The translations under genes were made by a program, and so were the position numbers. From contig NW_027191471.1 of the NCBI RefSeq assembly GCF_011745625.1, forward strand, positions 186,001 to 250,000: DNA of 64,000 bases, written 5' to 3'. Origin of the DNA: Cladosporium halotolerans (lineage: Eukaryota). Position 1 is the first letter of the stretch, and the number at the start of each line of letters is the position of its first letter. The notes beneath the pieces are model-generated. The model was given only the letters and a program-made list of their open reading frames with translations, did not search any database and was not told where the DNA came from. Below, piece after piece: positions 1-64,000 of the stretch.

Positions 1-39
1 CGAGCTTTCATCTTTGTCGAACGGTGGGTATTCAATTAC

Positions 40-89
40 GTTAGGGTCAGGATTACCCTCTTAAGTGAAGCGAGGGTTAGGGTTAGGGT
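40..89 (+). repeat. Short interstitial telomere-like TTAGGG repeats (possible Tbf1/Tay1-type binding sites)
   Basis: AGGGTTAGGGTTAGGGT at 73-89 plus GTTAGGGT at 40-47, upstream of the first gene. Confidence 0.6.
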
Positions 90-376
90 GAGCCTTGCTC
101 CCTCGCACCCCGCATCAACACCAAGAGTCGGCGGCTGTTTCGGCCATGTCAGGCGATGTGAAGCCTCGGTAGCTCGGATGCTGATGTTGTCCCAAGATGT
201 ACGATACCTAGGTAGATTCTTAATTGATATCGATGGAGTCTTGACTTTGGCCATGACGGCTGCAAACACGGGAAGACCTCTCTCTACTTTGACATCGTCT
301 TATTAAACCAAGGTAGCTCTCATTCTAGAGCGAAGACTGAGGATCTTCGGAACCGAGCTCAGCTCATGTTAGCATA

Positions 377-2308
377 ATGGCGGATGCACCAGTCTCGTCG
401 TCGTCGACGACGGGCTTCTTCCAGGCTTTGCCTAAGATCCTGCCGCAATATACATGCCTACATCTTGCTTCTGACCAGAATGAAGCCGTCGATGATAAAG
501 TCCTGACCAGACTTGTCAGGCAATACTTGCCCGCAGATGGTCAGAAAGCTGTCGGCAAGTCGATGCATGACATGTCTCGCACTGTCCTCGAGCGCAGCGT
601 CCTGGCTCACGCTGTCGAGGCAGAGACCTCGACGCCTTATTTGCGTCCCCTGACTACCTTTGGCGAGGTCAACGACAACGACCCTTTGGTCACTTGCGAA
701 GGCTGGAAAGCCCTGAAAGCAGTCGGCATACGAGCTGGCGTTGTCAAAACGGCCTACGATGAATCCGTCACGTCTCACAACCGCCGCCTGCATCAGTTCC
801 TCCTCAACCATACATGGCACCACACTTCGACTTTGACCATGTGTCCGATGACAATGACCGACGGAGCCGCGACTCTGCTCGCCAAGCACTGGAGCGAGGC
901 CGACGGCGACCAACCTGGGCGGCAAGCAGTCCTCAAAGAATACTACCGCCGGCTCACAAGTGACGATCCCGGCCAGGCATGGACCAGCGGCCAATGGATG
1001 ACCGAGAGATCAGGCGGCAGCGACGTCCGGGGCACCGAAACCGTCGCTGCCAGAATCACTCACAGCGCCAGCCGGCAGGGCCAGGACGTCCTGGGCCAGC
1101 CCCTCGGTCCTTGGTCCATCGACGGCTTCAAATGGTTCAGCAGCGCCACCGACTCCGACATGGCCGTGATGCTCGCGCAGACGACGAGAGGCCTCAGCGC
1201 CTTCGTCGTGCCGATGCGCCGCGAGACAGCGACCGGCTCGCAGCTCAACGGCATCCGCATCCAGCGTCTGAAGAACAAAATGGGGACCAAAGGCTTGCCG
1301 ACGGCTGAGCTCGAGCTCAAAGGCGCGCGGGGCTGGCTGCTGGGCGAGGAAGGGAAGGGTGTGCGGGAGATCTCAACGATCCTGAATATCACGCGCCTGC
1401 ACACTGCAGCCGGGAATGTATCGTCCTGGTCTCGCGGCCTGGCGGTCAGTAGGGCTTACACGATTGCCCGGAAGGCTCGTGGGGCCTACTTGTCTGAGAA
1501 CCTGCAGCATAACTACTGGATGGCTGCGGAGACGGTCAAGTACTGGGCTGCGACGTCTCTTACGTTCTTCGGGGCGGCTCTGCTGGGTTGCGCCGAGCAG
1601 GGCATTAGCATTATGAAAGATACTCCAAGCTCCGCGTTGGTTTCTGACATCGAGACGACGAGGCACTTGCTCAGACTGCTTACGCCCGTCATCAAAGCGC
1701 AGGTCAGCATGGCGGGTGTTGCTGGCCTGCGCGCGAACATGGAGAGCCTCGGCGGGGTCGGCTACTGCGAGAACCACGAGGACGGCGGGATCTTGAACCT
1801 TGCGAAGCTCTTTAGAGACTCGGTCGTGGCGACCATTTGGGAGGGTACTGTCAGCGTCATGGCGGATGATGTTGGCCGGGTGCTGAGTGACAAGCGGATC
1901 GCGGAAGGTCGGATCGTGGAAGATGTTTTCGCGACGTGGGTGAAGAAGATCTTGGAGCCGTGTCACAAGCGCTTTCCCAGGGAGTGTGCTGCCGTCGAGG
2001 GGAGATTAGACGCTCTCGTGGAATTGGTCTCGCGCGTCAAGTCTAAACCAGCGCAGCTTCAATATAGCGGACGGTGGCTTTTGGAACATCTTGAGGTCAT
2101 CACGGCCGGAACACTATTACTGCATGATGCCAACACGGACAAGGATAAGGTCGCTTCTCATGTCGCTGTCAGATATGTTTCGACCAAGGTTGCTAAAGAG
2201 GATCGCCGGAAACGAGGCGACGTTGACTGGGAGGCCGAGGCTGTCATCGACCGCAAGATCTTTCTAGGTGCGGGTTTAGTGTCCAAGGCTGAAGCGGCGA
2301 GGCTGTAG
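377..2308 (+). CDS. Acyl-CoA dehydrogenase family protein (AidB-like), probably peroxisomal
   Basis: 643-aa intronless ORF; motifs TSGQWMTERSGGSDV, GFKWFSSA, RLKNKMGT, IWEGT; C-terminal ARL is a PTS1 variant. Confidence 0.9.
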   Translation: MADAPVSSSSTTGFFQALPKILPQYTCLHLASDQNEAVDDKVLTRLVRQYLPADGQKAVGKSMHDMSRTVLERSVLAHAVEAETSTPYLRPLTTFGEVNDNDPLVTCEGWKALKAVGIRAGVVKTAYDESVTSHNRRLHQFLLNHTWHHTSTLTMCPMTMTDGAATLLAKHWSEADGDQPGRQAVLKEYYRRLTSDDPGQAWTSGQWMTERSGGSDVRGTETVAARITHSASRQGQDVLGQPLGPWSIDGFKWFSSATDSDMAVMLAQTTRGLSAFVVPMRRETATGSQLNGIRIQRLKNKMGTKGLPTAELELKGARGWLLGEEGKGVREISTILNITRLHTAAGNVSSWSRGLAVSRAYTIARKARGAYLSENLQHNYWMAAETVKYWAATSLTFFGAALLGCAEQGISIMKDTPSSALVSDIETTRHLLRLLTPVIKAQVSMAGVAGLRANMESLGGVGYCENHEDGGILNLAKLFRDSVVATIWEGTVSVMADDVGRVLSDKRIAEGRIVEDVFATWVKKILEPCHKRFPRECAAVEGRLDALVELVSRVKSKPAQLQYSGRWLLEHLEVITAGTLLLHDANTDKDKVASHVAVRYVSTKVAKEDRRKRGDVDWEAEAVIDRKIFLGAGLVSKAEAARL

Positions 2309-2825
2309 GAATGAAAGGCACCAATCGGAAGATTGTTCGGAGAGTAAGACTCGAAAATAGCCCTTAATCTTCAGCGCACATTTAAAGGATGAGATGGCGT
2401 AGCTGAGGTCCGTTCCACAGATACGCATAGCCGTGCGCAGCGGTACGTAGTGAGGAAGCTGATGGATCGTTTATGCCATACTGACATCGGCGCATCAATT
2501 TCATTCTGGAGGTGAGGATAGACGATCACTGGAACAGATCTAGACTCAGAACCGTTGGTGAATCTCTCGGATCTACTCCATCGCCCTTCCGAGCCGGCGC
2601 CACGGGCCAAGTCACGTCATCTTCAGCTGGCGATTCAGCTGCGCCCCCACGTGCTGCCGTCTCGCCGTCACCGTCCCTGAGCTTCAACACACCGGCGTGT
2701 CCGGCCAGCCGAGCCGCCGCATTCGTAAGAGAGGTCTGTTCGTGTAGGAGCATGTAGGTGGTCACGCTTCCTCCTGCCCTCTCTCTGTCTTTCCCTTTTC
2801 CATCCGACATTTCCACCACAGCACC

Positions 2826-5164
2826 ATGAAACGTATGGGAGGATGGCTGAGTGCCAAAACGCCGCTTCCAGGCAACATCTCGAGCAAGTCATTGACAGCG
2901 CTCGATGAGCCGCATGCATGTAGGGCGACGTGGAGAGCCTCGATTTGCTGCTCGGCTGACCACGTGCTTAGTACGAGAGGCATTAGCTGCGGCAGCACAT
3001 ATCATGAATGGTAAGACAGACACACGCAACTACTCGCAAACAGCTGTTCACGCCTCGTAGATGATGTCGACCTCGCCGAAGCAGAACTCAGCAAGGGCAC
3101 TTCACCATTCCACAAGGTACGCCCTATAGCGAAACCCGGGTCACTCGGCCGTCCCCAGCTGATCGCAACGCAAAGTAGCTCGGCCGCGCAACCACGACAT
3201 TCCTCCGAGCAACTTTGGGCTTTGAGAAAGAAGTGATCGAACAGGCCAACATCCGGCTAGCAGAAGCCGAGGAAAGTGCTCTCGAGCACCAGAAGCGAGC
3301 CCTCCGCGATCCGTCAACCGCCCGCCAGAGCGCGATCTACCCTATCGGATCCGAATATGCCCTCTGCCATGCCGAAACGCAGCTCATGAGCGCCGTGGTA
3401 GCTGTGCTGAACGAAAGCTTGACGGAGAGTCTTCGGGGATTCTACAAGCTGCGGAAAGCGTTCCAGACGCTGTATGAGATAAGCGAGGCGGAGAGGAGAT
3501 ATCTGGAGACGAAGGGCGTATCTGGATCTGCGGGCAGGTCGAAGACTTCCGTGGCGACCTTGGGTACGGGTACGACGCTCGCCGCTTCGGAGTCGCAGAG
3601 TTCGGGTGTGCTCACGCCTACGGATTCTGGGAAGCGAAACGATGGAGATGATGATGACAGCGATCTTGAGTTTGAAGATGCAAGAGAAGGTAACTCGGAT
3701 CTGCCGACACCGCAGGAATATCAGGGACATCTTGAGAGCCTGGATTTCTCAAAAATGGACATCAAGGGTGAACCGTCTGGTCATTCCGATAACAAGTCAT
3801 CGGATTCCAACCATACTGAAGGCGTCAACGTACCTTCGACAGGAGCTGCAGCACAAGCGGAAAACGACATTGACTTCCGCGACGTCACGAGTGACGAGAT
3901 CGATCTCTTCATCCACTCTGGAACAGCTCTATGCTACGGGCTCCTGCAGCTCATGCTTTCCATGATACCGCCAACATTCGCGAAACTCCTCTCCCTGTTC
4001 TCCTTCAAGGGCGACCGAACCAATGGCCTCCGCCTCCTCTGGAGCGCAACCCGATTCAAGACGAACATCAACGGAGCATTGGCCTCCCTCATCACCCTCG
4101 GCTTCCACAACGGCGCCATCGCCTTCTGCGACATCCTCTCGATTGACGCCCTCCCCCGCCAGCGCCTCAGCGGCCTACTCAAAGAAATGCGCCAAATGTA
4201 CCCCAAGTCCAAACTCTGGCTCCTCGAAGAAGCCCGTGAGCTCAGCGCCGACCATCAGCTCCAAAAAGCCGTCGACATCACCGCACCCTCCTCCTCGCCC
4301 TCGCCCCTCAAACAAGTCGAAGCCCTCCGCACCTTCGAGCGCAGCCTCAACCTCATGTACCTGCACCGCTACGCCGACTGCGCCGCCAGCTTCCTCAAGT
4401 GCATCGAGCTCAACAACTGGTCCCACGCCCTCTACTACTACATCGCCGGCTGCTGCCACGTCGAGCTCTACCGCCAGGCCTGCGCCTCCTCAGACCCAGA
4501 CACCAAGAGCGCAGCCGCCACGCACGCCGCGCGCGCCACAGACCTCCTCAACACCGTCCCCGCGCACACGGGCAAGAAGCGCTTCATGGCCCGCCAGCTG
4601 CCCTTCGACGTCTTCATCTCGCGCAAGCTCGCGAAGTGGACCGCCCGCGCCGCCGCGCGCTCCTGCGACCTCATCGACGCCGTCGGCCCTTCCCCGCTCG
4701 AGGAGATGATCTACTTCTGGTCCGGCTACCGCCGCATGGCGGCGGCGCAGCTGCGCGACTCGCTGGCCGCGCTCGCGCGGTCGCCTCCGAACCCCGCGCC
4801 CGAAGTCGCCGCCGACGACCAGGCCGTCACAGCCCTCCTCACGGGCACGATCTCGCGCTTCCTAGGCGACCTGCCCGGCGCGAAGAAGCAGCTGACGTCC
4901 GCTCCGTTGTCCACGACGCCCGCGGCGCTGCGGACGGCGGCCGGCGCGCAGGCGGACACGTGGCCGGTGCCGGTTGCGCACTACGAGCTGGCGGTGGTGT
5001 ACTGGGAAGAAGCGGGACGGGAGAAAGGGGACCGGGAGGTGCTGAGGAAGTGCAGCGAGGAGCTGAGGGCGGTGGAGGGCGCGGAGGCGTTCGATCTGGA
5101 CGCGAGGGTGGGGTTGAAGGTTACTACTGCGCGGGAGACGTTGAGGGGGTGTGGGGTTTCGTAG
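2826..5164 (+). CDS. IML2: Iml2/TTC39 family TPR-like protein; 3 short 5' introns
   Basis: Spliced N-terminus (introns about 2920-2971, 3011-3060, 3117-3178) reads ...[42 protein letters not shown] into ORF 3215-5164; NNWSHALYYY, KRFMARQLPFD and SPLEEMIYFW motifs. Confidence 0.85.
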
Positions 5165-5617
5165 ATGGGATGGATGTGGAATGTGGAAGAGGAGGGGTTT
5201 ATACAGGATAGAGAATACATGTTGCATTGGTGCGATTTTCAAATGGGTCTTTCTCATTTTTGAGTATTGAGTGTTTGTTGTATTCGCCGTCTGCCTGGTT
5301 TCAGACGACGCCGTGTTGGTTTTTTCTGTCCTGACATGCTCGCTGACTTCCCTCTCCTGAGCTTTCTGCTCGTTTCGCCCGGCACACTTTCATCGATCCT
5401 CGCTAAGACACTAAGAATAGCACAGGGTATTAGAAAACTTCGCAAAGCTCCCGTCCCAAAAGAAAAAGAAACAAGAAGAAAAAAAGGCGCCCAAAACGCC
5501 ACGCCCCGGCTCTCAAGAGCCCGAAGACCAACTGAAAGAAGAAGACGAGGTACGGAGTAAGTGGGTATAGGTCTCCGTCCGCAACGACTCCTCGATTCCG
5601 CCCCCAGTGTCAACAGC

Positions 5618-6591
5618 TCAACCCTTAAACCTCACCTCTCTCTTCCCGTTCAAATCCTCGCCCTCCCGCACCTCCACTTTCCGCACTTCCATCACGCGCT
5701 TCCCGCCCAGCTCGTGGAGCTTCGCGGCCAATTTGTCCTCTGCGTCTAGAGCTGCGACGTCGTCGCCGCCGCCGATGGATTTGCCGTTGACGAGGATGTT
5801 GGGGACTGTTCTGCGGCCGGTGGATTTCTGGAGAGCGGCTTGTAAGCCGGCGCCGAGGGGGTGTTGGTCGAGCTCGACGACGTAGGGAGGCGGGGTTATT
5901 GTGTATTGGGAGAGGAGGATTGACTGTGGGAGTAGTGTTAGTTGAAAGTTTGATCGGGTGTATGGTGGGAGCGGCTTACCTTCGCCTTCTTCGAGAAAGG
6001 ACAGTACGATTTCGAGAAGATGATAATCGGCCCTTTCTTGAGAATCGTGTTCATCTCGACCTCAATCTCATGGTCCGACTCGCTCTCCTCCTCCTCCACC
6101 TCACTGTGCTTGCTGTTCTTCTTCGCCGCACTGCTCTCCCGCGCCTTCGAGGCGCCCGTGTTCCCCACGTGCGCAACACCGTCATCCTCCGCGTTCGGGT
6201 TCAGCACCTTCTTGCCTCCGTTCGCATTGCTGCCAGCCTCCGAAGGCATCATCTTCCTGCCGGCGACGGGCTTGCCTTCCGCGGGCGCTTCCTTCTCCTT
6301 CTCCTTTTCGCTACCGCTCGCGTCGTCGACGATCGGCTTCTGCTTCGCCGCGTCGCCCATGGCCTTCTCGTGCTCCTCTTGGATCCGAGCGACGCGGTCG
6401 GCGCGGCTCTTCTCTTCCGCTATCAGTGCTTCGCGGGCTTCGGTGTCATGGCGGTTTTGGATCGCGGCGACGGTGCGGGTGTAGAATTGCGAGTTGTGCG
6501 TGCTCGCGGGGCCGTGGGTGATGTAGAGGATTGTGAGGGTGGCCAGGACGGCGAGGAGGAGGGCCGTTTTGAGGCGGCGCGTGGGCGGCAT
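5618..6591 (-). CDS. Membrane-anchored monothiol glutaredoxin (Grx6/7-like); 1 intron
   Basis: N-terminal hydrophobic anchor; IIFSKSYCPFSKKAK active site; intron about 5924-5979; exon 2 has TGRRTVPNILVNGKSIGGGDD; stop at 5618-5620. Confidence 0.88.
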
Positions 6592-7507
6592 TGTGATATG
6601 GTGGTGTGAGGTTGACGGAGGCGAGGGTTGGTCGGCTGGTTGTTGCTCGCGGCGCACCAGCTCCGGGCGAGCTATATAGAGGGGTTCGAAAGTCGCGTTG
6701 GAGTGTGCTTCTGATCCTCGACCGGGATCTATTTTCAGGCGCCGCGTGAAGGGGATCGCCGCAAGATAAAAGCGGTATGCGGGTCCGGGTGAAACGGCTA
6801 GGGAAGCAAGAGGTCGCTAAGCGCCGAGCTGCCAGCACTGCCGCGGTCGACGGTCGCACGCTCGCCTGGATGTCGTGTCGTCGTTGCAGTGCGACGGGCG
6901 GGATCAGAGTGGGAGGCAGAGGCGAGGAGTGCAGCAGGGTGAGCAGATGCAGTCGCTGTCGAGCAGGATCGGCGCGCGCACATGACCTGTCGCGGGCGCT
7001 GACACTAGGAGATGGAGGCGCGGACGGCGTGGGAGCAGTTGGCGGAGAGCGGCGGCCAGACGTCACCCTGGCGTGGCCCGAGTCAGCCTGGCTTTGCCCT
7101 TCCCCGCACCCTTCCCTGCCTCGGTGGGCCGCCCGCGCGCGCTAGGAGCATAAGGTCGCTTGTACCTGCGTCGCCTGCTTGGGCCGAGCGAGAAGGTGAG
7201 CGGCAAGCACGGCAGCCATATTGCGGCGCGCGAAGGGGGGCTTGGGCGTGCTGCATATGGAACCAACGATATCGTGCATTGAGCCGCAGCCAAGGAATGC
7301 GGCGTCTGTCTTGCCCCTCACACGCGAGCGGCGGTCAACCGTGGCTGTTTCTTGGCCGAGGTGTCTTTTTCGGTCACATGACTACCTACGCTCGACGTTG
7401 GTGTTTGCCTCAGGCAATCATGCCCCGCGACGATCAACTGAAAGCCATATCGTCAAAAAATCTAGGCCTTGGATTACGATAGCACCTTTAGGCTCAGCAA
7501 ACCCACA

Positions 7508-7853
7508 ATGTCCTCCTCCGAAGCAGGTGAGCACCTCCTCTCCGCCGATCAAATGCTCCCGCCCTGACATCGACATCTTCCCAGGCCCAGCGCCGGCCCT
7601 CCCGACCTGCGCCAAATGCTCCAAGCCTGAATCCAACGAGGACGAGCCCGTCCTCAAGCCCTGCATCTCATGCAAGAGCGTACAGTACTGCTCACGCGAC
7701 TGCAAAAAAGCGGACACCAAGGCGCACAAGAAAGTCTGCGCTTCCCTGGCGCAGGAGTACATGAAGACCGCGGATATCAAGATGGCTTCCAAGCAGGCGC
7801 CGACGAAGGATGCGCATAGAGGAGGGCTGCAGAAGTGGCAGTTCGACACTTGA
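7508..7853 (+). CDS. Small MYND-type zinc finger protein; 1 intron
   Basis: ATG 7508, intron GTGAGC...CCAG about 7527-7584; CAKC...CISC...YCSRDCKKADTKAHKKVC pattern. Confidence 0.8.
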
Positions 7854-8188
7854 AAGGGAGGCGGTGTGAACAGAAACATCATCATCAGGGAGATGACGAG
7901 TGGAGTCTGTATTGCTAGGAGGCACGACTCCGCCAAGATAAGGAAGAAGACATTTCTTCATGGCCAACCGTTGCGAAGAAAGCCAGCCACAGTCGAAGGA
8001 CCACGAAAGAGTCACGTTCACGAAGGAGAAGAAGGCCAGACAGTACAGGCCATTGCGGAGAACTACGGATCCCCTACGTGCAGCATCCAATACACAATCC
8101 GAACGTCGACCTTGCTATCTCGTGTTATCCGAGACAGATCTATCATTTTCTACCATATCTCATCTACAAACGCTTCCTTCCACATCAA

Positions 8189-9957
8189 TCACTCCCCCTC
8201 CCTCCTCGCCAAATTCCCCAACCCCGTCTTCGTCTCCGTATGCTCCGTCGCCAACCTACGCTGCCTAACAAACGCGCTCGCGACCAGCGCAACACCGGCA
8301 AAAACCGCATACATAATGAAGATATTCCTCAGACTCCACGCGAACGCCTCCTGCACCGCCATGCGCTTCGTTGCATCGTCAATCTCATGCGAGATCTCGA
8401 CGTTCGCCGCCGCGCGGTCGCCGGACAGGGCCTCGAGGACGGTGGAGTTGAGGCCCGCGGCGGCGAGAGCGGATTGCTGCGCGGACATGCTGTTTTTGAA
8501 GACGACGCCGCCGAGCACGATGGAGATTGCTGTCGCGAGGCCGTTGAGAAAGCCCAGGGACGCGGTCGCGGAGGCGACGGCGGCTTGCGGCACGGAGGCC
8601 TGGATTGCGAGCATGGGGGTTTGGAAGAGGAGGGCGGTGCCCGCGCCGCCGATCATTTGGAAGCCGATGATGTGGCCTAGAGGCGTCGTGGGGCGGAAGG
8701 TGGTGTAGAGGCTTGTGCCGATTGTTAGCAGGGCGGCGCCGACGCGGAGGGGCTCGATGTAGCGGCCATAGCGGTTGATAAAGAAGCCGGTCGAGATGTC
8801 GACGGTGGAGTCCGTGAGCATGAGGGGCAGGAGGAGGAGGCCGGAGCGGAGGGGCGAGGCGCCGAGGGCGGATTGGAAGAAGAGCGGGAGGTGGAATTCG
8901 ATGCCGATGTTGACTGTGTTGTGCGCGAAGGCGAGGAGGAAGGCGGCGGCGTTGGAGCGGCTGGTGAAGACGTCGAGGGGCATGAGGGGGTAGGTTGCGA
9001 GGCGCTTTTCGCTGAAGATGAAGGCGGCGATCACGAGGGTGCCGACTACGATGAGGGCGATGACTTGCGCGCTGTCCCAGGCGAAGGCACCGCCGCCGAA
9101 GTTGAGGCCGAGGAGGAGCAAGACAGTGACGGCGAGCATGGTGGCAGTGCCGTACCAGTCGATGGCTTTCATACCGTCGCGCATGGTGGTCCGCGGGTTG
9201 TGCACGTCCAGGAGCAGCACAAGCAGGGCAAAAGATACTCCGCAGATGGGGAGGTTGATCCAGAAGCACCATCTCCAGGTAAGCTTTTCAGAGAAGACAC
9301 CTCCAAGGAGCGGACCAGTGGATCCAGCGATGCCCCAGATGGCACCCATGCAGCCGTAGTAGAGTGCACGCTTGCGAGGGCTGAACAAGTCGGAGACAGT
9401 GACTACGACGAGCTGGAAGAGACCGCCGGCGGCGGTTCCCTGAATAGCTCGCGCGGCGATGAGCGTAGGCATGTTCGTGCTCAACGCGGCCATGATGCTA
9501 GAAACGGCGAAGAGGAAGACAGAGCCCAAGAGAGCTGGTTTGCGACCCCAAATATCGCTAGTCTTGGTCCAGATGGGGCCTGCGGCCGCTCTGGCTAGCA
9601 AGTACGCGCCACCGATCCATGTATATCCGGATGCAGACTTCAAGTCGGATGCTATGGTGGGGATTGCAGTGCTATTTGCCGATTAGTATGTGTGTGTCCT
9701 GCTCAACACAATGGGCCATCCTACGCTATGATTGTCTGGTCAAGAGCCGCAAGAAATAGCACAAGGTAAAGGGCAAGAACGATGGCGTAGGTACGCAGTT
9801 TAGTGCGAACAGTGGCGTCTTCCTCATCTAGGTGTAGTGGCTCGATGGCATTTGGGTGCTCTTTGATAGCATCACTGCATTTAGTCGATGAGTCCTTGCT
9901 GGGAGTGGTTGCGGTAGCGATGTCGCCAATGGGCGCGATGGCAATTTGATCTGTCAT
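8189..9957 (-). CDS. MFS drug:H+ antiporter (DHA2, 14-TMS); 1 intron
   Basis: Exon 1 has LVLFLAALDQTIIA; intron about 9673-9724; exon 2 has SDIWGRKP, GPLLGGVF, WRWCFWINLP. Confidence 0.9.
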
Positions 9958-10962
9958 AGCTCTTTGGCCTTGTCTATGGTAACAATTATCAGCTTGAGTT
10001 GGTGCGATTACATGTTGCGGTTAAGCAGTAGGGCCTGAATGTCTATATATGAAGTAGTCTAATACTCACTGTTATGATTCCGGACACCGCGCCTTTGAGT
10101 CACGCCCTGCGGCTGAGAGCGACAGGTACAGTAAGCGAGATGCCGTTTCCGTACCGCCAAGTGTAGATCTATGGTTAGAATGTAAGGTATATTAAATATC
10201 TGATGAGCCTAACAAGACGAGCTGGCGGGTACTGACTCAAATCGAGACTTCCCTGGGAATGCCAAGCTGCTCATGGAAATGTTCGTGCATATTCTCTTGC
10301 TATTGGCAAGCTCATCTAGGTAGCACGTAGCTGTATATAGTGCTTGATAGTTTCGCCCGGTCTATTACGGAAGGGCTGTGGAAAGTAGAAGCGGACGGAG
10401 TCGATGAGCCTGATGCCATCTTCAAGGATGCGGATACCGAGGAGGGGAGTGAACGATATAATAGGTTGTATGTGTGATGGACTTGTACATGGTCGCTATC
10501 GGTGATCGATAAATCCACGTTTCACAAGCGGTCGCAGCGATCTCGCTATTCAGCAATTTCAACTTCTGAAAGCCATGCGAACACAAAGATATGAAAATAG
10601 AATATTGTTGTGAAAAACAACAGCTCAGACCTCGACAAGGATGGCGTTGGGCGCTGAGATGAATCCAGCGCGTTCGTGTTCCATGTCCCGGCAAAAACGC
10701 GAGAACTCTCTGCCGGACTTTCTGTTGTTGCTGAGCCGAAGAACCTCGGCATCTTCAACACCGACCTTCCGCCATGAGCCAGCGCCACAGAGAGAAGGCC
10801 AGCACCAGGCTGAGATCATAGGCTGTCGCTCTTGAGCACTCATAGAAAGACACTCATACTTATTTTGTTTCACAACATATATGCGGCGGTCGTTAGAATT
10901 CTGGTCATCAGTACCCATAAATCGAATCCGGAACGCGCCCCTGGTCACAAGCTCGCGCAAGC

Positions 10963-12405
10963 ATGTCTTCATTCAGGATACACGAACATGCGCTCGGTAC
11001 AACACACATCCGAGAGTATCCTGGTGCTCTCGCAGATGAAGAAGATGACGACCTGAAGCTGGCCATCAAGCAATATGTGCCTTATGACAATCCCACCCCG
11101 AAGCCTGGCGACGTAACCATTATTGGTGGCCATGCCAATGGCTTTCCCAAGGTACGGTGGCATCAAAGGTCTCCATATCGCATTTTCTGAACTGTGTAGG
11201 AACTGTATGAGCCGCTGTGGGAAGAACTATATCAGAAGCTCAAGGCAAAGGGTGTCGCTATCCGCAGCATCTGGATAGCCGATGTCGCACACCAAGGTCA
11301 GAGCGGAGTAATGAATGAGAAGAAACTCGGCGGCGATCGTATGCTGTCCATTCGCCCTTTCATTGGCAAAGAACACCTTCTGACAGAATTCACAGCATCC
11401 TGGAATGACCATCCGCGTGATCTTTTTCTCATGATCAACCACTTCAGAGCTCAGATCAAACAGCCAATCGTCGGCATAGGACATAGCATGGGTGGCTGCC
11501 ATCTGGTCAACCTATCACTGATGCACCCACGCCTGTTCACAACGCTTGTACTCATGGATCCTGTCATTCAGCGCCTACCCAACCGACAAGGAAACTTCGG
11601 TCCAGCCAAAGCTTCTACCGTCCGTAGAGACATTTGGCCCAGCCGCAAAGCCGCGGAAGCGTCCTTCAAGCGCTCGAAATTCTACCAGACCTGGGATCCT
11701 CGAGTACTAGACTTGTGGATCAAATACGGCCTCCGCGATCTGCCCACCTTGCTACATCCTACCGCCACCGCAGCTTCTGGAACCCTACCAGCTCCCAACG
11801 CAGATCCAAGTTCGGCTACTGTTCCTCCAGAGAAGGGAACCGAGACTCAAGTCACATTGACGACGACAAAACACCAAGAAGTCTTCACGTTCATGCGGCC
11901 GAACTTCCCCAGTGCCACCAGCCCAGATCCCGAAACGAACCCCAATCCCGTGACAAATCCGGACGTGGACCTCGAAGCTGGACCCAATACACCTTTCTAC
12001 CGCCCGGAACCAATCGCAACGTTCCGTCAGCTTCCTCATCTGAGACCAAGCGTGCTTTACGTCTTTGGCGATCAGTCGGCGCTCTCTGCACCGCTACTTA
12101 AAGCGGACAAAATGGCTCAAACAGGCACTGGAGCCGGTGGCTCTGGTGGTGTGAAGAAGGATCGCGTGCGCGAGGTGACGTTCGAGGGCGTTGGTCACTT
12201 GATCCCCATGGAGGTTGTCGAGAAGACGGCAGATGCGGCCCAAGAGTGGCTGACTCTTGAGTTGTCAAACTGGAAGAGCAGAGACGCGGAACAGCGATTA
12301 CAGTGGGCTCACATTCCCAGGGAGGAGAGGGGCAGGATGAGCGAGGAGTTTATCAAGGTGATGAAGAGCGACTGGATGAATGCACCGGAAAAGTCGAAGC
12401 TTTGA
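10963..12405 (+). CDS. Alpha/beta hydrolase (Lpx1-like), peroxisomal; 2 introns
   Basis: HANGFPK-ELYEP, GHSMGG nucleophile elbow, GHLIPME; introns about 11152-11199 and 11339-11395; C-terminal SKL. Confidence 0.88.
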
Positions 12406-12474
12406 AGGTTGATGTCGTTCATGTATGCGCGCCTTGTATCTGTATATTCTTCGCCGACTGCCCCTTCGAGCCCC

Positions 12475-13479
12475 TCAATGAAACTTCTTATCGCTTCCTC
12501 TAGGCGGATAATACCCAGCGCCAAACTCCAAACTCCCACCCTCAAACACCTCCTCTTCAACCAAACTCCAATCCCCCACCCACCCGCTTTCCCAAACCTT
12601 CACCCTGATCGTCGCCTGAAAGCTCTGGCCCAGCATATTCGGCAAATGGCCCTCCCTAAACGGCGCCGAAAGCGAAAAAAAGCTCCCCTCCGGCGCCCTC
12701 GCCTCGACCGTGACCTTTTGCTTGAAACTTTGCACGCTCAGGCTGAACTTCTTGCCCTCCCAGTCTGTCGTGTAGCTCAAGAACGGACTCAGGCCCGCGA
12801 CGCGCAGCGCGAAAGGAGGCCGGAAATCGACCTCGCGCGCCTTGCTGCGGAAGCCGAGCAGGAAGGCTTCCATGCCGAGGATCTGGCCGCCCGCGCAGCA
12901 GAAGGAACTGTCGCCTTTGCGCGCTTGCAGCCACATGTGCGCGGCGGGGAAGGAGGCGGCCCAGTTTTTCTCTTGGTGCACGAGTGCTTTGCTGTCTTTG
13001 TCGGCCGCGGGGAGGGAGTAGCCCGGGATGGATAGGGAGAAGTCGCATTCTGAGGCGAGGGAGTGGACGTGCCAGTGGAGGGGTAGGGGGAGGTAGACGA
13101 GCCAGCTTTCGGGCGTGTTGGTTTTGCGGGACCAGGGCGTGCGGGTGGAGGTTTGGCCTTTGAAGGTGAAGGATTCGTCGTTGATGCTGTATTCTGTGAT
13201 GGAGTTGCCGTGCCATTTTACGTAGCCGACTTTCGGGATGGCGATTTCGAAGGCGTGGTCGGGCGAGAGGACTCTCATTTCCATTTCTTCGGGGAATAGT
13301 TCTTTTTGGAAGGTCTTGGAGACATCTTGCGGGACGTAGGTGAAGGAGACCTTGTTTGGGCGGAATTTGGCATTCTTGACTTTGCAGACGATCAAGGCCA
13401 GGTGAGCTCCTGACGGTAGGTCGAATTTGCTGTAGTAGCCTTCGAAGGCGGAGCTCTTGTGAGGCGCGTTGTGTTCCAT
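12475..13479 (-). CDS. Tocopherol-cyclase-like beta-barrel protein of unknown function
   Basis: 334-aa ORF; FEGYYSKF and HQEKNWAASFPAAHMWLQ resemble the FEGWY and EKNWG..FP..W.W.Q motifs of tocopherol cyclases. Confidence 0.65.
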   Translation of the reverse strand: MEHNAPHKSSAFEGYYSKFDLPSGAHLALIVCKVKNAKFRPNKVSFTYVPQDVSKTFQKELFPEEMEMRVLSPDHAFEIAIPKVGYVKWHGNSITEYSINDESFTFKGQTSTRTPWSRKTNTPESWLVYLPLPLHWHVHSLASECDFSLSIPGYSLPAADKDSKALVHQEKNWAASFPAAHMWLQARKGDSSFCCAGGQILGMEAFLLGFRSKAREVDFRPPFALRVAGLSPFLSYTTDWEGKKFSLSVQSFKQKVTVEARAPEGSFFSLSAPFREGHLPNMLGQSFQATIRVKVWESGWVGDWSLVEEEVFEGGSLEFGAGYYPPRGSDKKFH

Positions 13480-14383
13480 GATACGTGTAGCTCGCCGGCT
13501 GGAGGACAGCCTTGGTGCTGTATGACTCCCGTACTCACCTTCAGAATCTATTCGCCACAGCTTGACGTTGTTGCTGGGTGATGCTCAATAATGCCTATGG
13601 TTTGATAAAAGAGGCGAAGCTATCAGATCCGAGTCGGTGACGGTGTCGGTTGGAACGCCGTTGAGCTCCTGCAGCGGGATGGCTGGCGCCCCACAAAATC
13701 CTCCAACTTGCATCACCTCCTCTTTTCCCAAGAGTTATGACCCCTGTCGCGCTCACCTACATCGCACTTCACATCCTGGAGCTCATGACCGTTGCCGTGT
13801 ATAGCTATGTCGCATACATGGCACTGCATGCGGCATTTGCTGGCACGGCTCCTCATGCCGGCACACATGCGCGCCACTTGCTTACCATACACAGGAGAAG
13901 CGAGAGCTCCATTTGAGGCCATCTTCACGACGTTGCTGGGCACTCAACACCGACATTTGACGTATCTAGTAAGCAAGAAGATATGGTTTGCGGTGTATGA
14001 GACCCACTGTTCCGCATGAATTCGGGTCAAAACTGAACTACGGGTGATTACCTTAACCTTATACCTTGTCAGTGTCTGACTTCCCCGGACCGCGCGACAT
14101 GTGCAAGGCCCGCGTCAAGATCACCGTGATCGACGCGCTTGCTTCGAGGCTTGTGATGCGCTACGCGTCTGCAGGGTCATGAACGGTCAGGCACCGCGGA
14201 GAAAAGGGCGGTCATGTGCGAAAGAGCGGACTGCAAGCTCGATTCCTGTTATTGCGGACACGCGGGGTCATTTGCCGTCCCCAATGTAAGTGAGTGCCCA
14301 TGTGCGCACTTTTAAAACACCGTTTTCCTAATTGCGCGTGCGTAACTCCCTGGTCACACCCACTCAACCTCCTTATCATGATT

Positions 14384-15914
14384 ATGCGTCTCCTTCTGCC
14401 GGTTGCGCCTGTCCTGGCCTTTGTCCAGTCGGTGATCGCGGCATCATCCAACACTCCCTACAAACCAGTGCCCTACACTCAAGCTCCTTCTTACTACCCC
14501 GGCGCGCCTTGGAACCTCCCTGGTTCCGAGACCAGACCTACCATATGCGAGGTCGCCGCAGCGGGGAAGGATGGAGATGATGCGCCAACGATCATTGAGG
14601 CTTTCCAGAAATGCAAGCGCAATGCCAAAGTCGTCTTTGCGGACACAACATGTAGGTTATCTCACCAGAAGCCAATCGGTGAAGCTCCTTTAGGTGTCTG
14701 CTATGCTTCATCTTGACCTGGAAGTTTGAGCGGCCGGTCGGGTGATGGATAGGTGCCTCATCATCGGATGGCATGCCACTGACACGTCACAGATCACATC
14801 AAGTCAGTGATGGAGATTACTGATCTTTCGAATGTTGAGGTTGAAATCAAAGGCACGCTCCTATGGAGCACCGACATCTCGTACTGGCTCGAGAACTCCC
14901 TCCCCATGGGCTACCAGAATCATTCCACGGCATTCATCTTCGGCGGTGACCAGGTTCACATGTACGGCAACGGAGTGGGGACCTTCAATGGCAACGGTCA
15001 GGTGTGGTACGATCGTTACGGCGACATTAGCAATTACCCACGTCGGCCGCATCAGATTACCTTCAATGGCTTGACCAATTCAGTAATTGAGGGAATCAAC
15101 TTCCTCCAACCTCAGATGTGGACGATGACACTCATCTACTCAAAGAAAGTCCTTCTGCAAGACATCTACGTCAACTCCACCAACGCCAATGGCGGACCCA
15201 ACTTGAACACGGATGGCGCTGACACAATCTACGCTTCCGACATAACTTTCACTCGATGGGTAGTAGACGCTGGAGATGACAACGTCGCCTTCAAAGCCAG
15301 TAAGTACACCGCACGAGCATTCTCCAAGCCCCTTCTCCTTGACAACTGCTTACACACCCATCACAGACAGCACCAACATCCTCGTCGAAGACTGCACCTT
15401 CTACAAAACCACCGGCGTCGCCTACGGCAGCATCGGGCAATTCGACGGCAAATTCGAAGTCCTCGAAGACATCACCGTCCGCAACATCAACGCCTACAAC
15501 AACAAGTACGGCGCGTACGTCAAGACCTGGACCGGCGTGCCGCAGGGCGTGCCGCCCAACGGCGGCGGTGGCGGCCTGGGCTACCTCCGGAACGTGACGA
15601 TGAGCAACTTCAAAGTCGAGAACGCCGAGCAGGGCTTTTACATCACGCAGTGTAATTCGTACTCGGGATTCACGGGCGAGTGCGATACGTCGGAATTTGA
15701 GATTGGAGATATCTCGATCCAGGGGATGAGTGGGACGCTCAAGACGGATGTCGTTGCGAGTATGCAGTGCTCGGGCAAGAATCCGTGTAAGGAGATCAGT
15801 CTTAGAGATGTCTCGTTCACGACTGGAAGAGGGAGAGCGAGTCGGTATCTGTGCAGTAACGTTGAGAGTCCGGACGGTTTTGGGTGCACTGGGGAGGCAC
15901 CAAAGCCTCAGTAA
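14384..15914 (+). CDS. Secreted GH28 exo-acting pectinase (exo-rhamnogalacturonase/RgxB-like); 2 introns
   Basis: Signal peptide MRLLLPVAPVLAFVQSVIA; NTDG, GDD, GSIG, YVKTW motifs; introns about 14652-14792 and 15300-15370; the GHG motif of polygalacturonases is absent. Confidence 0.85.
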
Positions 15915-16139
15915 GCCGGCGGAGCAGGTCATGCGCCTAAACGGAGGCGGAAGATGGTAATGTGGCATAAGGTACGACGTAATTCAAGCCATACCGTGAT
16001 ACACCCAGGACCCTGATTGCGTGAAGGATCGTCGGAAATATGACTTAACCCATTACGCGTTCAGTGAGTATTCAATGAGATCGCTTTGGCATGCGAATTG
16101 AGTGATTCAACCAGAAGAACAAGAAGGTATAATCTCACG

Positions 16140-19097
16140 TCACCAATGTTCAGATCTCCAATAGAAGCTTGTATCACCGTCTGTTGCAATGAGAAGGCCA
16201 TGCAAAGGCCTGCCATGTCTCGGGATGATAAGATGATTGGGCAAGATTGCGCCATTTCTGACGAGAAGCTGAACGACGTCTTTGTGGCGCGATGCAGTAG
16301 CTAGTTCCAGAGCTGGGCTATGTAATTTGCCCGAGTTTACTTCCGCGCCGTGCTCCAGCAGCATTTCTACAATACGCGTGTGCCCTTGGTCGGATGCCGC
16401 AATAAGCGCTGGATCACACACGTCGCCGGACGTCATAACGATAGCACCATGGTCCAGTAACTCTTCGACACAATCTGTGGAGCCGGCGCCGGATGCTGCT
16501 TCGAGAGCGGAACCGAGTACTTTGTGAGACGCATCGACGTCGGCGCCAGCCTCCAACAGATGTTGAACGACTGCCAGTCTATCCTTTCTGGAAGCAGCTT
16601 GTAGCGCCGTGCCGAGTTCGTCATTGGATGCGTTAATTTTCGCGCCTCGCCCCAGTAACTCTTTTACGATATTGACATGGCCGTTCGCGGCGGCAACCTG
16701 AAGCCCGGGACCGAGTTTCCCAACAGACAAATTGACATCCGCATCGTACTCCAAGAGAATTCGTACGATATCAAGATGTCCATTGCGAGCAGCTGCTGAA
16801 AGTGCGGAGCCCTGTCGATCGTTGGCAGCGTTGACTTCGGCACCATGCTCAAGCAGCTGCTTTACAATGTCAGTGTAACCCCAGAGGGCAGCAATGTACA
16901 GTGAAGAGCCCAGCCCTTCCCCTAGAATGTTGGGATCGGCGCCATGCTCAAGAAGCTTAGTAACCAGTTGTTGGTTTCCGCTTTCAGCGGCTGCCTGAAG
17001 GGCGGTGCCGTAGAATCCGCCAATTGCATTGACGGGAACCTCTCGCTTGAGCAGCATATCGACCATGTTCCCGCGACCGAAGTGAGTCGCCGCTTGTAAT
17101 GCATTGCCAAAATGCCCACCGGGAGCGTCGATAGGAGCACCAGATTCGATCAGCATCTCGAAGATCCGCTCTCTACCTATAGCCGCTGCCGCTTGGAGAG
17201 GAGTTCCAAAATACCCCTCGTCGGCGGCCAATTCAGTATCGCCATCATTGTAATCGAAAATTACACCACTGGCAAACCTGGGTAACTGCACCAGATCCCC
17301 AGCATTATTCCTCAGTTCGACCTCCAAAAGCGCTGGGGCGTCGATTATGGTGAAGATGTAAGCCTTGGACACATCGCTGGAGAATCGAAACCAATCTTCG
17401 CTCTGCCGCAGATCATTCCATTTCCTCAGATCCTGGAGAGGAAATGCCTCGAGAAAGGGGTCCTGCAAGACTCCATGCGTCTGTGCTAATTCTGAATGAT
17501 ATATCAAGCTTTCTGAGACATATCCCAGAAGTGGGAAGGAAGAGCTTGCATGCTCGCAGAAGCTTCTGGCATCTGGCGACCAGGGATGTGCCAGTAAGTG
17601 TTCTGGCGGGTCTAGAATCTTCAGTGCCTGCTCGATGTACTCATGACATTGGTGTTTGAGTAAATCATGCGCAAGGCCGATGGGGTTGCTGCATAACGCG
17701 CTATCGAGTCGGCCAATACCAGTGGACAACAAGTACTCTCTGACGGTTTCATGAATGAACTGCACCCGGTCCACGATGTCCTGATCGGCTTTAGAGAAGC
17801 TCACGAGGCCCTTGGACGCGTTCAAGATGAAAGATTCAATCTCCTGTAAATCAGGCGGCGCAGATTTCGACAAACAAATCGCTGCAGCCTTGGTGCTGTC
17901 AGCGGTGAGCACCCCGTGGTAAAGCTCCGATGGGGTCAAGGGGCGCTTTGAGAACAAAGTCCAGAGTAGAGTCGATTTGAGGTACTTCGTGTCATCCTTG
18001 CCTCTTTCTAAGATGGCATCCTCAAACAGTGCGTGCACGCCGCCTGGTATCTCATCAAGCTTGCTGAATACTGATTGGGCGTTTCCACGATCGCACTCTT
18101 TGTTCAAGATGCGCACAGCAAGAACAACCCAAAGAAAAACGCCGTGAGCCCTCTTTCCTATCTCTTTCGAGAGGTTGTCTCTAAGGGATGCCGAGACTTT
18201 CAGCGTGCTCTCAACATAGCTCACCATGTCATTGTGATGACCTTCAAGGCTGTCCAATACCAAGTGGACACATTTGGTAATGCTGATGCGAGGATAGTGC
18301 CGGCTTGAGAGACAGGTACGGAAGTGCGTACCAGCTGAGGCTGCGTTGCTTCCAAGATCCTCGAAGAACTCAATCATGTCTCTGATATCATTCTCATCGC
18401 ATTCGTCTAGCGCATCCACGTAGCAGGTAAGCCTTTCGGAGCCCAAGTGTAATACGGCATTGCGGAAGTATTCTTGGAGAAGCGCGATAGGCCATGACTG
18501 GTGCTTCTCCTTCTTACCACGGCCGCATACCTGCTCCAGTCGAGGGCATCGTTTCAAAAGCTGGTGGAGAAGAGAGCGGTACATGCCTTCCACGGAATTC
18601 TCGATTCTGGCCCCTCTCGCATTGAAGAAAAAAGAGACCACAATGTCACTCCGAATGTGTTCCTCAGCGTGCATTGCGGCGCGTTTCATCAAAGTCGACT
18701 TGCCAGCGCCTGGCTTGCCACGGATCCAAAAGAAGCCATGATGTTGCACGAGCTTGGTGTCGTCGCGCCATAGTCGGTATTCCGGTCTCTCGAAAAGCCA
18801 ACGGCACGTATTGCCATGTGCTAATTTGATCGTGTGACGCCGCGTGTCCATGCCATCGAACACCAGCGCCTCCTCCAGTGTCACTGCGCGCAGACTTCCT
18901 GGGTCACCATCATGGCTTGGGTCCTCGGGTCGTGAGAACGACTGGCTCACCGGGCCGTAGAAGATCTGGTTGCCGAAGTGTGCCTTACTGTTCTCACGCG
19001 CGCTGCAGCGACTGAAGACCTGAGGCTGACTGCTGGGGCCGGTTTCCCTCCGCGCTCTCTTGGCTGGCGGCCCCTCAAGTTCGTCTAGGGCGTCCAT
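16140..19097 (-). CDS. Fungal NLR-like protein: short N-terminal motif, NACHT NTPase, about 10 ankyrin repeats
   Basis: 985-aa intronless ORF; Walker A GKPGAGKST, Walker B CYVDALDEC, GVFLWV, FIHETVREYL; repeated G..GTALQAAA..G...IV..LL..GA.VN units. Confidence 0.92.
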   Translation of the reverse strand: MDALDELEGPPAKRARRETGPSSQPQVFSRCSARENSKAHFGNQIFYGPVSQSFSRPEDPSHDGDPGSLRAVTLEEALVFDGMDTRRHTIKLAHGNTCRWLFERPEYRLWRDDTKLVQHHGFFWIRGKPGAGKSTLMKRAAMHAEEHIRSDIVVSFFFNARGARIENSVEGMYRSLLHQLLKRCPRLEQVCGRGKKEKHQSWPIALLQEYFRNAVLHLGSERLTCYVDALDECDENDIRDMIEFFEDLGSNAASAGTHFRTCLSSRHYPRISITKCVHLVLDSLEGHHNDMVSYVESTLKVSASLRDNLSKEIGKRAHGVFLWVVLAVRILNKECDRGNAQSVFSKLDEIPGGVHALFEDAILERGKDDTKYLKSTLLWTLFSKRPLTPSELYHGVLTADSTKAAAICLSKSAPPDLQEIESFILNASKGLVSFSKADQDIVDRVQFIHETVREYLLSTGIGRLDSALCSNPIGLAHDLLKHQCHEYIEQALKILDPPEHLLAHPWSPDARSFCEHASSSFPLLGYVSESLIYHSELAQTHGVLQDPFLEAFPLQDLRKWNDLRQSEDWFRFSSDVSKAYIFTIIDAPALLEVELRNNAGDLVQLPRFASGVIFDYNDGDTELAADEGYFGTPLQAAAAIGRERIFEMLIESGAPIDAPGGHFGNALQAATHFGRGNMVDMLLKREVPVNAIGGFYGTALQAAAESGNQQLVTKLLEHGADPNILGEGLGSSLYIAALWGYTDIVKQLLEHGAEVNAANDRQGSALSAAARNGHLDIVRILLEYDADVNLSVGKLGPGLQVAAANGHVNIVKELLGRGAKINASNDELGTALQAASRKDRLAVVQHLLEAGADVDASHKVLGSALEAASGAGSTDCVEELLDHGAIVMTSGDVCDPALIAASDQGHTRIVEMLLEHGAEVNSGKLHSPALELATASRHKDVVQLLVRNGAILPNHLIIPRHGRPLHGLLIATDGDTSFYWRSEHW

Positions 19098-20488
19098 TGC
19101 GGAAGCCCATATCGGTTGATTATGAGCTTGGATGTTGTAGCGAGTGCTTCAGGAGAATTTTGACAATGTGTTAGAACAAGGCTGAAGGCTGCACTGCGCT
19201 CAGCTTCAGCTACGCGTGCTACGCAACTGACCACTGAGGAACCAGCTGCAAGCGCCTCTGCATGCGCCACCTCAAGACTGACATGAGCTATGGCGTTTCT
19301 AGACCACGAACGCTAAGCCGCTGCAAATCATCATCGCGTTCAACCAGCAGATACAGAAAGGCGATCATGTATCCAACAGCCCATGCTCACACCTGAAGCT
19401 GCTACAGCATGTCGATTGTCAGCCTGTACATTTACCTGAAGAGACTAGCGACGTGCTCTGAATTATTTCGAATATTCTCGAAGCAGTTTCAGAGCTCCAA
19501 TCGGTTGCACATGGACGTTAGGGGCCTCTCCAGAGGTGAGAAGAGGCGCGGGACGTGTTTGGGCACGTTTGAGTTGCAAAGCACGCGACCTCAACGCATA
19601 CTACTCAAGCAAAGCGACTCAGACTTGGCCACGATGCAGATGTGTCTTGTTTCTGCCGCGTCAACAAAAGGGGCCTCACCCGAGCAGCCGATGACATCCG
19701 TGTCTACACGCGCGCATAGCGCCGGGACGCAGGCAGGGTACGCGGTTTTGCCTGAAATCCAGCCCTGAAGCACCTGGACACAACAGGACTTTGGTCCGGC
19801 CCCAGCGTTGAGGTACGGCTAATCGTCTTTGGCAGGCACTATTAGTTGATCGTCGCCCGTGCATTCAATGCTCCTAGATTGACCTGCTGTAAAGCGCTCA
19901 CACACCTGATCAGGGGCTTTGGAAGCATGCAGACGCAAATAGCGTGCGAGATAGTCGGTAGCGAGCCGCTGATTGATTGCGGATGATCGATCCGGAGGGC
20001 CTTGTGCGAGGCTTGGAGGCCAGAGGCACAAGCGAATCAATCTCGCTATACCGAGGCTCAGGCAAGGTGTCCTGATCTGCGATGCTTCAACAATATATGC
20101 ACGATGGCGCCAGACCCTGACTAACCGCCCGGCGATGCTACCCTACTAGCACCACGGCGCTCACGATGCATCGCGTCCAGACTTCGCCCGCGGGAGATTA
20201 TCGTTGGTGATGCGAGTTCGCGTGGGAAGGGCGCAGCAGTGCAGAGGTGCCCAAGGCAACGGAATGTGTGTTACCACGGCCTGCGAAAAGGAAACCCGGG
20301 CCGCGGGCTCCGCTCTGTTCTGGGGAAGAAACCAAATTCCTGGGGACGTCGAATCGGCATTACGGATGTTCCTGCCGGCACCCGGGAGAGTGCTTTCCAC
20401 GCGTTTACCGATTCACTGACCGAACCTTTTTGCCTTTGTCGCGACCTCGCCCTTCTGGAACCTCTCTGTCCACTATGTCGACGATCAG

Positions 20489-22509
20489 ATGGCGGAAACG
20501 ACGGCTATGGACACGACAGCGCCGCCGCCAGAGCCCACCAGGACCCCGAGCCGCGATGGAGCAGATGCCACACCGACCGCGGGAACAAAACGCAAACGCC
20601 AGCCTCGGAATTCGGCTTGTCAGAGTTGCGCCGCATTGAAGATGAAGTGTATCGCTACGGCCATCCCAGGAGTCTGCGAGAGGTGAGTCCTGCACTGCGA
20701 TGGACTGCTCCGATGATTTTCGGACTAAGTCATGCCGATACTCGTGTTATTTTTCCGTTGCCTCGGTATTCTTCCGACGACGGTCCCATCGTTTCCCATC
20801 GCGAGTGGCACTTGCACGCCTGGAGGCTAACCGTAAGCATCAGATGTAACCGAATGAGCCGGGATTGCCTGCCGTCTATACCCAAGCCTCGGAAGCGCCA
20901 ATCGATCAACGGACTCTCAGAACCTGAGATAAGAAGTCTACCTCTGTCGCACATTTTGGGCAATGACTCACCGCCTCGTCAAATATCGGCATATCCTCCA
21001 GCGCCAGGTCCCGCAGGAGAAGTCAAAGCTTTCGATGCCTTCAATGCGACATCCACAGCAAAGCCGGACGCGACCCACAATGGCAGTTTCACTTCGCTGT
21101 TCGCCCATGGCCTGGGACTTGACGAGCAAGCCGAAAGCTCCTTCGAGCTGCTCGCTGGCGTAGACTTTGCATTGATGCACGATAGTTTCGGCGTTTTTGA
21201 GAGAATGGTGGCTCATGTTCCGTTCATCGAGCTTCCGAACACCGACGTCATGAAAATGGTCGTCAAAAGACCCGTCACCGCCTTAGCGATCTGCATCGCT
21301 GCAATGGGCGCAAATGCAGACTTGCGTTTACGTCTTGTTGAAGCTTTTCGTCGCGCCGTCTCTATCAAATGCATTGTGAATGGCGAGCGGAGCATCGATC
21401 TTATGAGCGGGCTGTTGATTCACATTACCTGGCACCATCGATATATGCATCGACAGCAGATCTACCAACTCATGCACCTTGTTGCCGGCATGGCTGCGGA
21501 CCACGGGCTATATCGACAATCTGGTCTTGAAATGTACTCGTCACAGCAGCCTGATCGTGAGACACAACTGCTATTTCTTGGCAGCCATTACATGTTTGCC
21601 AGTCTCGCGGGTATTGGGTCTTGCAACCCATCGCCACTGGGCTGGAATAATCATTTATATGATGTCGCGAAGCGCTTCTCGTTCAACGGTCCATTTCCGA
21701 ACAACAGTAACAACACCCCTTTTGTCGAGCTAGGCCGTCTACTCGGAGATATCGATTCATCAACTCGAGACTCCAGCGAATCGTTCGCTGCTCCTTCTCA
21801 TAATCGCACTTGGGCGACCTGGCACAATTCGAAAGCTGACCTTCAGCGACTAGAAGGTCTTACACAGAAGTACCCCGTGATCGCCACTCACCCGCACGTC
21901 CAAGCCACAAGAATCGCCATTTACACCATCATGCTGCAAAACGCAAAAGAGCCACAGACGAGCGCCTTGACAGACATCGCCCTCGCCATCAAAGACTATT
22001 TCGACACGACCCTCAACGAAAGCGTCATCACAATCAACCACATGTCCATCATCGATTGGATACATCTTCTATCTGTTTTAGCAGCCTTGATCCTGATCCT
22101 CCATCCGCAGTTCGAAACATGGGAAGCTGTACCTGGCGCACTTCGGAACTTGTTGGAACCCGAACACATCCTCGACGCTATCGTCGCGCGAATGAACGCA
22201 GTGTCTCCAGCGCAGCAACACCCGGAGCTCATGAACTGGTTCGCAGGGCTAGCGTCCAAGATAAAGGGGAAGTGGCAGCATGATAGATACTCTGTCTCGC
22301 GAGGGCGGACAGGGTCAGGCGACGTGAGCGAATCGGAGGCGCGGTTCAGGCCTGTGAATGCTCGCGCCAGCTTTTCGGGCGATAGAGTGAGGACGGCGGA
22401 TTCGCAGGGTCCTGGTGGTGGGTTTGGTGCTTGTGATGTTGATGTTGGCCATGTGTGCAAGATAGACTTGCTGGAGGATTCGTTCTGGGATAGACTTTTG
22501 CGATCTTGA
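20489..22509 (+). CDS. Zn(II)2Cys6 transcription factor; 1 intron within the zinc cluster
   Basis: Splicing about 20683-20843 reconstitutes CQSCAALKMKCIATAIPGVCERCNRMSRDC; fungal TF middle region follows. Confidence 0.88.
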
Positions 22510-23085
22510 ATATGTTTCACAGTACATCGGACATCATGCACGTCTATTTGACTCTGCTTTGAAAGGCTGCGTTGGCAGCAGAGGGGATAGGGTTGTTCAC
22601 GTCTAGCTATCAAGAAACCGTGCCGTGCATAGGAAAATCTCGGTAACACATTCCCTTCGGCTGAGCTGAAATCATTTGTTCCGCCAGAATGGTTCATAAG
22701 GCTGAATCTCTAATGCTTTTTTGAACTCGATCAACATGATCGGCGAGGTGGCATTGAAACCAGCCTCACGGGAATACGGAGCCCCGCTTTTCTCCTCACG
22801 CATCACATCACGCCTTGTCGAGAGCACGAACCGATGCTGACCAAGCGACACAGTCTTCCAGACTGCACTACAACTTTATACAAAGGGGTGGTCTATCACT
22901 TTGAACCGGATAGGCTTCAATCAAGACTCATCCACTCGAGAAGACAGCAAACTCCGCCATAAGTCATCGTAACGCCAGCATTCGCGCATACAAGCAATCT
23001 CACATTCGCGGCTTCAAACGGATCGCTCTGATTCTTTCCTGAGTTCCATATTCGCCTCGTCTTATATTCACCAAGCTCCACTACC

Positions 23086-24291
23086 ATGTCATCATACACG
23101 ATCAATGTCCCCGACGAAAAGATCGTCGAGCTTCACAACAAGCTCGACGTAGCAACGTTCCCTGACGAGCTATCTGGCGCCGCCTGGGACTACGGTGCTC
23201 CCCTCGCCGATGTAAAGCGTCTCACCGCCTATTGGCGAGATGGCTTCAACTGGCGTGCTCAGGAAGCAAAGCTGAATCAACTGCCGCAATACCACCGCGG
23301 CATCAAAGTCGACAACTTCGAGGAGCTAGACATTCACTACATCCACCAGCCCTCCACCTCCCCCGATGCCATACCTCTCCTCTTCTGTCACGGCTGGCCC
23401 GGCAGCTACATCGAAGTAGCCAAAATGCTCCCTGCCCTACAGCAAAGCGCGAACGGCGTCTCCTTCCACGTCATCGCCCCCTCGCTCCCCAACTTCGGCT
23501 GGAGCGAAGGCCCCAAGCGCACCGGCTTCGCTCTGCGCGAGTACGCCGAGACATGCCACCGCCTCATGCTTGCCCTCGGCTACAAGCAGTACGTGACCCA
23601 AGGCGGCGACTGGGGCTTCTATATCACGCGCGCGCTGGGCCTCTTGCACCCGGAAGCCTGCCTCGCCAGCCACATCAACATGATCCGCGCGAGCGCGCCA
23701 TCCTTCACCTCCAACCCTCTCCTCGCTCTCCAGCACGCCCTGCAGCCCTACTCGGCCCGCGACAAAGCCGGCTTCGAGCGCACGAATTGGTTCGCGCAAG
23801 AAGGCACGGGCTACCGCCTGCTGCAATCGACCAAACCGCAGACAATCGGGTACGCGCTGCACGACAGCCCTGTTGCGCTCCTCGCCTGGCTCTACGAGAA
23901 GTTCCACGACTGGACAGACGACTACCCGTGGACGGACGACGAGATCCTCACTTGGGTGTCGATTTACTATTTTTCTACTGCGGGGCCGGCAGCGAGTCTG
24001 CGGATCTACTACGAGGCAGTGCACAACGCGTCCTCTGGGGTGACGCGCGACCGTTTAAGCGAGTGGATCGGTAAAGTGAAGCTGGGCTTATGCCATGCGC
24101 CGCGGGAGCTGACGGTCGTGCCGCACACGTGGGGTCGGACGTTGGGGCCTGTGGCGTTCGAGAGTCAGAAGGCGAGGGGTGGGCATTTTGCTGCGCATGA
24201 GATTCCGGGGGAAATCGTGTCGGACCTGCGGACCATGTTTGGCAAGGGTGGGGCGTGCTATCAAATTACTGGAAAGCAGGCAAAACTGTGA
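23086..24291 (+). CDS. Epoxide hydrolase (microsomal EH-type alpha/beta hydrolase)
   Basis: [20 protein letters not shown] motifs; C-terminal AKL (PTS1). Confidence 0.92.
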
Positions 24292-24362
24292 TGTGGCGGT
24301 GAATGCAGGTTTGATGGGTGGCGGCTGGCGTGCCAAGCTTTGCTTGTATAATGCTATTATGA

Positions 24363-27300
24363 TTATTTGTCTATGATTTCGGGGAGAGCTGTCCCGATGA
24401 GAGTGTCGAAGAGTGTAAGGACTAGATGCGTGCTGTTCAATGTTAGACGTGAATTCAAGTTCAACAGTGTCTTGGGGAGGGACTCACTTCAGCCGCCGAT
24501 TATTCAACACAGCGACAGCTTTCCTACTCGCAGCCTGTGCATTCGCCCTTCCAACGACACTTCCCGCCAAGTCGGGGATCAGCGCTCCCAACACGAGGGC
24601 AGCCTCTTTCCTCGTGCGCGCCTTTTCAGCAGGCGTCCTGGGCGTCGAAGCAGCCTTCATCTTACCGTCTGGCCACATTCCGTTTTGCAGTATTTGCACG
24701 TATCCAGCCAAGCTTTCGTCTCCAAGGTAGGTGCGAGCACTGTCGTGGACCTTCCGCTCGATAGTACCGCCGAGCAGCTGGTGTAGAATGACAACAACTG
24801 TGCGACCACGTAGCCAGCTGTTGCCTTTGGAGAGCTCGAAGAATTCCAAGAATAGATCGCAGATAGGTTTGACGAAGGGTTCCAGCTCTTTTGTTTCGTA
24901 GGCGTTGAGCTCAGCCTCAGCCTCGGCGGCAGTAGCAGGGTCGTGCGTTGCAGGGTCAAGACTGTCGACTGAGTCACCGTTCATCTGCGATGTGGCAGCC
25001 GAGATTAGGTTCTGACCAGCCACCGACAGTTGGTCGAGGACAGGGATGTTTCCAAGAAAGTCTTCCATGCCGTCTGATACCGAGTTGTAAATGCGAGTGA
25101 CAAAGTCTCGGGCGTCGTCTTGGCCGTTGTTCTCGCCATTAGACATGATGGAAGATTGAGACAAGAAAGCCCGGAGCTCGCGACTGCGACAGATTGCAGG
25201 CACGAGAAGCAGCGAGCGGAGATATCGCTCGAGGGTCTGCCGTCGTCGGTTAAGGAAGTCCTTCTGAAGCGTGAATAATGCCTGCCGGCGAGGGAAGTCA
25301 AGTTCCCTAACGGCAGGGAAGCGAGCCCTTAGCCTCTTGTGGAGCTCGTGAAACTGGCTGTATCGCCTCGTGACAGCCCAGGTAGCCGCTGGCATGCTCT
25401 CGCCGGCCTGGCGACGCACCTCGATCACATACAGCGCGAATTCATGGCCGTCCTCTTCGTGACCGACCATCACTGATTTGATGGTGATCGCTGCTCTCCC
25501 AAAAAGACTGTTGTCGCTCTCTTGTACAACGTATTGCTGCTTCTGCATCTCCTTTCGCCTGATTTCCCGCTGCAAGCTTTGCTCTGACTTCCGCAGGATC
25601 CGGAGCTCCGCCGTGTTGTTGGTCAGCTCAGCTTTTGTGGTCAATGAATCGACTATATTCTTTTGGGCTTGCAAGCGCTCGATCTCTTGGTTGAGAGCGC
25701 CGATGGCTTCCGTTAGCCCTAAGTCACCAGGCGCAGCCTCTTGGACGCGATCGTCTTCGCTTTGCTCAGGAGCATCTGAATCTTCTCGTTCATCTTCTGC
25801 AAACTTGTCTGCTTCATGGCCGAAGAGGTCGTCAACAAATACACCACGGCTTGACGGCTGCCCGACAAGCCCCAAAGATGCAATGCTGGGCTTTCCTTTG
25901 CCAGAAGGTTGTGTGGATAGTGGCGGTCGCACAAATTCAGCCGATTTGCCTCGGTCCCCAATCTCAAGTGAAGATCGACTGTTCGTTTCCGCAAAAAGCG
26001 AGTCTTTGTCGTCGTCACCAACAATGTTGTCGAGAGCAAGCTGCATAGCATCTACAGCCTTGGCTTCATCCTGCGCCTGCTGTGCATTCTCGTTATCTGA
26101 TTCGTAGCTTCTCAAGCTTGTCATAGACTGCGTCATTCGTCCATCCTCAACTTCATCGTCGAACAAGGCGGGCCTTGTTCCTGAGTCGTCCATCGACCGT
26201 CTGACCTCCGGTGCAGCCAGGGTTGACTTCGTGACGCTCTTAAGGTCACTCGTAGACAGCACTGCTCTACGTAGTTCAGGCTCTTTGTTGCCCCCAGGAG
26301 GTGGTCGTTGCGGTCTAACGGGCGAGCGTTCAGCCGTACGAGGGTTGTCTGGCGAAAGAGTCGCTCCCGTCTGCTTGCTTTGAATCGCGGACAAGGCAGG
26401 GTTGTCATCGATAGCAAGCCACTTGTAGTACAGGTCAGATCTCTTAAAGTCTTCAAACTGCTCTTTTCTCATGCGCTCGTATACTTGCGACTGGGTTCGC
26501 AGTACAGCACGCCTGGCCGTCACGTAATCATTCGGGCTGGCCTTATTGCCCAGCTTCAAAAACCTCCGTACCAACTCAACCGTTTCTTTAGGAGTCTGCA
26601 GCTCTGGTTGCACAAGGTAAGCCTCATACATCTGACCAACGTCTAACCGACCCGGATCAGACGCCACGCCAGGAGGAGGCTCGTCAGTGTCAGTTTCCAG
26701 TGGATCGCGAAATCCGTCGACGACCAGCCAAAACTGCACCAGTCGCATGAGCCGCACCCGGTCCATGTACTCCATGAAATAGCTTAGGCCAGATGCATCG
26801 TAAAGCAGATCTCGAAGCGAAGCTTGTCGCTTCTTTGAAGCCGCATCTTTGTCGTTCGGCGGCTGTATCGATAGTTTAGGCTTGATCTTTCCGTTTGACG
26901 CGACAAGCGTCGAAATCTTCTGATCAAGAAGACGTTTGCCCGTCTCTAGTCGTCGCAAATATGCGGCATCCTGATTCTCGACTGCCGTATCGCGTCGCAA
27001 CTGACTTACAATTTCGCTTCTAAATCGCCTGGCTTCAGACAGAACGCTGACATGTCGGATTGCACGAATGAAGCGCTCGAATTGCCTTTCACTGTCGTAG
27101 GGTCGCAATCTCGGGAATTGAGATGTCTTCTTGCCTTTTAAGGACGACGCTGGAGCATGCTGGTCCAATGCAGCGCGCAATTTGCGCACTGTCTTTCGAT
27201 CCTGTAGCATGGGCCCTCCGATTGTGACGATCAGCTGATTCCAGAAATCAGGATCCTCCAGCATATTGAGTACAGGTGTCAGAACCGCGCATGCCACAAC

Positions 27301-28071
27301 CTCTTGTACCAGAACCAGCACGGCAGCGCTGCTCTTCATATTCTCCGGCAACACAATCGGTAGCATCTTCTTGACCAGTTCCCTCAAATGTTTCTGCTGG
27401 CTCACAGCCGTATCCGCAAACGCCAGTGCCGCCGCAGGATGAACCTTTCCACCCTTGTATTTCCCAGCAACAGCCATATCCAACTCTTCGCTCTCCGTCA
27501 CACTCAATCCCAGATCTTTCCCTCTCACCGCCCTCTCCGCCTCATAAAACTCGCTCAAATGTACCGTCACAAGCGGTAGCACGCGACTGACCGCGACCTC
27601 CACCAAATCCACGCCCGTCAGCCTCGCAGCAACCGTCAAAAGCGCCGAGCGAATGCAGCGATCAATCTCATTCTGGAAAGTCGGCCGTTTCGAAATCCCA
27701 GTATACCAGCTGCTGACAAAATCCCTCAAGATCAAATCCAGCAGCCCGTCGACCGCTTTCGAAAACTTCATCGCCTCGGGGAAAATCACCGGCCGCCTGT
27801 ACTCCGCGCGACTGAGCAGCGCGGCCTTCTCCTCCTCCCAAACCTCCGCATCCCGCCACGGAGCGGCCTTTCGCCTCGCGCGTCGCACTCCATGTTCCAC
27901 ACCCTTGCTCGTCGTCGCGATCAGAAACCCCAGTCCAGCGAGAGCAGCGAGCGCTCCGGCGACGAAAGCGTGCGGGATCCAGCGAAGGCCGGGAAGCCAG
28001 TCGGTCAAGAGGGCCCAGGCGACGAAAGCGGCGAGGGCGGCGAGGAGGGCTTGCGTGCGGTCGATGCCCAT
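24363..28071 (-). CDS. MDM1: PXA-RGS-PX-Nexin_C sorting nexin (Mdm1/SNX14 family); 1 intron near the 3' end
   Basis: N-terminal TM helices; PXA LILRDFVSSWY; RGS-like GLSYFMEYM; PX VTRRYSQFHELH; Nexin_C GMWPDG; terminal exon after a GTGAGT donor near 24487. Confidence 0.88.
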
Positions 28072-28350
28072 AGTCCGCGCGGCGCTTCGAAGTGGGAAGC
28101 TGCGCGCATAGTTTGGGGTGTGGGCGGTGTCCTGGGTTGGTGGGGTTTTGCGGTTTGTTTGTGGAGGGAACGTTGGATGCGGGCTTGAAGAGGGATAACG
28201 TCACTTGGCTGAGGGTTGGGACTGGATGGGGAAAATAAGATCGCGATGTATGGGTCTGGCATTTGACAGTGAGAGAGCGAAATAATTTATTGTGATAGGT
28301 TTAAGTGACCGAATAGAAGAAGAATACATGGTCTAGGTTTTACATGGTAT

Positions 28351-31011
28351 CTAGAAATCCTCATCGTCGTCGTCGCCCAACAGCTTCGCGTAGTCTTCTG
28401 CAGTAGCGAAAGTAGGCAACGCCTTCAGCTTCTTCCTGTCCTCCTTCTGCTTCTTGTTGCGGGCCTTCTTAGAATCTGGCGCCGGCTCGTCCTCCTCAGG
28501 CTCATCATCAAGCACACCGAACGGTACCTCATCGTCATCGCCAAAGACCTCGTCATCATCATCGTCCGCGAAGTCGGGTACGTCGTCGTCCTCGGAACCT
28601 CCGTCAAGCATGAGACCTCCTTCTTCGTCATCCATGCCTTCTTCACCATCATCCTCTCCGCCAAGATCCAGACCTCCCTCAGAACCGTCTTCGCTATCAG
28701 AGTAAGCGCTCTCCAGATCGCCCATGCTGATGTCATCCTCGTCGTCATCGTCGCCCTCAACTTCAGGCTTGGAGTTGACAATCGCCTTCCAAATCTCATC
28801 CTCGCCCTGCTCATCGTCCTCATCGCTATCCTCGCCCTTCTGAGCCTTCTTCTCCTGCTTCTTCGACTTCTTGCTGCCAGCCTTGTTGAAGTAAGAGTGG
28901 AAGAAGACATCGTCAGCCGCAACGTCGTCGACCTTCTTAGCCCAGAACGCCTCGCTGTTGACGGGAATGCCAGCACGCAAGCTCTCGCCAGGCTTGACGA
29001 GCAGGTCTGCGGCGCTGGAGCCGCCCATTGGCTGCATGATACTGTGACCGTGCTGGCCGGCGGAGGCCTTGGAGCGGGCGGTGCGGTAGACAAAGCGGTC
29101 GAGGAAATGCATGAGGGTGTAGTGGGCGGGGTCGGGTTTGGGAGGTATTTTCTTGTCGAAGAGAAGAGCCTCTGCAAACAGAGAGACTGAAGGGTGAAAA
29201 TGTTGGAGGAACGGAAGGAGGTCCCACAGACAGCTACGCTCGGCGTGAGCGTGCTCGGGATCGCGTTTGCGGGCATCGTAGTGGATGGTGTTGAGCTTGG
29301 GGAGTGCATCTCGAGCGGTCGCAGGAGCTTCCTCGCCTTCTTCGGGTACGTCGACGAAATGCTCTTCCTCGTCCTCCTCGTTGAACTCTGGCTCCTTGAT
29401 CATGTTCTTGATGCTGGGGAAAGTGCCTTCCAGCTCAGAAATCAGGTAGAGAACACCGCAAACAAAAGAGACTTCGTGCATGGTGATAACCTGCAAAAGA
29501 CGCTTGACAAATGCTTGCACACGCTTCGCGTTCAGGTCGCCCTTCAAACTCTTGTACAGCAGGTTGAGGTAAAGGACCTGTTTCGAGCTGCCGACCAGTC
29601 TGGGGTCCAGAAGGCTCTCGTACAGGGTCCGGTAGTATCTGTCGGCGCCGTAGTTCTTTGCGGCGCTGATCTGTTGCAGAAGCATGAGGGCCTGCACAGC
29701 GGTATTGAAGTTGGCCGAGTGGGTAACTCTGAAGAGGGTGTCGATCTGCCTCTCAAATTGAGGGTCGCTTGTGTCTGCAAAGGGAAATGCGCGATTGACA
29801 CCAGTCAGAACCTGGGCCATCAGCTTGTCGTTGGTTTGCTGATCTGCCTCTTCTGCGCGCTCCTCTGCCTTGCGCTTCTTTGCTGCCGCCTTTCCAGCCT
29901 TTCCACCGCCTCCCTGCTGCGGGCGGTCGGTCTTTCCGTGACCCTTGAGTCTGGCCGCAATCCTCTCCGCCGGCTTCAGAAGCTGTACGAAAAGACTGAA
30001 GTAGATGTCCAGTAGGCGATTGGCAACAACCTGCTCCTTCTGGCTTAGGACCGTCTGGTTGAGGGTGATGACGGCGTAGTATTTTGCGTGCGTGCTTTGA
30101 CCGGGGCGGAAAAGACAGTCGGCCTCAATACTGTTGGTGATTACCATCTTCATAGCCGGGTGTGTTGTCTCAAGTTGCAAGAGCAAATATGACACGCGCG
30201 ACGCAATCTTTCGGTCCGTATCTCCAAGCTTGTTCACCAGTAATCGGAGCAAGTTCTCCTCCTGTTCGGGTTTGTCCTTCAAGAGCTCCCAGACATATGT
30301 CAGCGCTCTGCTGCGCGCGAACTCCACCTCGTCGCCACACCAGCTTTCGAGAACCTGTAGCAGCTCGAAATATGTCTTCTTCAGCCAGTCCTCGTACGCC
30401 CACACGACCAGGTGGATTTTCTGCAGACCACCAGGCAGAGGATCTCCCGACTTCCACCGCGCACCTTGTCCTTGCAAAACAGTCGCAAGTGCAGGCTGCT
30501 TGACGAATGCTCTCAGCTTGCGATCGCCAGGCAGCACAACGCCCTGTCCCAGCATATCCTTCAAAGCCGCGACAGCCATGAGAGCCTGGTTCCTGCTCTT
30601 TTTCTTAGACAAAGCCAGCAAATTCTCGAAGGCCTTCGTGGTGTGAAGCGGTGACTCCTGAACGAGCAGCGTCAAGGCGGAAATTTTGTCCTCGAGGGTA
30701 CCGTTGGCCATGATCGTCGACAAGAATTTGTGCGAAGACGAGGCGGAGATCTGGCCGCCGTTGTAGGATGCATTTTCGGAAGCCAGAAGCTCGTTGGCGT
30801 ACGCAAAGAGATCTTCGGAAGCACGGTGAGGAAGGGCGGCGGGTGCGTTCTCGTCGATTGCTATGGGTGGCAGTTCGGCCGTGTGCCATTCGGGGCGAGG
30901 TGCGAAGATCAGCTTTGCCTTTTCGTCCTTCTTGTTTTCCTGGCGAGGCTTCTTCGGAGGGTGGCTCTGCTTGTCGGCCTGAGCTGCAGCCGGCTTCCTT
31001 TTCTGCCCCAT
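28351..31011 (-). CDS. MAK21: Ribosome biogenesis protein Mak21/Noc1 (CBF domain)
   Basis: GTLEDKISALTLLVQESPLH, KPEQEENLLRLLVNKLGD, YDARKRDP, HFHPSV, FLDRFVYR; acidic tail ending LPTFATAEDY. Confidence 0.93.
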   Translation of the reverse strand: MGQKRKPAAAQADKQSHPPKKPRQENKKDEKAKLIFAPRPEWHTAELPPIAIDENAPAALPHRASEDLFAYANELLASENASYNGGQISASSSHKFLSTIMANGTLEDKISALTLLVQESPLHTTKAFENLLALSKKKSRNQALMAVAALKDMLGQGVVLPGDRKLRAFVKQPALATVLQGQGARWKSGDPLPGGLQKIHLVVWAYEDWLKKTYFELLQVLESWCGDEVEFARSRALTYVWELLKDKPEQEENLLRLLVNKLGDTDRKIASRVSYLLLQLETTHPAMKMVITNSIEADCLFRPGQSTHAKYYAVITLNQTVLSQKEQVVANRLLDIYFSLFVQLLKPAERIAARLKGHGKTDRPQQGGGGKAGKAAAKKRKAEERAEEADQQTNDKLMAQVLTGVNRAFPFADTSDPQFERQIDTLFRVTHSANFNTAVQALMLLQQISAAKNYGADRYYRTLYESLLDPRLVGSSKQVLYLNLLYKSLKGDLNAKRVQAFVKRLLQVITMHEVSFVCGVLYLISELEGTFPSIKNMIKEPEFNEEDEEEHFVDVPEEGEEAPATARDALPKLNTIHYDARKRDPEHAHAERSCLWDLLPFLQHFHPSVSLFAEALLFDKKIPPKPDPAHYTLMHFLDRFVYRTARSKASAGQHGHSIMQPMGGSSAADLLVKPGESLRAGIPVNSEAFWAKKVDDVAADDVFFHSYFNKAGSKKSKKQEKKAQKGEDSDEDDEQGEDEIWKAIVNSKPEVEGDDDDEDDISMGDLESAYSDSEDGSEGGLDLGGEDDGEEGMDDEEGGLMLDGGSEDDDVPDFADDDDDEVFGDDDEVPFGVLDDEPEEDEPAPDSKKARNKKQKEDRKKLKALPTFATAEDYAKLLGDDDDEDF

Positions 31012-31287
31012 CTTGGGCGGTTGAATGTATGTCGCGATAAAGTTGCGTAGGTCGGCGCAAAGTGAAGATGAGAGCAGCAGCAGCAAGCAGTTCCAGCAAA
31101 AAGTTCGAGACGCCAAATCCGGATCGCGCAGCCGAGGACGCGGGGATTCGGACGAGCCCGCTGGTCATCACAACTCCCATCCTAGACGAATGCCATCGGA
31201 AAATTGCCCGCAGATGATCAAAAGACAATACTGGAACAGAATTGTAGTCATCGCATTACTGGGGAAGTCACTCTCTATGCTACCCGC

Positions 31288-33081
31288 ATGTACCACTTCA
31301 ATGGCTTGAACACGAGCCTGCGCTCCGTGGGGAGATTCTCCCCTTCAAATCTCTCACGCCAGACACGGAGCCTCCATGTGAGTGGCTTACTTAATTTGAT
31401 ATTCATGTATCAAAAGTCTGACAAACGATACCAGCTCGACGGTCGCAACAGATTGAGCAGCTTCTGGACTCCCACCCAAACTGGGTCTCCGACCCATGCA
31501 AGCCAGGAAGACAGCCATGAGCTCCTCGTCCGGGCTGGGTTCTTGCGCCAGGCCCACTCTGGCATCTTTCACCTTCTTCCCCTCGGTCTACGAGTCCAGA
31601 ATAAGATCGAGGGCCTGATCGACAAACACATGTTCAGTGTTGGAGCGACAAAAGTCTCACTCTCATCAATATCCTCAGAGGAACTGTGGCAACGATCAGG
31701 TCGACTGGAAGGCCGCGATTCCGAGTTCTTGCGTCTCCAAGACCGCAAAGGCGCGAAATATCTTCTCAGTCCTACCCACGAAGAGGAGATCACTGAGATT
31801 GTCGCAAATGCGGTGAAGTCTTACAAAGACCTCCCATTGCGACTCTATCAGGTCACTAGGAAGTACCGCGATGAAGCGCGTCCTAGACAGGGTTTGCTTA
31901 GAGGGCGTGAGTTTCTCATGAAAGACCTCTACACATTTGACGTGACCGAAGAACAAGCCCGTCAAACATACGACCAAGTCCGCAGAGCATACTCTGCGTT
32001 CCTGGACGAGCTTAATCTGCCTTACTTGGTCGCAAATGCTGACTCAGGTAGCATGGGCGGTAATCTCAGCCATGAATATCACCTTGCTTCGGCCAATGGC
32101 GAGGACAACATCATCTCTTGCAAACAATGCGACTACTCTTCCAACGAGGAGCTCTATTCCGGATTCCTCGGGTCGCAAGAGCTCAATCATATCAAACCTT
32201 CAACCGAGCAACCTTTGGGCTCCCTCCTTAACTCAACTTCATTTATCAGCAAGGATAAGACAACACTTTTCACAGTCATAACACCCAGTCAAGGTGGCCC
32301 TCTCAACATTCACCTTCTTAAAAAACTCCACCCAGACCTCGACACCAGCATTGAAGACCCCATTAAGATATGGACCGCCCTTCGATCCAAATCCCTCCCC
32401 AACCTCTCCGAAACCCACATCATCGACGGCCGCCTCGCACATCTCCCTCTCGCGAACCCCACGGGCTCAACGAAAACACACTCAGTCTCCCTCACAGCCC
32501 CATCCGAAACCTCTACCTGCCCCTCCTGCCATAGGTCCGGCTCGCTGCAGACCTCCACCGCGATTGAAATCGGCCACACCTTCCATCTAGGCACTCGCTA
32601 CAGTCTTCCGCTGAACGCACAGGTTCTGTCAGCGAACAACAAACTCGCGCCCATCTCTATGGGCTGCCACGGCATCGGCGTAAGCCGCTTGCTCGCCGCT
32701 GCAGCAAGCCTGCTCATGGACCAGAAGGGGCTCAATTGGCCATTGAAGATCGCGCCGTTCAGCGCTACGATCGTGGCGGCACCAGCGGCGAGCGCGGAGG
32801 ATGTGGCGAAGGTGTACGATTTGCTGGCTTCGGCGAGCCAGCAGGGCACTGGAACTCAATCTATGGCGCCCTTGGACGTAGCGATTGATGACCGCGATAG
32901 GCCTTTGGGCTGGAAGCTGAACGACGCGGATTTGATCGGCTACCCGTTCATTTTGGTGCTGGGCAAGGCGTGGAAAGCGCGTGGTGCGGTGGAGGTGCAG
33001 TGTCGTCGGCTTGGGGTGAAGGAAGAGGTGCAGTTGGAGAGTTTGGTGGAGAGACTGGAAGAGATGGGAAAGAAGCTGTAA
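31288..33081 (+). CDS. Mitochondrial (bacterial-type) prolyl-tRNA synthetase
   Basis: Arg/Ser-rich presequence; LSPTHEEEIT, RKYRDEARPRQGLLRGREFLMKDLY, IEIGHTFHLGTRYS, MGCHGIGVSR; probable 57-nt intron 31378-31434. Confidence 0.92.
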   Translation: MYHFNGLNTSLRSVGRFSPSNLSRQTRSLHVSGLLNLIFMYQKSDKRYQLDGRNRLSSFWTPTQTGSPTHASQEDSHELLVRAGFLRQAHSGIFHLLPLGLRVQNKIEGLIDKHMFSVGATKVSLSSISSEELWQRSGRLEGRDSEFLRLQDRKGAKYLLSPTHEEEITEIVANAVKSYKDLPLRLYQVTRKYRDEARPRQGLLRGREFLMKDLYTFDVTEEQARQTYDQVRRAYSAFLDELNLPYLVANADSGSMGGNLSHEYHLASANGEDNIISCKQCDYSSNEELYSGFLGSQELNHIKPSTEQPLGSLLNSTSFISKDKTTLFTVITPSQGGPLNIHLLKKLHPDLDTSIEDPIKIWTALRSKSLPNLSETHIIDGRLAHLPLANPTGSTKTHSVSLTAPSETSTCPSCHRSGSLQTSTAIEIGHTFHLGTRYSLPLNAQVLSANNKLAPISMGCHGIGVSRLLAAAASLLMDQKGLNWPLKIAPFSATIVAAPAASAEDVAKVYDLLASASQQGTGTQSMAPLDVAIDDRDRPLGWKLNDADLIGYPFILVLGKAWKARGAVEVQCRRLGVKEEVQLESLVERLEEMGKKL

Positions 33082-34202
33082 GATGAGGTGGTGAGAGTGA
33101 AGACGTGGCCTTGTATGTATTTATAGTGTTCAACTCTGGATATTGATCCATGTGTATAATATGAATGTATCTCTAGGGTTCTGTCTCGTAGCTTGCCAAG
33201 GTGTTTTGTTGGGTGCATGTCGCTGCTTGAACGTCTGGCTGGTCAGGTAAACACGTGAGCACTCACAACTTCGGCCAACTCTAAAGGCTTCTTTCTCCGT
33301 CACACACCACTCTCGCGCGATCTCCACAGATCAGACATGGAGTCCCGCATTGTGGTCCGATATCAGGAGCGGGATCACGCCGTCTCTCCACAGAGATGGC
33401 CTGAGCCTCAGCGAACTTCTACCGCTCACATGTACGCCAAACGCAAAATAGCAAAGGCACTATAAGCTTTTCTCAAGAGAGCCGCAAAACAGCCGCGGGC
33501 AAAGGATTCACGAGCGACGCTTCTCCGAAGGAACCTAAACATACGACTGGGAAAACGGTACGTCGGTACCTCTGCCGTCATCCACAGTGGCGTCGCTCGG
33601 ATGGCGGATCTGCCCGCCTCGCATCGCGATCGTACTTTTCGCATCGATAAAGAGATGTGTGAATCATCGCTGAGCTGAGAATGCAAAAATACGCTGCAAT
33701 TATGCGTGAAAGTTGACGAGCATGCCTACTCATGATCCCAGCATCGTTACAACGTGCAGCCGTCACCGCCCAAAGCTCACCAGCAACATCGGTGTGCAGT
33801 TGGCCGGCCGGGCGACTCGGGCGGCAGATAGGTAACGTTTAGGTTTAGCTCACGCCTGCGTTTTTCCAGAACGCCGTCACGCTGAGACGGCCGTGCGCTC
33901 AACGCGTGTGTTGCCATTCTCGTGGCTCATGCCATCACACCCGCTCTGCACCCTCTCGTCAGACCGCCCGGACTACCGCCCGCCGGCGATTGGCCCCTAG
34001 CTGTACCTTGATGATGATGCCACGGGGTCCGGGGACAGATTGCGGCTAGGGGCTCGCATTTTTTTTGGATTTGATAAGGTCTGGGTTGCGATCCAAGTAC
34101 TCAATGTCGTCCTGAGCATCCATCTCCTTTGCTTTCCTTTACCTCATCCTCACCTCTGTCATTCTTTCAGCGTGTTCTTTGCACGTGCAACATACAATCA
34201 CC

Positions 34203-35798
34203 ATGGAATTGCATCGCGTGCACTCCGTCAAGCAGACGGCCATGGCCGCCACCAGCCTCCCTCTTGAACTACAACAGCAGATTTTCTCCTTCCTCGACCC
34301 CAGATCCTTCTACGCGGCTCGCAGTGTGTGCCGTTACTGGCACTTTGCCTCTCAAGACTCAGTGACTCTCGAGAAACAACTCCGAAAGCTTCCTATTCTC
34401 CCGCAGCCCAATGCCCGCCAATCAACAGCCAATGAGCTCCTCAACCTCTTCAACGACGCGGCACATACTCTGATGCTAGGCATGGGAGTCAATCGAGAGG
34501 CACAATCCCCCGAGAGTGTGGAGTCGTCTTTGCAGAAGTGCAACTCTGGACCTCGCATCTGCTCGACAACAAACGGATCGCGAACAGTCACCCTCAATGA
34601 TCGCCAAATCGCCCTTTACGACACCTCCGTAACTCCTGCCCAGCTCCTCACGAAACGTCCCATCAACGACCTCAAGGAGACCGTGGGCAGCGGACCCTGG
34701 CTCAAGATCTCGCCTCCCGCGAACCACGACCTCGCCTTGTCCTCCGATGGCACGCTGCTCGCAATCGCCCAAGAACGCACGATCCAAATCTACGACCTTC
34801 TCGCCGATCCTGATAGCTTCACGGTTAACCAATACATCAGCTCTGCGTCAGGACATTACATTTGCGGCCTCGATTTCGAACAGAATGACCACGTCCTGCG
34901 AGTGCGACTAAGCGGCAGAGGCACAGTCCTGTACTGTGGAGCACCTCCTGCGGACAGCAAGAGCAGCGACAAAGCGGATATTGAGCACTGGAAGAGCAAG
35001 AGCGGACTCCGCCACACACTCCTCGACTCGCACATCATCAGCCTGCCCGAAGACAGCACCACGCCGGACCAGACGGCGCGCCTCTCCGGCCTGCAGCTCC
35101 TCAAACCCTTCCAATCCGGCTACCTCTTCGCCTCGCAGCGCCACGGCGGCGGCCAGAGCAGCCACTACGTGCTGGGCCACATCCGCACATCAACACCGCA
35201 CAATGCCGCCGGCCCTGTCGCCGAGCCCTCCTCCGTCACCATCCTCGCCAAACTCGAATCCTTCCTCTCCGCCTGGGACATGACCCTGCACTGCCTGAAG
35301 AACGCCTCAACGGGCTTCGGGCTGTGGGAAAGCATGCCATCCGCGCACGAGCACCACCCGTCCTTCACTCTGGCGCCCCACGCGAACCTCCTCGTGCTCG
35401 CCGAAAGCGACAAGAAGCGCGTGCGGCCCTCGCCCCTCGCGCAGCTGTACGCCTACCGCCTGCCGACCGAGGCGCATATGAGCGAGACGATCGCGTCTCA
35501 GCAACAGCAGCGCGACGGCAAGTGGGCGAGCCTGGCGTCTTTCCTCGACAGGCTTGAAGCGAGCCAGGGCGAGCGCAGGCGGCGGATCTCGATGAAGCAC
35601 GACGATTTTGAGGCGCGGGTTGCGCCAAAGAAGGATTTCAAGGTCGGCCGTGTGCCGATCTGCTTGGGGAGCTTGGATGGCGAGTTGGTCGAGATGAAGT
35701 TTGACGAGGAGGCGGCGAGGGCTGAGGAGGGTAGGAAGCATGTGCTTAGTGTTGCTACGGCGGGCATGAGCAGGAAGTGGCATCTGGTGGATATGTGA
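34203..35798 (+). CDS. F-box protein with beta-propeller-like region
   Basis: LPLELQQQIFSFLDPRSFYAARSVCRYWH F-box motif; WD-like LALSSDGTLLAIAQERTIQIYDL. Confidence 0.8.
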   Translation: MELHRVHSVKQTAMAATSLPLELQQQIFSFLDPRSFYAARSVCRYWHFASQDSVTLEKQLRKLPILPQPNARQSTANELLNLFNDAAHTLMLGMGVNREAQSPESVESSLQKCNSGPRICSTTNGSRTVTLNDRQIALYDTSVTPAQLLTKRPINDLKETVGSGPWLKISPPANHDLALSSDGTLLAIAQERTIQIYDLLADPDSFTVNQYISSASGHYICGLDFEQNDHVLRVRLSGRGTVLYCGAPPADSKSSDKADIEHWKSKSGLRHTLLDSHIISLPEDSTTPDQTARLSGLQLLKPFQSGYLFASQRHGGGQSSHYVLGHIRTSTPHNAAGPVAEPSSVTILAKLESFLSAWDMTLHCLKNASTGFGLWESMPSAHEHHPSFTLAPHANLLVLAESDKKRVRPSPLAQLYAYRLPTEAHMSETIASQQQQRDGKWASLASFLDRLEASQGERRRRISMKHDDFEARVAPKKDFKVGRVPICLGSLDGELVEMKFDEEAARAEEGRKHVLSVATAGMSRKWHLVDM

Positions 35799-36119
35799 GC
35801 TGAATTCTGCATTGACGACGCGTACAGAATGGAGCCGAGTTACTGGCTCCAGATAGATTATAGACTATAGACCTTTTGAGATACCCCAACATATAGACAA
35901 ATTCGAGTTAATGACACATGCATACCAAATTCCACACATTACTTTACGAGAAAGTCAAGTGATTCGTACCTCAAACAAGATAGATCTTCAGCATGTACAA
36001 GCATACCGCTCGAATGCGCATTCCAATCGAGAGCAGCAGCCCTCACTCCTCACCCATCGTGGGATTCTTTCGCACTTCGCCTCAATTCCGCGTCGATTCC
36101 CCCAGCTCCAGAATCGTTC

Positions 36120-36593
36120 TCACTCCAACAACCCAGCCTTATGCCAGCTGAACCCCTTCCTATCATTCGTCGTCCCCGAAGTCTTCGAGATCTCGACGAC
36201 AGTGTCGCCGTCCTTCTTCGTCTCAGTGTCCTGCTCTTCCTGCCTCTTCAGAATGGCCTCGGCGGCTCCAGCCTTGTGCCATTTGAAGCCCTTCCTATCG
36301 TTCGTCGTCCCGGAAGTCTTGGAGATTTCAACGACGGTGTCGCCGTCTTTCTTCGTCTCGGTGTTTTGCTCCTCTTGCCTCTTTGTGAAGGTTTCGCCCG
36401 GGGACGGTTCGAAGCCGCGGACGACGTCGAGGGGGTCGATGGCGCGAGCGACGTTTGTCTGGGGCGACGGTCAGTATTTCGCCTCCAAAGTGTTTATGCC
36501 AAAAGACAATCGACTCACCTGTGTCTGCGTCACGGGCAGAGCCTCAATCGCGACGCTGAAGAGCGCGAGGGCGAAAGTCGAAGAAAGACGCAT
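36120..36593 (-). CDS. Small secreted Kex2-processed repeat precursor, 137 aa, two near-identical repeats
   Basis: Exon 1 36519-36593 is a signal peptide; intron 36459-36518 (GTGAGT...CTGAC...CAG); exon 2 36120-36458 has KR-QEEQxTETKKDGDTVVEISKTSGTTNDRKGFxWHKAG twice, with many synonymous differences between copies. Confidence 0.85.
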
Positions 36594-36846
36594 TTTTGGC
36601 GGGTAAAGAACGTGGGGTTAATGAGTGACTGAACGATAAACAAAAAGTGTATTATAGAGTTATGGAGGTCGTGAAGAAGTAGGCGATACCCATCGCGCAG
36701 TATCCTTTGTGTATGGACGCGCGGACGAGCAAGGCCTACTCGCAAATGCTGATCGTCATCCCATGTGGGTAGGGATCGACGCAGGGGCGTAGGAAGAACG
36801 CATGTAAAGAAAAGAAGTGGTGATACCGATCTGAGCATCCTTTTTT

Positions 36847-37190
36847 CTACTCAGACTTCTTCGAGTCAGAGACTGGGTGCCAGCTGAAACCGACTCTGTC
36901 TCCAGTGGTGCCGGCAGACTTGGTCGTCGTGATCCTGTCGTTGCCGTATGTGGTTTCGGTCGTGTCTCCTTTCTGGCCGAGAAGATTGTGCAGAGTATCC
37001 CCCAGACCAAGACCGCGAGATACTATGTGTCCGTCATGTTTAGCTACTTGATTGCTGTTGAGCTGGTTCACGTGTTAGCGGAATCTCCGATGTGATGGCC
37101 ATCTTCGCAGCTTACGCCTGATTCCGCCACAGGACGCCCCTCAACAAGTGTGCCGACTAGAGCCAGGGTAAGAGCGGAGAGGAAACGCAT
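36847..37190 (-). CDS. Small secreted protein, 96 aa, paralog of the adjacent repeat precursor
   Basis: Exon 1 37116-37190 is a signal peptide; intron 37063-37115 (GTAAGC...GCTAAC...CAG); exon 2 ends TKSAGTTGDRVGFSWHPVSDSKKSE. Confidence 0.82.
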
Positions 37191-37791
37191 GATGAGCTGG
37201 GGAGTTTTGAATGAGAGACACAGCGTATCGCTTCGATAATGATATCTTTGAGTAAAGGGCGGAGTATAGTATGAAGAAAATGTCTTGCCCATCGCAACGT
37301 CTTTTCTATGCGGAAACATATTGAAGCATTGATACCGTCACCTTACGCTAAGAAACGTTTTTCCATCCCTTTCTCAATATCAGCGACGTGAAGACCGGCA
37401 TCAAGAATGACGATTGCGGATCCGTGGTGTCGTCCACGAACAGTGGGGCCAACGTCGGCGGAAATGAATGGCTTCTATCTCCTAGCGCATCCTGCAGGGT
37501 TGCTGCTATTGTGCTCGAACGACCTTACCATTCACTTACTTTCGGATGCCCAAGAAGGATCAGTAATTATATTGCTTGGATTGCGTGAGGTACTCCGTTC
37601 TTGGCCCCTTGGGGACACCACGGTGCTCGTCAAGGTGATCAAAGTCGAAGAGCTCAACGTTAGGCAAAGCAGAAGCCCACTTCAAACCTCCAGAGCGCGG
37701 TAGCCCAACACGAAAGAACTTCTGGCAAAAAGACACCACTGCCAGAATAGCAGCTGTGACTAGGTGAGCAGGGCAAAAGAACAAAAGATGA

Positions 37792-37892
37792 TGGAGAAAC
37801 CCGGAGTCGAACCGGGAACCTTCTCCACTTAACAGATACAAGGGTGTCTCGTATGGTGCTAAGAAGATGTCATACCGCTAGACCATATCCCC
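37792..37892 (-). tRNA. tRNA-Ala(AGC) with 29-nt intron
   Basis: GGGGATA...TTTCTCCA acceptor stem with G3:U70; D arm; TCTTC/GGAGA anticodon stem with TTAGCA loop then intron; GGTTCGACTCC T-loop; T-run terminator. Confidence 0.93.
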
Positions 37893-38103
37893 GAACAGCT
37901 GAAGCTGTGTTTCGATGAGGAGTGGCCGGCTAGAATAAAGTATATGGCTTCAAATGACCCTGATCGTCAAGCTTCCCCAGATCCCCCTCCTGAACGCAGG
38001 TGCCAGCAACGCCGGACAAAGGCCACCTAGAACGCTCGACTTCCAAGCTTCAAGGACATCGCGTCCACCACCACCACCAACAACCGGCTGCTGCACCGCG
38101 ACC

Positions 38104-39025
38104 ATGGCGCCCGTCATGAACTCTTTGCTGGTCCTCTTGTCCTGCGTGGTGCTGGGCTTTGCCCACAACATGCAGCTGAAGGCGCACTCGCGCGAGTGCT
38201 TCCACGAGATGCTGCACGCCGACGACAGGATGACCGTCACCTTCCAGGTCGGCGATCGCGAGTTTGGTGGTAGTGGAAACTTGGATCTGGACTTCTGGGT
38301 ACGTGGTTATTTCCGACAAGCGGCGCATGAAAACCTGCATTGGCACTGCAAGAGGAAGGAATTGGAATACACGCGATAGGGATGGGCATTTGGTGGGATT
38401 CTGAATGTCGCGCTTGGGGAGAGCAGTTAAGCAAGAGACGAATGCTAACATTTTCGCGACTGGTATAGATCCAAAACCCCACCAATGCCTTCGAGGTCTA
38501 CGAGCGCTCCGTCAGCTCTGGCGACCACTCTTTCACGGCAAAGCACGACGGCAAGTACGAGTACTGCTTCAGCAACGAGCACTGGTCCGCAAACTCGAAG
38601 GAGGTCAGCTTTAACGTGCACGGAATCGTCTACGTGCCTGAGAGCGAGGCACCGCAAGATCCACTGGAGAAGGAGGGTAAGTCGGCGCAGAGATACGCTT
38701 CGCGGAATCCACGTACACAGGCGCTGACACGTCTTCCACAACAGTCAAGCAGCTTGCCGAGCTCCTTTCCCAGGTCAAGGACGAGCAAGGCTACATCATC
38801 GTGCGCGAGCGCACCCACCGCAACACTGCCGAGAGCACCAACGCTCGCGTCAAGTGGTGGAGCATCTTCCAGATGGGCGTCGTGATCGGCGAGGGCATCT
38901 TCCAGGTCTGGTGGCTCAAGCGTTTCTTCGAGGTCAAAGACCCCAGCAGACCCAGCTTCAACAAGGGCGCGCTCGGCTGACGTGTGTACATTTTTCGCGG
39001 CTTGTAGGTTAAACATATAGTCTGA
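38104..39025 (+). CDS. EMP24: p24/GOLD family cargo receptor (Emp24-like); 3 introns
   Basis: Signal peptide; ECFHE, GKYEYCFSN, VRERTHRNTAESTNARVKWWS, TM helix, LKRFFEVK tail. Confidence 0.9.
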
Positions 39026-39270
39026 GGAAACCATACACGACACGAACATTCGAACGCCTCGGAACGGCTTCCTGGTATTGCTTTGATTGCGGAAACGGCT
39101 ATTGAGATGTTGAATGGACCACAGGATGTGCCATTCTCTTCCTCCTTCTGGACGGCCGATCAGATAGACCTCAGCATACTTCCATTGAACGAGACCACGG
39201 ACCTGACAATCTCGCTAAGAACGCGCTCAATCCGCAGCCGACACTTCTTAGACTTCCAACCGTCCCACAA

Positions 39271-40334
39271 TCACAACTTCCCCGAAGGACCCCTCTTCTT
39301 CATCGCCTTGACATCAACCTCAACAACCATCCAAACCTGCTGACTGACAGCAACTAACTCCCCGCCCTCATCCCAAACCTCGCACCCCAAATCAAACCTC
39401 CCATCTCTAAGCCCCTTCATCCGAAACCTCGTAAAAAGCCACTTGACCCCCTCCGCCGGCAAGTTCTTCTTCACCTCGACCCCGATATTAATCGTAGGAT
39501 AGAACCGCGGCGCCGCCCATTCCGGATGCTGCTCCGGCATCCCGTCTCTCGCCCACAAGGCCGATCTGTCCGCCGTCGCCTGCGCCGTGTGCGGGCTGTT
39601 GGGGAAGAAGTTCTCCGGCGGCGGCACGCAGTGGTCGATGACCAGGCCGAGCATGGGCGTCGTCCATTTTTCGGCCGGCAGCGTTGGGCAGAGCCATTGT
39701 TCGCGGACGCCTTTGTCGGACGGTGCTGTGCGGGGCAGGGCGAAGGTGGCGTTTGTGAGGGCGGCGTTTTTGATGCCGGGGCGCCAGGGCACGTGGTAGC
39801 GGATGTAGTTTGGGTCTTGGTTGGAGAGGACGGCGGGGAAGGAGATGGGTGCTGGGGGTGGGGAGAGCGTGTAGCCCGTGGGGATTGTGAGGCCTTTTGT
39901 TTTGGAGCGGTTGGTGTTACTGTTCGTTGGAAGGTCGTGTGAGCGGAGCCTTCTGGAGTATTGAAGGGTACTTCTGGAACAGGAGAAACTCACGTAGCGT
40001 AGCCAACGACTCGCTCTTTACCACCATGCACCAGGCTCATGTGCACAGTGCTACTTCCTTTGCCTAATCTCACATCTTTGACATGGACCGTTGCGTCTCC
40101 CAATGGTGCTGGCCGGAGCAACTCGAGGTGCATAGCCACAGTATCCGGCTGCGCATAGCTCGCCAGAGTGGTTCGAAAGTGTTCCCCTACGACATTCCAT
40201 AGCAGCGAGAACAAGTAGCCACCATGAGCCACGGAGCCCCAAGCAAAATCGGCGTGAATGTTGACCTTGTATTCATGGTCGCCACAAGACTGGATTCGCG
40301 AAGCCTCGTCGAACGTCGTAGGTGGAAGAGACAT
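39271..40334 (-). CDS. Hotdog-fold thioesterase-like protein; 1 intron
   Basis: GSVAHGGY, HLELLRP, FYPTINIGVEVKK.LP, GRFDLGCEVWD..GELVA.S.Q; donor GTGAGT near 39993; ends GKL. Confidence 0.85.
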
Positions 40335-41246
40335 GTTCAATAACGAAATCAAGAAGCCCGCATCAACGATTTATCACAAGAACAGCTGAAGGGGTAATAT
40401 AAAGCAGCGTTCAGCTCCCAGTTAAGCTTTTGAGAAATAGACCTAGCACGGAAGAGAGCTGAAGTCTATAAGGTGCTCGCCCTGGCGCTCCTGAGGCATC
40501 GTCTTTGTGCAATGTGGAGGGCTCCACAAAAGCCCTCGATCCTCCATCCTGCGCCCGCGGGATCGCTCATGCAAAGGCCGTCCCTGCCGTGCTCTGACGC
40601 CCCTCATTCTCGTGGCTGCCAGTCCTTCCGCAGCTGTCCGTGCAGCAATGTCTTTACCTGACACTTGAGGACGATCTGCTTGTCGGCGGACGGCCCACAG
40701 AGCCACGCCCGACCTTCCAATCCTTACAGCAAGCGTGTTCAATCGTCATGTATGCGACCTTCTCAGAATTCCGGCAAGAGTCCATCCATCCATCCTCAAA
40801 ACTAACCCTCGTAAACAAAACCCACGCACACGATCGACAGCGCAGCGCAGCCAGCTCGGGATCGACGAGCCGGGGGACGAGCTGCACCTCGTTGCGCGCA
40901 GCCTGCATGACAATGGAACCCGGGCCGCCACGCCCAATCGATCGGCGCGACACGCAACGCGGTGGGCGCAAGTCCGAGGTTCGCCGGTCGTGTAGCACTC
41001 AGTGAAACCATTGCGGCTGGCGCGTTTGGAAAACTACGATTAATTTGATTGTCTGACTGTCTATACACACTGCCAAAAAGGGGGTATCTTCCTGATCGCC
41101 TGGGCTAACTAAGTAATTGACAAACAAAAGAGAAACAGGCGCGCGGCAGAGGCTCAGAGGTTGCTGCGCCGGTGGTGCTGTGGTAGTGAGAAATAAACAA
41201 TTGCTCCGTTTCTTCGTCCTCCTCTTGCTCGTCGCCATCCATCGCC

Positions 41247-44200
41247 TTACAGCAACCGAGCCGTCTCCCTCCAATAGCCCGAAATCTCCGTCAAGACGTC
41301 GCCCATGATCGTCGGGCTAGCCATGAGCCCATGGCCCTCGTCCTCGAGCACTCTGACCTCGCAGCCGCCGTTCCTGGTCTCGAACTCCGACGCGGGGTTG
41401 GCGAGAACGGCGCGGTTCATCTGGTCGCCGAGCCAGCGCACGTTGCCGACGGGCACGCGCTTGTCCTCGGCGCCGTGCGTGATGACGACCGCGGCGCTGA
41501 TGTCCGTGTAGCGGAAGCCGACCTCGCGGTGGCGCTCGAGGCAGACGAGCAGGTCGGTGGCCGGGTTGGAGTCGCGGATCGCGTACTCCCAGGTGCGCTG
41601 CGTCAGGCGGCTGGAGTAGACGGCCTGGCGCTCGCGCTCGGCGTGCTCGGCGGCGTTGAGGGCGGTGGAAGCGTAGGTGAAGGCCGGGTCCGTGGGCGTC
41701 GCGGTCGCGGAGAGCATGAGGGATTCGTGCTTGTCGGGGGAGGTCGAACGGCCCCGGCCGCGGATGGGGAAGTTTTCCATAGGGTTGGAGCTCGGCATGT
41801 ACTGGTCCATCAGCATCAGGGATTCGCGCCGTGAGAAATCGGGCCGGTCGCCGCCGGAGGTAGTTGGTCGCTTTGCGCCTTGCGAGCGGTTTGGGAACTC
41901 GGCGTACTCTGGGCTGGGAGGGTATGAGCCGGTGCCGGATGGCTTGCGCTTGTTGGCGGACTTGTTGAGAGATGCTGACGCCGAGGCCATGAATGACGAG
42001 TTCGCAGCTCTCAGGAAAGGTGTTGGTAGTACGCGCAGAAGACGCTGACTGCGAGGCAGAACAGCTGCGGGAGTAGATGATTCGGTGGGATATGACGCTG
42101 TTTCCATCTGGCTGGGAGGGATCCAAGGAGCCAGAAGATGCACTTTGCCCTTGACCATATGGGGCAAAACCAAAGCGGTAGCGAGCGCATAGACGGCTCC
42201 AGCAGAGTGCGCAAGAAGGCTGAAAGTCTCGATTCCAAGATGGTCGCAGACAGTCAAGACGTCGTTGGGCCAATTTAATGGGCCGCTCCGGTCATTTTGT
42301 GGGTATCCGTCGCTTCCACCACAACCAGGGCGTTCAATGGTGACTAGCCGCAGACGAAGGGTCGTCGCCAGCTCATCGTAAAATGCTGTAACGAACCTCG
42401 TGAGACCCATGCCAACGCAGACGATCACCGCTGAGCCCTTTGGGTCTCCGACCTCCGAAAAGCTGATGGTGCGACCACTGACAACGTGACGAATCTTCTG
42501 ATTCAGACGTTGAGCTCGCAAGAACCCAAGTACCGCGTCTTCCACACTGTCTCTTCGCTCAGCCTGCAATTGCTCCTCTGCGGCTTTTGCGTTGCGCGAG
42601 TCGCTGATTGACTTTCGACGGGGCTTCCTGCCGAAATCTTCTGGCAGATCCGGATGGGCAAAGCGACTTTGCGAGCTCCGTTTGCTGCGCGACTGCCTCA
42701 AAGAGGGTACTTGCAGGCTAGACGACCTTCCTACACTGTTCGTAGTCGATACCGAGGCTCGTCTGAAAGGGACAGTCGGCATCGCAGCCTCGATGCTAGG
42801 CCTTGTGCTTTCGAATGATGGCGTACCGCTTCTCGCACTCTGAAGGGCATGCACAGCTTGCGCATAGGAGAAGTCGAGGGAAACTTGGGGCGAGGTTTGA
42901 GCAGTGTCCGGCAAGCTACTCGCCGAGAGCGGCGAAAGCGGCTCGAAGTAATGGCCCGGCACTGGACTGCTTTCTGGCACATAGGTTGCTCCCATCGTCG
43001 GCGACTCGACCAAGTCATGTAGCATCGGTGATTCCGTACGCAGTCCCAGCCCATGGTTCATGTCGATTGGCTCAGTGATCGATCTACGCGCCGCTGGTCG
43101 CGTTGTAGCCCTCGGAGTGGCGTTTCCGTGGTCGCTGCTGGGTGCGGTATGCGCGTGGGGCGGGGACTCGATGCCTTCTTCGGATATGGAGGTTGCACTA
43201 GACTCTAGCAATCGTGATTGTCGCCTTTTCCGGAGCTCCATGATGCGCTTGACAGTCTCATCCTCTTCTCCAAGATCCAGGAAGCTGTTATCGGAGATCG
43301 GCTCCGCTCGTTTCGATTGGAATGGGTTGCTTGTAAAATCCGAATGCTTGGAGCTTTTGGCTTTCTTCTTCTTCATTGGTGCAGGGCTGCTCGAGGATTG
43401 TCGCAAAGACGAAGTTCGCAGCGGAATCGAATCCATCATTGGGCTTGGCCTTGGTGATGCTTGTACTGACTGGGTAAGACTGGGCGATGCCTGATGAATG
43501 GTGTCCTTGTAGCTTTCGTTGCTTTTGCTCCTGATCGACAAAGATTTTGGTGTAGGGGGCCCAGATATCTTCTCGTCTGTGCTGTCAGAGTCCAGGAATA
43601 CTCGTGTCTTTGATGTGAAGGACGGCGGGGACGCTTTCCTTCGGACAACTCCAGAATTGCGCCTATTAGATTGAGGGGCATTGTTCATTGCCAAAGCAGC
43701 CAAATGCTGTCTCTCTTTTTCCTCGGCATGAAGTTCCTTTCTTCGCACGCTCTGGGGTGAATGCTGCCTGGCCTGCGCTGATTCCAATGACTGCTGGATA
43801 TTCTGCTTTATCCAGCTCTCCGCACTCAGGTTGTTTTTGGCAGGATAAAGTGGCTCTCGTCGTGTCGAAACCGGAGAACGTTGTAGAGAATGTAGTGAAG
43901 GTCTGTGTAGTGATTCGCTGTGGATTGACGGTCTGGAAGGTCGCAGGGAGCGTTGCGACAAAGTTGACGTCGAAGGAGAAGCCGGGATGACAGGTGGGGG
44001 CGCAGCCTCATCGCTGTCAACAACTTCCCATTCAGGACGCGCGCTGGATACACTTCCATAAGCCGCCGTGTCGGGTGGCGGCATGAAAGAAGAGCGTATT
44101 ATGCTGGGAGAGCTGGCGACGCTGGCGCTCGGCGAATGCGCAATCGAGTCACTGCGTCTGCTGCTGATTGAGTGAGAGTAATAGCTTGGTGGTGATATGC

Positions 44201-44381
44201 TGGCCGAAGGATCGAATGTGTCGAGTGACGATATTATAGATGTGATAACAGCGTGATTGGCGGGGCGGCTCTTCACACGGTTAGGCGAGTGTTTCCTCCC
44301 AGATGTCGAGGTGTCGCGGGTCCTTGATCGCCGCATCTGCGGCTCCAGATCGGCCTGCTGGTGAATGGAGGGACTTGCCAT
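41247..44381 (-). CDS. Alpha/beta hydrolase domain protein with long Ser/Pro/Arg-rich disordered N-terminus
   Basis: 1044-aa ORF; GRTISFSEVGDPKG, AHSAGAVYALA, HGAEDKRVP, EGHGLMA. Confidence 0.85.
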   Translation of the reverse strand: MASPSIHQQADLEPQMRRSRTRDTSTSGRKHSPNRVKSRPANHAVITSIISSLDTFDPSASISPPSYYSHSISSRRSDSIAHSPSASVASSPSIIRSSFMPPPDTAAYGSVSSARPEWEVVDSDEAAPPPVIPASPSTSTLSQRSLRPSRPSIHSESLHRPSLHSLQRSPVSTRREPLYPAKNNLSAESWIKQNIQQSLESAQARQHSPQSVRRKELHAEEKERQHLAALAMNNAPQSNRRNSGVVRRKASPPSFTSKTRVFLDSDSTDEKISGPPTPKSLSIRSKSNESYKDTIHQASPSLTQSVQASPRPSPMMDSIPLRTSSLRQSSSSPAPMKKKKAKSSKHSDFTSNPFQSKRAEPISDNSFLDLGEEDETVKRIMELRKRRQSRLLESSATSISEEGIESPPHAHTAPSSDHGNATPRATTRPAARRSITEPIDMNHGLGLRTESPMLHDLVESPTMGATYVPESSPVPGHYFEPLSPLSASSLPDTAQTSPQVSLDFSYAQAVHALQSARSGTPSFESTRPSIEAAMPTVPFRRASVSTTNSVGRSSSLQVPSLRQSRSKRSSQSRFAHPDLPEDFGRKPRRKSISDSRNAKAAEEQLQAERRDSVEDAVLGFLRAQRLNQKIRHVVSGRTISFSEVGDPKGSAVIVCVGMGLTRFVTAFYDELATTLRLRLVTIERPGCGGSDGYPQNDRSGPLNWPNDVLTVCDHLGIETFSLLAHSAGAVYALATALVLPHMVKGKVHLLAPWIPPSQMETASYPTESSTPAAVLPRSQRLLRVLPTPFLRAANSSFMASASASLNKSANKRKPSGTGSYPPSPEYAEFPNRSQGAKRPTTSGGDRPDFSRRESLMLMDQYMPSSNPMENFPIRGRGRSTSPDKHESLMLSATATPTDPAFTYASTALNAAEHAERERQAVYSSRLTQRTWEYAIRDSNPATDLLVCLERHREVGFRYTDISAAVVITHGAEDKRVPVGNVRWLGDQMNRAVLANPASEFETRNGGCEVRVLEDEGHGLMASPTIMGDVLTEISGYWRETARLL

Positions 44382-46991
44382 GGCAGCACGCGTGCCAATG
44401 TGTGGTCACACCTCGCTCTCTTGGTGTTTCTGCCCTCGCGTGCTTGTCAGATGTGCCGGTCGTGGTCTGGTGTGCGCTAGCTCCGGGTGCGCGCCGCAGT
44501 GATCGCAGCCAGTCAAGTGTCACGCCTTGCTCTTATGCGCCGGAGGTGTGCCAGACCATCTCGCTTTGGTGCTCGCAGGCGCGTGGTATGTTTGAAGGAT
44601 GTCGGCCAATGTCCTGCTCGTCGGTATTCGGACGGAAAGCCCTAGTGGACGGGATGGATGTTGCTTTCGCGCCAGCTTACGCGTGAAGAGAGTGGAGGTG
44701 CGGTACTGACGCGGTGGAGGCGCGCGGCGTAAGAGTGAGGGCGCAAGGGCGACGAGCAAGACCCGCGCCGCTCTCACGGCGGGAGAAGAATAACGAGGGC
44801 AGATCGCGGCACCAGAAGACTGCCCACCCTCCTCTTGTGCTACGGGCCTCAGGCGCGCCCGCCCTGCCACCTCTGCCGAGCCCCTGTCTGGACGTTTCAC
44901 ACCTCGTGCTGCCTCGAGCGAGGCTAGCGTACCACCCTCGCTCCACCGGATCCACGCAGCTTAATCACCTGAAGAAACTCTGCTGGCCAATCGCCTCCCT
45001 CGTACGCTAGTGGCCCTCCGGCGAGCGATTTTCTGGCCGGGTCTGCTTGTCATGGACGATGGGACAAGACAAGATCATGCTGTTGTATGCTCACCACAAC
45101 ACACGCACAACTCCAGCCCTGAACCCCGAGCTCCGGTCCGAGGCCCCCGGCATCCCCAGCACATGCAGCACCCTCCCGAAAGATCGAGGCTACTCCACTC
45201 GCTAACGGCAGCGCACGATCCGGCCACGGCCACGGACCTGCCGCCGGCAGCAAGCGAAGCGGGAACAAGGTTCACAGCCGGCGGGCTCCAGACCTCCCGC
45301 ACCCACCGGCACGCAGAAGGACTCGAATCCCAGTCGATAACGACTCCGTGCACTCGGTACTACTGAGCGCTCGTTTGCATGCAGCTCGCAGTGCTTCCGG
45401 CGTCGCCTGCGGTCGAGTGCGACCCGTTCGCTGCTTGACGCAGGCTGGGCTGGACGTTCAGCTCAACGGCGGCGCGCTCGGGCGCGTCTATCAGGTGCCC
45501 AATTGCGAATGTGGTCCCGCCGTCTCCTGAGCCTAGCATCGGGGCACGAGATGCTTCTGGAAATGAATATGAGTCGCGTCGTGGCCGTTGTCCAGCCTTG
45601 ACCGCGGAGCATTACTCTTGTGACTTGATATGTCGTCGCCATTACTGCCCTGAGCCTTATGAATGAATTCCGCGCTAACGCCAGCTTCGTTGTTGAAGAG
45701 CTATCTGACGCATCTGACGACAACTCATGACCAGTCCGACATTTCGCACGACCAGCAGAGGTCGCAATGCTCGGAAATTTTTTTAACCCCCCGACACCCA
45801 GCGACACTGACACGCCCCCTTGCAAGGCAATAAACATCCATCCTTCTAGCGCTTCCAACCCCCACCACAACAGGGCGGGCTGCCCTACGCAACAGCCACC
45901 GCTCGTTTTCCTCGTGTTCCCCCTCTCCCGATCCATCCTCTCCCACCCGTCATCCCAAGAAACGGTCTTCCGTGCCCCGGCGACAACGTCGCTCCTCCGA
46001 TTCAATCGATTCACGGACCTTCAGGGGAACCGTCTTGCGCACTCTCGCCCGCCTTCGAAGCCCGTGGAGCCGTCCTTAATCGACCTGAAGACCATTAGAA
46101 GTCAGCGAAGGATCCGTCCTTCCCCACCATTTCGACCATGCCAATTCTGTGCTTCACGCCACGCCTCACATCGCACGCATCGAAAAGCGAAAGCTGATCT
46201 GGCATCCCGCGCGTCAAGCACGAGAGGGCTAGCGAATACGAGAGCTCGATTCGGCATCGATAAAGTGCAGATCACGAGATCAAGAAAACTAGCGTAAAGA
46301 GGAACGAAAGTGAACAAGTCAATCGGCCACGGAAAGCGAAAATTGCGCGCAAAAAGCGTAAGCTTCGCTTGCTTGCAAAGTAACAAGAGGTAAGGTAAGT
46401 AAGTAGCGTAACATAACGTAAAGCGCATATGTACAAGCAAGCCCAAGTCAAGAAAAAAAAAACACGCCACGATCTGGACAACGCCGAGGCCGTGGATGCC
46501 CAGCAGCGTTGAATAACGAAGTCCAGTCGCATGGGGAATAATCAAAGGAATGTTCCTTTCTTTTTGCTTCGAATGGTCCAACAACAACAACAAACATCGC
46601 GACAAAGAGCCGCCCGTGGGCGGGTCGGGTAGTTTGCAGCCACGAGAAATAAGGAAAGACGCCAACGTCTCGTCACTCTGCGAAATCCTGTCCAGAACGG
46701 AAGACGAGAGACGAGAGGAGGTCCCCCGTTTGAAAAGGAGGAGAAAGGAAGCCACGCCAGAACACCGATAAGAAAAGAACGAGACCGCGCCATTGCCACC
46801 CAAATTTTTTCCGTCGTGCGACACAAAGTTTTCATTCTTGCTTGCTTCAGAGCTGTTTTCGCCGGCGCTATGCTGTAGCGGGAATCAAGGGGAATTCGGG
46901 TTTTCAATAAGAGAGGGTGGGCGTGAGATGCGTTAGGGAGACATTAAGAGAGGTCGTTGCGAGAATGCGGGAAATCGGGGGGGAAGGAGGA

Positions 46992-48206
46992 TCATCGTCG
47001 CGAGCGGCGCGTGTCCCTCGTCCGTCGGTCGTCGGAGCTGGCGCTGCCTGTGAGGAGAGGATTGTTAGCTCGGGGTCATGGTTGATGTGTGATCGCAGGT
47101 CGAAGCTTACTGGCACTAGTGTTGGTGTAGTAGTCGCTGGAGTACGAGTACTCGCTGTACTTCTCGTCATCGTGGCGGCGGTCGTGGCGTCTCTTCAAGC
47201 CCAGGACTGCCCAGAGACCTGCGAGCGCACCCGCAACGCCGAGCGCCTTCTTGGACTCGCTGTGGCGCTGTGGACGCGAAGGACGAGCTGCTGCGCCGTA
47301 CCAGGTGCGGCCACCGGCTCCAGAGCCGCCATAGCGAGACCCGCCGTGGTGGCTGTAGCGCTCGTACTCGTCAATTTCAGTCCGACGCTTCTTCTTCTTG
47401 TTGCCGCCGCCGAAAATGGCAGCGACGCCGCTGAAGAGCCCCCGCACGCAGCAGTAGAAGCAGATGAGGCCTAGCAGGATGAGACCGGCAATGACTCCAA
47501 TCACGATACCTGCGATGGCTCCGCCTGAAAGACCGCCACTGCCACCGTCACTCTCAGTAAGTCCGCCCACTTGTGCACCGGTCGCGACAGGAGTCTCGAA
47601 AGGTACAGTAGTGGTTGGCGCTTCGGTTTCGGTGACGATGATCAGGGTGCTGGATGTTGGTCGCAAAGGTACACCGGCGGCATTTGTGGTCTCGTACATT
47701 GTGCTGTAGTAGCTGGTGTAGTAGGCGGAGCTGTCGCCATTGGCAGCATCTTTGCAGTGGCCTTGAGTGTAGCAGTACTGGCTGCTCTTGCAGCAGATGT
47801 CGCCACACGGGGATTCGTTTTTCGCATAGTCGCACGCTCCAGAGGTAGGCTGGCTCCAGTCGCCGCCTCCGACGTATGAGCTAATGGTACTGGTCACGGT
47901 CTTGAGGTCGGTCTCGACGTAAGTGGTGGTATGGTATTGCCAGCTCCCTCCGGTTCCCGTGGCGCCGGCAGCAGTGCTGCTACATTGTGCCTGGTTGTTG
48001 GCGTCTGTGTAACAGCCGTAGCCCGCTGAACAGCAGAGTTGACCGTTCCATCCACAGGCCTGTCCGGCGCATGCTCCCCGCTCGAAGAGTTGGCTGTAAG
48101 GCACTCCGGCCTCGAGCGGTGGGAAGGCAGATGTGAGATGTGGGGCGAGCAAGATTGTCGATAGGAGCTGCAAAAGCGGCGTGGACACCGGGTGCGGGCG
48201 CATCAT
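46992..48206 (-). CDS. Type I single-pass cell-surface protein (Cys-rich ectodomain, Ser/Thr stalk, basic tail); 1 intron near the 3' end
   Basis: Signal peptide; two Cys clusters; GLSGGAIAGIVIGVIAGLILLGLICFYCC TM segment; donor GTAAGC near 47110 and a short last exon. Confidence 0.8.
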
Positions 48207-49218
48207 GGCGAACTTGTGTCGCCTCGTAGGCGAGGAATGGGCGCGGCGGTATTGCGAGGAATGTTCACGGCGGCGGTGCGTGGTTATCTGTCGGTGGCCG
48301 GCGTGGGAGGAATGCGATTACTGTATCGTACCCCGCTCTTATCCAGCTGTGTGGGGATGCGCAACGAACGGTCGGTCGCAACGTCGAGCGAACGCGACGA
48401 TGGATGGAGATAGCGAAAGTTACACAAGCTGCAGACGAGTAGTCAGAGTCGCGTACCAGTAGAGACGGTGGTTAGCAGCAGTGTGGAAGGATGGGAAGGG
48501 ACGCAGGAGCGGGCCAGACGCAGGTGTTGAGCTATTCGGGCTGGGTGGCTAGAAAGATGGCTGGGAGCTGGAGACGGCGGGCTGGGAGGGACCGGGGTGG
48601 GATGGGCCGGGTGCGCAACGTCAGCGACACCTGCCGAGACTATCTTCTGCGGTAAGGATGCTGGAGAGCGGCCGTTTGGGTGTCTTGCAATTGACTTTGA
48701 CGAGGAAGATAACGTTTGACTCTCTTTCGCGGGCGGAGGAGCTGGCGCTCGTCTTGCTGTTTACTCGACCCTGGCCGGTGCGTTGTTCCAGCGACAGCGC
48801 TGATCTGCGCCAGGATCTGCACCTCGGGCGCACCCACCCGCCAGCGCATCCACTTCCACCGTCTATACATATCGTCTGTCTGCAAGACGCGTATACATCA
48901 CGTTCACCGCGTGAGTTGCACAGCCCCAAATGTCATCGCAGCCAAGCACCGCAAAGTCCACCATGACCACCAAGAGCGCGAGGGTATTGCGACACCTAGC
49001 GTCGGTCTCGAGCACAATGATTCCCTGCCACTTTTTGATGCTTTGCGCAGAACGTGAAACACCGCCCAGCACCGCCGATAGATTGAAACAATGCCATTCA
49101 GTCACGCCACTTGGATTTGCACGGAACTTTCGGCCCCTACGGCTTACCTCTAGCGACACAATGGCACGTGAATGGCATCCATCCCCGACTTCGACGCGTT
49201 CTCGGCGTTTGACCGAGT

Positions 49219-49442
49219 GATCGTTCATCCAACGCCAAGTCTGACATCCCATTAGCGCCCGCTCCACTTCAGCCAATGAAGGAATTCCAGACATACATAA
49301 GTGAAATCAAGCGTGAGAATGTTGAAGCTCTCTCCGGCCTGGCAAAGAAGTTGACGCGCCTCATTCATCGTCAATGGTTTATCAATGTGCCAAGTCTGAC
49401 ATCCCGTTAGCTTCCGCTCATAATGAACCAATGAAAGAGCAG
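49219..49442 (+). repeat. Degenerate intergenic direct repeat, about 155-bp period
   Basis: GCCAAGTCTGACATCCC(A/G)TTAGC..CCGCTC...CCAATGAA starting at 49234 and 49389. Confidence 0.7.
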
Positions 49443-50086
49443 TATATCAGGCCATTTCACAAACATTGGTTGACCTTCACTCGCTCGCCCTCATTTATGA
49501 GGGTGTTGATGCGTCTCCTGTATCATCGTTTACCTATCTTGCCTGACCACACTTTAAAATCGGCACAACCGAACGTCGATCGATAGCTGTCGACTTCGTG
49601 TCCAAAATCGGATCTCGATGCTCACAGATTCCCAAAGCCATGTGCGAGGAAAGACTGCGTAGCTGCGATTGTCCGACCGCAATAAACCTCCATGTTGATG
49701 GTCTGATTAAACATCTTCTGCAGTCCGCTTCCTCGTGACGCCGCCGCATGCTCAAGGCTAAGTTCCTCGCAGCGTCCGCCTCCAACCTTTTCCGCAGGTC
49801 TTGTACGTGTTGGCACGCGGATTGAAACCACCTAGAATGCCGCGTAGCATGAGATGGAAGATGGAAGGTAGTAAGTAGCATTAGATACATAAGTGACGAT
49901 TAGATCTCAGATACTACAAGAAGCCACGCAAACAAATCAGCCGCCACAGATCAGCGGGTTCCTCCACCAGTATCATCAAAGAAATAACGCCACCAGCAAC
50001 ATCAAGCAGGAAGTGAAAGCCACATTACGCCTAACTCATAGTCATCCTCGTGTCCAGAAGCCCGAGTGCCGCAATCAAGCACACGC

Positions 50087-51403
50087 TCAAGCCTTCCGCG
50101 GCGCTCGCCGCCCGCTACGCCGCTTAACCGGCGCTTGCTCAGCAGGCTCATCGCGTGCGTCAGCGCTAGCACGCGACTCATTCTTGACTTGTGCGTCCTT
50201 ATCATCTGCCGCAGTCTCTTCGTTGTCGTTGTAGTTGTCACCACCAGCTGGCGCCTCGTCTTCCTCCTCCTGCTCAGAGCCAGAGCTCCCACGTCCTTCT
50301 GTCACGCCATCGAGGGCACCGCGAGCAGCCTTCGTCGCACGCTCTTCAATGCGGTGCTTCTGCGCCTCGTCCTGCAAATCATCCATGACGGAAGCCGTGT
50401 CCTGGCAGCTGGTGCCGAGCACGAAGTCAAGGATGCCCCAGTGGCCGAAATTGAAACCTTGCCCTTTCCTGGAAGCTGTCGCGAAGTGAGCGTCGGTGCG
50501 CCGCGCCATGCCTGCCAGGACGATGCTGGACGGTAGGACCGCGTAGCCGGAGTATATGAAGACTTTCTCCAGGCTGGTGAGCGCGACGAAGAGGTGCCAG
50601 GTTATGACGTGGTAGCGGAAGAGGTAGGCCGGGAGGAAGTCGGGGACGAAGCTGGAGAGGATGAAGCATGCGGGGTGGTCGTAGGCTGCGACGAGGGAGA
50701 ACGGCAGCTGTATGCTGTGCTGCCATCGCTGGTGCTGTGTCTTCAGCGGAATATTGTACTTGTGGAGCAGGAATCGGTGGATGTAATAGTGCAATACTCC
50801 GCGCAGCGCCAGCCCTTTGAGGATGTCCTTCGCCAAGTTCCATGGAAGAGGCACAGCAACGGTTACTTTCAGAATGCTCCGGAGATGCAAGAACTCGGTA
50901 CACAAGACTTCCAGGACGGCTTGCAAGGCGACTTGCAGCAGGACGTTGAAGATGGCAACGCCGGTTATCTTCATGAGACGGCCATTTGCTACGGTCAATG
51001 GCAAATTCTTCTCACCATAAGCTTTCGCTGACTTGCTGAGGCTCGGCGTAGCGATATCTGCCGCCAGGAACCCAAGCGCTGGCAGTAAGAAGAATATTAT
51101 GCGCACGGCCAGCGTACCATATATCTCAAGACTAAGCGGGTCGTGGGAGAAGACCAATGAGCTCCACGAGAGGTAGAACACCAGGAGGCTGAAACTTGTC
51201 GATGTTCCGCCAAAAATTGGCAAGGCCAGGAACGAGAGCAACGGCAGCGGGAGTGCGGCGAAGCTCGTCAATTTCGATATCACGAGCGCGTACAGCTCCG
51301 TGAAGTTGCGCGGCAGGACAATGCTTCTACCCTGGAAGTATCCATAGCTCCAAAGAAGTTTGTCGCGAGCAGCCTGCTGCCACGCAGACAGCATCGATGT
51401 CAT
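50087..51403 (-). CDS. Fatty acid hydroxylase/sterol desaturase superfamily membrane protein with degenerate His boxes
   Basis: TM helices; HYYIHRFLLH, AAYDHP, YSGY, NFGHWGILDFVLGT; start codon uncertain. Confidence 0.78.
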   Translation of the reverse strand: MTSMLSAWQQAARDKLLWSYGYFQGRSIVLPRNFTELYALVISKLTSFAALPLPLLSFLALPIFGGTSTSFSLLVFYLSWSSLVFSHDPLSLEIYGTLAVRIIFFLLPALGFLAADIATPSLSKSAKAYGEKNLPLTVANGRLMKITGVAIFNVLLQVALQAVLEVLCTEFLHLRSILKVTVAVPLPWNLAKDILKGLALRGVLHYYIHRFLLHKYNIPLKTQHQRWQHSIQLPFSLVAAYDHPACFILSSFVPDFLPAYLFRYHVITWHLFVALTSLEKVFIYSGYAVLPSSIVLAGMARRTDAHFATASRKGQGFNFGHWGILDFVLGTSCQDTASVMDDLQDEAQKHRIEERATKAARGALDGVTEGRGSSGSEQEEEDEAPAGGDNYNDNEETAADDKDAQVKNESRASADARDEPAEQAPVKRRSGRRAPRKA

Positions 51404-53016
51404 ACTGTTGCACAGGACCTGGACTGATCTCTTGCTTACGGAATGATGCTACCTCACTTTCGATCCTAGGGAAGTCGGCACGGTCGGGCCACGGCTCAAT
51501 GGCTCTTGAGACAGTGGCTTTTGTGGTATCCAGGATGACGAGCAACGTCTTTCTTACTGTCGATTCCGTTTGATGCCGACTAGACAATCGAAGATTACTA
51601 ACCCAGCCGCGGCGTCGTAGAGGTTGGGAAGCGCGCCGGAGTCCGGCTGGGCTCAGGTGAGGTTGACGCAGCACCCATGACGAGCGAGGCGTTCCGCACG
51701 GGCCAAGCCGGGCCTCGCAGCAGCCGACCGAATCGCGCGCTCTCCACAACCACCACGGTCGCCGTCCGCCTGGAGCGACAGCCTTTTTCGTCCGACAACT
51801 CACGGTCACGACCCAGTACATTCAGCCAAGGGTCAACGCAGCTGACCAAGGCCTGCTCAACGAGATCGTTCGCAACTCGCCCGCACCACCTGTCCAAGCC
51901 ATCGGATGAGCCACCACCAACGCACGTGGGCGTTCACTCAGCCTTCGCTTGCGATTTAGAAGGGCTCCTTCGTGTGCCTGGAAATGGAAAGATAGCAATC
52001 GCTGTCAATACTTTGTGTGCAACACGAGGTTCTATTCCACAAAGGTCATACGGCGGCACGCACCTCGGTCCGTAAGACAATGCTCACCAGCATGGATGCC
52101 ACAGGGCATGCGGCTGCAGATGCTTTCGCTTGCGCGTCGAACAGCTGGTATGGGCGACGCGAGGTGTAACGCTGGAGGCAGCTGAGCTCAGCCCACGTAT
52201 CATCGCGAAATGCGTCCGAATGATGGCATTTGAACTCTTCGACAATGCCTCGCTAATTTACCGCTCGAGATCATGTCTCTTTGGTCTGGATCTTTATTTC
52301 AAATCTGTTTTTTCGGACTTAATATCGTAACAAAGCATCTGGCCTTTGCATTACACATACACGCGGAGGCTTCCGTCCGAATTTGTGATGCCGTCCGCTA
52401 AGGGTTGGTACTCCCACCCCATGCTCTGGCGGCTGCTAGGGTCACATGCAGCTAGTGCCTTCGCATGCGGCCTAAGTTTGGTGCCTTCTGATACCTTCTT
52501 CCGCATTAACCAGCTTTACCACCGCCTCTTCACCACCTGTCCACGCGACGTACGTGCTAAGCGAAAAGCGTGCCGCAAATTCACCGTCAATTCCTATCGT
52601 GTCGACAAATAGCGTTCCTGAACGCGATCGCTACATCGTAACTGGTAGCCGCTTCTGGCACACTCCATGGGCGTGTGTGATGCTGATGACTCAGATCCTT
52701 GCGATGGCTGTCTTGAGGCCATACCAGTCTCTTCGACTGGCGCCGATGACATACACATATTGTAATCATGGACGACCATGCAAAGCACCGAGATCTTCCC
52801 CAAAAAGCGAGATCTTCCGTATACAGGTATGTTTCTATACTTACGCCATGCCGACTGAGCCGCGATAGCTGCGGTATACATACCAGGCTTCTGTAAACCC
52901 TATATTTCTAATTCTTGCCACCGCACATCATCATTGTGCAGCGAAGGGTGATCTTGAGCCCACTCTCTTACCAAATCCATTTTTAATACACCGTCCAACT
53001 CGCCACCGAGGTCAAC

Positions 53017-54027
53017 ATGCTGCAACGCTCTGGTCAATCGAAGCCACTGCCAGCATCACCACCTGTGCCGAGTGATCCTGGACTTCGCATCCCCACCACC
53101 AACGAGAACTGGCGCGGCAAGAACGACCCTGCTGAGCGACGACGCATCCAGAACCGACTCAACCAACGCGCCTTTCGCGAGAGGCAGCGAGCTGGAGAAT
53201 CCACTAAGGAATACAGTTCACGAGATAAACCTGCTGCCTCCAAAGACCCGAGGAAGAAAACAGCCTCTGATAGCGAAAAGAAACAAGATCGCGACACTCC
53301 TGAGGACGAAAGCGAAGACGAGGACGAGGACGAGGACGACGAGGACTCGTCTGACGAGGAAGAAGACTCCGACTCCGATGAATCTGATGATGCAGAGCAG
53401 AGCAATCCAGGATCACCGCCTGGTCCTAGTCCAGCTGCCGCTCGACCTCACTTCACCGGCCAAATTCCGCGGGCGGCATGCACTCCGTCCACGCCCTCCA
53501 CCGAAAACCCTTGGGACGAACTCGCGCAGCTAATCAACCGGAACTTTATGCAAGCAGCCACCACAAACGCCCAGCATTTAGGCGTTAGCCCCGCTTCCCT
53601 CCGTGCCGGCACAGTAGCAGTCACTCCTCGCCAGCGCAACGGTGTCAACCTCCCGCCAACTCTCAAACCCGTTGAGCTTCAGCATCAACTTCCACATGAT
53701 CCCATCATCGACACGATCCCGCACGCGCGCCTGCGCTTCAACATCCTCCGCGCCATAGCCACCGGCAACCTCGATGCAGCACGCTTCTCAGCCTCATTGC
53801 GTCGCTCCGGCGCGGTTTTGAACGTCCAGAATGAGCCGCGGCGCAGCGGCTTAATCGTGTGGAATTTCCCCGAGCAACTCGCAAGTTGGGAGCTCAGTGA
53901 GGCATTCGTGATGACCTGGGCCTTTCTGCTCGAGGGTTGTGAAGACTTTGTCGCGGCGACGAACGCCTGGCGGAATCGCAGGGGTGAACGAGCCCTTGTA
54001 GTGGCTTCTCGATCTTCCGGTCGCTGA
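53017..54027 (+). CDS. bZIP-basic-region plus DUF3425 domain protein
   Basis: W.GKNDPAERRRIQNRLNQRAFRER; LPPTLKPVELQHQLPHDPIIDTIPHARLRFNIL; SWELSEAF..TW; TNAWRNRRGE. Confidence 0.85.
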   Translation: MLQRSGQSKPLPASPPVPSDPGLRIPTTNENWRGKNDPAERRRIQNRLNQRAFRERQRAGESTKEYSSRDKPAASKDPRKKTASDSEKKQDRDTPEDESEDEDEDEDDEDSSDEEEDSDSDESDDAEQSNPGSPPGPSPAAARPHFTGQIPRAACTPSTPSTENPWDELAQLINRNFMQAATTNAQHLGVSPASLRAGTVAVTPRQRNGVNLPPTLKPVELQHQLPHDPIIDTIPHARLRFNILRAIATGNLDAARFSASLRRSGAVLNVQNEPRRSGLIVWNFPEQLASWELSEAFVMTWAFLLEGCEDFVAATNAWRNRRGERALVVASRSSGR

Positions 54028-54752
54028 GTTGTGGCCGGCCGTGATTGTATTGCTTTGATGTGTTGTTGTCCTCGACGTCTGCTTAACAAGTGTGCTTGCT
54101 GTGCTATATGATGTGATTTGTGTGTTTTGGGCTTGTGCGTTGCACTCCTTTGGTTTATAGACTGTGTTTCCGTTAGAGATATCCCCTGCTTTCACGACAG
54201 TAGACAATGCTGGTTTTTTTGTTTTTTGCCAATCAAATTAGACTGAGGCTGTACTTTGAGTTCTAGAACGATCTCGATTAGCATAGATTCCGGTTTTATT
54301 TAGCATACATCCGATCTCTCTATCATTCAGCAATCGTCTCAAGATTTGAATCCCAAAGTCAAGAAACTGAATGTTTGTAAAACTCTGAGCCAGCTACAGA
54401 CTCTTCGTGGTTGTGCCCGCGCCCACAATCTGATCGCACAGCGAGCTCCGGGCCGCATCACCAAGACAATACTTGGGGAATGTTATGTCGATGCCATCTA
54501 TCGTGAGACCTTGTCCGGCACAAAAGGTACTGAGGTACAAGCTCGCGCAGGCTGACATAGCCGAACTCAAGCCTGCAGAACGGGGCGCTCACCCAATTGC
54601 CGCAGGGCTGCGGGCGACCGGCGCCAAGCTTCGCGACAACCTCCGTCCAGTCAACCTCACGCATCCAAGCTAGCAGCGCCCGCAATCGCAACACGACCAA
54701 ACGAACACCTCCCTCTCCACTCAACACACCGAGAGGACACCCGCCGCACACA

Positions 54753-55183
54753 ATGTCTCTCCTCCGCACATCCCGCGTCATCAGCTCCGCGCGCGGCCAG
54801 CTCCAGATTGTCCCCCGCCTCACCGCGCCCTCAATACAGCAGCGCCAGATCTCCGCCACGCCCGCACGCCGGGGCGGCGACGCGCACGGCGACCACTACG
54901 ACGCTCCGACCGGATGGCTTTTTGGCGTCAAGCCCGGCGAGAAGGCTGAGAAGGAGGGCTGGGAGAACGTCTGGTACTACGGCTTCTTCGGCACCATCGC
55001 TTTCGGCATTGTTGGATACTGGTTCAAGCCGGACACCAGGTAGGTCTTCAGGAGCGCAGAGGCTTGTTAGGGAAGCGAATATCAGGTGCTGACTCTTTGC
55101 GCAGCATTCAGACTTGGGCTCTTGAGGAGGCACGGAGGCGCCTGGAAGCGGAGGGCATTCTGGAGGACCCGCAGAAGAAGTAG
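54753..55183 (+). CDS. NADH:ubiquinone oxidoreductase ESSS subunit (NDUFB11-like); 1 intron
   Basis: Presequence; DAPTGWLFGVKPGEK..KEGWE; TM helix; KPDT-SIQTWALEEARRRLEAEG across intron about 55040-55104. Confidence 0.9.
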
Positions 55184-55915
55184 TAGACGGACAAAGCATG
55201 GCAAAGCGAAGGATGACGAATATTGCGTGGTTATACAAGCTTGAGCAGGCCGTTGGACCGACTCTTGGCTGCATTGTACATATTTACACATGGCAGTGGT
55301 AGACGCGGCCGGCCTCGCGAGTGGCGTTTCTGGCTTACAATGACACTATTTGACAACAATGAAGCCCTGTTGCTCGTCGCAATGCGCAGCGCCTATCTCA
55401 AGGTTTGTCAGTATGCTGTGCTCTTTCGTAGGGCCAGTGAATGCGATTAATATTGAATGCGAGAATGCGATTAATACGGCAAGCAGACGTCTTCAAATCT
55501 TCCCCGAGTATCCTGCTCTCTCATACTTAGAAGGACAATAGCGTACTACCATCTGCTCCAGATATTCGAAAACGGGTCACTGCTCCGAGAGAACGTATGC
55601 TCCAAATTCTCACATGAGGCATGGGTATCATGTGAAAATCTCACTTGTGATTTCCCTCACTCAATTCACTGCCAGGCTTCGTTCAGATCTTACTGAGATC
55701 CCCTCTCAAGCTTCACTGCTGATCGTTCACAGTCACATGCACGTTCACTAACGATGTTACACCGCCGCCGACAAACAGCGATCGCTTAAGGGTTCGATCT
55801 TGTGGTGCTACCTCTCTCGCCAAATATATTCTCAGCTATCATCATTCCTTAACCACACCCTTATCGCACCCATACGCGTATCCTACCTCACATACACCAT
55901 CGCCTCGCCATCACG

Positions 55916-56665
55916 ATGTGCTACACTCTGGCAGCACAGCACAGCTGCGGTCATCAGCACCAGTCATTCACGCGTTGCCTTGTCGCCAGAGTCAACAACT
56001 CGCGTGCATGCACCATGGATAACGTCCCAGTCTGGCGATCCAACGAAGCATCCCCGTGTCCAGCCTGCCGCACGCAAAGAAGGCAGCAGGTAGCAGCACT
56101 ACTGCGCAATAGGGGCCCTGGAGCCAATAACAACAGACCACCCGCGAATGCTAACGCTGGAAATGCAACATCGGCGCCTGCCAGCAACCAGAACCTCCCA
56201 CAGGCCATGATCCAGCCTCTCCCCTGGAACAACAATGCCCCAGGACCTGCAGCACCCCAGAACCAGCATGGAATGGCAGCAGTAGCAGTAGCACAACCTC
56301 CTCCGACCTACCCACTACCTCCAACCCAAGCAGCAGCCGGTGACTGGATCCCTCCATCGCAAAGACACGCCGGGATGGCTCAGCAACAACCTTCTGGCTC
56401 ACCGCAAGGAACGATCGCGCCTGGGCTGCCCTCGGCGCAAAGGTATGACGAGACTGCCGAGCAAAACCACTCTAGCTTACCTTCCCAGGCACCTGCGAAT
56501 GAGCCTGTACTAGCCGGGCCTCAAGATCCGCCAATGGGTGAAGACATGCAGTTATATGACATGGGACCGGAGTTTAATGATGACGGAGAGATTATTTGGT
56601 GGTATGACCCTTGGATGGGCTCTGGGCAGGAGGAGTTTCAGTTTGATGAGACTGCAGGGGAATAA
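55916..56665 (+). CDS. Hypothetical protein: N-terminal Cys/His zinc-ribbon-like motif, Q/N/P/A-rich middle, acidic-aromatic tail
   Basis: 249-aa ORF; MC......HSCGH......C........C...CPAC pattern. Confidence 0.65.
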   Translation: MCYTLAAQHSCGHQHQSFTRCLVARVNNSRACTMDNVPVWRSNEASPCPACRTQRRQQVAALLRNRGPGANNNRPPANANAGNATSAPASNQNLPQAMIQPLPWNNNAPGPAAPQNQHGMAAVAVAQPPPTYPLPPTQAAAGDWIPPSQRHAGMAQQQPSGSPQGTIAPGLPSAQRYDETAEQNHSSLPSQAPANEPVLAGPQDPPMGEDMQLYDMGPEFNDDGEIIWWYDPWMGSGQEEFQFDETAGE

Positions 56666-57636
56666 TCACGCGCGGTGTGGTCCGTAGCTCTCTCAAAGTC
56701 ACAATCACGTTTCGATGGTGTGGAGTCGAAGGTAGCACGTCAATTCATTTAAGCGGTCGGAGATATTCTGCTTTCTAGTTCGATTGAAAATTTGGTGATG
56801 TTTCCAGAGACCCGCAGAACAACGAGCGTGAATGTGCCAGTGAGAAGCGCGAGAATATCACCGAAGCCTGACGCTCGAACATCGCACGATCTTCTACGCT
56901 CGTACCGGCGACCCCAGAACCAACCCCATCCGAGTTCAGCAGTGAGAGCCGCCAAAGTATATAGGGATATCGAAGTCAGCCTCGCATGGTCTACCCATGC
57001 TGGTCTCCCGCTGAGTTTGCTGGAGGTCTTTACCCCAACCCTAACCCTAGAAACCCCCATCACTTGGCCATCGGCCCAAGTCGCTCCATGCAACTATGTA
57101 TGCAAGATATAGTGCTATCGTAAATCCCAATACATTGTATCGCAGTCGGGACAGCGTGATATGAAGCATCATTGTGAAGCTGAGTTGTATGCATGCTCTT
57201 TGTGAAGAGGGTCTCGACACAAAATGTATAAGCACACATGTGACAGACATACCAACATGATCTTCTCACGAACTATCCTTTGATTCCTTTCCAGATCCTA
57301 AGCTCTTAATCCTGCCCCTTCGAAGCTAATTAAGTGGTGTTAACTGGATAACCAAAAATATCTCCTGGTGGCTAACCTCATCCGGAGGTGAACGCCAGGA
57401 CTCGGATCGCCTAGAGCGAACAGCTCGTGCATAAAAGGCCAAGGATCAAGGATAATGATCGCACACTGAGCAGATCAGATTTTTATGAGAGGTTCATGCC
57501 GTCCTTCAAACAATAGAGTGCAGTTGAAGGCAGACATTGGCTCATACTTTCCTTATTGGGTCGAGTGCAATAAATATTGAGCATTATAATTAATAGAGGT
57601 CTGCGATCTCTCATCAAATCACAGCTTGAGCTGTTC

Positions 57637-57737
57637 GGGGATATGGTCTAGCGGTATGACATCTTCTTAGCACCATACGAGACACCCTTGTATCTGTTAA
57701 GTGGAGAAGGTTCCCGGTTCGACTCCGGGTTTCTCCA
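57637..57737 (+). tRNA. tRNA-Ala(AGC) with 29-nt intron, identical to the copy at 37792-37892
   Basis: Same cloverleaf and intron; TTTT terminator just downstream. Confidence 0.93.
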
Positions 57738-57935
57738 TCTCTTTTGCACCGTCCTAGACGACCTGCCTTTTGCTCTATGTACATCGTTGTCGAATAGAGA
57801 TGGTCGTCAGCAGTAACATTCGTTCCAAATTGGATAGCGAAGCTTATGTTCTTCTTTTCGGAAACTAGATTTCTGCAAGATGAACAACCTAAGGTATGCT
57901 TTTGCCCGCACGAAAGAAGAACCCTTAAGCTTATA

Positions 57936-58622
57936 TCACACGACCCAAACCTTGCCAAAGGTACGCATCTTCTTCGACACTGGCGCCGAAGTGGCCATGA
58001 ACTTGTATCTCGCCCGATTTTTCCGCTGCCGCAACTGCCTTTCCACATCGTACTCGCCACGACGCCTCTTGCACTGCGAACAGCATTCCACGAGTAGTTG
58101 TGTGACCCAAAGAAAGAGGCTGATGAACATCAACACCCCGGTGATAACGATAGCCGTGATGCCAGTGGCTGGAGCATACACTTTGACGACCAAGCAGAAG
58201 AACATAGTGCCGGCGAGCAACAGGCCTTGAAAAGCAAGCGAGACGACAGCCAGGAAGAACCGAACGCACCACTTTTTAGCGTCGTACTGCTCCGCAATGC
58301 CTTTGCCACGGAATTTCAGGAGCAGGCTTAAGCCCTGGCAGAGCAAAACCAGAAGCACGAAGAGGATGGCGCCGATGGCACCCCAGGCTCGCACCTTGCG
58401 ATCACTTCCGCCAGGGACTTGGTCCAGGTCGATGATCATCGTGGAGAACATGACGGCGGCGAGGATGCTGGCGTATGTCGTGGCGCCGTCAAAGAGCTTT
58501 TGGTACCAGTTCACGATATCGTAGCCGTCGAGGTCGCCTTCAAAGGCCGTTTTGGGGCATGGATTTCTGCAGCAGCAGCCCGACTCCGGTTCAGAGTCCG
58601 AGTCTTGCGGTTGTTGAGGCAT
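57936..58622 (-). CDS. Hypothetical four-TM membrane protein (PGG-domain-like)
   Basis: 228-aa ORF with four hydrophobic helices, a PGG loop after helix 1, and Cys clusters at both ends. Confidence 0.65.
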   Translation of the reverse strand: MPQQPQDSDSEPESGCCCRNPCPKTAFEGDLDGYDIVNWYQKLFDGATTYASILAAVMFSTMIIDLDQVPGGSDRKVRAWGAIGAILFVLLVLLCQGLSLLLKFRGKGIAEQYDAKKWCVRFFLAVVSLAFQGLLLAGTMFFCLVVKVYAPATGITAIVITGVLMFISLFLWVTQLLVECCSQCKRRRGEYDVERQLRQRKNRARYKFMATSAPVSKKMRTFGKVWVV

Positions 58623-59158
58623 GTTGTAAACGTAATCTCGATGGCCCGCGTCGAGATCGAACAGAGAAGGGAGTTCGAGCAGTGTAAGCGATGCACAACT
58701 TTTATATGTATACGTGATGTCGTCGATTGCTGCGAGCGAAGCAAGAACAGCCCGGCAGGCCTAATCGTCGATGTCCGTCTAAATTGTTTCGAAGGCCTGA
58801 CGTGATTGTGCCACTAGTAAGCGAACAGCTTGAGAAACAAGCTGACTGCAGCTAGTGCCAAAAAGCACTCCGTCACCCCATCGATGCAGTAGCTACTGCA
58901 TGATCGTGCAGCTACACAGTTTTGAAGCTGCAGCATTGGCGCCTTGAAGTTCAGCATGGCGCTTCGTCTGGTTCGGTCTTCGAACAGCATGCGCACGCAA
59001 CGCGAGCGAGTCCTATTCGACGCCACATTTTCTCAGCCGTAGCTGCATGACATCTGAGCTTTGCAATTGGCAACGCATCGTTGGCACAAGGGAACGCGGA
59101 TCTGAAAGAACACTAAACAAGAGATTAAAATTGACAGTGGGGATATATAAGACAAAAT

Positions 59159-60604
59159 TCAAAAGCAGAAAATCTGATCCGTCGGCTTCGCAGCCGCCGC
59201 CGGCTCGCGGAAACCAAGCGACACGAGACCCTTCTTCGACGCCGCCACCATGCCCGGCGGACCGCAAAGCATGACCGCAGTCTCGTCCGAGGGCGCGGGG
59301 AGCTTTTCACTCATGACAGCCGGCGTCACATAGCCAGCACCATATGCCCAGTCTTTCGGAGGGCTGTCGAGCATGTACCACAGCTTGAAGTTCTTGGGGT
59401 ATCTTCGCGCGAAGCTCTCCAGTTCTTGTCGGAGCAGGATGTCCTCCTCGGTGCGGTTGGCGTAGATCAGGCTGACTTCCGTCGTGTCGGACTCGTGCTC
59501 GCAGATGGCACGGATCAGCTGGTACATGGGGGTGATGCCGGTGCCGCCTGCGATCATGCCGATTTTCTTGCACATGCCCGGGTGGTACTTCATGGCGCCC
59601 TTGGGGCCGCGGAAGAGGACTTGGTCGCCGATTTCGAGCTTGGCCAGGTATTGGCTTGTGAGCTTTCCGTCGGGGTAGCATTTGACAACGAGTTCCATGC
59701 GGCCCTTGTCGAGGTTGTTGGAGATGGGGGTGTAGGATCGGGAAACTGATTGTCCGTCGACGGTTGCTTTGATAGCCACGTGCTGGCCAATGGGGATTCC
59801 AACGACATCGTCCTGGTTGGGCAGTTTGAAGACAAATCGGTAGACGTTGGGAGCAAGGAGTTCCTTCTCAACCAGGGGAAAAGGCTTGTACTCTTTGGGC
59901 TCAAGGACGCCTCTCTGCGTGTGGGGATCTGCGCGCTTCATCGCGCGAGATGGCATGTAGGGAGGGTACTTCATGAAGCCAGTCTCGATCTCAAGCATCT
60001 TGTTGAGTTTGCTTCCCACGTAGCCAGCCGCAGAAGAGCAAAGCAGAGTGGCGAGGGCGCAGCCTTGCGCAAAGCCGCCGACCCAAGTGTTATGGCTGGA
60101 CGTGGAAGTCCATCGGACACGGTCCATGAGGCGAAGCGAAAAAACAGTGACCAGTTCGCGAGTTTTTGGGTTCGTTGCGGCGAAGCCAACCAGAGTCGCT
60201 CCAAGCACACTGCCGACCAATGTGACCTTGTTTACAGCGGCCTTTTTGGGCGCTGCGGGAGCAGCAGCCTTCTGTGGAATGACGCGCACCTTCTGAGGCT
60301 TTGTCGAAGCAGGCGCGTCTGTAATCTTGCCGATAAGGAATGATTCAAGAATGCCGTCTGCGTCCTCAGAGTGTCCAACATCGTCGTAGGCTTCGGTTGC
60401 ATCTCCTCCAGCAGCGTCAATCAGAAGATCTGCTCCACCGGGATGGTCTCTGACGTATTTTGTGACATCGTAAACTATCTGAAATCAGTGACCGTTCGAG
60501 GATTGATGTGTGACTTGCGGACCTTTGCCCTGGACGATTATCCAGCAATCGTCGCGACTCTTGTGTGTAGCTACCTCAGCCAGGGTGTAACCTTTGCCCT
60601 CCAT
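59159..60604 (-). CDS. Cytochrome b5 - NADH:cytochrome b5 reductase fusion protein; 1 intron
   Basis: Spliced 5' part gives YTLAEVATHKSRDDCWIIVQGKVYDVTKYVRDHPGG...DVGHSEDA, in frame with RSYTP, GMIAGGTGITPM, CGPPGM. Confidence 0.92.
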
Positions 60605-60807
60605 TGTATGGAGATGTGGTGCGCAAGGGATCTGTGATTTCTGTACCGCCTAAAACCGATCTACCCAAACGATATTAAAGAAAGAAAAACTCGTGGCAAA
60701 GGGGCAGGTAATCAACATCACGGAGGACGCCGGTCGCGCCGATATCTACATTTATGCTGGTTGTGCATCGACCTGGACGGCGACATTAGACCGCGCACGC
60801 CGCGCAA

Positions 60808-61199
60808 CCGAGGCCCGACTAAAGGTGAAGAACGGTTGAGGATAGTGGCCTGTGTGCGATGGGGAGCAGGGTTTGTAAGGGTATCTTGCAACGACGCGCT
60901 GTCATGCTCCCGGCCGAGAAGCCGAGTGGATGGCGGAAATCCGGTCGGACTGCCGTCTGCGACTTCATCCCCGAACTGGCCAGACCGAGCGGTTTTGCAC
61001 CCTAATTCGGCGGGCGAAAAGATAGGAGCTCCGATACGAGTAGCCCAGGCATGATCTTGTGAGGTGAGCGCGCGGTCTGTCAGTTATCACAGCCCTGTAG
61101 CAGAGCCGCATGACGCTGGAAGCAGAGAAGAACCTTGAGAACAAAGTTAAAATGCGATGCGCGCGTAAATAAAAAAGGCGTCCAGGGTCGTTGCCGAGG
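60808..61199. promoter_or_regulatory. Two FarA/FarB-type CCGAGG (CCTCGG) sites in a divergent promoter
   Basis: CCGAGG at 60808-60813 and 61194-61199, plus many CGG/CCG triplets. Confidence 0.4.
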
Positions 61200-61411
61200 T
61201 ACATAGATAAGCCAATCAGCTAGCGTCTCGGCCGGTACCTGAGCGTCCACCGAAGGGCGCTATGATATCCGGTCGAAGGAGGGTCGCCGACCGATTTGCC
61301 TCGTACTAGGTAAGATAGGAATTGTGCAAGGCCACTTTTAAGGACTGCAGTCGCCGCTTGGTATGATGCCCGTCCTGCTACCCGTATTGTCGTATTCATC
61401 TTCTCACAATC

Positions 61412-63187
61412 ATGCAGTTTTTCCTCTTGGGTGACCAGTCGTCTTCGAGAGACATCGAAGTCGACGCGAATGGCAGCATCTCTGATCTGCAAGGCCTAGT
61501 CGCCGCTCACTTTGCCATTGTCGAGCCTAAAGGTAAGCGATACCAAGATTCAGGCGCAAGCCTCCCGCCAACCCAAAGAGCTTATACTGACGGCCATCGA
61601 AGGGGTCGGATTTGCCAACACCTCTGGACCTCTCAGCAATATCCAGGACATCTGCTCTTCCAGCGAACCAATTTCCATCACAATCGACGGCCATGCCGTA
61701 CGAGACGCTCCTGGACCTAAAGGACTACCGTACATTGGAAACTACTTCGAAGTCTACCCCGACCACCTGGGCAACCACCAGCGTCTGTTCGAGACCTATG
61801 GACCCTTTATCAAGACTCAGAGTCTCGGTCGCGTCACATACTTGACCAACGACCCTGCGATTGCAGCAGTTGTATTCGCCGAGTCCGACTTTTTCACAAA
61901 GAAGATCAACAAGGACCACCCCTTGTACCCCATCAAGAACCAGGAAGCTGGCGTGTTCCTGGGTGATACCGATACCGAGGCATGGAAGGTCGCACATAAG
62001 TTCCTGCCTCCTGCTCTCGGCCCCAAGGCCGTCCGCCACTATGCCCCTACAATGCAAAAGACCGTCGAGAACGCTTTCAACGTCTTCGACCAGCTCGATG
62101 AAGAGGGCAAAGCCTGGAACGTCTACCACTACATGCTCAAGCTTGGTTCTCAAGCAGTCGGCAAAATCACCCTTGGCATGGACTTCAACCACTTCTCCTC
62201 GCCCAGAGCCTACCCCGATGAGATGATTCGCATCATCGCAGAGTCTCTCGAGTTGAACAAGCAGATTGCATCCAAAGGTGACTGGTACGCTAAGCTGCCC
62301 TTCGGTCCTCCTCAGCGACTGAGGAACCTGGCCGACCGCATGATGGTTCTTGTCGGCGAATCGATCAAGAGGGCTGAGAGCAGCGGCGCACACGATCTGC
62401 CTCTGCAGGATGCCGCTCTGGAGGCATCTAACATGGTCGGTAAGTACACACGCATCATCTCCCGTCCGCGACATAGCAGACACTAACCCCAAGCACAGAC
62501 TACGCCATCCGCGCCACCGACAACAAGGGCGACAAGCTCCCCCGAACCAGCCTCGTAGAAGCCCTCGTCGTCGCCACCGGCGCCGGCTTCACAACGACCA
62601 GCTCCCTCCTCTCCTGGCTCATCTACGGCCTCGTGACCTACCCCGGCATGCAAGAGCGCCTGCTGCAAGAACTCGTCGACGCCGGCGTCGACGAGAACAC
62701 CCAGTTCAACGCCGACGTGACCGACGCCCTCCCCTTCCTCGACAAGTACATCAAGGAGACCCAGCGCCGGCACAACCCGTCCTTCCAGCCCGCGCGCACG
62801 GCCAAGACCGACCTCATCCTGCCCGGCGGCTACCGCGTGCCCGCCGACGCCGTCGTCATCCCCGCCCTGCACCACATCCACAACAACCCGGCGCTCTGGG
62901 ACAACCCCGCGACGTTCAACCCGGACCGCTGGGACACGGAGGCGGTCAAGAACAGGCACAAGGCGGCGTACATCCCGTTCGCGACGGGCAAGCGCATGTG
63001 CATCGGGTTCAACTTCGCGCTGCAGGAGGTCAAGATTTTCCTGCCCAAGCTGCTGTGGAGGTACAAGTTCGTGCGCGAGGAGAGCGGCACGATCGAGTAC
63101 GATCCGATGTTCCAGCTGATCCGGCCGAACAACCTGTACGTGCGCGCGGAGAGGCGCGTCAAGTGGCCGCCGCGGTCGGAGGCGTGA
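61412..63187 (+). CDS. Cytochrome P450 without an N-terminal membrane anchor (CYP540-like); 2 introns
   Basis: PGPKGLPYIGN, AGFTTT I-helix, KETQR (ExxR), FNPDRW, PFATGKRMCIG heme motif; introns about 61533-61602 and 62440-62498. Confidence 0.9.
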
Positions 63188-63761
63188 GGTGGTGGATGGG
63201 CATCGTTCGGGAGGGCGGAGTTTGTGCTATAGTGTATGATACCACTTTTGCTTGTATTAATCAGCTTCCATCGGAGTTTCTCCTTGCTTGTGTCTCTGAA
63301 GTATTCCATTCCTATTAAATCTGCGTTGGTAACGTCAATGGGGGCTTTGGCATCACGGTTTTCCCATTTCTCTGTTGCAATCACATTTCTTAAGATGACT
63401 GACGTGTCTAATGACCGTGTATGAGTGACTGCCAGATTCACGGCAATGAAGCGACTTGTTGAGAATCCGTTCTCGTAGAGAGAAGCGAACGCGGGTATAA
63501 AAAGAACTTTGAGATCCATGAAAAGGGTGAGAGATGGTAGATGCGATGAAGATGGGGTCAGAACAATTTTTACCATGTCCGAGATGGCATTATTAAGATA
63601 TTACGAGATGTAGATGTATGCATGTACTTTCTTCGTGGCCGCCTCAGCGACCTGGCGCGTCCCAAATCCTGCCCACCCCGTCGTCCAATCGCAGTGGTAT
63701 CAAAACCCCCAAAACGCCGCGCTAAATCAATCGTGCAAAACCTTCAGAGATCGACCACTGA

Positions 63762-64000
63762 TCACTTCCTGCTAGCCCTGCTCGCCTTCGAGCCCGACCG
63801 GCTCAGCATGCCATTACCCGTGCTCTTGAAGCTCTCGCGCGTGTTGACGCGGTCAAGATCGAACGGGTTGCCCTCGTAGCTCATCTTCCTCGTGACCTGG
63901 TGCTGCGGCCTGCTCTGCGTGGGGCGGATGGGCGCGAAACCCTCCGCAGCGCGCGGCTCGGACTCGTACGAGTAGTCGAGCGCCTCCTGCTCGGCGGACT
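63762..64000 (-). CDS. 3' end of a gene entering from beyond the window (product unassigned)
   Basis: Open GC3-rich frame ...RKMSYEGNPFDLDRVNTRESFKS...ASRK* with stop at 63762-63764. Confidence 0.65.
   Translation of the reverse strand, partial: SAEQEALDYSYESEPRAAEGFAPIRPTQSRPQHQVTRKMSYEGNPFDLDRVNTRESFKSTGNGMLSRSGSKASRASRK

Follow-up and report, generated by a model that had tools for sequence, protein, structure and literature searches.

A fungal NACHT-ankyrin receptor gene with a HET-s-related amyloid motif behind a conserved NLS-like basic patch

How does a fungal NLR signal when its N-terminus holds no effector domain? One such gene, of the NACHT-ankyrin type, lies in the 64-kb stretch of the Cladosporium halotolerans genome analysed here (64,000 nucleotides, the window), and its leader combines a HET-s-related amyloid motif (HRAM) with a basic patch that resembles a nuclear localization signal (NLS). 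The HRAM receptor design is the known part of this arrangement, and PPAKRARR upstream of the motif is the less ordinary one. Amyloid-signalling NLRs must avoid accidental nucleation, a problem that sharpens with some 20 receptors per one or two lethal effectors, and a conserved import signal 7–17 residues from the nucleating motif would, if true, mean control by sequestration or importin masking. If the NLS works, it would further point to fungal NLRs that survey the nucleus; if it does not, the gene would be an ordinary HRAM3-type receptor. In the literature searched, which includes few subscription papers, we found no description of a fungal NLR that pairs an NLS with an amyloid motif, and the supplements of PMC9815663 may contain such N-termini.

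The gene is a single open frame (Table 1), and the AlphaFold model of its product has a mean pLDDT of 82.7. Over leader residues 1–68 the pLDDT stays below 50, and a folded effector domain is therefore absent; Pfam matched nothing on residues 1–66 or on residues 20–52. This agrees with the original prediction that an enzymatic or HeLo effector domain is missing from the N-terminus, and a short N-terminus of this kind on an NLR is one hallmark of HRAM receptors. Used as a protein query against its own genome, residues 1–66 retrieved the gene itself only.

Residues 24–44 fit the 21-residue HRAM without gaps and in register with its defining pattern, with glycine at position 19 (G42), a polar residue at 20 (N43), a positive one at 15 (K38) and F, C, A, A and F at the hydrophobic positions 5, 8, 10, 16 and 18. 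G42 is the sole invariant column N-terminal of residue 78 in 45 hand-picked relatives. Scored with a matrix that was derived from 25 repeats on the effector side in other genomes and carries a mild circularity, the motif reaches 19.5, a value that none of 20,000 shuffles attains, and it ranks first among the 73,398 six-frame 21-mers of the window, with the runner-up at 0.2. A motif of at least 10 bits is present in 113 of the 121 proteins of the homologue set. The Pfam models HET-S (PF17108) and HET-s_218-289 give the window motif no score; PF17108 matches 4 of 26 relatives weakly (best E 0.014), and of 155 double-repeat sequences in the literature only 38 match PF11558. Judged by its sequence, the motif is almost certainly an HRAM homologue. 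Position 8 is a weak one, being mostly polar in the receptor clade and in the effectors.

Homology between receptor and effector sides is found in both directions, which supports the earlier claim of a single HET-s-related repeat on an amyloid-signalling NLR. A profile built from receptor-side motifs only (A1) retrieves 115 of 1.84 billion representatives; 29 of these have at least two matched stretches, and nine of the 29 have a HeLo match (six over the cut-off). HeLo proteins with C-terminal double repeats are thus among the proteins retrieved, a second hallmark of HRAM receptors. The search for such double repeats that had been suggested as a check, run here on loci of known effector families, returned two HeLo genes of the same genome, E1 and E2, whose second repeats score 21.4 and 30.5, respectively, on a receptor-side matrix from which the window gene was left out. 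Compared profile to profile, A1 and the effector tails match with a probability of 97%; the effector-tail profile matches HET-s in the PDB (2KJ3) at E 2.8e-7, and the E1 tail by itself aligns to 2KJ3 without gaps at E 5.6e-5. Among 48,161 chains, the only structural matches of the predicted E2 tail (pLDDT 82) are HET-s (Z 6.8, rmsd 4.2, 68 aligned) and HELLF (Z 5.4, rmsd 2.1, 52 aligned). Foldseek gave none for this tail at E 0.001, with HET-s and HELLF at ranks 1–4, and A1 searched against PDB sequences found no HET-s chain directly and two chance matches. When the window motif and the E2 tail were predicted as a complex, without alignments, the score was 0.00, which counts neither for nor against pairing. 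We consider it probable that the motif signals by templating.

The motif class occurs on 20 of the 27 NACHT loci of the genome, and both HeLo double-repeat genes are unlinked to the window gene. The partner has a slightly better than even chance of being E2 or E1; E2, which has no NLR seen within 10 kb, would be the most likely partner and E1 the second. The choice is a weak one because just 5 of 21 residues are common to the window motif and repeat 2 of either gene. The window gene carries the sole motif copy found in the 64-kb window and in 10 kb on each flank, and none of six HeLo matches lies on contig C112; effector adjacency, a common and not obligatory HRAM feature, is thus lacking. The neighbouring genes encode a GH28 pectinase, an epoxide hydrolase, hydrolases, a transporter and, read by eye, a Zn-cluster-like regulator, all of which we rejected as partners. 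Other effector families were scanned with 1.5-kb flanks, a span that spliced or farther C-termini could escape, and no motif was found at Helo-like (12 matches), SesA (5) or PNP_UDP (at least 2, plus 1) loci. The orphan E2 gene is a concrete candidate for signalling between unlinked genes, which was only suspected in PMC9815663.

Table 1 Features of the receptor gene, by position in the window, and candidate partner genes, by contig of the same genome (G000)
Feature	Location	Strand	Basis
NACHT-WHD-ankyrin NLR (P0001), one open frame, 985 aa	16140..19097	-	Frame translation and Pfam
Ankyrin repeats, presumed sensor	16227..17201	-	9 by Pfam; 10 helix pairs in AlphaFold model
Winged-helix domain of the STAND module, residues 373-461	17715..17981	-	PF22939, E 7e-5, below Pfam cut-off
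NACHT-type NTPase (Pfam NPHP3_N), residues 96-266	18300..18812	-	Pfam
Walker B, intact	18402-18428	-	Sequence
P-loop GKPGAGKS, intact	18696-18719	-	Sequence
Disordered 72-aa leader replacing the effector domain	18882..19097	-	pLDDT and Pfam
Single HRAM-type (r0) amyloid motif QPQVFSRCSARENSKAHFGNQ, residues 24-44	18966..19028	-	Motif pattern, matrix and profile comparison
PPAKRARR, residues 10-17, class-2 monopartite NLS consensus	19047..19070	-	Consensus match
Upstream ORF, 11 codons, out of frame, overlapping the start codon	19075..19110	-	Sequence
E2, orphan HeLo double-repeat gene	G000:C122 ~406.6-407.5 kb		Best partner candidate
E1, HeLo double-repeat gene	G000:C217 ~1,212.2-1,213.2 kb		Second partner candidate

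Among known classes, the window motif appears nearest to the HRAM3/NLR12 type rather than to canonical HET-s. With the HRAM3 NLR/HeLo pairs (Daskalov, Dyrka, Saupe 2015, PMC4518210) it shares the single N-terminal r0 on the NLR and the double repeat on the HeLo protein, G19, the positive residue at 15, the hydrophobic pattern and, by eye, 8 of 21 identities to the published r0 AGQSFERNLIN-ESRVHFGNN. The histidine at position 3 expected of HRAM3 is present in 24 of the 25 effector repeats found here and in 30 of 118 receptor-side instances; the window copy has Q (Q26), and a published Q3 r0 pairs with H3 repeats. Further differences from HRAM3 are the conserved NLS-like patch upstream and the position of the effector gene, which sits next to the receptor in 98 of the 155 cases published (PMC4518210) and is not adjacent here. 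HRAMs mostly start at residues 5–9, whereas this one starts at 24, behind the patch. The NLR12 class, described as HRAM3-similar (Wojciechowski et al. 2022, PMC9815663), is alike in that its effectors are mostly unlinked and each serves many receptors (mean 5.7:1), but, compared by description, it is mainly Sordariomycete and tied to one-motif PNP_UDP effectors, whereas the candidates here are HeLo double repeats. NWD2/HET-S of Podospora anserina (HRAM1) had been the original point of comparison, with which the window gene shares its architecture, including the single r0, and the proposed templating mechanism, and effector tails of this class match 2KJ3; the subclass, however, appears to be a different one. 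The HET-s repeat 2 on which that comparison relied agrees with the published dataset, but the window motif agrees with it at just 3 of 21 positions, and with the listed r0 at 4 of 21 (by eye), and the window gene has Q26 instead of N3, ankyrin instead of WD repeats and no adjacent gene. The HRAM5 (HELLF type) sub-motifs QxFG and QG(QI) are absent, the window having QVFS and FGN.

The basic patch lies near the start of the protein, and not at the start itself as had been claimed. P10–R16 fits the class-2 importin-alpha consensus (P/R)xxKR(not D/E)(K/R) (PMC6360766), is the only class-2 match in the protein and is exposed in a disordered region (pLDDT about 30, AlphaFold). Upstream of the motif, K[KR]x[KR] occurs in the leaders of 52 of 96 relatives against a shuffle mean of 2.2; downstream linkers have it in 0 of 96. 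It is found in 20 of 25 sequence clusters, and a quick NACHT tree spreads it over several supported subclades. The patch is thus real and conserved, although this gene is not alone in having it, as about half of the NACHT clade does. One of three peptides that carried Cas9-GFP into yeast nuclei has PAKRAR in common with it, and we consider it somewhat more likely than not, from the pattern and its conservation, that the patch is a working NLS. A nuclear receptor is nevertheless awkward, because HET-S relocates to the cell membrane, where HET-S-type effectors act, and because E1 and E2 contain no K[KR]x[KR]. This lack in the candidate effectors would suit a different role, in which the amyloid motif works and the patch either is a charged gatekeeper that slows spontaneous nucleation or binds polyanions or membrane lipids close to the HeLo target. 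The same holds for its loss or degeneration, which affects 44 of the 96 relatives and 15 of the 21 motif genes of the genome itself. Charge alone, however, predicts no fixed order, and the distinct patches have P at -3 in 28 of 44, a K-R-x-R core and D/E at +5 in 34 of 44; composition-preserving shuffles reach 8 of 96 at most. We regard this alternative as rather unlikely.

The reading of the whole locus as a two-component amyloid-signalling NLR, with its effector encoded elsewhere in the genome, stands at about even. Family knowledge suggests that a ligand on the ankyrin repeats would make the NACHT module oligomerize; the fold of the receptor motif could then template the double repeat at the C-terminus of a HeLo protein encoded at an unlinked locus, a pairing to which the observed homology points, and the HeLo protein would permeabilize the membrane and cause cell death. 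About 20 receptors appear to converge in this way on E1 and E2. The patch, 11 residues upstream, may be bound by importin-alpha as a classical NLS, and would probably keep the resting receptor nuclear and/or shield r0 from accidental nucleation. More speculatively, and on balance doubtfully, a large fungal NLR clade may couple a classical NLS to an amyloid nucleator, either as a nuclear watch (for foreign nuclei, nuclear-targeted antagonists or envelope damage) that fires a shared unlinked HeLo executioner, or with importin-alpha as a Ran-controlled safety catch. We found no description of compartmental control of functional amyloid in fungal NLRs, and no case of importin chaperoning of a signalling amyloid, in the literature searched. 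The animal nuclear NLRs NLRC5 and CIITA are transcriptional activators, unlike the window NLR, and to our knowledge have neither an amyloid motif nor a HeLo partner. They are likewise NACHT proteins with nuclear import (PMC11044055). A comparable situation is described for FUS and TDP-43 (PMC10804745), where a protein prone to aggregate carries an import signal and the import receptor can suppress phase transition, although these are RNA-binding proteins and their aggregation is pathological.

The excess of about 20 receptors over two HeLo double-repeat genes could also mean that the motif scaffolds oligomerization of the receptor itself, or recruits non-HeLo motif proteins, instead of a death effector. 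Such a scaffold role has been proposed for unmatched motifs (PMC9815663), some relatives have two tandem motif copies before the NACHT domain, and on C112 a motif NLR has a motif protein without NACHT as its head-to-head neighbour; yet the genome does hold HeLo double repeats of the same class, one of them with no NLR seen within 10 kb, and we find this reading improbable. Templating of a HeLo effector would likewise fail in a decaying paralogue whose inherited HRAM no longer seeds, as might be suspected because the effector matrix places the window copy at the 19th percentile among receptor motifs and because Q3 and C8 are off the effector consensus. However, the reading frame is uninterrupted and P-loop and Walker B are preserved, in a relative of 97% identity the NLS is the same and the motif differs by K38R alone, and the published Q3 pairing is with H3 effector repeats; decay is quite improbable. 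A PNP_UDP enzyme with one C-terminal motif, as in NLR12, is still less probable as the effector: NLR12 is linked to unlinked PNP_UDP proteins (PMC9815663) and a PNP_UDP-NACHT protein (P0080) is among the homologues, but the NLR-type gene found in the genome (at least one) has no motif in frame or in its 1.5-kb flanks, and the two Pfam matches (at least two) read as housekeeping phosphorylases. RNA contigs from one metatranscriptome run cover just three brief stretches of the NACHT region, without joints, and leave the motif and the 5' end uncovered; that gap, and the overlapping upstream ORF that could divert ribosomes from Met1, would allow translation from Met83 with neither motif made, which is very hard to credit given G at -3 and +4 of Met1, a motif that is in frame and conserved in those 113 homologues, and the position of Met83 downstream of the invariant L78.

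By sequence, the N-terminal motif of the window receptor (P0001, residues 24–44) is a HET-s-related amyloid motif (HRAM). HRAMs are described as 21-residue units in which position 19 is G, position 15 is positively charged and positions 5, 8, 10, 16 and 18 are hydrophobic (PMC4518210), and the window motif fits this pattern without gaps (F5, C8, A10, K15, A16, F18, G19, N20). A homologue search with residues 1–300 gave 121 proteins (the best 120 of 2,082 matches plus the query), of which 110 carry the motif by pattern and 113 by the receptor-side profile A1 at ≥10 bits, counts to be read with the query containing the motif and the 26 rows of A1 drawn from the same set. Five of the eight profile misses are apparently cut N-terminally and three have different N-termini. 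An independent test of HRAM identity is the reverse search with A1, whose rows are receptor-side sequences only. It returned 115 matches among 1.84 billion representatives, 29 with two or more matched stretches; nine of these 29 have a HeLo match (six above the cut-off) and six a HET-s_218-289 match, weak and in every case below the cut-off. An alignment of 15 double-repeat effector tails (A2) matches A1 with a profile–profile probability of 97% and the solved HET-s prion domain with an E value of 2.8e-7. The gap-free pattern, the HeLo double repeats retrieved by A1 and the match of A2 support the original prediction of a single HET-s-related repeat at the NLR N-terminus.

On an effector-side matrix (25 repeats from 14 hand-picked proteins of other genomes, eight with a HeLo match and six picked for similar tails) the window motif scores 19.5, reached by none of 20,000 shuffles, and ranks top among 73,398 window 21-mers, in a test that is mildly circular because the proteins came via A1 and the window motif is one of its 26 rows. 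The score is 37.6 on a receptor-side matrix of 94 motifs from which the window gene and a near twin of it were excluded. Pfam models give the window motif no score, PF17108 being weakly matched by only four of the 26 A1 rows, and A1 run directly against PDB sequences found no HET-s chain.

The HET-s second repeat, with which the motif was first aligned, proved a poor match. By eye, the window motif has just 3 of 21 residues identical to HET-s repeat 2 and 4 of 21 to the r0 (single receptor-side copy) listed for HET-s, whereas it has 8 of 21 in common with a published r0 whose effector repeats have H3 (comparison sequences from the PMC4518210 dataset). H3, the HRAM3 mark, occurs in 24 of the 25 retrieved effector repeats and points to the HRAM3 type. 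The window motif has Q3 and, when receptor motifs are ranked on the effector matrix, falls at the 19th percentile; we therefore call it no more than HRAM3-like. HRAM5 was rejected, its sub-motifs, as defined in bioRxiv 2020.07.06.188508, being absent; the same source describes cross-seeding barriers set by class-specific residues. HRAM3-like NLR12 is described with mostly unlinked effectors and an over-represented receptor side (PMC9815663).

Pfam places an NPHP3_N (NACHT-type) domain at residues 96–266, a weakly matched winged helix at 373–461 and nine ankyrin stretches in the receptor, with no match in residues 1–66. An alignment of 45 relatives underlies the AlphaFold model, in which residues 1–68 have pLDDT <50 and the chain is confidently modelled beyond about residue 70. 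Met1 has G at both −3 and +4 and is preceded by no other in-frame ATG back to the upstream stop. Residue 83 is the first in-frame Met after Met1, and a column invariant among relatives sits N-terminal to Met83. The basic patch PPAKRARR is real, but the protein does not start with it as first described: it is residues 10–17, after Met1. The closest named relatives among the matches listed are Cladosporium proteins, with at most 54% identity across residues 1–300. A short upstream ORF, its ATG also having G at −3 and +4, could reduce receptor translation. Run X4 has 98 substitutions across the stretch; the X4 and X18 differences are strain variation.

Coordinates of features in the window and in stretches (L) fetched from contigs (C) of the own C. 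halotolerans genome (G000)
Feature	Location	Strand	Remark
NLR open frame	window 16140–19097	minus	985 aa; motif and patch within first 48 codons
Upstream ORF	window 19075–19110	minus	11 codons, overlapping NLR start; ATG out of frame, 13 bases 5′ of NLR start
Length difference	window 16234–16237		runs X4 and X18 without 3 bases net, near C-terminal tail
E1, HeLo double-repeat	L035 1216–2220, G000:C217	minus	head-to-head with motif-bearing NLR (2264 onward, plus)
E2, HeLo double-repeat	L036 1216–2154, G000:C122	minus	orphan, amid housekeeping genes
HeLo protein	L034 1327–2430, G000:C111	plus	ends in different two-copy Q/N/G-rich repeat; unscored by A1
SesA-domain frame	L055 41–757, G000:C18	plus	N/Q/G-rich tail
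PNP_UDP frame, NLR-type	L060 1453–2448, G000:C217	minus	apparently stand-alone; no motif found nearby
Non-NACHT frame	L009 2730–3680, G000:C112 (~412.9 kb)	plus	same motif class near N-terminus; head-to-head with motif NLR

P10–R16 satisfies the class-2 NLS consensus as quoted in PMC6360766, which describes Cas9-GFP entering yeast nuclei via each of three non-native signals, one with PAKRAR in common. An NLS-like motif beside an amyloid motif had been thought unusual; the patch is conserved and common in relatives. Among the 96 of 110 motif-bearing proteins with a leader of ≥15 residues (14 dropped; relatives not independent), 52 have K[KR]x[KR] within the 45 residues before the motif and 32 have the class-2 pattern, compared with 2.2 (maximum 8) and 0.2 (maximum 3) of 96 in shuffled leaders, 0 of 96 in same-length downstream linkers, and about 1 and 0 in random NACHT/ANK windows. 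In long frames of fetched own-genome DNA, non-coding frames included, the corresponding counts are 36 and 1 in 924 windows and, with polar windows alone, 12 and 1 in 149. The pattern is found in 20 of 25 clusters (70% NACHT identity), and in a quick NACHT tree several branches with support carry the patch. Since patch-to-motif spacing varies (mostly 7–17 residues) while the flanks show residue preferences (of 44 distinct patches, 28 have P at −3 and 34 have D/E at +5), the sequences suggest selection on the patch itself. It occurs in 14 of 31 close-NACHT matches versus 6 of 51 without a NACHT seen and, judged by these counts, is tied to the window receptor's NACHT clade.

K[KR]x[KR] is missing in 44 of the 96 relatives and in 15 of 21 own-genome motif genes, and neither candidate HeLo partner, E1 or E2, has such a patch. 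The patchless relatives and effectors, together with the cell membrane as the described site of HET-S action (PMC5485727), argue against a nuclear reading. A 30-kDa HeLo protein could nevertheless diffuse through nuclear pores.

Profile search found no second motif copy in the window or its 10-kb flanks, and the neighbours of the NLR are metabolic genes. The genome has at least 27 NACHT loci, 20 of them, window gene included, with the motif upstream of NACHT (in a separate frame, presumed first exon, at five; weak at one). Six HeLo matches were found, and the proposed search for C-terminal double repeats of the same motif succeeded with two of them, E1 and E2. E1 and its neighbouring NLR form a textbook HET-S/NWD2-like pair, and the E1 tail aligns without gaps to HET-s 2KJ3. 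E2 is a candidate shared executioner; within 10 kb around it we found no second motif by profile and no NACHT-like frame by eye among frames of ≥230 aa. Its predicted tail matched only HET-s and HELLF among 48,161 chains, with Z <8, in a model that may be driven by likeness to solved structures. The receptor matrix scores the two repeats of E2 at 30.5 and 9.6 versus 21.4 and −1.4 for E1. We would favour E2 as the partner, a preference and not a finding because the window motif has 5 of 21 residues in common with repeat 2 of either. The tail of the HeLo protein on C111 is possibly another amyloid class, and that of the SesA-domain frame we take to resemble sigma/PP motifs.

To the observed architecture, motif homology, same-class HeLo genes and conserved NLS consensus, a mechanism may be added by analogy with NWD2/HET-S as described in PMC5485727: a ligand would drive receptor oligomerisation, r0 would nucleate and then template the effector repeats, and the templated HeLo effector would form a pore. 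The effector partner is probably unlinked to the window receptor. Importin-alpha on the patch might relocate or mask the receptor, in analogy to import receptors described as chaperoning prion-like proteins (PMC10804745).

The receptor-plus-HRAM design is already known, and ids beginning Clafu1 that carry the window-motif type are present in the 2015 dataset (PMC4518210). The literature searched, its scope excluding most subscription papers, held no report of NLS and amyloid motif paired in fungal NLRs; a word search found ‘nuclear’ absent from PMC9815663, PMC12261475 and PMC12881547 and used in PMC5485727 only for NMR. If the NLS does control amyloid signalling, the significance of the gene rises.

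The motif also occurs in other architectures. Proteins similar to the non-NACHT frame on C112 (P0155, P0186, P0189, P0205 and P0216) bear a KRKR-type patch C-terminal to the motif. Seven NLR relatives (P0043, P0060, P0099, P0116, P0119, P0124 and P0148) carry two tandem copies before NACHT, breaking the single-r0 rule for NLRs. Further architectures (P0122, P0140, P0172, P0178, P0190, P0191 and P0208) have the motif in an ankyrin fusion without NACHT, internally, between subtilase and NACHT, or both before and after a HeLo domain.

Follow-up and report, generated by a model that had tools for sequence, protein, structure and literature searches.

A tandem gene pair of Cladosporium halotolerans predicted to encode a Kex2-processed repeat protein and its single-unit paralogue

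We analyzed a 64,000-nucleotide stretch of the genome of Cladosporium halotolerans (the window), a culturable halotolerant mould, and examined two neighboring genes, A and B, on its minus strand. Gene A is probably the precursor of secreted peptides released by kexin, that is, a Kex2-processed repeat protein (KEP), with gene B as its uncut, single-unit paralogue. A dibasic KR or RR followed by Gln stands before every unit of gene A, which places it in the described KEP class. Judged from the sequences, the two genes represent a new family within this known class, for which we infer both cleavage and function. The novelty claimed in the initial annotation applies to the family, whereas the class had been described before and was overlooked. 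To our knowledge, KEP-derived peptides are widespread in fungi, and almost none has a known function. The features of the locus are as follows.

ATG at 36593, minus strand: gene A, gene model, protein of 137 aa
36519..36593, minus strand: gene A exon 1, MRLSSTFALALFSVAIEALPVTQTQ, 25 codons, predicted signal peptide, likely cut after IEA
36459..36518, minus strand: gene A intron, 60 nt, phase 0, GTGAGT..TACTGAC..CAG
36120..36458, minus strand: gene A exon 2, 112 codons before the stop, with pro-region, KR, unit 1, KR and unit 2
36378..36383, minus strand: first dibasic site, FTKR followed by Q, end of the pro-region
36249..36377, minus strand: unit 1, QEEQN...FKWHKAGAAEAIL, predicted 43-aa peptide, pI 5.7, GRAVY -1.17
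36243..36248, minus strand: second dibasic site, ILKR followed by Q, between the two units
36123..36242, minus strand: unit 2, QEEQD...FSWHKAGLLE, predicted 40-aa peptide, 90% identical to unit 1
ATG at 37190, minus strand: gene B, gene model, protein of 96 aa
37116..37190, minus strand: gene B exon 1, MRFLSALTLALVGTLVEGRPVAESG, 25 codons, predicted signal peptide, likely cut after VEG
37063..37115, minus strand: gene B intron, 53 nt, phase 0, GTAAGC..GCTAAC..CAG
36847..37062, minus strand: gene B exon 2, 71 codons before the stop, with a conserved SRGL segment, a single unit at the C-terminus and no KR/RR
36877..36975, minus strand: single unit of gene B, QKGDTTETTYGNDRITTTKSAGTTGDRVGFSWH, matched by BLASTP to both gene A units and grouped with the B-type units in the unit tree

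The initial annotation had proposed two same-strand genes, in each of which a phase-0 intron comes after codon 25, at the end of a 75-nt exon for the signal peptide. Our gene models agree with this arrangement, as do contigs from public runs that skip both introns exactly, the spliced-transcript evidence that the proposal had called for, if these runs are RNA as presumed. For gene A, contigs of runs X1 and X4 carry an exact 60-nt skip that joins 36458 to 36519 with the ends CT..AC; the contigs across this joint measure 57 nt in X1 (shorter side 27) and 2186 nt in X4 (shorter side 79). For gene B, one X4 contig with a shorter side of 30 carries the 53-nt skip joining 37062 to 37116. Both introns are unspliced in runs X2 and X6 and in other X1 contigs. 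The presumption that X1 and X4 are RNA is a guess, for which the exact GT-AG skips in their contigs provide an argument, as they point to cDNA.

Both genes had also been described as hidden. This does not hold for gene A, whose protein is 100% identical to the NCBI entry [quoted passage not shown] (P0003), with the same spliced model. Gene B, on the other hand, appears to be unannotated, because no protein of 39–125 aa in a collection of 5.8 billion proteins has three 5-mers in common with its exon 2.

The signal peptides were judged by hydrophobicity and the -3/-1 rule alone. The gene A protein starts with Met-Arg and a 12-aa hydrophobic stretch (best Kyte-Doolittle window 2.15), followed by small residues at -3 and -1 (IEA before LP). 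Gene B exon 1 reaches 2.05 on the same scale and is identical to gene A exon 1 at 9 of 25 residues. A 75-nt first exon is found in all eight modelled A genes at related loci (L001–L008), and the N-terminal layout of gene A recurs in these eight and in two further relatives (P0019 and P0009).

The three motif strings quoted in the initial annotation were found letter for letter. Two of the three are copies of a tandem DNA repeat inside gene A (period 135 nt, 1.9 copies, 86% matches by TRF). To characterize the sites before the units, we assembled 10 full-length A-type proteins with 25 units altogether: gene A of the window, the C. allicinum protein P0019, and L001–L008. The window's gene A has two units, P0019 and L005–L008 have three, and relatives in general have two or three. 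At all 25 unit starts P1 is Arg, P2 is Lys or Arg, and P1' is Gln. P4 is Leu, Ile, Val, or Phe at 23 of these sites, compared with an overall LIVFM content of 17%, and P2' is mostly Leu or Gly (13 of 25). Kex2 prefers an aliphatic P4. The pattern [KR]R[QE] occurs 25 times in these proteins, whereas 2000 shuffles gave 1.2 on average and never more than 6. In a wider set of 28 sequences with 63 units, 54 units follow [KR]R, 4 follow N/A-R-Q, and 5 have no upstream sequence; the monobasic first site (Asn-Arg or Ala-Arg before Gln) belongs to one lineage (P0010, P0023, P0024, and P0011). The site is fixed even though the linkers vary and its distance to the core can be anything between 19 and 27 aa. 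Units of these A-type proteins are 37–53 aa long, with GRAVY values of -0.45 to -1.33 and net charges of -5 to +4.

These properties can be compared with published KEPs. PMC6339444 defines a KEP by three features, all of which gene A has: a signal peptide (here by our heuristic), repeats within the protein, and KEX2 sites separating them (here KR/RR). With two units, gene A lies below the threshold of at least three repeats in the pipeline of Le Marquer et al.; this threshold is a cut-off against false positives and has no biological standing, and the same paper mentions alpha-pheromone precursors with fewer repeats (PMC6339444). Gene A shares with KEPs, as described in Le Marquer et al. 2019 (PMC6339444) and Umemura 2020 (PMC7329392), the signal peptide, the pro-region, and near-identical tandem units with KR/RR before each. 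[quoted passage not shown] Gene A differs in having only two units, in the length of the units (37–53 aa across the A-type proteins), which are predicted as beta sheet, and in being adjoined by a conserved paralogue that bears the unit without cleavage sites.

If gene A is a KEP, its protein would enter the ER via the signal peptide and would be cut by kexin in the late Golgi after FTKR and ILKR. A Kex1-type carboxypeptidase would then trim the basic residues, leaving two peptides for secretion, 43 and 40 aa long, hydrophilic and free of Cys. Their N-terminal Gln would probably cyclise to pyroglutamate; KEP peptides of Coprinopsis with N-terminal Gln were seen in pyroglutamate form, according to PMC9769878. 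The same source describes KEP peptides that persisted in kex knockouts of C. cinerea, so dependence on a single kexin is not a given. Outside the cell, the released peptides might be associated with the cell surface or wall, or they might act in signalling. As the unit has dibasic sites in gene A and none in gene B, the locus would yield one module in two forms, the first multi-copy and released, the second uncut.

We next consider the module itself. Its conserved core spans ~24 aa (..DG.N.V.T.SKS.GTT.D[KR].G[YF].W..), of which a Gly, a Thr, an Asp, a second Gly, and a Trp are invariant, and the 10 A-type proteins contain no Cys. The core is under purifying selection: dN/dS is 0.27–0.52 for exon 2, and in six of seven pairs it is lower in the core than in the rest (0.07–0.57 versus 0.33–0.82). 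Among the strain variants listed, six fall in the gene A coding sequence, five synonymous and one I>V. The proposed selected, Cys-free core of ~16 aa was thus right in its lack of Cys and in its selection, whereas the conserved module is longer, ~24 aa within units of 37–53 aa. AlphaFold2 predicted unit 2 of gene A as three strands with a pLDDT of 74, so the core may adopt a small antiparallel sheet of three beta strands. The whole gene A precursor was predicted without packing (pLDDT 39), and a four-copy complex prediction of the unit, with a score of 0.02, speaks neither for nor against assembly. Foldseek of the unit model against the PDB gave no fold match, with generic three-stranded sheets such as Rv1738 at a best E-value of 0.48, and a sequence-profile search of the PDB gave no match below an E-value of 0.84.

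Gene B is, by its sequence, an old single-unit paralogue of gene A. BLASTP of gene A exon 2 against gene B exon 2 gave E-values of 2e-7 and 1e-6 over 33–34 aa. The unit tree groups the window's B-type unit with those of five related loci in a single clade (support 93/95), separate from all A-type units. A B-type gene lies upstream of A in five of nine related loci, and the B-then-A order is retained at loci with a common F-box neighbor. The old duplication that had been proposed is in keeping with this separate clade and with the tandem retained at related loci. Gene B carries its single C-terminal unit without dibasic sites; in B-type relatives a Ser/Thr-rich spacer, as long as ~110 aa, precedes the unit.

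A unit that is predicted to fold alone and is present uncut in gene B fits a beads-on-a-string protein, in which gene A would be secreted uncut as two or three linked beta-sheet mini-domains, [KR]R-Q would be kept for a reason other than cleavage, and gene B would be the one-domain version. The unit of B-type proteins lacks a dibasic site and in relatives sits on a Ser/Thr-rich spacer, an arrangement common for domains. The invariant Gly, Thr, Asp, Gly, and Trp lie at expected turn and core places, which fits a constraint on the fold and not a linear peptide signal. We nevertheless regard an uncut gene A protein as unlikely. Arg at P1, Lys or Arg at P2, and Gln at P1' at 25 of 25 sites, with an aliphatic or aromatic P4 at 23 of 25, amid linkers that vary in length and sequence, form the pattern of a kexin site under selection and are hard to explain otherwise, and packing between units is not predicted.

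The cleaved and uncut forms could also be parts of one system. In this more speculative scheme, which we consider rather improbable, a new Cys-free, three-stranded beta mini-domain of ~30 aa, invented in Cladosporium, would be borne on a stalk by gene B and released by kexin with a pyroglutamate cap from gene A, both forms acting on a common extracellular target. The long Ser/Thr-rich spacer of B-type relatives would presumably be O-glycosylated, and the target could be a wall polysaccharide, bound via a [YF]-x-W face, or the units themselves, by strand pairing. If so, the ratio of tethered to free form could tune a surface property, possibly for life at low water activity.

Within the cleavage model for gene A, the released units may act at the fungus' own surface like Rep1 of Ustilago maydis, in a structural or wall-modifying role perhaps linked to halotolerance, and not as a diffusible signal. 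We hold this functional reading tentatively, as a minority possibility. Rep1 yields Kex2-released 37-aa peptides that stay at the hyphal surface, as described in PMC6339444 and PMC7329392, a length similar to the 37–53 aa of the units, and both are beta-rich, the gene A units by prediction. The predicted unit structure is all beta strand, and an aromatic face could arise from its conserved [YF]-x-W pair, which lies on one strand. The paralogue has a Ser/Thr-rich spacer, as is usual for wall and secreted glycoproteins. Le Marquer et al. (PMC6339444) raise, as speculation, a wall role for KEP peptides in osmo- and xerotolerant fungi. Rep1, however, has many more repeats and belongs to a basidiomycete, and its likeness to the units, as taken from these papers, is one of size and processing. 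The Cladosporium peptides are strongly hydrophilic and not obviously surface-active, and no wall-anchor signal was seen in gene B.

Two further classes of precursor share with gene A a signal peptide and KR-flanked repeats: those of ustiloxin/phomopsin-type dikaritins, which are RiPPs, and alpha-factor-like sex pheromones, with their prepro-repeat layout and KR sites (MF_alpha_N/MF_alpha in yeast). Against a RiPP, Pfam found no DUF3328/UstYa or tyrosinase domain in 84 open reading frames of the 64-kb window, a scan that short exons may escape. Between 23 and 48 kb it took in 17 selected stop-to-stop frames (98 aa or longer), and outside that part 67 frames (140 aa or longer). In ust-type RiPPs, DUF3328 genes lie on average 3.09 genes from the precursor, according to the abstract of PMC7329392. 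The units of 37–53 aa are also long and lack the short Tyr-x-Ile (YxIx) core of dikaritins. Against a pheromone, no XA/XP Ste13 dipeptides follow the site, where P1' is Gln in 25 of 25 cases; MF_alpha was found by Pfam in none of 20 family members; and the units are 2–4 times longer than those of yeast alpha-factor, with alpha-pheromone peptides of 9–24 aa given in PMC6339444. An MF_alpha cluster in the ESM Atlas scored 0.81, below the 0.9 bar, and serves as a lead only. A precursor of either type is therefore very improbable for gene A.

These comparisons accord with the initial statement that the motif belonged to no recognised pheromone or RiPP, as Pfam gave no match to named families: none for genes A and B above any gathering score, none among the 20 family members, and none for P0016 and P0017. 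All ESM Atlas feature matches were at or below 0.86 and hence leads only, including one cluster with Bacteriocin_CLI3235 in 19% of its members. The motif search beyond the locus that had been suggested did recover relatives. Among 1.84 billion representatives, a profile of the three units picked out 16 proteins with E ≤ 1e-3, one of them spurious, and the named family members come from only two Cladosporium species, C. halotolerans and C. allicinum. The spurious protein (P0015, 2768 aa, E 5.7e-8) was rejected as a relative: it is a bacterial cadherin/Big_9/RTX adhesin that matches profile positions 13–30 only, 13 times.

In our literature search we found no paper describing the gene A/B family. 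The motif strings did not turn up in the supplementary files searched for PMC6339444 and PMC7329392, a weak absence given that these are mostly accession lists and long ones may be truncated. Among the entries listed in Table S1 of Umemura (PMC7329392), only Rachicladosporium appears, with no assembly of Cladosporium, Fulvia, or Passalora. Nothing was found in support of the suggestion that the peptides are effectors or mimics of host peptides; the genes around A and B are housekeeping genes.

The pair is a compact KEP case, with few units and two genes ~250 bp apart, and a built-in comparison of one module with and without cleavage sites. It overturns nothing by itself. KEPs with two repeats and small intron-split genes such as gene B slip past published KEP pipelines and routine annotation.

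As a separate observation on the interval between genes A and B, run X4 has zero cover at about 36714–36819, a stretch that the DNA-like runs cover.

Two small genes, A and B, lie in tandem on the minus strand of the region, and the span of 36120-37190 proposed in the initial annotation corresponds exactly to the distance from the gene A stop to the gene B ATG. The features of the pair are listed below.

Features of genes A and B (window coordinates)
37190, minus strand: gene B start, ATG
75 nt from 37190, minus strand: gene B exon 1, encoding MRFLSALTLALVGTLVEGRPVAESG
37115..37063, minus strand: gene B intron, 53 nt, with GTAAGC, GCTAAC, and CAG
Stop at 36847, minus strand: gene B exon 2, completing a protein of 96 aa
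36593, minus strand: gene A start, ATG
75 nt from 36593, minus strand: gene A exon 1, encoding MRLSSTFALALFSVAIEALPVTQTQ
36518..36459, minus strand: gene A intron, 60 nt, with GTGAGT, a branch-like TACTGAC, and CAG
Stop at 36120, minus strand: gene A exon 2, completing a protein of 137 aa
Gene A unit 1, minus strand: 43 aa, QEEQN...FKWHKAGAAEAIL
Gene A unit 2, minus strand: 40 aa, QEEQD...FSWHKAGLLE

Exon 2 of gene A runs from a pro-region ending in FTKR into the 43-aa unit, a KR dipeptide, and the 40-aa unit. Tandem Repeats Finder reported a repeat here with a period of 135 nt (1.9 copies, 86% matches, zero indels). The motif that was said to be kept three times does exist as three strings in the translated exons, but two of these are thus the copies of a single repeat within gene A.

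The description of both genes as hidden applies to gene B only. The spliced gene A product is identical over its full length (100% identity and coverage) to the NCBI hypothetical protein WHR41_05854 of Cladosporium halotolerans (P0003), a match that also points to the likely source organism, whereas gene B seems to be unannotated, because its exon 2 gave no candidate in a collection of 5.8 billion proteins. Splicing, which had been named as a check, was assessed over window positions 35850-37450 with contigs from public sequencing data (four runs, each of a different study). The gene A intron was exactly absent (36458 to 36519, 60 nt, plus-strand ends CT..AC) in a 2186-nt contig of run X4, with a short side of 79 letters, and likewise in a 57-nt contig of run X1, with a short side of 27 letters. 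A single contig of X4 lacks exactly the gene B intron (53 nt, 37062 joined to 37116), its short side being 30 letters and its entry reading "between: not known". Introns were retained in X2, X6, and other X1 contigs, as expected of DNA or unspliced RNA. Because the exact GT-AG skips fall at the predicted sites, we argue that X1 and X4 hold cDNA, although the RNA status of both runs is a guess. Sequence divergence of 1-10% from the window indicates that the runs come from other strains or close relatives; among the variants listed, at least six lie in the gene A coding sequence, five at synonymous third positions and one an I>V change in the linker. X1 and X4 also carry a 10-nt insertion behind 36060 in the gene A 3' flank, in two variants one letter apart.

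One X4 contig end, at 36713, continues into an Illumina-adapter-like loose end, and X4 cover is almost nil from there to ~36819. As a hint only, 36713 could be the 5' end of the gene A transcript, with a 5' UTR of ~120 nt, and B and A could have separate transcripts. The 2186-nt contig holds spliced gene A plus ~1.5 kb past 35850, reaching into a convergently oriented F-box gene (plus strand, 34116-35795). The transcripts of the two genes could share sequence at their 3' ends, or their joining could be an effect of assembly.

Putative cleavage sites were compared in 10 full-length A-type proteins (window, the C. allicinum protein P0019, and metagenome loci L001-L008) comprising 25 units. All 25 units are immediately preceded by [KR]R and begin with Gln: P1 is Arg and P1' is Gln at every site, and P2 is Lys (11) or Arg (14). 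P4 is Leu (12), Ile (7), Val (3), or Phe (1) at 23/25 sites, with LIVFM making up 17% of residues overall. Kex2 has a dual P4 preference for aliphatic residues. Shuffled A-type proteins held a mean of 1.2 and a maximum of 6 [KR]R[QE] triplets (2000 shuffles), and the sole [KR]R outside KRRQ in the 10 proteins is WRRAG in L006. In a wider, partly redundant set of 28 sequences and 63 units, [KR]R precedes 54 units; in five the called protein is truncated and upstream sequence is missing, and four have a monobasic first site, NR/Q or AR/Q, with the predicted cut between R and Q (P0010, P0023, P0024, and P0011). One site, in P0013, is followed by Glu in place of Gln. The site-to-core spacing ranges over 19-27 residues, with linkers of free sequence. 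Fixed sites amid such variable spacing and linkers are the signature that would be expected of a selected kexin site. Because Gln is invariant at the predicted new N terminus, pyroglutamate capping of the released peptides is suggested; pyro-Q forms were detected for N-terminal Gln peptides that stem from KEPs (Kex2-processed repeat proteins) of Coprinopsis cinerea (PMC9769878).

Three features define KEPs: a signal peptide, repeats within the protein, and KEX2 sites separating them (PMC6339444). Gene A has all three, with cleavage and secretion predicted. Its repeat number is below the three-repeat cut-off of the pipeline described there, which may explain why such genes go unlisted. The Umemura survey table, in its accessible part, includes no Cladosporium, Fulvia, or Passalora assembly (PMC7329392), and the unit motif strings were not found in the accessible supplements of PMC6339444 or PMC7329392. 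On these grounds, we class gene A with the KEPs as a new family, its processing being predicted.

A profile of the three window units, searched against 1.84 billion cluster representatives, retrieved 16 proteins at E ≤ 1e-3, of which 11 reached E ≤ 1e-10. One match, P0015, was rejected as spurious, being a bacterial cadherin-type adhesin in which the same 18 profile positions matched repeatedly. A profile of 11 members retrieved 19 proteins from the 5.8-billion collection; an organism is named for just two of them, C. halotolerans for one and C. allicinum for the other (P0019, with three units in 172 aa), and the others come from JGI, ENA, and Logan assemblies. The family is apparently centered on Cladosporium, a range that rests on two named proteins. 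In P0004 (107 aa, from a 645-nt ENA contig) an unrelated N-terminal half precedes a unit 2 copy that matches the window's at 100% identity; a wrongly called reading frame on this short contig is the probable cause.

A metagenome scan added nine loci, L001-L009. In L001-L008 an A-type gene was modeled with the window structure, namely a 75-nt signal-peptide-like exon 1 and a phase-0 intron of 48-97 nt with GTGAGA/GTAAGC donor, CTAAC/CTGAC branch site, and CAG acceptor. The A-type gene of L009 (885-1523) has the usual start and an apparent frame shift after unit 1, units 2 and 3 lying in another frame; the assembly is wrong here, or else the gene is a pseudogene. Downstream of window gene A, the convergent F-box gene has counterparts at ~75% amino acid identity in L002, L004, and L007, and partial ones in L003 and L009, so that these loci are orthologous and belong to related species. 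The A proteins of related loci share only 34-48% identity with window A, and by this comparison gene A is evolving much faster than its F-box neighbor.

Relatives of the B type are the proteins P0016 and P0017 together with genes in L002, L003, L005, L007, and L009; these five of the nine loci have B then A in tandem on one strand. All share a phase-0 intron and an invariant R-G-L segment, and they end in one unit, ..TYGND.I......GT.GDR.GF.W.PV.., with no dibasic site before it in any B-type protein. The signal-peptide exon is 87 nt in L002, L003, L005, and L007 versus 75 nt in the window. A Ser/Thr-rich spacer separates the R-G-L segment from the unit, reaching ~110 residues in both L005 and L007; window gene B lacks this spacer (about 50-110 aa in L002, L003, L005, L007, and P0017). 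In a unit tree (45 columns, many forks unresolved), the six B units fall together in a single group (support 93/95), and A units cluster by position, first units with first units and so on, except for the window's two, which are mutual closest relatives (100/100) and therefore reflect recent intragenic duplication or conversion. We file gene B as a conserved single-unit paralogue, predicted to be uncleaved. No gene B was found in 3.1 kb upstream in L004 or 0.9 kb in L001, which are nearly one lineage; L006 and L008 have only ~330 nt upstream and are uninformative. The L004/L001 lineage retains the A gene and F-box neighbor, and its DNA similarity to L002 ends just upstream of A.

Aligning 28 units (A3) shows invariant G, T, D, G, and W, and an upstream G that is nearly so. 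The core, approximately DG.N.V.T.SKS.GTT.D[KR].G[YF].W, is Cys-free as first described, but spans about 24 rather than 16 aa. Units of the 10 A-type proteins are 37-53 aa long, contain no Cys, and are very hydrophilic (GRAVY −0.45 to −1.33), with net charges of −5 to +4. Exon 2 dN/dS was 0.27-0.52 (Nei-Gojobori, seven locus pairs). Core values, 0.07-0.14 in the three pairs of the two-unit lineage and 0.28-0.57 in the three-unit lineage, were below those of the rest (0.33-0.82) in six of the seven pairs; the exception is L005/L006 (core 0.57 versus 0.40).

AlphaFold2 modeled the unit alignment as three antiparallel strands (3-11, 14-22, and 28-35; mean pLDDT 74). A model of the whole gene A exon-2 protein (pLDDT 39) left the per-unit strands unchanged, inter-unit packing not being confident. 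Against PDB, the best Foldseek match had E = 0.48, and all sequence-profile matches had E ≥ 0.84. Because of the unit size, beta character, and spacer-borne paralogue, we incline towards a role at the cell surface or in the wall, similar to that of peptides from Rep1, the Ustilago maydis repellent precursor. A diffusible ligand would likewise be consistent with the hydrophilicity and the quickly evolving surface positions. Le Marquer et al. speculated on a wall-type role of KEP peptides in osmotolerant fungi (PMC6339444).

The initial view, in which the motif was not recognized as a known pheromone or RiPP core, was supported. No Pfam family reached threshold in gene A, gene B, or any of 20 members. 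Domains were scanned in 17 chosen open frames at 23-48 kb and, across the rest of the window, in 67 frames no shorter than 140 aa, with no match to DUF3328/UstYa or tyrosinase, although short exons could escape. Together with the site residues, these results disfavor RiPP and pheromone readings of gene A. Housekeeping genes lie near the pair: a PXA/RGS/PX sorting nexin, CBF/Mak21, a class II tRNA synthetase, the F-box protein, an acyl-CoA thioesterase, hydrolases, and a fragment of emp24. More distant are an MFS transporter, an intron-split GH28 polygalacturonase-like gene (14783-15911, plus strand), a NACHT-like (NPHP3_N) ankyrin-repeat protein (16143-19148, minus strand), and a cytochrome P450 (61500-63184, plus strand).
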